From: Tricharina praecox
Lineage: Eukaryota
Assembly (NCBI RefSeq): GCF_024521635.1
Contig: NW_026250418.1
Coordinates: 857,085-877,084, forward strand
DNA length: 20,000 nucleotides
Direction: 5' to 3'
Numbering within the stretch: the first letter of the stretch is position 1; each line of letters starts with the position of its first letter. Shown piece by piece: positions 1 through 20,000 of this stretch. Made by a program: the position numbers and the translations under genes. Below the pieces are notes generated by a model. That model saw nothing but the letters and a program-made list of their open reading frames with translations, did no database searches and was not told where the DNA came from.

Positions 1-2212
1 AGCAAGTAGCCTTCCTGCAAGCATGGCTGTTCTTCGGCATGTTGTCTGAGATTTCGTCCATCTGTGGACTCTCGATCGATTTGGAGGCCGAGTTCGTAGT
101 TGCCGGGCCAGCCGGTTCCCGGAAAGTGTGCACCGCCGCACTGGACGGTCTACCTCAGCGATGGTTGGATGCAGCCGACACGCGAATACTACACGATCCG
201 ACGACGAAGCACATACTGGATTCCGATCAGGCGGCGCGGATCGTTCGGGTCGTCCAACACGCCATGTCTATGCAGACGCGATATGAGGATCCGCGGAAAA
301 GCGAATCTCGGCGCCTCACATACCCGGAATGCAAAGTTCTGCTCTCGATACGGATGGTATCGAGAGCTGCGGTGTTGACATTAGCCGCATCGGAGGCGTG
401 CGACATGGTCATCATTCGGGCCTTGATGGATCCTCAGGTGCAGCAATCATTTCCAGCGCGCTGGGATGAGCTCAAGCAATTCGCCGCAGACGAGCTGCAG
501 CGCGAAGGCTGGTGCAGAAGCGAGTGTAAGCTGTTGGAGCGCATGGACGGCTCCTACGAATTCTTTGCTACTAGCCTAAAGCGCCAGAGAATGGACCATA
601 GTCAATGCGACGACTTCAGGTGCTTGGCCGACCAAGTGAATGAAGATGTTTATGAGACGGTCCATGTCGAGCCAGGATGTCGGTGCGCATCTGTTGTCGT
701 GGACCCCGAAGAACTGCAAGCCGTCCTGGCTAAGGGTAAGGTGCCGAGGATTCTGGTTTCCGAAGACTGCCGACTTGTGGTTACGGAAAATTGCCCGTAC
801 GCCGCGATATCACATGTTTGTAAGTTGAATGACCTTTCCCGCCAGTACGAGTGCCTAGATATATTGCCGTCACTAAGAACAATTCAGGGTCTCACGGCCT
901 AGGAAACCCATTCGAAAACGCTCTTCCTCGGTGCCAAATACGGCGCCTCAACCAACACATCGCGAAACTCCAAGTCGGCGGCAGTCCCGAAGCACGGATG
1001 GCCCTATGGATCGACACGCTTTGTATTCCCGTCGCCAAAAGTTTTCGAAGTTACCGCAACAAAGCTATCGTGCTACTCGGAAAGACGTACAAGGATGCCG
1101 ACGCGGTGTTAGTCTTGGACCGAGAATTAGAGCAGCTCGATACCGAGAGAGCATCACTACTGGAGCAGGAGCTGCTCATGTCCTTTGTCGGATGGACTCG
1201 ACGACTTTGGACCCTCCAGGAAGCAGCTCAAGCCCGGAAGTTATTTGTACAGACGCTGCAAGGGCCCCAGCCGGTTGACGTTGATCATCGCGTTCCGAGT
1301 CAAGAACTGGAAGAAAAAGAACAGGCAATATCACAAATATGTTTTCGCGAAGAGATCCAAGAACTTATCCGCAACCGAATCCCTTCTTTGCCCTCCTTGC
1401 AGAAATCTACCTTTCAAACGGCGGATCGTGGCGTTGGCTTGCCGCCCATCTCGGAGATCAGTACTTCCTACCAACGTCTCTGCTTCGCTGTCAAGCACCG
1501 TTCCACTAGCAAGATGACGGATGAGGCGATCATCCTGGCAACAATCATTGGCGCGGACACGCAAGAGTTTCTCAACGTGCGGGATGTCAACTCCAGAATG
1601 TCGATATTCCATACTCTGATGCGCGAGATACCCACCGACATCATATTCGGAGACGCCGAGAGAATCGGACGTGCTCCATTTCGCTGGGCACCTCGGTCTC
1701 TGCTGAATTTCAACATTTTCCGAATCCAATCGTTCGGACCACCTGCGATATGCGATGCACATGGACTTCATGCAACTTACGAGGGCCTCGTACTGGATGG
1801 TGGTTCGGGTGCGGAAGCGGAGGAGGGTAAATACTATGCTGAGGACCATGTTACCGGGATGAAGTATACATTTGCCCTTCGCGGTGATCCCCACCGGTCG
1901 TTCAGATTACCCGAAAGACCTGCGTTTCTTCTGCGGTACTACTGCATCAATAACGATGTGGCGGTGGTAAATATCTTGCGGGCTGTGGACAACGGGGATC
2001 TTGAAGTTGGCAACAGTGCCACAGCCGCAGTTCCATACGTCGGTGGTGGGACAGACGGCACCGGTGGCACAAACTGGGTATACGAGGTGACTATTGTTGG
2101 CTACTTGGAATTGGTTGCGTCCGGCGGTTCCTGGGGTATCGACGGAGAACCTCTGACCGCAAACCTTCAGGGAGCAATGACTGGGGCAGAGCAGAGATGG
2201 CTGGTTACGTGA
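1..2212 (+). CDS. HET-domain-type protein (heterokaryon incompatibility PF06985-like), 5' end outside window, two exons visible (<1-819, 888-2212)
   Basis: Frame is open from position 3 (QVAFLQAWLFFGM). ORFs 39-902 and 851-2212 join through a GT-AG intron to give YAAISHVW-SHGLGN, followed by LWIDTLCIP, VLVLD, WTRRLWTLQEA and FRWAP motifs typical of fungal HET proteins. Confidence 0.85.
820..887 (+). other. 68-nt spliceosomal intron
   Basis: GTAAGT donor at 820, CTAAG branch-like site near 873, CAG acceptor at 887. Splicing restores the Trp codon (T|GG) of SHVW and the downstream frame. Confidence 0.85.
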
Positions 2213-3258
2213 GGGTGGTGAGGCAGTAAGTGGGTAAGATGTGTGTACTAGGGTACTATGGGAGCTTTTGCTGAGCATGATGGGCGCCTTAACCTTGTTG
2301 TCGTGAACGTCTGTCCGCCTAGACTGGTATATTTTCCTTTGCAAATCATGGCTGTGTACAGCACCCAAGAGCAGGTATGTGTTCATGTGTGCTGGTGTTG
2401 GTGTATTCCAGGTAGATAGTGTTCGTGTGCGCGACCGGGGTCCGAGATGACCGGCTGGCGGGCCTTCCACTTGGACCACGAGTGCATGCACGCATAGGTA
2501 TTTTGATTCCTTGAATTCATGCGTGGCGCTCTCGGCTGGGCTTTGGGTGATGGACCCTGAGCAGTTCCGTACAGCACACACGATTTAGTCAATGCGACGT
2601 TTTGCGGACGGCGAAGGGACTTGACTTCTCTTGAACTGGCTCAATTCCGGTTTCAGCCCTACGGCACCCCCGCCTTAACATGTAGGTACATACTCGACGA
2701 AAGTTGCAAGAGCCACCAATACATAGTTCAGATGTAAAATAATAGCCGAATACTATGTACGTACGGAGACAACAGGCGCAGTCGATTGCGTCCCACGGGA
2801 TAGGTTGTGCTGAGCAGGCCTGAAAGGTCCTCATATGATACGGTACCCAGCCTCGGCTTGAGTAACACTCTACATCATACGAGTAGCAATGAGGAGCAAG
2901 GGAAGGGTAACTACTGGTAGGCAAGTATTTCATCAAGCCACACGAGTCTTTACGTGGCAAAGCCGCTGAGCTAACGGCCGACTAAACTCAGCCCGTCGAT
3001 ACTCGTGTTGCGTGGAGCCAACGCCGACCCGTGAAGCCTGCTCGCCCGCGTAGCAGGCAAATCACTGCGCGAGGTCGCACGCGCCGCTGACGGGGTCGGC
3101 GGGGGGCTCATCACCTTGACGGCCCGATGACGGCGTCTTGGCAACTTACGCGATTCAGCCGTAAACCAGCTGATCGTTGCACCTCCGTCTTTGTACTCGT
3201 ACAGTTATGCACTTTGCCGTAGTATAGATACCCGACCGTATTTCCTAACCCATTGACC

Positions 3259-4524
3259 ATGTATCTCCCCGCATCCTCCGCAGCTGCAATGAACTCACTT
3301 CCACCAGCTCCAGTCAGTACGTCGAATCCGTCGCCCCAAGATGCCTTGCGTGAGCAGTTCGTGCGCCCGGGCGACGTGATGTCGGTCCTCCTCATTCTCG
3401 GCGGCGATGTCATCCAACGCGCGCTCGCGCAACTCTCGGGCGGCCCCGTCACTCCCGTCGCCTTTTCGTTCGGATGGGTTACCTACGCGATAAGCGCACT
3501 GCTCGCAGCCGTCGGCGACAACAAGCTCATCCCGCTGCCGGACTCCCCCGGCCTCGTCATCAACTCGCGCAGCCGCTACAGTCGCCAGAACAACTCGTGG
3601 ATCGTGGGACGCATAATCCGCGACTACGAGTTCTGGCGCGACGCGCGCATTCGACAGGCCGAAGCTGCGTTTCTCAGCAAGGCGGAGCAGGGTCGAAACC
3701 TGCAGCTCGCCAACGACGCCGCCGCCGCCGCCGCGGAAAAAAACGTTACCGTGCCACCATCCGCCTCCGATGCCAGGCCCATCCGGATCGCGCTCTCGGT
3801 TGCCGTCTACGACGCAAGCCCGCATAAACAAGCGGGCGTACCCGACCACGATTGGTTATACTACAGCGGCGTTCTATGTGCCGTTGTGCAGCTAGGAGTC
3901 GCCGCCATACCGTGGGGACTGTGGGGCGACTGGTCGATCATGATGACCACGGCCATTGGTATCACCTTTGCTTTCGCTTCCGGTTCGCTTCCGCAGTGGA
4001 AGGCCGAGAAGTACAAGTGTCGGAAAGGGACCAAGAAGACGGTGACCCTGACTCGCGGCAATGGCAACAACGATTGCATCGTCATTATCGGCGGTGGATT
4101 CGGGATGGATATGGAAGACCTGGCCGCCGGACAGGGTGTCGATATGCCGCACACGCGCATCTATACTAGCATCATGGCCGTCCTCTGGATTGCGTTGTTG
4201 ATCGCTGTCTCTGGCCTGAAGGAGAACCCCTGGTTCTTACTGGTCGTAGGAGTCATCGGTATGATTCAGAACGTCATTGTCTGTGGCGCTCCAAGGCGGC
4301 CGGGCGCTTTTGGCGTTCATATTGAGTACAGGAAGGCATTCGTGGGTGGAAAAGTTATGGAGGTGCTCCAGCAGCTGGAGGAAGAATATCCGCGTTTAGG
4401 GAGATCCCTCGTTGATACCTACTTTCCCGGCGGCCTCCGTCCCCATGAGGAGGTATACTGGAAGGAGGCGGAACAGAAGGCGGAGCTGGCGGAGAAGGCA
4501 GAGAAGGCAGAGAAGGCGCAGTAG
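3259..4524 (+). CDS. Uncharacterised fungal multi-pass membrane protein (~421 aa)
   Basis: Long intronless ORF, first ATG at 3259 (alternative 3289). N-terminal hydrophobic LLILGGDVIQRALAQL..PVAFSFGWV segment, two later hydrophobic helix pairs, poly-Ala and C-terminal AEK repeats. Confidence 0.8.
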   Translation: MYLPASSAAAMNSLPPAPVSTSNPSPQDALREQFVRPGDVMSVLLILGGDVIQRALAQLSGGPVTPVAFSFGWVTYAISALLAAVGDNKLIPLPDSPGLVINSRSRYSRQNNSWIVGRIIRDYEFWRDARIRQAEAAFLSKAEQGRNLQLANDAAAAAAEKNVTVPPSASDARPIRIALSVAVYDASPHKQAGVPDHDWLYYSGVLCAVVQLGVAAIPWGLWGDWSIMMTTAIGITFAFASGSLPQWKAEKYKCRKGTKKTVTLTRGNGNNDCIVIIGGGFGMDMEDLAAGQGVDMPHTRIYTSIMAVLWIALLIAVSGLKENPWFLLVVGVIGMIQNVIVCGAPRRPGAFGVHIEYRKAFVGGKVMEVLQQLEEEYPRLGRSLVDTYFPGGLRPHEEVYWKEAEQKAELAEKAEKAEKAQ

Positions 4525-5189
4525 GCGGGTGAAAACGGGAGGGGGACGGTCTGATGCGTCATGGCTCATGCGTTTTGTTTACGATTCTCATCGCTCACAA
4601 GTACGGATGGTGGTCTGAGCTATGATCGCGCCGGTCAGGCAGTGCAGGATTTGAGCGGGGGGGCGGGCCAAGCCGGGCCCGGCCGGGCGGGTAGGGGATG
4701 AGAAATACGAGGATTAGGGGCCGGAGGACGAAGACCCAATGGAAACATGAGAGAGGCAGGCTGAAGATAGCCTGAGCGGAGGATGACCGGTTTTCTTTTT
4801 CTGGGGCGGCGCCAATTGGCATGCTCCTTTATGTACGCTATGTATTACATAGTGTGTCCTAGAAGGACGATTATGACGATTATGATTATGACTTAATTGA
4901 CCTACACATGTTATTCCATCGGGAAACTGCGGTACTGGGGAGTAATCTCCGAAGGTAGCGATAGTTATTCAAACCCGAAGCTGCGGGTGTGATACCAACG
5001 GCGATTTCTTCTATCGTTAGTAGTCACTACGTAAGCTTGAGTGGACCCCATAGCAGCAGACAAGACTTCATTAAACAAAACAAAAACAGATGCTACACAC
5101 AGCTCCCAGCGTGAGGTACCGATATACAACAGAAAATGGGAGGATGTTTTGACCCAGTACCGCTCGTATTTGAAGCGGTGGACGACCAG

Positions 5190-7469
5190 TTATCCCATGC
5201 ACCACAGTGGAGGAACGCCATTGGGCACTCTTTCCACTTTCCCCACCGTAATCACACCCTGCTTTCCAATAAAGTTGTCAACATCGGGCTCAACGAATAA
5301 GCGCACCAATTTCAAAAACCGGCAGAACCGAGTCCCTCCGTCTTCCCTCAATATCGAGACCAGTGCATGCAACCCGACCTTGCGGTCCTGATTGAGAATC
5401 ACCGCACCCCTCCCGATTTCTAGTATCGATTTATCAAACGCCTCCAAGTCCTGTGAAAGCTCATTCCACTCCACTTGATTCTTTCCGGACTTTCGTTCCA
5501 CCGGCCTCAATGACCAATGTCGCTTTCCCGGCCCCTCGGTCAGCGAAAAGTGACGATGCGGCCATGTCGGAGGAGTTATAGAGCGGAACTCCAGGACGGG
5601 GAGGTCAAGGTAAACACCGTTTTCGTCACGCAATACATCGGCGTTTTCGGCGGTTGCAATGCGGGCGCTCTGCTGAAGGAACGATTTTGGCGCTCAACGA
5701 TACCCCGCGGTTTCGAGGCGAGGCGTCGTGCCGAATATCAGGTTCCGTGGGACACGGTCGACCAACGAATAGAAGACAGCCATGCGCTCGTCGGCACTCG
5801 CGATCGCGGTGATTTTAGAGACGTCGTATCCCAACACGGAGGTCAAGCATATGGCCTCGTCTTCTTGCCGACTGGTGCGACGGTATTGGAGCACGCGCGC
5901 AAGGTATGTGAGCTTAACCGCGACATTGCCATGCAGAGGAAGCATGAGCAAAAGACTGTAGAGTGCGTTTTCCGAGTGCCAGAGACTCTTTGGGCTTCTT
6001 AAGAGGTCTTGAAAGTGGACTGGTCCGTCCGAAAATTGGATTTGCAGCTTGTCGCCGTGATTGCCATTCTTCGAGAGCACCGCTTCCTGGTACGTCCACA
6101 GCCGCCGGAACCACGCCGAGCTAAGGATACGCGTGCATTTCTCCATACGGCTTGCGAGCCGGGAGGTGGTCATCAGGCCTGTGTCGAGAACTAGGACGTG
6201 CTCTGATTCGTAGTATGTTGTGGCGAGACGGGTGATGGCCACCTTGCGGACTTCTTTCAGACTGGGAGCAACCGGGATGCACAGCGTGTCAACCCAGATA
6301 GCGAGCTTGCAAGAACTTTTCGGTCCGGAGACGGATGGGTTGAGTTCGCTAATCATTCCTTTAATCCTCGACAACTGGCAGTATGGAAGAGAATTGTTGT
6401 GGGCATTCCCCAAGCCCTGCGCCCAGGCATGCGAAAGCGCGACGTACGGACGGTCCGTGACGACTTCCAACTGGATATTTGGGTGATTATCGACTTCGTG
6501 TATGGCCACCAGCGGGATCTGGCCTTTCCTTAGAATCGAAACGACCTGCTCGACGTCCACCGAGATATGCTCACAACCTTGACAATCCTCGGTATGTTTC
6601 GTTTCGTACGTATCCTCATCAACCTGGTTCGCGTAGCATTGGACCTTTGTGCAGCTGCTATGGTCTTGTGGGGCAGACGCCGTGCTGTTGAACGTGCGCA
6701 TACGGCTGGCAATGTACAGACTCGTCGTATCCAGCAAATCGTGCAGCATAGTAGTGGCGCTGATACACCATCCGCCTTGCAACATGCGTGCTTGTAGAGG
6801 ATTCGTAGCCCGATTGAATCCAACTTTCCCGTCGTCTGCCAGTGCCGAGTCGTACAGCGGGACATGGATCGTTATCTTCGCCAGGTTGATGAGCGATTCG
6901 CCCAGCACCTGAATGCAAAGGATGGCGTCGAGCGGAAGAACGTCGGATATTCGCCACGACGTTGGCGACACCGTGTCCTCGTACCGCGAGATCATCCCAG
7001 AGACGAGCTTGAAAAGCTTTGCAAGGTCTTCGTGAGCCTTAACGCAGGACTTTATTGTTCTCTTGCCGGCATCGATGCATTGCCCGAAGTACTGCCTGGC
7101 CGGAAAGGTGGTTATGCACTGAACGGATCCTTCGGCGGGGCGCACAACGAATTCTTCCAAATCGATGGGGACTTCAAAGATTCGGAAAGCCTCGTGCAAC
7201 ATCCCGAAGAACAACCATGCCTGCAAGAAAGCAACTTTCTCTGCGGCCGACGAAGATAGCGTCTTTCCATCTCCAGAGACGCGCACCGGCCCATCATCGG
7301 TCGTGTAGTCGATCCTCCAGCCGTGCCGTGAAGGGTAGTCGAAAAAGCCTTGCTTATCGTAGTCGTTGGGCTCGCAGAGACATGGGATCTTGGGCAAAGC
7401 GTCTCCCGGTCAGTGAATGTCGGGAACGTGCCAGAGGGGGCCCAGGACATCGGGATCCTTTTGGGGCAT
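5190..7469 (-). pseudogene. HET-domain-type paralog with two in-frame TGA stops (7412-7410 and 5696-5694)
   Basis: One frame from ATG 7469 to stop 5190: MPQKD..VPDIH*PGDALPKIP..AFLQAWLFFGM..YVALSHAW..IWVDTLCIP..WFRRLWTYQEA..GYR*APKSFL..LWCMG*. Colinear with the gene at 1-2212, where the second stop corresponds to W in RWAP. Confidence 0.8.
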
Positions 7470-8214
7470 GATGCGACGTCGTCCGAAAGACTTGTCGCAA
7501 AAAGTCAGAGACCATGGTATCAATTTTAGAACAACATACTTACCCAAGAACACTCTACTAGCGATGTCGATGGTATGTAGTAGTTATCCGGAAAAGCCAG
7601 TCCGAGTGTCAACCACAGATGGACGCAAGAATACTTCTCAACGCACAACCCCCATCTCTTGTACAACCGTGGTGACCCCGCAATTCTCACACCCGCACGG
7701 GAAAGCGAGAGTACCAATCGCGATCGAGAACCACATCTGCTAATCATATTTACAGGCAAAGCAGCTACCGTAGAGTAGTTACCGTACTGCCCAGAAGCCC
7801 CACCTGGCACGGTAGCCGCTCCGCTTAAGCGGTCGACCGGGGCGATCAAAGAGGGGCGACAAACCAATGCACAAAATTAGGCTAAGATGGGACAATCTTA
7901 GTGGAGATTACGATACGGTTAGATACGACTCACGAGTAGACCTGCTCCTGTCGAGAACCGGGAATTCGAGCCCTGCAACACACACACGGAGATTTCAACG
8001 TTCCTACTATTCTCTCAACCATAAATTTTTGGAACCCATCTCTGGGTGTTTGGCCCCATTTATCGGTCCATTGTTCCATTTTTAGGAGCATGTTCAGTGC
8101 GGGCGGCTTCACTATTCCCTGTGCTTTTGTAAGGCCTGCTATTTATTCTCACGTGATTGTCGTCAGCCACGCTAAATATCTAGGGGCTTTAGATTGACCA
8201 TCTGTTTTTTTTGG

Positions 8215-8399
8215 TTTGTTTCACATGCAAATCAAACAAATTAGCAAACCGCCAAAATTCCACGATCTTGCTGCTTTAGACTGGCATCAATTTTACATTG
8301 ACCGTTTATCTTGGGGCTTTAAACTCGCACCTATCTCTATGTAGGGGCATTTTGTTTGACATGCAAATCAAACAAATTAGCAAACCACCAAAATACCAC
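8215..8399. repeat. Two ~49-bp imperfect direct repeats (8215-8263, 8351-8399), each with an internal inverted repeat
   Basis: TTTGTTT(C/G)ACATGCAAATCAAACAAATTAGCAAACC(G/A)CCAAAAT(T/A)CCAC at 136-bp spacing in AT-rich DNA. Confidence 0.8.
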
Positions 8400-8533
8400 A
8401 GGCTTCTAGAAAGCTTGTCATTCATAACTGGCATATATAATAGCTGGACGTCACTGTGCGCTAAAAATATCTAAACTTCCACTTCGCTGGTTCCATTCCC
8501 CTTTCCACCGAGTTTTGGGCCCCAGTGTAGAGA

Positions 8534-8593
8534 TGTGAGACTGGAACGGTTCCGGAACGTCGGAGTCTTCATAGATATCGAGTATAGAAAAGA
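8534..8593 (-). mobile_element. 3' (U5) end fragment of a family-B-like LTR
   Basis: TGTGAGACTGGAACG..CGTCGGAGTCT..GATATCGAGT resembles the reverse complement of ~10007-10066. Confidence 0.65.
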
Positions 8594-8823
8594 TGTCACA
8601 GCTCGCGGCAGAACGTTCGAGGAAGAGTGGGAACAGGGGCCGGAAGGCAGTGCGGGGGCAGTGCAAGGGGCTGCGCGGGCGGGAATGCAGGAATGAGAGG
8701 GAGGAATTGGGGCTGTGTGTTGGTAGCAGGGGTAGCGCGGCAGCGCAGGCTGTGAGCCGCTGCAGCGGGGTATCAGCGAGGGGGATTTCTCAGGGTCTGG
8801 CACATGCCCACGGTCATTGTCAT
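8594..8823 (+). mobile_element. Diverged 5' (U3) part of a family-A Gypsy LTR
   Basis: Starts TGTCACAG and aligns to the reverse complement of ~13043-13272 with many substitutions. Confidence 0.85.
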
Positions 8824-8934
8824 TATAATAAAGTACACTGGGAAAGTACTATACCACTTGACCAAAAGGTATTTTGATGGCTGAAGACCATCATCCCAGT
8901 GGCCACTTAAGGCCAGGATTTCAGAACTGTGACA
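8824..8934 (-). mobile_element. Solo LTR of the TRIM-like mini-element (older copy)
   Basis: 111 bp with 7 substitutions relative to 12350-12460. Flanks GTCAT and ATGGC do not match. Confidence 0.9.
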
Positions 8935-9374
8935 ATGGCGTTGCTTGGTCAGTCGGTCAACAAAAACACAGATGGCGTCAAACCCCTTTGAGGCCGGTAG
9001 GCGAGTGACAAAGTCGACTGAGATGTGTCGCCATGGCTTCTTAGGTACTGGGAGGGGGTGCAGGACACCATAGGGTGCGTGCCGGGTGGCCTTGGTTCGT
9101 CGGCAGGTGTGGCAGTTTCGGACAAACTGGTCAACGCCCTTTCGCATCTGTGGCCAGTAGTACCTCCGAGCAAGTGGTTCCAGGGTTTTCGTGCGCCCTG
9201 GGTGCCCCATGATCGGGTGTGCTGGTTGCTGCCAACCGGAGCTCTTCCGGTAGGTTGTCAGGTTTCAGGACTGCCTGCTGGTTGGCGAGCAGTCTTTCAT
9301 CCCCTTCTTTAGGGAGGTCTCCTGACCTCCTGGTCAGTGCATCCGGTTTTCCTCCCGCTTTGCCTGGCCGGTAG
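8935..9374 (-). pseudogene. Family-A pol fragment (RNase H end / integrase N-terminus) with internal deletion
   Basis: [29 protein letters not shown] and [27 protein letters not shown] are near-identical to the pol at ~14280-14947. The segment between EELRL and MGHPG is missing. Confidence 0.9.
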
Positions 9375-10066
9375 TGTGACACCCCGATAGGTATCAGAGG
9401 TCACCACGGTCGCAAGAGATGTGATGAGATAGTTCGGGTGATTAGAATAGAGTTGCGAGCCGGAAGGATAGTTAGAAGCGATCAAGGACAAGATAGGAAG
9501 GAGGGAGCAAACGGATTCCAGAGTCTAGACAGTGATCGGAGATGCGGCAGATCGGGATAACAGTCCAGAGGGCTTTGAGATCTCCGTTCATAGGGCCCCG
9601 CAGTAGAAACTCCGATCCAGGGAAAAACTGTTATGACGAGAGAATCGAACATCGACCGACGGGGGCAGAGAACTTCGAGCGAAGAACTCTGCCGGCGCAT
9701 GAGGGAGATAATTGCTCGGAAACTCCGATCTATCTTGGGCGCGTGGTGCTTACCACCTGCCTAGTCGAGAAGACTATCCAAAGAGAGCTGACGACGACTC
9801 GAGGCTAGGCCGCGGAACTCCGATGCAAAGGAAGCAACGGAGCTACATTAGGCCGCACTCTAGAGGAATCACCTGCTCAGGATCGGAACGACTATAAGTC
9901 GAACCGAGCGGGCAACCGAACCAAAAACCACAATCATCGCACCGAACAAACCATCGAAGAAACACCCTTAAGATTATTCCGTTGTGAATTATCGAAATCC
10001 CTGACTTTTATTCTACACTCGATATCACCATAGACTCCGACGACACAAACTCGTTCCAGTCTCACA
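9375..10066 (+). repeat. 5' LTR of family-B element (~692 bp)
   Basis: TGTGACA...TCTCACA termini. The left end coincides with the break in the family-A pol fragment. The right end is supported by related inverted copies starting at 8534 and 19341. Confidence 0.65.
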
Positions 10067-10104
10067 CTGTACTCTTAAGGTTACAGTCACCGATTTCTAA
10101 CGAA

Positions 10105-12105
10105 ATGGCCTCCTCAAACCTCGACATGCTCCGCCTCGAACTTACTCAGACCCTGAGCAATGCGCTCGTTAGCATCCCGCAAGCATCCGAAACCGTCGAA
10201 GTACGAAACCCGGCAGCCTGGCTCAGGCTGATGAACTACCAATACCAAACGGCACAAAGAGACCTGCGCCAACTTTACCAAGCATGCGATCAGAAGTTCA
10301 ACGAAGAGGACTCCCGAATGCAGGAGATCAGAAGGAACTACGAACAACTCTGCAATGGGGTCAAGTATGTGTGCAACCTCTACGCTCACAATGCCGAAAT
10401 GAATACAGAATGACTTCGAACCGAGCTGTCAACGGTAGCGAACACGACACACGCCCTGAGCAGCGACGTATGGGCAGTCATTCGAGAACGTAACCAGAAA
10501 GACGAAAACAACCGCGAGCTGCAAAGCGCCGCAAACGCTCGGCTACAAGACGCAACCGTGTTCCTCGAAACAGCGCAAGTCGAACAACGCAGGGAGCAAG
10601 CGGTGTATAACCGCAACGTGGAAATATGGGCAGGGAAACAGGAAGAGAAGGCGGAATACCTCTACAAAGAGCAACAGCGAATCAAGAAAAAAATCGCTCG
10701 AGCGGAGAAAAAATTGAAGGTTGTAGAGGTAAGGAGAGGGAAGGCGAAGGAAAAGGCCCAGAGTGGGTGAACACCACCCCAAGAGGAGGATCGAGCAGAA
10801 AGATCAGCAACAAGAGAAACTCCGGCAGGTGTAGGAATGTCCCCTCCTCCTCCACCCCCAAGACGTCCGGTGACTAACCTTGGAGGTGATCCCTCGGATG
10901 AGGAACCATCAGATGATGACGATTCCATCCCCTTGCCGCGTCGTTCGCCGCCCCGTCACCGAAACGCTCTGCTACCAAGAGAAGACGACGAAGACGAAGA
11001 GAGTCGCTTCGCTCGGATCATCGCTGCTGCCGTCTCCGCATCGAACCCGAGGGCCATCAAGCTTAAAATGACAGAGCCCGAGCCGTTCGATGGCAAGCAA
11101 AGGACAGCCTTCCGTCCATGGTGGGACTCAGTCGAAGAATATCTTGAGTTCCACCAAGAGACAAACGAGCAGCAGAAGATAGCGTGGGTGGGATCTTGAC
11201 TGGAAGGAACAGCGGCAGAATGGCATCAGGCCCGTCGAAAAAGCCTAAGGCAGCTAGACTTGGAAGATACGTGGCAGGCGTACCAAGAGGCACTCAAGGA
11301 GGCGTACCGCGACACGCAGGAGGGAGCGAACGCATTAGGAATGATGTGGGCCCTTGAATACAAAGGAGACATCTAGGCTTACATGACCTCCTTCCGATCG
11401 CTCAACATGATCGCTCGCGCCACTGGCGAACCGCTACAAGACATAGTCAACCAGGCCATGACCACCGACATTGTCGGCATGTGCTTCAACCAGCACACCG
11501 AACCCTACGAAGATGATGAGGACTTCCTGCAAATGATGCTCAGGGCTGGCAACCATGTGGAACGACGGGACGCGCTGAAAAAGGCAAGGGCAATGAGGAA
11601 AGGGGGATCGGGTAGCCAGGGTTCCGGCGGCGACCGGAAGGGACCTGGCAACGGCCGGCAGGGCCAAGGAAAGGGCAGAGACCCCGGGGGCCGCAAGGAA
11701 AGCGGGGAGTCCCCGGAGGGCCGAAAGGCCAAGGAAGCAACAGCAGTCAGGAAGGGAAGGACAAGGGAAGGGGACATCTACGCGGGAGCAAAGGAGGCTC
11801 AGGTAGGGGTTCCTCAGAAGGAGATCGATGCCCACAAAGCATCCAAATGCGACTGTTGGCGTTGCGGATGAGATGGCAACCGAACCTTCCAATGCTACGC
11901 CAGGAAAACAGTCGCGGGTACCGAACTCCCGGAGAGTCCAAAGGTGTCGTCCGTGACAAAGAGAAAACGGGACACCCAGGATGCCGAACCCACTCGACCG
12001 AGGTCCAAGCAACACAAGGCTGCGGCGGTTGTGGTGGAGGATGAAGCAATGACGGAGGCACCTCCATTCTGGGAGAGGAATGAGAGCAACCTGGAGGATT
12101 TTTGA
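10105..12105 (+). pseudogene. gag: gag of family-B element, 666 codons with five in-frame stops
   Basis: ORFs at 10105, 10558, 10837 and 11383 share one frame, with stops at 10411, 10768, 11197, 11374 and 11869. Contains PEPFDG motif and degenerate knuckle CWRCG*DGNRTFQC. Confidence 0.8.
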
Positions 12106-12349
12106 GCGGCCCCAGCACTCCGCAGACTGGACGGCCAGGTGTATATATTTGCGGAACGAAGAGACCACGGCCTCAGGATATCGACAGCGAATCCAGAGAT
12201 AAGCGAAGACGAACGGACCAACCTATTTCTACGAGTCCAACAGCGCCGAGTGCCTCAGGGTGCGAGCCCCAAAAACCAGTCAGTGGACCACGACCAATCA
12301 TAGAAATGATGCTCCTCTGGTCTGAGCAGTAGCGACGACGGATCCGGGT
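12102..12349 (+). pseudogene. pol: Family-B pol start (left part, before insertion)
   Basis: -1 frame relative to gag after GGATTTT (12096-12102). Stop at 12330, then RRRIR continuing into the DTG protease beyond the insertion. Confidence 0.65.
12345..12349 (+). repeat. Left copy of 5-bp target-site duplication CGGGT
   Basis: Identical to 18850-18854. A single copy restores the protease frame (CGG GTA CTC CTC GAC ACA GGA). Confidence 0.92.
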
Positions 12350-12613
12350 TGTAATAAAGTACACTGGGAAAGTACTATACCACTCGACCAAAAGGTATTT
12401 TGATGGCTGATGGCCATCATCCCAGTAGCTACTTAAGGCCAGGATTTCTGAACTGTGACAGTATCCCCTCTTTAGGGGCTTACTCCAGGAAGCCTTCAAG
12501 TAGTTAACCCCCAATGAGTGATAATTCATGATAAGAGTCATGAACCGTCACTCACTGTAAGCCATGCAATTCCTGAACAACGCTGCAGCAGAGGAATGTA
12601 ACTGCTCACAGTG

Positions 12614-12688
12614 GGAATTGAACTCATGACCTTTGCAGCCATCAAACTGTAATAAAGTACACTGGGAAAGTACTATACCACTCGACCA
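12614..12688 (-). promoter_or_regulatory. Putative type-2 (tRNA-like) Pol III internal promoter
   Basis: A box TGGTCGAGTGG (12688-12678) and B box GAGTTCAATTCC (12625-12614), 52 nt apart. The B box is followed by a tRNA-3'-end-like CACTGTGAGCA. Confidence 0.65.
12636..12646 (-). promoter_or_regulatory. Self-priming primer-binding site of the mini-element
   Basis: Minus-strand TTTGATGGCTG just after the 5' LTR is exactly complementary to CAGCCATCAAA inside the LTR (12707-12697). Confidence 0.75.
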
Positions 12689-12762
12689 AAAGGTATTTTG
12701 ATGGCTGATGGCCATCATCCCAGTAGCTACTTAAGGCCAGGATTTCTGAACTGTGACAGTAG

Positions 12763-13272
12763 TGTAACGGCACGGTCGGGCAAGGCTCCAGGTAGCGAAG
12801 TCGGGCTCGGAATCGGGTTCTAGGTTCGGCAGAGACAAGACAGGTTCAGAGGACAAGGTGAGGCAGGGCTCAGTGCGGACGGCAACTGAGAACAGAGGCA
12901 GGGACAAGGACTACGGCGCAGACGGCAGCCGAGGCAAGGACAGAGGTAACAGTGATTGAATTAACAAGTTGTTGCGTGAAGAACTAAGTACAGAGGGGCA
13001 ACGGCCCGTTTATATAGGAAACCCTCCACTTCTTCTCGCAACCTGACAATAACCGTGGGCGTGTGCCAGACCCTGAGAAATCCACCTTGCCAGTACCCCG
13101 CTTCCGTGACTCATACCCTGCGCAGCCGCACTACCCCTGCTTACTGCACACAGCCCCAATTCCTCCGGCTCATTCCTGCATTGCCGCCCGCGCAGCCCCT
13201 TGCACTGCCCCCGCGCTGCCTTCCCACCCCTGTTCCGACTCTTCCTCAAACGTCCCGTCGCGAGCCGTGACA
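12763..13272 (-). repeat. 3' LTR of family-A element
   Basis: Direct repeat of 18340-18849 with one difference seen (13258 T vs 18835 C). TG..CA termini. Confidence 0.95.
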
Positions 13273-16200
13273 GTAGCCCCTCCTAAGGCTCGAGTTCCCA
13301 CGAGAGCAAGTTGAACTGGTCCAGGCTTCGTTGGGTACCGTTGGTGGAAGTCGTCCACTGCCTGTACGTCCACAAGGTTCTCCTCAGGTTCCCACGTCGG
13401 TGCCGTGAAACCCCTCCACTTGACTAGGTACTGGAGTCTTCCCCTCAGCGTTCTGCTGTCCAGCACTTCCTCCACCTCCCATTCTTCTTGGTCGTTCACA
13501 ATTACCGGTAACGGTGGCGGCAGGATCTGGCCGGGGAGGGGGTCGTCGGCCGATGCATGGAGGAGGGACACTGGGAAGGTGCGGTGCTTTTGGATGGTGT
13601 TCGGGATGTCCAGTTCGTATGCGTGGGTTCCGATGGCTCGGGTAATCCGATAGGGTCCGTGGTGTTTGTTTTCCAGTTTTCGGCTTGGCCGCTCCGTCCG
13701 CCAGTTTCGGCCGTCCACCCATACCATGTCTCCAGGCTGGAAGGCCGGTGCGGGGGTTCGGTGCCGGTCCGTGTTGTCCTGCTGCCGTGCTTGGGCGTAG
13801 CGCATCTCACTTCGGGCAACGTCGTGGATCTGTTGGAGTCGCTCTACCGCTGTCTGCGCCTGTCGCTCTTCGTTCGTGTCGGTTCGGATGTCAAGCTCGA
13901 AGTTGCAACGGGGGGTGGTAGCCTAGGTTAGCAAAAAACGGGGACAGGGTAGTGGTGTCGGATGTCTGGTTGTTGCCAGCGAACTCTGCTAAGAATAGGT
14001 AGTCGACCCAGTCGTCCTGCAGGTAGCTCACGTATGCCCGGAGGTGTTGTTCCATTACCGCATTCATCCTCTCTGTTTGACCGTCTGTCTGCGGGTGGAA
14101 CGCCGTGGAGAGCCGTGCGTCGATCTTGAGGCAAGAGCATAGATGTTTCCAAAATCGTGATGCAAACTGGGGGCCCCGGTCCGATACGATGGTGTCGGGT
14201 AGTCCGTGGTATCTGAAGATCCGATCGCAGAATAGTTCGGCGAGTCCCTCGGAGGTGATGGTCGTGTTGCAGGGGAGCAGGTGTCGTTGCTTGGTGAGGC
14301 GGTCCACAAATACGCAAATGGCATCGAATCCTTTTGAGGGAGGGAGTCCGGTTACGAAGTCGACGGATATATGTTGCCAGGGTTTCTCGGGTACTGGGAG
14401 TGGGCGGAGCACACCGTAGGGGGCGTGTCTTGTTGCTTTGGTTCGTCTGCAAGTGTGGCAGTTCCTCACGAATCGGTCAACGTCCGTCCGCATCTGGGGC
14501 CAGTAGTAGTTCCGGGCCAGGAGTTCCAAGGTTTTTGCTCTTCCGGGATGGCCCATAGCCGGCGGGTCGTGGTGGTCCTGGATCAGGCGAAGTCTGAGTG
14601 GGTCGTGTTCAGGAACGTAGAGGCAATCGCGGTAATGTAATTGTCCGTTGACTTCGCTGCAGTCGGCGAGCGAGATGTCCTTTGAGTGGCGTGTTCCGTT
14701 TCTGAGCAGTTGGAGGATCTTGTTCGGCACTGGATCTGCCTGATATGCTTCGTTTATCAGGGTAGAGAGTGCGGGACGGGGTACTTCCAACGGGTTGGTT
14801 GCTGACAATCTCAATTCTTCCGGCAGGTTTTGGGGCTTGAGGACTGCTTGTTGGTTCGCCAGCAGTCTTTCATCCCCCTCCTTAGGGAGGTCTCCGGACC
14901 TTCTTGTCAATGCATCCGGTTTCCCTCCTGCTTTACCAGGTCGATAGACGATTTTGAAGTCGAAACGGGACAGGAATTCCGACCATCGTGCTTGCCGGCG
15001 GTTGAGCAACTTGGTTGACATGAAGTATTCCAGGTTCTTGTGGTCGCTCAGGACTTGGATTGGGTGCGCGGCTCCTTCAAGGTGTGGTCTCCATTCTTCA
15101 AAGGCCCGAACAATCGCCAACAATTCTTTGTCGTAGATTTCGTAATTGCATTCCGCCGGGGAGTGTTTCTTTGAATAGAAGGCAACTGGATGCAAGATTC
15201 CATCGTCGTCGTACTGGGAGAGGATACCGGCCGATACGTAATCCGAGGCATCAGTTTCCACCACTATTTCTCGGTCGTAGTCGAAATGTCGGAGGATCGG
15301 GGCGCTAGTGAAGGCAGTCTTGAGAGTGTCGAAGGCTTGCTGTTGGTCAATACCCCATTCGAAGGGGACGTACTTCCCATTTTCCTTTTTTGTCATTGCC
15401 GTCAGGGGAGATACCACCTTAGAGTAGTCCTGGATAAAGCGTCGGTAGAAGTTTGCAAAGCCCAAGAAACATTGCACATCCGTTACCGTCGTCGGTTTTT
15501 CCCATTCGAGTACGCAAGAGACTTTGGCAGGATCCATTTTAATACCCTCCGTGGTTATGATCAGGCCCAGGTATTTGACCTCCGTCTGGTGGAAGTGGCA
15601 TTTCTCCGGTTTTAAGTGCAGTCCGGCCGATGAAAGGGCGCGTAGCACTTTGGTGACCTGTTTTTGGTGTTCTTCCAGTGACGCGCTGTAGATAAAGACG
15701 TCATCTAGGAAGGCGGTACAGAAGTCGTCCAGGAACGGTCGTAAAACGTCGTTGATCAGGGCTTGGAAGTCGGCTGGCGCATTGGTTAGCCCGAAAGGCA
15801 TTACCAATGATTCGAAAAGTCCGTAGCGGGTCCGGAAAGCCGTTTTCCATTCCTCCCCTTCTGCCATTCGTACCAGGTTGTAAGCACCGCGGATATCCAG
15901 TGTTGTAAAATACTTTGCACCGGACAGTCGCATCAAGGTTTCCTGGAGCAGGGGAAGTGGGTAGCGGTTCTTGATGGTTCCTTCGTTCAGGCCTCGATAG
16001 TCCACACACAGTCGCAAGGAGCCGTCCGATTTTTTGACAAACAGGATCGGTGATGCCGCTGGTGATGAGGACGCACGGATAAATCCCTTGCTCAGATTGT
16101 CGTCAAGCCATTCCTTGAGTGCGACCAGCTCGGTTTTCGAGAGCGAATAGAGGGGTCCGTAAGGGGGCACAAATCCTTCCTTTAGTGGGATCTTGTGGTC

Positions 16201-17122
16201 GTATTGCCGATGGGGGTGGTAGGTTCTGCGCCAACCTTTCGGAGAACAGGTGGAGAAATTCGTGATATTCGGGGGGAATGTGGGCGGTTGAGCTCTGTTT
16301 TTCTTCAGATAGAACTTCATTGATCTCCCTCAGGGTCGTGGTGAAGATGGTAAGGTTCTCCTTTCCTGCCATCTGCTGGAAAGACTTCATCCGGAGGGCT
16401 GAGATTCTGACCGTGGGTTTTCTCTGATTAGCATCCTGCTGGTGTTCATTGATCTGGGGAGACGTAACGTATCGGGCCACGATGTCGCCGGCCCCCGCGC
16501 TTACCGCTGGCTCCTCCAGAGCTACGTTTGGTGCGAGAGCGTAAGGTAGTTCCGGTGGGTCTGTAGTGATACCGTGGGCTACTGTGGGTACCGTATTGCA
16601 GTGTGCAGTGCAATATTGGGAACCAAAGGTGAGGGTGCGTGAGCTGAATCGGATGGCCACGTCGTGTAGGTCCATCCAGGGAATTCCGAGTACGATTGGG
16701 TAGTGCCCCAGTTTGGTGACGAACATCGGGAGTTCTTCATGGTGCTCTTGGATTGACAGGGTGGTGGTGGCAACGTGTGTGATGTCGCCGGACTCGATGG
16801 GGCGGCCGTCGATGACCTCAAGGGCGCGCGGGGATTCAAGGGGTACAAGGGGTAGGTTGTGATGGCGGGCGAAGTCCTTGTTCACAAAGGCGATTCCGGT
16901 TGCTCCACAATCGATCAGCGCATGCGTGGCAATGGTTTTGTCACCAAACGAAAGGTTACATAGTACAACGAGATGTTTTCCTTCCATTGATGATTCCTCC
17001 ACTACCATCCCAGACACTGACAAATTGGACAAACGATAATGAGTAGAAAAGGGAGAAAAAGACTTATCCTGGGTACGACCAACAACGGTGCCATCAAGCA
17101 GTTGTTGGTCTAGGCTTTTCCC
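13170..17122 (-). CDS. pol: Pol polyprotein (protease, RT, RNase H, integrase, chromodomain), split by two +1 homopolymer frameshifts
   Basis: ALIDCGATG protease; [18 protein letters not shown] and AFLDD RT; ETDAS and YDKELLAI RNase H; GHPG..CHTC, SDRGPQF and DGQTER integrase; GPY motif; [20 protein letters not shown] chromodomain. Shifts at 16212-16216 and 13910-13915. Confidence 0.93.
13273..13286 (-). promoter_or_regulatory. Polypurine tract of family-A element
   Basis: Minus-strand TTAGGAGGGGCTAC directly before the 3' LTR. Confidence 0.8.
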
Positions 17123-18300
17123 GACTGTCCTTGGTTGTCGCCACAATTCTGGTTGCAATTGTGGTATGGGTGGTCGGGGGTCAGGGTTCCTGGTTGCTCG
17201 TGCGTCAGCTGTGCAGCTGCGGCACGGAAAGGGTTCCGATTCTTGTTCGGGCAGTGTCGGGCCATGTGGCCACTGCCTCCACAGTATAGGCAGCGACCCT
17301 CGCGGAGACGCGCAGCTCGTTCTTGATCAGAGATCTTGCGACTGTTCGCGCTGAGGTCCATAGCCCCTGGGGCTGTTCCGGTTGCAGTGGTTGCCGGTGG
17401 TGTACTGTTATGCGTTTGATTCCTCGGCGGGGCTGGGGGTTGCGGGGTGGGGTTTTGTCGCGGGGGGTTGCGGCGGCCTTCACGGAGTTGGAGGGCACGT
17501 AGCTCGGAATCGAGGCTCTGGCAGAGAGCCACGAACTGGTTGTAGGTGAGTCCCTGAGTGCGGCCCACCAGTTGTCGGTGGAGCTCGATGGAGACTCCTT
17601 CGCGGAGTGCGTCGAGTTTGGCATGCTCGTCCCAGTTCAGCTTGGACACGAGTCTTTGAAACTCCGCAAAGTAAGACGTAAAGTCCTTGTTTCCTTGCTT
17701 GAGGCGGTGAAGTTCGGCGCGTGCGGTGGCTGCTGGGTCAGGATCGCCGAAGGCGTTTTCGAGGATGGTGACCATGGCATCGGCGTCGGTCAAGCTGATC
17801 ACGTTGTTCTGGATGTACGGCAGTATCTGGGCTTGGGCACGGCCTTCGAGACGGTTGAAGGTGTAGGCCATTCTGAGTGCTGGGGACGGGAAACGGGTAG
17901 GGTCGCTGTATAGTTTGAGTCGAAGCTGGGCAACGAACCCTTCGAGCTTCTCTCGAGTGCCATCGAACATGGCTGGCTCCGGGACGCGCTCGGCGCGGCC
18001 CTGAGGTTGGGTTTCTAGTGTGGCGAGACGGTTGGCGATACGACGGGAGTTGGCAAGTTGTTCTTCGAGGTCGTCTATTCGCCAGGTGGGTGCTGCTGTG
18101 GGGGATTGGGTGATTGCACGGGCTATGATTTGGAACTGGTTATACAACCCCGACAGTGTTGCATTGTCGGCGGGTGAGTCGTGGTTAACGATGATCTCGA
18201 GTTGTTCGTAGACAGTGGCGGGAATTTCTCGACAGTAGGGAGGTGCCACCAGTACTTCCTCCTGCTGGGGAGGGTCTGGTGCTGGGGTATTGGTGGCCAT
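17110..18300 (-). CDS. gag: Gag (396 aa)
   Basis: Intact ORF starting 40 nt after the 5' LTR, PEPAMFDG, LKQG, PGAMDL motifs and zinc knuckle CLYCGGSGHMARHC. Confidence 0.95.
   Translation of the reverse strand: MATNTPAPDPPQQEEVLVAPPYCREIPATVYEQLEIIVNHDSPADNATLSGLYNQFQIIARAITQSPTAAPTWRIDDLEEQLANSRRIANRLATLETQPQGRAERVPEPAMFDGTREKLEGFVAQLRLKLYSDPTRFPSPALRMAYTFNRLEGRAQAQILPYIQNNVISLTDADAMVTILENAFGDPDPAATARAELHRLKQGNKDFTSYFAEFQRLVSKLNWDEHAKLDALREGVSIELHRQLVGRTQGLTYNQFVALCQSLDSELRALQLREGRRNPPRQNPTPQPPAPPRNQTHNSTPPATTATGTAPGAMDLSANSRKISDQERAARLREGRCLYCGGSGHMARHCPNKNRNPFRAAAAQLTHEQPGTLTPDHPYHNCNQNCGDNQGQSGKA
17116..17122 (-). promoter_or_regulatory. -1 ribosomal frameshift heptamer G GGA AAA at the gag-pol overlap
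   Basis: X XXY YYZ pattern in the gag frame just before the gag stop. The -1 frame is the protease ORF. Confidence 0.75.
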
Positions 18301-18328
18301 GGTTCTTCGCTAGGTGGAGAGATGGGCG

Positions 18329-18337
18329 ACGCAACAA
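18329..18337 (-). promoter_or_regulatory. Self-priming PBS of family-A element
   Basis: Minus TTGTTGCGT begins after a 2-nt spacer following the 5' LTR and is complementary to ACGCAACAA at 18554-18546, about 32 nt downstream of TATATAAA (18593-18586). Confidence 0.8.
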
Positions 18338-18339
18338 AG

Positions 18340-18849
18340 TGTAACGGCACGGTCGGGCAAGGCTCCAGGTAGCGAAGTCGGGCTCGGAATCGGGTTCTAG
18401 GTTCGGCAGAGACAAGACAGGTTCAGAGGACAAGGTGAGGCAGGGCTCAGTGCGGACGGCAACTGAGAACAGAGGCAGGGACAAGGACTACGGCGCAGAC
18501 GGCAGCCGAGGCAAGGACAGAGGTAACAGTGATTGAATTAACAAGTTGTTGCGTGAAGAACTAAGTACAGAGGGGCAACGGCCCGTTTATATAGGAAACC
18601 CTCCACTTCTTCTCGCAACCTGACAATAACCGTGGGCGTGTGCCAGACCCTGAGAAATCCACCTTGCCAGTACCCCGCTTCCGTGACTCATACCCTGCGC
18701 AGCCGCACTACCCCTGCTTACTGCACACAGCCCCAATTCCTCCGGCTCATTCCTGCATTGCCGCCCGCGCAGCCCCTTGCACTGCCCCCGCGCTGCCTTC
18801 CCACCCCTGTTCCGACTCTTCCTCAAACGTCCCGCCGCGAGCCGTGACA
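18340..18849 (-). repeat. 5' LTR of family-A element
   Basis: 510-bp direct repeat of 12763-13272, contains TATATAAA. Confidence 0.95.
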
Positions 18850-18854
18850 CGGGT
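18850..18854 (+). repeat. Right copy of TSD CGGGT
   Basis: Identical to 12345-12349. Confidence 0.92.
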
Positions 18855-19340
18855 ACTCCTCGACACAGGATGTGCCATTCCGATCATCAAACGAAGCCTT
18901 GCACTAGAACTTGGGTTGCCCCTCATTCAACTGCCCAAGCCGGTGGAAATCAAGGACTTCCACAGAACCATAGTGGAAGGAGCCGGAGAATATTATACAA
19001 TGCCGATGCTCCTCCAACACCGGAGACACTACACCAACGAAACCTTCGAAGTGGCTCCCTTGGACGACTGCGATGCCTACCTCCCGTATTGGTGGATGGC
19101 TAAGCATGAACTGACAGGGTTCTGGGAGAATGAAGCACAGAGAATCCGCTTCACTAGCGCCCGATGCAAGGAACAATGCACCTTGCAACAAGCAACCAGC
19201 TTTCCGATGGAACTTGACACGTCTGTCGTTCACAATTCGGAGGCTCGCATTATCGGATACGTCTCAGCTGGCCCGGAATCAGATCCACCCATAAATCTGC
19301 TTCCGGAGAAGTTCAGACGAGATGCCAACATCATGAGCAA
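18855..19340 (+). pseudogene. pol: Family-B aspartic protease and linker (right part)
   Basis: LLDTGCAIPII..FEVAPL..AYLPYWWM..LLPEKFR, cut before RT at 19341. Confidence 0.8.
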
Positions 19341-20000
19341 TGTGAAACTGGAACGATTTCGGTCGTTGGAGTCGATTGATAGAATAGGATAAGAATGAAG
19401 ATAGATAGTATTCTTTCTTTCACAAGCGGAATAATCTTAAGGGGTAGTGTCGATGGTTTTCTGGTCGCTGATTCTGATGATGAATCTTTCGTCGTGTCGT
19501 CGGAAGTCTATAGTTGGGTGATGTGATCGAGTCACGTGCCAGCCGTTGCCGTAGTTTGTTGCCGGATGGAACCCCTGGCGTGAAATCTCTGCACTTGGTG
19601 CGGAGACTTTCTCCGCCATGTCATCAGAGTTGTCGTAAGCTTTCAGGATAGTTTATACAAACTAGGCAGGTATGGCGCACCAATCCTTACCCGAGCATAG
19701 TCCGGTTTCAGCTATCTCCCCGCTGGGCAACGGCTGCGCCTTTCGGCACGGCTCTTATTTGCTTAAGACGCGAGAAGAGGGGCAACACTCGTCATAGTGG
19801 TTTTTCTCCGATCAGAGTTTCCTCTGCGCTTGTTCCGCGATTCGCCTGCCTCAAGTCAAGGATGACTGTATCGGACTTTTTGTGCGTATCGCTGCGCCTC
19901 CGATCCCACCTAGACTCTGGTTCCGTTTGCTTCCTTCCTTCCTATCTCGTCTCTGACTAGCTACGACTAATCTAAAAAATCCCCTCCTGTTCCCCGATCT
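19341..20000 (-). mobile_element. Diverged family-B-like LTR in reverse orientation, runs off the window
   Basis: Starts TGTGAAACTGGAACG. Shares CGGAATAATCTTAAGGG and AGATAGGAAGGA..GCAAACGGA..CCAGAGTCTAG blocks with 9375-10066 in inverted, colinear order. Confidence 0.75.

Follow-up and report, generated by a model that had tools for sequence, protein, structure and literature searches.

Structure of the locus

The window, by which we mean the entire 20,000-nucleotide stretch of Tricharina praecox DNA analyzed here, carries two LTR retroelements placed head to tail: a mini element of 409 bp with two LTRs (12350-12758) and a chromodomain-containing Gypsy element of 6087 bp (12763-18849; Table 1). 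The Pfam domains of the Gypsy and the purine tract beside the left LTR of both elements place their sense on the minus strand, bearing out the common orientation described in the first-pass annotation. That annotation also reported a single target-site duplication around the pair, which the coordinates and letters confirm: one 5-bp repeat, CGGGT, encloses the whole, and with flanks of CGGGT/GTAGT for the mini element and AGTAG/CGGGT for the Gypsy, neither has a duplication of its own. As an estimate of chance for the CGGGT match, identical 5-mers are found at the same spacing at 21 of 13490 window positions. The outer ends (Gypsy U3 at 18849, mini U5 at 12350) are trimmed to TG/CA, and at both of them no base intervenes between the LTR and the duplication, as expected after processing by integrase. 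The structure typical of integrase-type insertion, namely TG..CA termini set against a short direct duplication with a single-copy empty target, is seen for the pair and for neither element alone. The locus sits within a dense nest of retroelement debris.

Excision of 12350-18854 yields a host sequence reading ...RRRIRVLLDTGCAIPIIK..., which recovers the host reading that had been said to be restored on removal of the pair, but with an in-frame stop three codons upstream of it in this copy. The public-run evidence consists of assembled contigs among the matches listed, and these include the empty site: in a contig from run X1 (484 nt) and in another from run X6, 12346 is followed after a single letter by 18853, giving an uninterrupted host repeat with a single 5-mer that differs at one base. 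Both contigs represent paralogs of this host repeat (that of X1 differing at 16 positions on one side and 5 on the other), and loose ends in runs X16 and X4 agree with the uninterrupted site. The LTR pairs are likewise as nearly identical as first described, and similar in age; the lone difference between the Gypsy LTRs lies at 13258/18835.

The mini element combines short LTRs with a short non-coding core bounded by a primer-binding site (PBS) and a polypurine tract (PPT), and is present in several copies, which is the organization of TRIMs and other non-autonomous LTR elements. Its identical 111-bp LTRs, 187-bp core and TG..CA ends are all TRIM-like. Unlike TRIMs, it appears to be self-primed rather than tRNA-primed, and this copy lacks a duplication of its own. 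The 11-nt complementarity between its PBS and LTR is reached by none of 5000 LTR shuffles, and the minimum-energy fold (z -3.9) pairs the two stretches with each other. Searches of the internal region returned no tRNA, one Rfam match far under the gathering score, and no homology to the Gypsy above that of shuffles. Contigs of the mini element occur in three of the four public runs (among the matches listed), and a third LTR copy, 94% identical, is found in the window at 8823-8934. This solo LTR has no flanking duplication; its neighbors are a piece of Gypsy-like LTR in inverted orientation on one side and pieces of Gypsy-like integrase on the other.

The larger element has the makeup of a chromovirus: gag, protease, reverse transcriptase (RT), RNase H and integrase occur in order with a chromodomain at the integrase C-terminus, and all four minus-strand frames have Pfam matches, that of the protease being weak. 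As assembled, its pol is broken into three frames by two single-G insertions in G runs. One extra G, at ~13910, puts the 13170-13922 frame out of register with the rest of pol and is absent in X16 and X4; the other, at ~16212, splits the protease frame from the RT and is missing in nearly all the depth of X16, X1 and X6. Hence, the earlier description of the Gypsy as autonomous is doubtful for this copy; other copies in the runs lack the extra Gs. The GGGAAAA heptamer is likely to be the site of a gag-to-pol -1 frameshift, as the -1 frame past it continues into the protease frame. The Gypsy too appears to be self-primed: the LTR stretch complementary to its PBS starts ~30 nt downstream of TATATAAA, a TATA box, and this stretch pairs with the PBS in the minimum-energy fold as well as in the centroid fold; a complementarity of this length (9 nt) is reached by 70 of 5000 shuffles.

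In its gag-PR-RT-RH-IN order, SH3_Tf2-1 domain and chromodomain, the Gypsy resembles the chromoviruses Tf1, Tf2 and Tj1, and it resembles them as well in a PBS complementary to an LTR-internal stretch downstream of the TATA box, from which sequence feature self-priming is predicted here. In Tf1, gag-pol is a single frame. The gag and pol of the Gypsy are in different frames, likely connected by a -1 slip, whereas Tj1 is described as using a stop codon; the 5-bp duplication is as in Tj1 (PMC4600332).

Table 1. Features of the mini–Gypsy pair and its target site (window positions)
Feature	Positions	Strand	Basis or remark
Target-site duplication, left copy (CGGGT)	12345-12349	.	Single-copy form in paralogous host-repeat contigs
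Mini 3' LTR, 111 bp	12350-12460	-	111/111 identical to 12648-12758; integration was through its outer (U5) end
Mini internal region, 187 bp, non-coding	12461-12647	-	No tRNA; no homology to Gypsy above shuffles
Mini polypurine-tract side	12461-12480	-	Sense strand ...AAAGAGGGGATAC before 3' LTR; 14/20 bases as in Gypsy
Mini primer-binding site, 11 nt	12636-12646	-	Complementary to LTR positions 52-62 (12697-12707 in 5' LTR)
Mini 5' LTR, 111 bp	12648-12758	-	U3 end is the inner, unprocessed end
Junction (GTAG)	12759-12762	.	Between mini 5' LTR and Gypsy 3' LTR
Gypsy 3' LTR, 510 bp	12763-13272	-	509/510 identical to 18340-18849; U5 end is inner, unprocessed
ORF with integrase C-terminal SH3_Tf2-1 and chromodomain	13170-13922	-	Pfam PF24626 2.9e-15, PF00385 1.1e-12
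Gypsy polypurine-tract side	13273-13292	-	Sense strand ...AGGAGGGGCTAC before 3' LTR
ORF with RT, RNase H, integrase zinc-binding and core	13891-16329	-	RVT_1 1.8e-34, RT_RNaseH_2 1.6e-34, Integrase_H2C2 2.8e-21, rve 1.4e-9
ORF with protease region	16103-17326	-	Asp_protease_2 E 0.0096, below cut-off (weak Pfam support)
gag	17110-18309	-	Retrotrans_gag 2.5e-9, DUF4939 2.8e-10; first ATG 18300; CCHC knuckle ~17292
GGGAAAA heptamer	17116-17122	-	Directly before gag stop codon
Gypsy primer-binding site, 9 nt	18329-18337	-	Complementary to LTR positions 296-304 (18546-18554)
Gypsy 5' LTR, 510 bp	18340-18849	-	Integration was through its outer (U3) end
Target-site duplication, right copy (CGGGT)	18850-18854	.	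Letters checked; host-repeat contigs of public runs

The junction between the two elements

The mini LTR ends in ...GTGACA at 12758 and the Gypsy LTR starts with TGTAAC... at 12763, in the same orientation, with four bases between them. Of these, GT matches the dinucleotide directly beyond the mini LTR on the polypurine side (12461-12462), and AG matches the dinucleotide just ahead of the Gypsy LTR on the PBS side (18338-18339). When the possible splits of the 4 bp are compared with the elements' own internal flanks, 2+2 and 1+3 fit; 0+4, 3+1 and 4+0 fail. The 2+2 origin is that expected if two linear cDNAs were joined blunt before processing, as happens at the junction of a 2-LTR circle, with the 2-bp terminal extensions of the two cDNAs presumably being those indicated by the flanks. 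This origin of the four bases is new here; it went unnoticed in the first-pass annotation and is the strongest argument for reading the pair as one inserted unit.

Retroviral cDNA is described as blunt, with integrase taking 2 nt off each 3' end (PMC8742673); LTR–LTR junctions are correspondingly described as end-joined linear cDNA, with U5 abutting U3, 4 bp from the unprocessed termini between the conserved CA and TG, and host end-joining credited for their formation (PMC1905944, PMC9324142). The present junction likewise has a complete U5 end followed head to tail by a complete U3 start, and the bases between CA and TG match the PPT- and PBS-side neighbors, the cDNA ends being deduced from the flanks. 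Unlike 2-LTR circles, which are extrachromosomal forms of one element, it joins two different elements with unrelated LTRs, and lies not in a dead-end circle but in the chromosome, between host flanks and within one integrase-type duplication. The proposal that integrase used one end from each element is upheld by the proper U3 (Gypsy) and U5 (mini) outer ends, the single duplication and the untrimmed 2+2 inner bases.

Origin of the composite insertion

Briefly, we consider it probable that a pair of free cDNAs became linked end to end and that integrase inserted the pair via one U3 and one U5 end. Two complete linear cDNAs, those of the 409-bp self-primed mini element and the 6.1-kb self-primed chromovirus, would have been unintegrated simultaneously. 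The chromovirus U5 end would have been joined blunt to the U3 end of the mini element while both still carried the two terminal bp normally trimmed by integrase, leaving 4 bp between the LTRs. Integrase would then have processed the remaining ends (chromovirus U3, mini U5), and concerted insertion into the CGGGT site of an older, degenerate retroelement would have produced the single 5-bp duplication. The joining might have been carried out by host NHEJ or through an end-to-end template jump of the reverse transcriptase; it could have preceded strand transfer, with the dimer integrating normally, or followed it, with one intasome holding a terminus of each molecule and the unattached inner termini being sealed later. 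The equally young LTR pairs (0/111 and 1/510 differences) count in favor of joint insertion, the evidence for which comes from a single locus. As reported for Tf1, about half of the cDNA retains the full PBS extension, and most ends receive untemplated bases from the RT (PMC11042837); hence, a clean 2+2 junction would not be the sole, and perhaps not the commonest, expectation for a self-primed element.

The first-pass annotation went further, in that it took the insertion to link a parasite to its helper and to imply co-packaging or a shared pre-integration complex. The latter does not follow, since host end-joining in the nucleus and ordinary integration of the dimer would give the same sequence. 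Co-packaging of the mini element and the chromovirus is plausible in itself; that the composite is its fossil, with both RNAs in one particle and one intasome taking the U3 of one cDNA and the U5 of the other, strikes us as unlikely. Under co-packaging, each self-primed RNA would have been copied in full, because there is no mutual homology for strand switching. What stands of the parasite–helper relationship is a set of shared cis signals, namely the first six and last five LTR bases, 14 of 20 bases at the polypurine side and the same self-priming layout; comparison of the two elements found no homology besides these LTR termini and the PPT-side similarity, and each has its own matched primer/PBS pair. 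Further, this Gypsy copy may itself not have supplied the proteins, because of the two frameshifts in its pol as assembled.

Several other routes to such a structure merit consideration. The two elements could have arrived sequentially, the first integrating with the CGGGT duplication and the second cDNA entering at its LTR/flank boundary through integrase-independent microhomology or single-strand annealing via the common LTR termini. Tf1 lacking or bypassing integrase is indeed described as inserting beside related elements by Rad52-dependent annealing, and tandems, including hybrid Tf1-Tf2 ones, are described from wild isolates (PMC11042837); moreover, the bases shared at the two ends of the LTRs offer possible microhomology. 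Yet an integrated element has lost its terminal dinucleotide, which leaves either the GT (mini) or the AG (Gypsy) unexplained, whichever came first; the annealing-pathway tandems of that source share a single LTR, whereas two complete unrelated LTRs abut here; and the LTR ages are equal within error. We accordingly regard sequential arrival as improbable. The motif-preserving alternative, two independent integrase events at one target site, is an established route to head-to-tail dimers of duplication-making elements, as in the Drosophila tandem dimers, but it leaves the target duplication represented once more at the junction (PMC5932611). The mini–Gypsy junction reads GTAG and not CGGGT, and has 4 bp rather than 5, which makes this account scarcely credible.

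It might also be that the two elements were never inserted together, or are not adjacent at all. A rearrangement could have removed the sequence between nearby mini and Gypsy insertions, along with one flank of each, and these families do occur in rearranged mixture elsewhere in the window, as at the solo mini LTR among Gypsy-like pieces. Such a deletion would have to break precisely 2 bp beyond the LTR end on either side and leave identical outer 5-mers by coincidence, and it sits poorly with a host sequence that closes up perfectly on removal of the block, in agreement with the paralogous empty sites; we hold it to be a remote prospect. An assembly or library artefact, through a chimeric read or a repeat-induced misjoin, must be weighed in a region this repetitive, where LTR depth in X16 reaches several thousand and the homopolymer indels in pol are typical of long-read assemblies; among the contigs listed from the public runs, none bridges 12349/12350, 12758-12763 or 18849/18850. 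The case against assembly error is made wholly by the internal logic of the sequence: a misjoin would not be expected to bring the intact end of one LTR up to the intact start of another with just the four predicted bases in between, nor to put the same 5-mer on both outer sides at a point where the paralogs run uninterrupted. On these grounds, we judge an artefact to be very improbable.

Comparison with known tandem elements

With joint insertion of end-joined cDNAs as the favored reading, the pair can be compared with tandems of other provenance. Like the tandems of Tf1/Tf2 in fission yeast and of LTR retrotransposons in rice and other plants, some of which are described as lying under a single 5-bp duplication, it is head to tail in one orientation. 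In the shared-LTR tandems of these accounts, LTRs alternate with internal regions, so that a single LTR separates internal regions of the same or closely related families, and their formation depends on homology (PMC11899658, PMC11042837). The mini–Gypsy pair is also comparable with the double-insertion dimers of Drosophila P, hobo, jockey and R1, as a head-to-tail dimer made by transposition itself, but those are described as keeping the target duplication in the junction (PMC5932611) and the mini–Gypsy junction has none. Unlike shared-LTR tandems, the present locus has four LTRs, of which the inner two abut, and homology only at the termini. Shared-LTR recombination was rejected as a candidate, as two unrelated LTRs (111 and 510 bp) abut instead of one LTR separating related internal regions.

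Implications

Tandem LTR retrotransposons are usually put down to homology, via shared-LTR recombination or annealing, or to repeated hits at one target. The mini–Gypsy locus fits neither route, and is possibly a rare natural trace of tandem formation by end-joined free cDNA copies. If real and recurrent, this would mean that: (i) integrase can complete its concerted reaction in vivo on the ends of two different cDNAs, or on a cDNA dimer; (ii) a non-autonomous element and its possible helper meet as DNA, beyond their encounters as RNA and protein; (iii) tandem arrays can be seeded from single elements independently of homology. Were the co-packaging reading both true and recurrent, heterologous and homologous LTR–LTR dimers would offer a readout of who is packaged with whom.

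The junction provides a simple signature, an LTR end, 4 bp and an LTR start under one duplication, for which any long-read assembly can be screened. In one X16 contig (depth 7), two mini LTRs meet end to start (12462 to 12646), apparently by the same type of junction. The two sides of this joint read GT and AC, matching the prediction of the rule derived above, in a single short contig with a shorter side of 29 letters and possibly with extra letters at the joint. This mini–mini joint hints that LTR–LTR dimers recur.

Two retrotransposons within a single duplication

The block at 12350-18849 is composed of two LTR retrotransposons in one orientation, with their sense on the minus strand: a non-coding mini-element, whose LTRs enclose a core of 187 bp, and a Gypsy element, whose two LTRs differ solely at 13258/18835 (Table). 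This bears out the first-pass annotation, which had described a pair in the same orientation with nearly or fully identical LTR pairs. The Pfam matches of the Gypsy element are spread over four minus-strand frames, and the domain set, including a chromodomain, identifies it as a chromovirus.

Table. Features of the mini-Gypsy pair and of an older fragment of the two families in the window
Feature	Position	Strand or orientation	Remarks
Mini-element, 409 bp	LTRs 12350-12460 and 12648-12758	minus	LTRs 111 bp each, 111/111 identical
Gypsy element, 6087 bp	LTRs 12763-13272 and 18340-18849	minus	LTRs 510 bp each, 509/510 identical
gag	17110-18309	minus	Pfam
Protease	16103-17326	minus	Pfam, weak match
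RT, RNase H, integrase zinc and core domains	13891-16329	minus	Pfam
SH3_Tf2-1 domain and chromodomain	13170-13922	minus	Pfam
Gypsy-like LTR piece	8594-8822	opposite orientation	87% identical to 13044-13272
Solo mini LTR	8823-8934		94% identical; first TG now TA; no flanking duplication (GTCAT / ATGGC)
Gypsy-like integrase pieces	8936-9210 and 9223-9374		76-82% identical

The 5-mer CGGGT is present at 12345-12349 and repeated at 18850-18854, i.e., at the outer ends of the pair, as had been claimed. The individual flanks are unequal (CGGGT/GTAGT for the mini-element; AGTAG/CGGGT for Gypsy); hence, again in keeping with the earlier claim, neither element has a duplication of its own. By chance, two 5-mers at the spacing of the duplication agree at 21/13490 window positions. 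The interrupted host is an older, degenerate retroelement whose best left frame contains 20 stops, with a CCHC-like knuckle upstream. Once 12350-18854 is removed it reads ...RRRIRVLLDTGCAIPIIK..., and the protease reading that this removal was said to restore is indeed seen, with its DTG, in the closed-up host; the Asp_protease_2 match to it is weak (Pfam E 0.15, right half). This host spans 9375-12349 and 18855-19392 and is very high-copy, with a summed depth of about 1400-1900 in X16, one of the public sequencing runs (X1, X4, X6 and X16) compared with the window as contigs. Along with the DTG protease-like stretch, it displays a gag-like region, to which the knuckle belongs, and many in-frame stops; no RT was found downstream within the window.

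The same runs also contain the host site in its uninterrupted form. In a 484-nt X1 contig and one X6 contig, 12346 is joined to 18853 with one letter between, giving a continuous host with one 5-mer in which one base is different, and loose ends in X16 and X4 give the same reading. The X1 contig differs from the host at the locus by 16 and 5 on its two sides; thus, the empty-site contigs represent other copies of the host repeat rather than the empty allele of the locus. These paralogous contigs show that the mini-Gypsy block is an insertion with 5 bp duplicated.

As to the coding state of the Gypsy copy, the heptamer GGGAAAA (17116-17122, minus), which we take to be a slip site by the usual rule for such sites, lies directly ahead of the gag stop, past which the -1 frame runs into the protease frame, making a programmed frameshift from gag to pol likely. 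The pol region is further split into three frames because two of its G runs, at about 13910 and about 16212, are one G too long, whether through genuine mutation or through homopolymer errors of the assembly. The extra G at about 16212 is absent in 56/61.8 of the depth in X16, 13.8/13.8 in X1 and 105/105 in X6, and that at about 13910 in 71/261 of the depth in X16 and 26.7/50.8 in X4; therefore, intact relatives exist. The prior description of the chromovirus as autonomous is doubtful for this copy, which, as assembled with its two pol frameshifts, is not coding-intact, be the additional bases genuine or sequencing-type errors.

The LTR-LTR junction

Four bases, GTAG (12759-12762), separate the end of the mini LTR (...GTGACA, 12758) from the start of the Gypsy LTR (TGTAAC..., 12763). 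GT is also found after the other mini LTR, beside the polypurine tract (12461-12462), while AG is found before the other Gypsy LTR, beside the primer-binding site (18338-18339). Read on the sense strand, the order is Gypsy ...TTACA, CT, AC and mini TGTCAC..., where CT links the Gypsy 5' LTR to the primer-binding site that follows it and AC is the last two bases ahead of the mini 3' LTR. The junction is one that the internal flanks of the two elements would predict: only the 2+2 and 1+3 splits of GTAG are compatible with them, those of 0+4, 3+1 and 4+0 being incompatible.

According to PMC8742673, retroviral cDNA is blunt-ended and carries, at each terminus, two additional base pairs that integrase takes off; if the cell ligates such ends instead, the resulting LTR-LTR junctions hold four base pairs from the conserved CA up to the conserved TG (PMC1905944, PMC9324142). 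Given this precedent and the origin of GTAG in the internal flanks, the inner ends of the pair have the appearance of cDNA termini that were ligated to each other untrimmed, and the outer ends that of termini trimmed and then integrated. Clean 2-bp cDNA ends are an assumption for these elements because those of Tf1 are often extended: passages of PMC11042837 report that about half of its cDNA keeps the full primer-site extension and that its RT puts untemplated bases on most cDNA ends.

One short X16 contig joins 12462 to 12646, so that the end of one mini LTR meets the start of another; its aligned sides read GT and AC, as the junction rule predicts for two mini-elements. The support is thin: depth 7, a shorter side of 29 letters and letters between the sides given as 'not known'. 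That depth is close to the value for apparently single-copy pieces (about 6-7) and unlike that for the mini core (about 40), contig depth being a poor measure of copy number here. On this slender evidence, the contig suggests either a chromosomal head-to-tail mini-mini dimer or a 2-LTR circle. A joint in X1 that 'goes back 298' was set aside as an uninformative LTR-core-LTR cycle collapsed by the assembler.

Mechanism and alternatives

The most economical account has three parts. Complete cDNAs of both elements would have been free simultaneously; a blunt joint would have formed between the U5 end of Gypsy and the U3 end of the mini-element; and integrase would have taken the Gypsy U3 and mini U5 ends, a normal U3/U5 pair except that two molecules supplied it, for one concerted insertion. 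In one order of events, a dimer made by host end-joining, or by RT jumping end to end from one template to the other, may have undergone a normal integration. Alternatively, one intasome may have held ends of the two cDNAs, with the cell sealing the free ends afterwards. The first-pass annotation had favored the one-intasome order with co-packaging; the sequence fits both orders equally.

Other routes to such a pair fare less well. If the elements had entered one after the other by the annealing pathway that Tf1 uses without integrase, the products would be tandems that share one LTR, as described in PMC11042837; moreover, an integrated element has lost its terminal dinucleotide, so that half of GTAG would go unexplained. 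A double insertion at one target leaves a target copy in the junction, in the cases treated in parts of PMC5932611, but GTAG contains none. The shared-LTR tandems of rice, as portrayed in sections of PMC11899658, have three LTRs and related elements, whereas the locus has four LTRs and unrelated elements. A composite read-through RNA moving as a unit is ruled out by reasoning: it could be reverse-transcribed only with R regions that match, and the product would carry hybrid LTRs, whereas the two outer LTRs of the pair are unlike each other and complete. Misassembly would produce neither a base-perfect LTR-to-LTR joint nor matching outer 5-mers where the paralogs run continuous; nevertheless, it keeps some weight because no spanning read was seen, and among the run contigs listed none bridges the three junctions (host/mini, mini/Gypsy and Gypsy/host).

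Apparent self-priming and the relationship of the two elements

Judging from base complementarity, both elements look self-primed. In the mini-element, a stretch of 11 nt that begins at +2 after the 5' LTR is the complement of LTR positions 52-62, a length reached by 0/5000 shuffled LTRs. The corresponding stretch in Gypsy is 9 nt from +3, complementary to LTR positions 296-304, which start about 30 nt after TATATAAA; 70/5000 shuffles reach 9. The two primer/site pairs differ, each being matched internally. In RNAs taken to begin at these LTR positions, minimum-energy folds pair the primer and site stretches of both elements, with z = -3.9 for the mini fold and the whole Gypsy leader folding no better than shuffles; as we chose the RNA 5' ends, the folds serve only as a consistency check. 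Portions of PMC4600332 present the same layout as shown for Tf1 and proposed for Tj1, and give Tj1 a 5-bp duplication like that of our pair.

Besides this layout, what the two elements have in common is limited to the first 6 and last 5 bases of their LTRs and to 14/20 bases on the polypurine side. When cores and LTRs are aligned locally, they score no higher than shuffles, so the mini-element does not derive from this Gypsy by deletion; the adjoining Gypsy or a relative thereof may serve it.

To our eye, the stretch of the mini core just inside the primer-binding site (12596-12630) resembles the T-arm/B-box part of a tRNA. ARAGORN detected 0 tRNA genes in the window, and the one Rfam match of the core, to mir-5728 (E 0.33, 20 bits vs a gathering score of 100), is taken as chance. 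When metagenomes were scanned for the sequence pattern of the mini LTR end, 3 loci came up, none related beyond the pattern (a 24-nt match in one, no match in the other two).

Novelty and neighboring sequence

The ingredients are known singly: LTR-LTR junctions from end-joining, tandems of LTR elements within a single duplication, and non-autonomous mini-elements. Their combination, in which heterologous elements are dimerized LTR to LTR under one duplication and each partner contributes one integrated end, was not found described in the full texts searched, mostly those outside subscription journals. It is seen at one locus, read from an assembly and nested in retroelement debris. The list of LTR-LTR junctions in Drosophila in Supplemental Table S2 of PMC5932611 may bear on its novelty. 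The main value of the locus lies in its simple signature, which can be searched genome-wide.

The mini and Gypsy families meet in a second place in the window, an older, rearranged mix of the two at 8594-9374 (Table). Upstream of this old Gypsy-like fragment, in an AT-richer stretch, sits a 49-nt direct repeat (8215-8263 / 8351-8399; 94% identical, 136 bp apart). Farther off, the frame at 5694-7409 (minus) matches the HET (heterokaryon incompatibility) domain (Pfam, 8.2e-8), with a second match below the cut-off (0.0017) in the frame at 833-2212 (plus); these frames agree with a genome of the filamentous-fungus type.

Follow-up and report, generated by a model that had tools for sequence, protein, structure and literature searches.

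What is the 409-bp unit on the minus strand at 12350..12758 of the window (by which we mean the whole stretch of 20,000 nucleotides analysed), and how would it be transcribed, primed and moved? The earlier note read it as a miniature LTR retroelement that primes itself, parasitizes chromoviruses and is transcribed by Pol III from a split tRNA-type promoter. The reading that we favour, and to which we give a probability of roughly 0.6, is that this unit (the mini element) is a non-autonomous, self-primed TRIM of a Tf1/sushi-type chromovirus lineage, co-integrated with BIG, the 6.1-kb chromovirus that adjoins it on the minus strand (12763-18849). Coordinates of the features are collected in Table 1.

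Table 1. Features of the mini element, of BIG and of their junction; arrows give the direction on the minus strand
Feature	Position in window	Strand	Details
Mini 5' LTR, 111 bp	12648..12758	-	Exact repeat; ends backed by solo-LTR contigs with unlike flanks
Mini 3' LTR, 111 bp, same as 5' LTR	12350..12460	-	Exact repeat
Mini interior, 187 bp, non-coding	12461..12647	-	Strong hairpin at about 12509-12560
Mini PPT AAAGAGGGGA	12464..12473 (12473->12464)	-	TAC, then 3' LTR downstream
Mini PBS, self-priming type, TTTGATGGCTG	12636..12646 (12646->12636)	-	1 nt past LTR end
Presumed mini RNA 5' end and self-primer CAGCCATCAAA	12697..12707 (12707->12697)	-	11/11 complementary to PBS
A-box-like 11-mer TGGTCGAGTGG	12678..12688, also 12380-12390	-	1 mismatch to consensus; starts +20 from 12707
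B-box-like 11-mer AGTTCAATTCC	12614..12624	-	1 mismatch; tRNA-3'-like stretch to 12603 after it
Third mini LTR copy, solo	8824..8934	-	104/111 identical; within window
BIG 3' LTR, 510 bp	12763..13272	-	509/510 identical to 18340-18849
BIG internal region	13273..18339	-	gag, protease, RT, RNase H, integrase, SH3_Tf2-1, chromodomain (Pfam)
BIG self-type PBS TTGTTGCGT	18337->18329	-	Inside internal region
BIG PPT AGGAGGGG	13284->13277	-	Inside internal region
BIG 5' LTR	18340..18849	-	Holds TATATAAA (18593->18586) and ACGCAACAA (18554->18546)
TSD ACCCG, upstream copy	18850..18854	-	Beyond BIG 5' LTR
TSD ACCCG, downstream copy	12345..12349	-	Beyond mini 3' LTR; empty-site contigs in X1, X9
4-nt joint CTAC, BIG 3' LTR / mini 5' LTR	12759..12762	-	CT + AC

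The window holds an exact direct repeat of 114 nt (12350-12463 and 12648-12761), which is made up of the 111-bp mini LTR and three common bases (TAC on the minus strand). On that strand the LTRs read TGTCACAG...TTATTACA, with the termini TGTCAC...TTACA, and the two are identical at 111/111 positions. U3 would run from 12758 to 12708 and R-U5 from 12707 to 12648; in this 51-nt U3 the only TATA-like sequence is TTAAGTA at about -27, and neither a clear TATA box nor an evident Pol II promoter was found there. The PPT lies in a context that is like that of the BIG PPT at at least 14 of 18 positions. Only one ORF of at least 120 aa touches the mini element (12173-12541, 122 aa), with no Pfam match, and the interior has a sole match in the rest of the window, a PPT-like stretch of 16 nt at 9299-9314. 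The identical LTRs, the PPT and the lack of coding capacity that the earlier note had described are thus all borne out.

The PBS, which had been claimed to be complementary to the element's own LTR, is so exactly, at 11/11 positions and in the right place, its offset from the LTR end being 1 nt if it is taken as an 11-mer and 2 nt as a 10-mer. Unlike the A- and B-box-like motifs discussed below, such a complement, placed exactly at the PBS, is not at chance level. Moreover, the self-primer is unaltered in the third LTR copy, and among the variants listed for the contigs of public sequencing runs none falls on a PBS position. The 5' end of the mini RNA would lie near 12707, and the first 108 nt from there are predicted to form an 11-bp duplex between the 5' end and the PBS around a U5 hairpin (z -2.64). 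For the R-to-R RNA of 309 nt the predicted fold is well beyond that of shuffled sequences (z -4.98; 0/100 shuffles as good), and the minimum-energy fold pairs the self-primer with the PBS. The exact complement and the predicted duplex support the Tf1-type design that had been proposed, and the mini element appears to prime its own reverse transcription. The mini RNA would start in the 5' LTR, at about 12707, and end at the corresponding position of the 3' LTR; its first 11 nt would fold back on the PBS just past the LTR, the RNase H of a helper would cleave there, and the freed 5' segment would prime the minus strand; the plus strand would be primed from the PPT, and the helper integrase would recognise the common TGTCAC...TTACA ends. 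The LTR ends, the 11-nt primer and PBS, the U5 hairpin and the PPT are likely to be sufficient as cis signals.

Contigs of the public run X5 have matches confined to 12349-12460 or 12647-12759, with unlike sequence following on both sides, and their loose ends at 12349, 12460, 12648 and 12759 give independent support for the ends of the LTR. The interior is covered in all four public runs examined (X1, X5, X9 and X16), in copies that are 85-99% alike and that always run into an LTR on both sides. Diverged interior copies occur in X9, a soil metagenome; X16 is an RNA library and gave one contig of 243 nt (12422-12664), and X5 is only guessed to be RNA; contigs as such show neither starts, ends nor strand. 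Because the LTR is dispersed with exact ends and the interior recurs in such copies, the mini element is, on sequence grounds, a true TRIM-type family. The dispersed full copies with 5-bp duplications of the target site (TSDs) that the earlier note had put forward as a check were recovered in part: solo LTRs and interior-bearing contigs recur, but neither the public-run contigs nor a metagenome scan yielded a second full copy with a TSD of its own. A metagenome scan for the primer...PBS pattern returned eight stretches, all chance inverted repeats and none a relative (0/8), and when viral contigs were searched twice with pieces of 22-23 nt from the LTR and interior, each scan gave 0 matches. 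One solo LTR in X5 has a left flank that ends in AGCCT and a right flank, the consensus of two contigs, that begins with AGCCG, the only hint of a TSD for the family. Stretches left uncovered by some runs, such as 12366-12419 in X1 and, in X5, the left flank, are not interpreted.

These copies bear on the alternative that survives best, though we consider it rather unlikely, namely that the mini element is no mobile family in its own right but arose locally as a by-product, by tandem duplication with a period of 298 bp or as an aberrant 3' appendage from BIG-type reverse transcription, the 111-bp repeat then being merely the solo LTR of another autonomous element. The present copy has no TSD to itself and is joined physically to BIG, its LTR-interior-LTR arrangement is formally equal to 1.37 copies of a 298-bp tandem unit, and in the soil run the depth of the LTR is about 8-10 times that of the interior, all of which would fit such an origin. 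Against it, the interior recurs in 4/4 runs, in copies that differ by up to about 10-12% and always run into an LTR on both sides, its PBS and PPT lie precisely where the LTRs begin and end, and the contig flanks beside the LTR (at the loose ends examined) show no PPT or PBS of a longer element.

How the self-primed TRIM would be transcribed is a separate matter. According to the Pol III model, which we regard as quite improbable, the polymerase would use an A box in the U5 part of the LTR and a B box after the PBS in the interior of a self-primed, TRIMp3-like element, so that only the 5' LTR with its interior fires and solo and 3' LTRs are silent. The A-box-like motif is indeed present at the stated distance from 12707, the B-box-like motif follows 65 nt further, order and strand both being right, and 5+7+1 nt after it are spaced like a T-stem, acceptor and discriminator; the joint probability that a single element has such a pair, estimated from shuffle means, is roughly 0.002. 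The U3 without an obvious Pol II core promoter is in line with this model, and so are known TRIMs with Pol III boxes, for which the available part of PMC10886601 names Cassandra, Helenus and Ajax. Against it, the pair was picked post hoc from a very large scan, and each box, with its one mismatch, is by itself at chance frequency: the window has 11 one-mismatch matches of A type against 8.2 expected by shuffling, three of the 11 being the three LTR copies, and 12 of B type against 10.6.

The searches for a tRNA point the same way. ARAGORN found 0 tRNAs in the whole window at default settings, and with a relaxed threshold (80%) it returned a cloverleaf at 12604-12692 that is one of 22 calls in the window, compared with 7-20 in 10 shuffles, and that is poor, with three G-U pairs and one mismatch in the acceptor stem and D and anticodon stems of 3 bp. 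Rfam gave no match to tRNA or 5S in 12200-12900 at E<=10, and none to 5S in the whole window at gathering scores. A tRNA origin of the mini interior was rejected, being without support from ARAGORN at either setting and from Rfam. Nor is the A-like box better conserved than its neighbours, as had been expected of a promoter, since among the listed variants of other LTR copies three of 10 variable positions fall within it, that is, 3/11 vs 7/100 elsewhere in the LTR. These three lie at the consensus-degenerate positions 2, 4 and 6, one of them yielding TGGCCGAGTGG, which a defender of the model may count in its favour; but the invariant GTGG (conserved AGTGG) in the 3' half of the box lies in a predicted U5 stem, beside the PBS, in which it pairs with the LTR end. 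Moreover, a T4 run stands at +17 to +20, between the proposed start and the A-like box, and a deletion variant that lacks 12551-12644, and with it the B-like box and the PBS, occurs in two runs. Of the split promoter proposed earlier, then, the A-like box and the B-like box with its tRNA-3'-like tail stand as motifs, and the tRNA-type promoter itself is left unsupported. Most likely these motifs are fortuitous or structural, as part of the U5 stem, and not a Pol III promoter.

The self-primed TRIM would need a helper, and the helper would be BIG or a close relative of it. BIG has a self-type PBS to which ACGCAACAA, 31 nt downstream of the TATA box TATATAAA, is complementary, and it shares with the mini element the LTR termini, a near-identical PPT context and the same self-priming layout; beyond the termini the two LTRs show no likeness, the best local alignment being 14 nt. 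Its relatives are 82% identical (1232 aa), the named ones being annotated Tf2/Ty3. The pol of this copy is split near 16103-16320 and again near 13805-13891, so that the copy itself may be inactive as a helper. In viral contigs (IMG/VR), the BIG pol has 10 related loci at 39-47% identity, none of which holds the mini element (0/10) and only one of which has usable LTRs; this sole relative with clear LTRs, locus L009, also has a 9-nt self-complementary PBS. The dependence on a chromovirus that the earlier note had proposed is probable, given the full self-priming chromovirus next door, the common termini and PPT, and one common TSD.

This common duplication, ACCCG, flanks the pair formed by BIG and the mini element (18849...12350) and neither element alone, the 5-mers flanking each singly being mismatched (ACCCG/CTACT for BIG and ACTAC/ACCCG for the mini element). 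The earlier note had missed that the mini element lacks a TSD and is fused to a full-length chromovirus. Contigs in X1 and X9 pass from the left flank at 12346 straight into AGTACTCCT, which agrees in 8/9 letters with the plus strand just past the far end of BIG, and judging from this match they are the empty site in paralogous copies of a flanking repeat. Across the restored empty site the longest stop-free stretches are 82-184 aa, with merely 4-25 aa on one side, and are uninformative. The LTR pairs of both elements are near-identical (111/111 and 509/510), and thus fit one recent event.

In retroviruses, the junction of a 2-LTR circle consists of end-joined linear cDNA. The CTAC joint looks like a heterologous version of such an LTR-LTR "circle junction", with a U5 end and a U3 start head to tail and with the bases that integrase normally trims (CT + AC); unlike in that junction, the ends belong to separate elements, and the joined product lies in the chromosome, with a normal 5-bp duplication on the outside. 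The same CT also follows the BIG 5' LTR before its PBS, and AC precedes both 3' LTRs. We infer that a BIG cDNA was linked to a mini cDNA, end to end, before the two were integrated as one: the mini element would not have inserted alone at this locus, CT would be the unprocessed U5 end of BIG and AC the unprocessed U3 end of the mini element, and the 6.5-kb dimer would have been integrated via its outer ends to give a single 5-bp duplication. The four letters can also be split otherwise, as C+TAC, or as CTAC from the BIG PPT.

That BIG and the mini element were instead inserted independently, twice at one target site or one at the edge of the other, is highly improbable. That transposable elements can come to lie in tandem through double insertion at one site has been described, according to the available part of PMC5932611, but by the same source the target site should then still be present in the joint, where here CTAC and not ACCCG stands, and neither element alone is flanked by a matching pair of 5-mers. 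An assembly artefact, in which repeat collapse or a mis-join created the adjacency or the LTR identity, is close to negligible as an explanation: no long piece bridges the joint in the runs examined and no run holds all words of 12250-12860 (best share 0.67), but mis-joins would not yield a joint that looks exactly as two complete LTR ends should, nor a 5-bp duplication that matches at the outer ends and is backed independently by the empty site.

The class to which we assign the mini element, TRIM (terminal-repeat retrotransposon in miniature), reportedly goes back to Witte et al. 2001. As its definition is restated in PMC6934838 and in the available part of PMC10886601, the mini element agrees with it in being under 1 kb, in its short terminal direct repeats (here 111 bp) and short non-coding interior bounded by PBS and PPT, and in its dispersed copies, solo LTRs and presumed dependence on an autonomous LTR element. 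It differs in that its PBS is complementary to its own LTR and not to a tRNA, and in that this copy lacks its own TSD and is fused to a full-length element. Self-priming is a property of the Tf1/sushi group (Tf1, Tf2, Tj1, Maggy, Skippy, Cft-1, Boty, grasshopper and Afut1; PMC6934838), its mechanism being treated in PMC4600332. With this group the mini element would share a PBS beside the 5' LTR that is complementary to its own presumed RNA 5' end, a predicted U5 hairpin inside the duplex, a 5-bp duplication and a neighbour with chromodomain and SH3_Tf2-1, whose clade is placed from its domains and the names of its relatives. Unlike these elements it encodes nothing, its LTR is only 111 bp with a U3 of 51 nt, and its priming and RNase H cleavage are predictions from sequence. 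As far as the literature found on self-priming non-autonomous TRIM or LTR elements goes, a self-primed TRIM is not described.

The closest published kind, in the available part of Kojima 2024 (PMC10886601), is Helenus/TRIMp3, so that the earlier view that no fungal element of this sort had been described has to be amended: fungal TRIMs with tRNA-derived Pol III boxes are known. According to that source, Helenus has both boxes within its LTR, in a sequence derived from a tRNA, uses a tRNA as primer (3' end or anticodon loop), was found among fungi in Pucciniales and a few Agaricomycetes, and is thought to depend on Copia. As far as the source goes, both are small fungal non-autonomous LTR elements with tRNA-promoter-like motifs, PBS, PPT and 5-bp duplications, and Pol III transcription is proposed for Helenus as it had been for the mini element. 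The defining feature is nevertheless absent from the mini element, the LTR of which has only the one-mismatch A-like box, the B-like box lying outside it; in place of the Helenus boxes TRGCY...YGG and GGTTC in the LTR, its LTR has TGGTC...TGG and its interior AGTTC. Compared with the Helenus of this source, it further has no detectable tRNA, a self primer, a gypsy chromovirus as partner and an ascomycete host. Cassandra, in the same part of PMC10886601, is likewise a TRIM for which Pol III transcription has been proposed or shown, with 5S-derived boxes in the LTR. Unlike Cassandra and Ajax, the mini element has no 5S-like sequence by Rfam at the thresholds given above. It is also unlike a SINE, as it has LTRs, a PBS and a PPT, and no tRNA, 5S or 7SL head was detected in it.

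The TRIMs known so far are for the most part primed by tRNA, and it is not clear what keeps them matched to a helper. On the reading as a self-primed TRIM, the mini element copies the LTR ends and PPT of the helper lineage and carries its own cis-acting pair of self-primer and PBS, which would mean that a minimal parasite, with about 300 transcribed bases, can arise from a self-priming lineage. The head-to-tail dimer BIG::mini would be a genomic fossil of two cDNAs that were present together and on which one integrase acted, hence rare direct evidence of a helper-parasite pairing; besides LTR-LTR recombination and double insertion, it would mark a further way in which heterologous LTR elements can come to lie in tandem. 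A further lesson is one of caution, in that short matches to A and B boxes say little in favour of Pol III when they lie in structured U5 regions. Were the Pol III model nonetheless true, the mini element would, as a TRIMp3-type element, be the first in Ascomycota; it would also be the first in fungi dependent on a gypsy chromovirus and the first to pair Pol III transcription with self-priming, and the T4 run might then define an R region of roughly 20 nt. Within the window, the solo copy of the mini LTR sits between a broken integrase gene and an inverted piece of a BIG-like LTR.

The earlier note had described the mini element (409 bp, minus strand) as a non-coding unit with identical LTRs, a polypurine tract (PPT), a primer-binding site (PBS) complementary to its own LTR and A- and B-box-like motifs. 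All of these features could be located, and the description was correct because an exact 114-nt direct repeat is present at 12350-12463 and 12648-12761, the PBS 11-mer is the exact reverse complement of CAGCCATCAAA (12707→12697) within the LTR, both motifs are present, and no ORF of note exists, the single overlapping ORF of at least 120 aa being without Pfam match. Self-priming of Tf1 and Tj1, as set out in PMC4600332, serves as the model for the mechanism. By analogy, transcription of the mini element would begin near 12707; the first 11 nt of the RNA would anneal to the PBS and, once released by RNase H cleavage, would serve as primer for the minus strand. In the predicted fold of the first 108 nt the 11-bp primer/PBS duplex is retained (-30.4 kcal/mol, z -2.64), and inside it GUGGUA is paired with the LTR end UAUUAC in a hairpin reminiscent of the U5-IR stem in Tf1 and retroviruses. 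For the R-to-R RNA (309 nt) the predicted energy is -110.7 kcal/mol (z -4.98), a stability reached by none of 100 shuffles.

Features of the mini element and LTRs of the adjoining chromovirus BIG
Feature	Position	Strand	Remark
BIG LTRs	18849→18340 and 13272→12763	minus	509/510 identical
Mini 5' LTR	12758→12648	minus	111 bp, TGTCACAG...TTATTACA
Single base G	between mini 5' LTR and PBS 11-mer	minus	
PBS 11-mer	12646→12636	minus	TTTGATGGCTG
A-box-like motif	12688→12678	minus	TGGTCGAGTGG; +20 from 12707
B-box-like motif	12624→12614	minus	AGTTCAATTCC
Mini interior		minus	187 bp
PPT	12473→12464	minus	AAAGAGGGGA, then TAC
Mini 3' LTR	12460→12350	minus	identical to 5' LTR

Directly beside the mini element and on the same minus strand lies BIG, a full Ty3/gypsy element with gag, protease, RT, RNase H and integrase domains, and with SH3_Tf2-1 and the chromodomain in a separate ORF. 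BIG is also of self-priming design: its LTR contains ACGCAACAA, 31 nt downstream of TATATAAA, and the complement of this stretch, TTGTTGCGT, lies 2 bases past the 5' LTR. Both elements have the LTR termini TGTCAC...TTACA, and their PPT contexts are very similar (GCCTTAGGAGGGGCTAC/TGTCAC versus GCCCCTAAAGAGGGGATAC/TGTCAC, BIG and mini element compared); beyond the termini, alignment found no LTR similarity between them. A non-autonomous element would be expected to look like this if it relied on a BIG-type helper for integrase and RT/RNase H and kept a cis-acting primer/PBS pair of its own. Sequence design, family status and these common signals are observed; RNA ends, priming, helper and polymerase are inferred. 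Thus the PBS complement, the LTR termini and a PPT context like that of BIG support a self-priming parasite of chromoviruses, and the interpretation offered in the earlier note is supported in this part. As to BIG itself, relatives 82% identical carry the whole pol in one 1232-aa protein, and therefore the pol of the present copy is interrupted; it is split over 13170-16320 and 16103-18300 (minus), the integrase core ending at 13891, and the ORF with SH3_Tf2-1 and chromodomain (13805→13170) extends into the 3' LTR. Even though its LTRs are near-identical, the pol encoded here may be incomplete. The self-priming design appears to recur in one distant relative of BIG, the IMG/VR locus L009 (47% pol identity), which has 431-bp LTRs at 110-540 and 6652-7082 and, 3 nt past the 5' LTR, a 9-nt stretch whose complement lies in its own LTR at position 234. 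In the public sequencing run X5, contig depth summed over 12763-12950 (R-U5 of BIG) was 24,000-143,000, compared with about 80-210 across the mini element and 0 across the left flank. If X5 is RNA, which is only a guess in the run record, this would mean a very strong representation of BIG-type LTRs.

BIG and the mini element behave as one insertion. Neither has a target-site duplication of its own (ACCCG and CTACT around BIG, ACTAC and ACCCG around the mini element), and ACCCG flanks the pair at 18854-18850 and 12349-12345. Contigs of runs X1 and X9 track the left flank to 12346 and continue with AGTACTCCT, which has 8 of the 9 letters of the plus strand just outside the far end of BIG (GGTACTCCT); hence in paralogues of the flanking repeat the site is intact and the 5-mer is present once. 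The BIG 3' LTR and the mini 5' LTR meet at CTAC. CT is also found after the BIG 5' LTR, ahead of its PBS, and in both elements AC sits just before the LTR that comes after the PPT. Unprocessed full-length linear cDNA is expected to carry extra bases beyond CA and TG that are trimmed by integrase, which is the logic of 2-LTR circle junctions. Because CT plus AC are the expected untrimmed end bases, a BIG cDNA and a mini cDNA may have been joined end to end, by ligation or end-to-end template switching, and the dimer would then have integrated via its outer ends; we give this origin about even odds, and the 4-nt joint can be split in other ways. A double insertion would leave a target-site copy in the joint, according to PMC5932611, and is very improbable here, as CTAC holds no such copy. 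The dimer entered an older repeat that is multi-copy in X1 and X9, and part of this repeat, 10000-12000, shows strong strand asymmetry (AT skew about 0.35) and short purine-rich imperfect repeats, for example at 11653-11736.

The mini element belongs to a repeat family. A third copy of its LTR, solo and 104/111 identical, is present at 8824-8934, and its seven differences fall in the 51-nt U3 (five) and the 60-nt R-U5 (two), with none in the primer. On one side of this copy is a broken integrase gene and on the other an inverted BIG-like LTR piece (229 bp, 8594-8822, 87%); the flanks are unrelated and show no duplication, the outcome to be expected if LTR copies had recombined. The surrounding 8594-9374 is a nest of fragments including an older piece of BIG-like pol (77-82% identity to 14282-14947), whose integrase breaks off behind the zinc-finger at ...VDRLTKQRH. 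Within this old piece, the PPT-like CCCTAAAGAAGGGGA (9299-9314, minus) is 15/16 like the mini PPT context, and this chromovirus lineage may thus possess an internal (central) polypurine tract.

Part of 12250-12860 is present in 20 listed public runs from 11 studies, with a best word share of 0.67, approximately the fraction of the stretch occupied by the 409-bp element. We compared contigs of four runs (X1, X5, the soil metagenome X9 and the RNA library X16) with 12150-12950, and the mini interior was covered in all four. In X5, contigs match only 12349-12460 or 12647-12759; because the match ends there and the flanks are unlike for hundreds of bases on both sides, these are solo LTRs, with the same boundaries as the earlier note had drawn. 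The longest contigs over the element (12357-12749) were 327 nt in X5 and 328 nt in X1, with 1 difference each. These lengths equal the 298-bp LTR-plus-interior period plus ~30 nt of overlap, and the assembly graph closes on itself; numerous copies of the LTR-interior-LTR unit, tandem arrays or 1-LTR circles would each account for this, and contigs cannot distinguish them. X9 gave several interior pieces of 190-270 nt, about 88-93% alike, and X16 one 243-nt interior contig with 3 differences. A low-depth variant in X5 and X9 is without 12551-12644 (94 nt, the PBS and B-box-like region), with just AAC left before the LTR. LTR and interior thus recur as a family; for 5-bp target-site duplications of the family, the sole hint comes from a single solo LTR in X5, with a left flank ending in AGCCT and a right-flank consensus (two contigs) beginning with AGCCG.

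Transcription of the mini element by Pol III from a split tRNA-type promoter, with the A box in the LTR and the B box in the interior, had also been proposed, and we consider it very improbable. The two motifs have the correct order, strand and spacing (joint chance estimated at ~0.002 per element), and U3 has no clear TATA box; however, one-mismatch matches in the window number 11 for TRGCNNAGTGG and 12 for GGTTCRANNCC, compared with 8.2 and 10.6 expected. ARAGORN at default settings found no tRNA in the whole window, and at the 80% threshold it called a ‘tRNA-Ser’ at 12604-12692 with a poor cloverleaf, which was one of 22 intron-less calls in the relaxed search of the window, compared with 7-20 in ten shuffles, so the tRNA likeness of this region is a noise-range call. 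With Rfam, neither tRNA nor 5S was detected within 12200-12900 at E<=10, and at gathering scores the whole window was free of matches, although a very weak tRNA likeness could escape it because the E-value is scaled by 4227 families. Among the variants listed, three of the 10 variable LTR positions fall within the A-box 11-mer (3/11 versus 7/100 for the remaining LTR) and 1 of 9 interior variants within the B-like 11-mer, and primer and PBS have none. All three A-box variants do lie at degenerate consensus positions, but the invariant part of the box is also explained by the predicted U5 stem. As contigs cannot show transcript ends, the split promoter is unsupported rather than refuted.

The mini element is of the TRIM kind. 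TRIMs with small-RNA-derived Pol III boxes have been published, namely Cassandra (5S), and Helenus (tRNA) and Ajax (5S), grouped together as TRIMp3 (Kojima 2024, PMC10886601). According to that paper, Helenus is known among fungi in Pucciniales and a few Agaricomycetes; its two boxes both lie within the LTR, its primers are tRNAs, and dependence on Copia is presumed. In contrast, the mini element is without tRNA-derived sequence in its LTR, the defining feature, and is therefore not filed under TRIMp3. Self-priming is known in Tf1, Tf2, Tj1, Maggy, Skippy, Cft-1, Boty, grasshopper and Afut1 (PMC6934838, PMC4600332), and in the portions of the full-text literature covered we found no description of a self-primed TRIM, while a Repbase or Dfam entry for the family is possible. 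The BIG::mini co-integrate with its circle-junction-like joint is an added point of interest. Elsewhere in the window, a filamentous ascomycete host is suggested by ORFs with HET (heterokaryon incompatibility) domain matches, one at 5694-7397 (minus, E 8e-8) and a weak one, below the Pfam cut-off, at 851-2212 (plus, E 0.0017).
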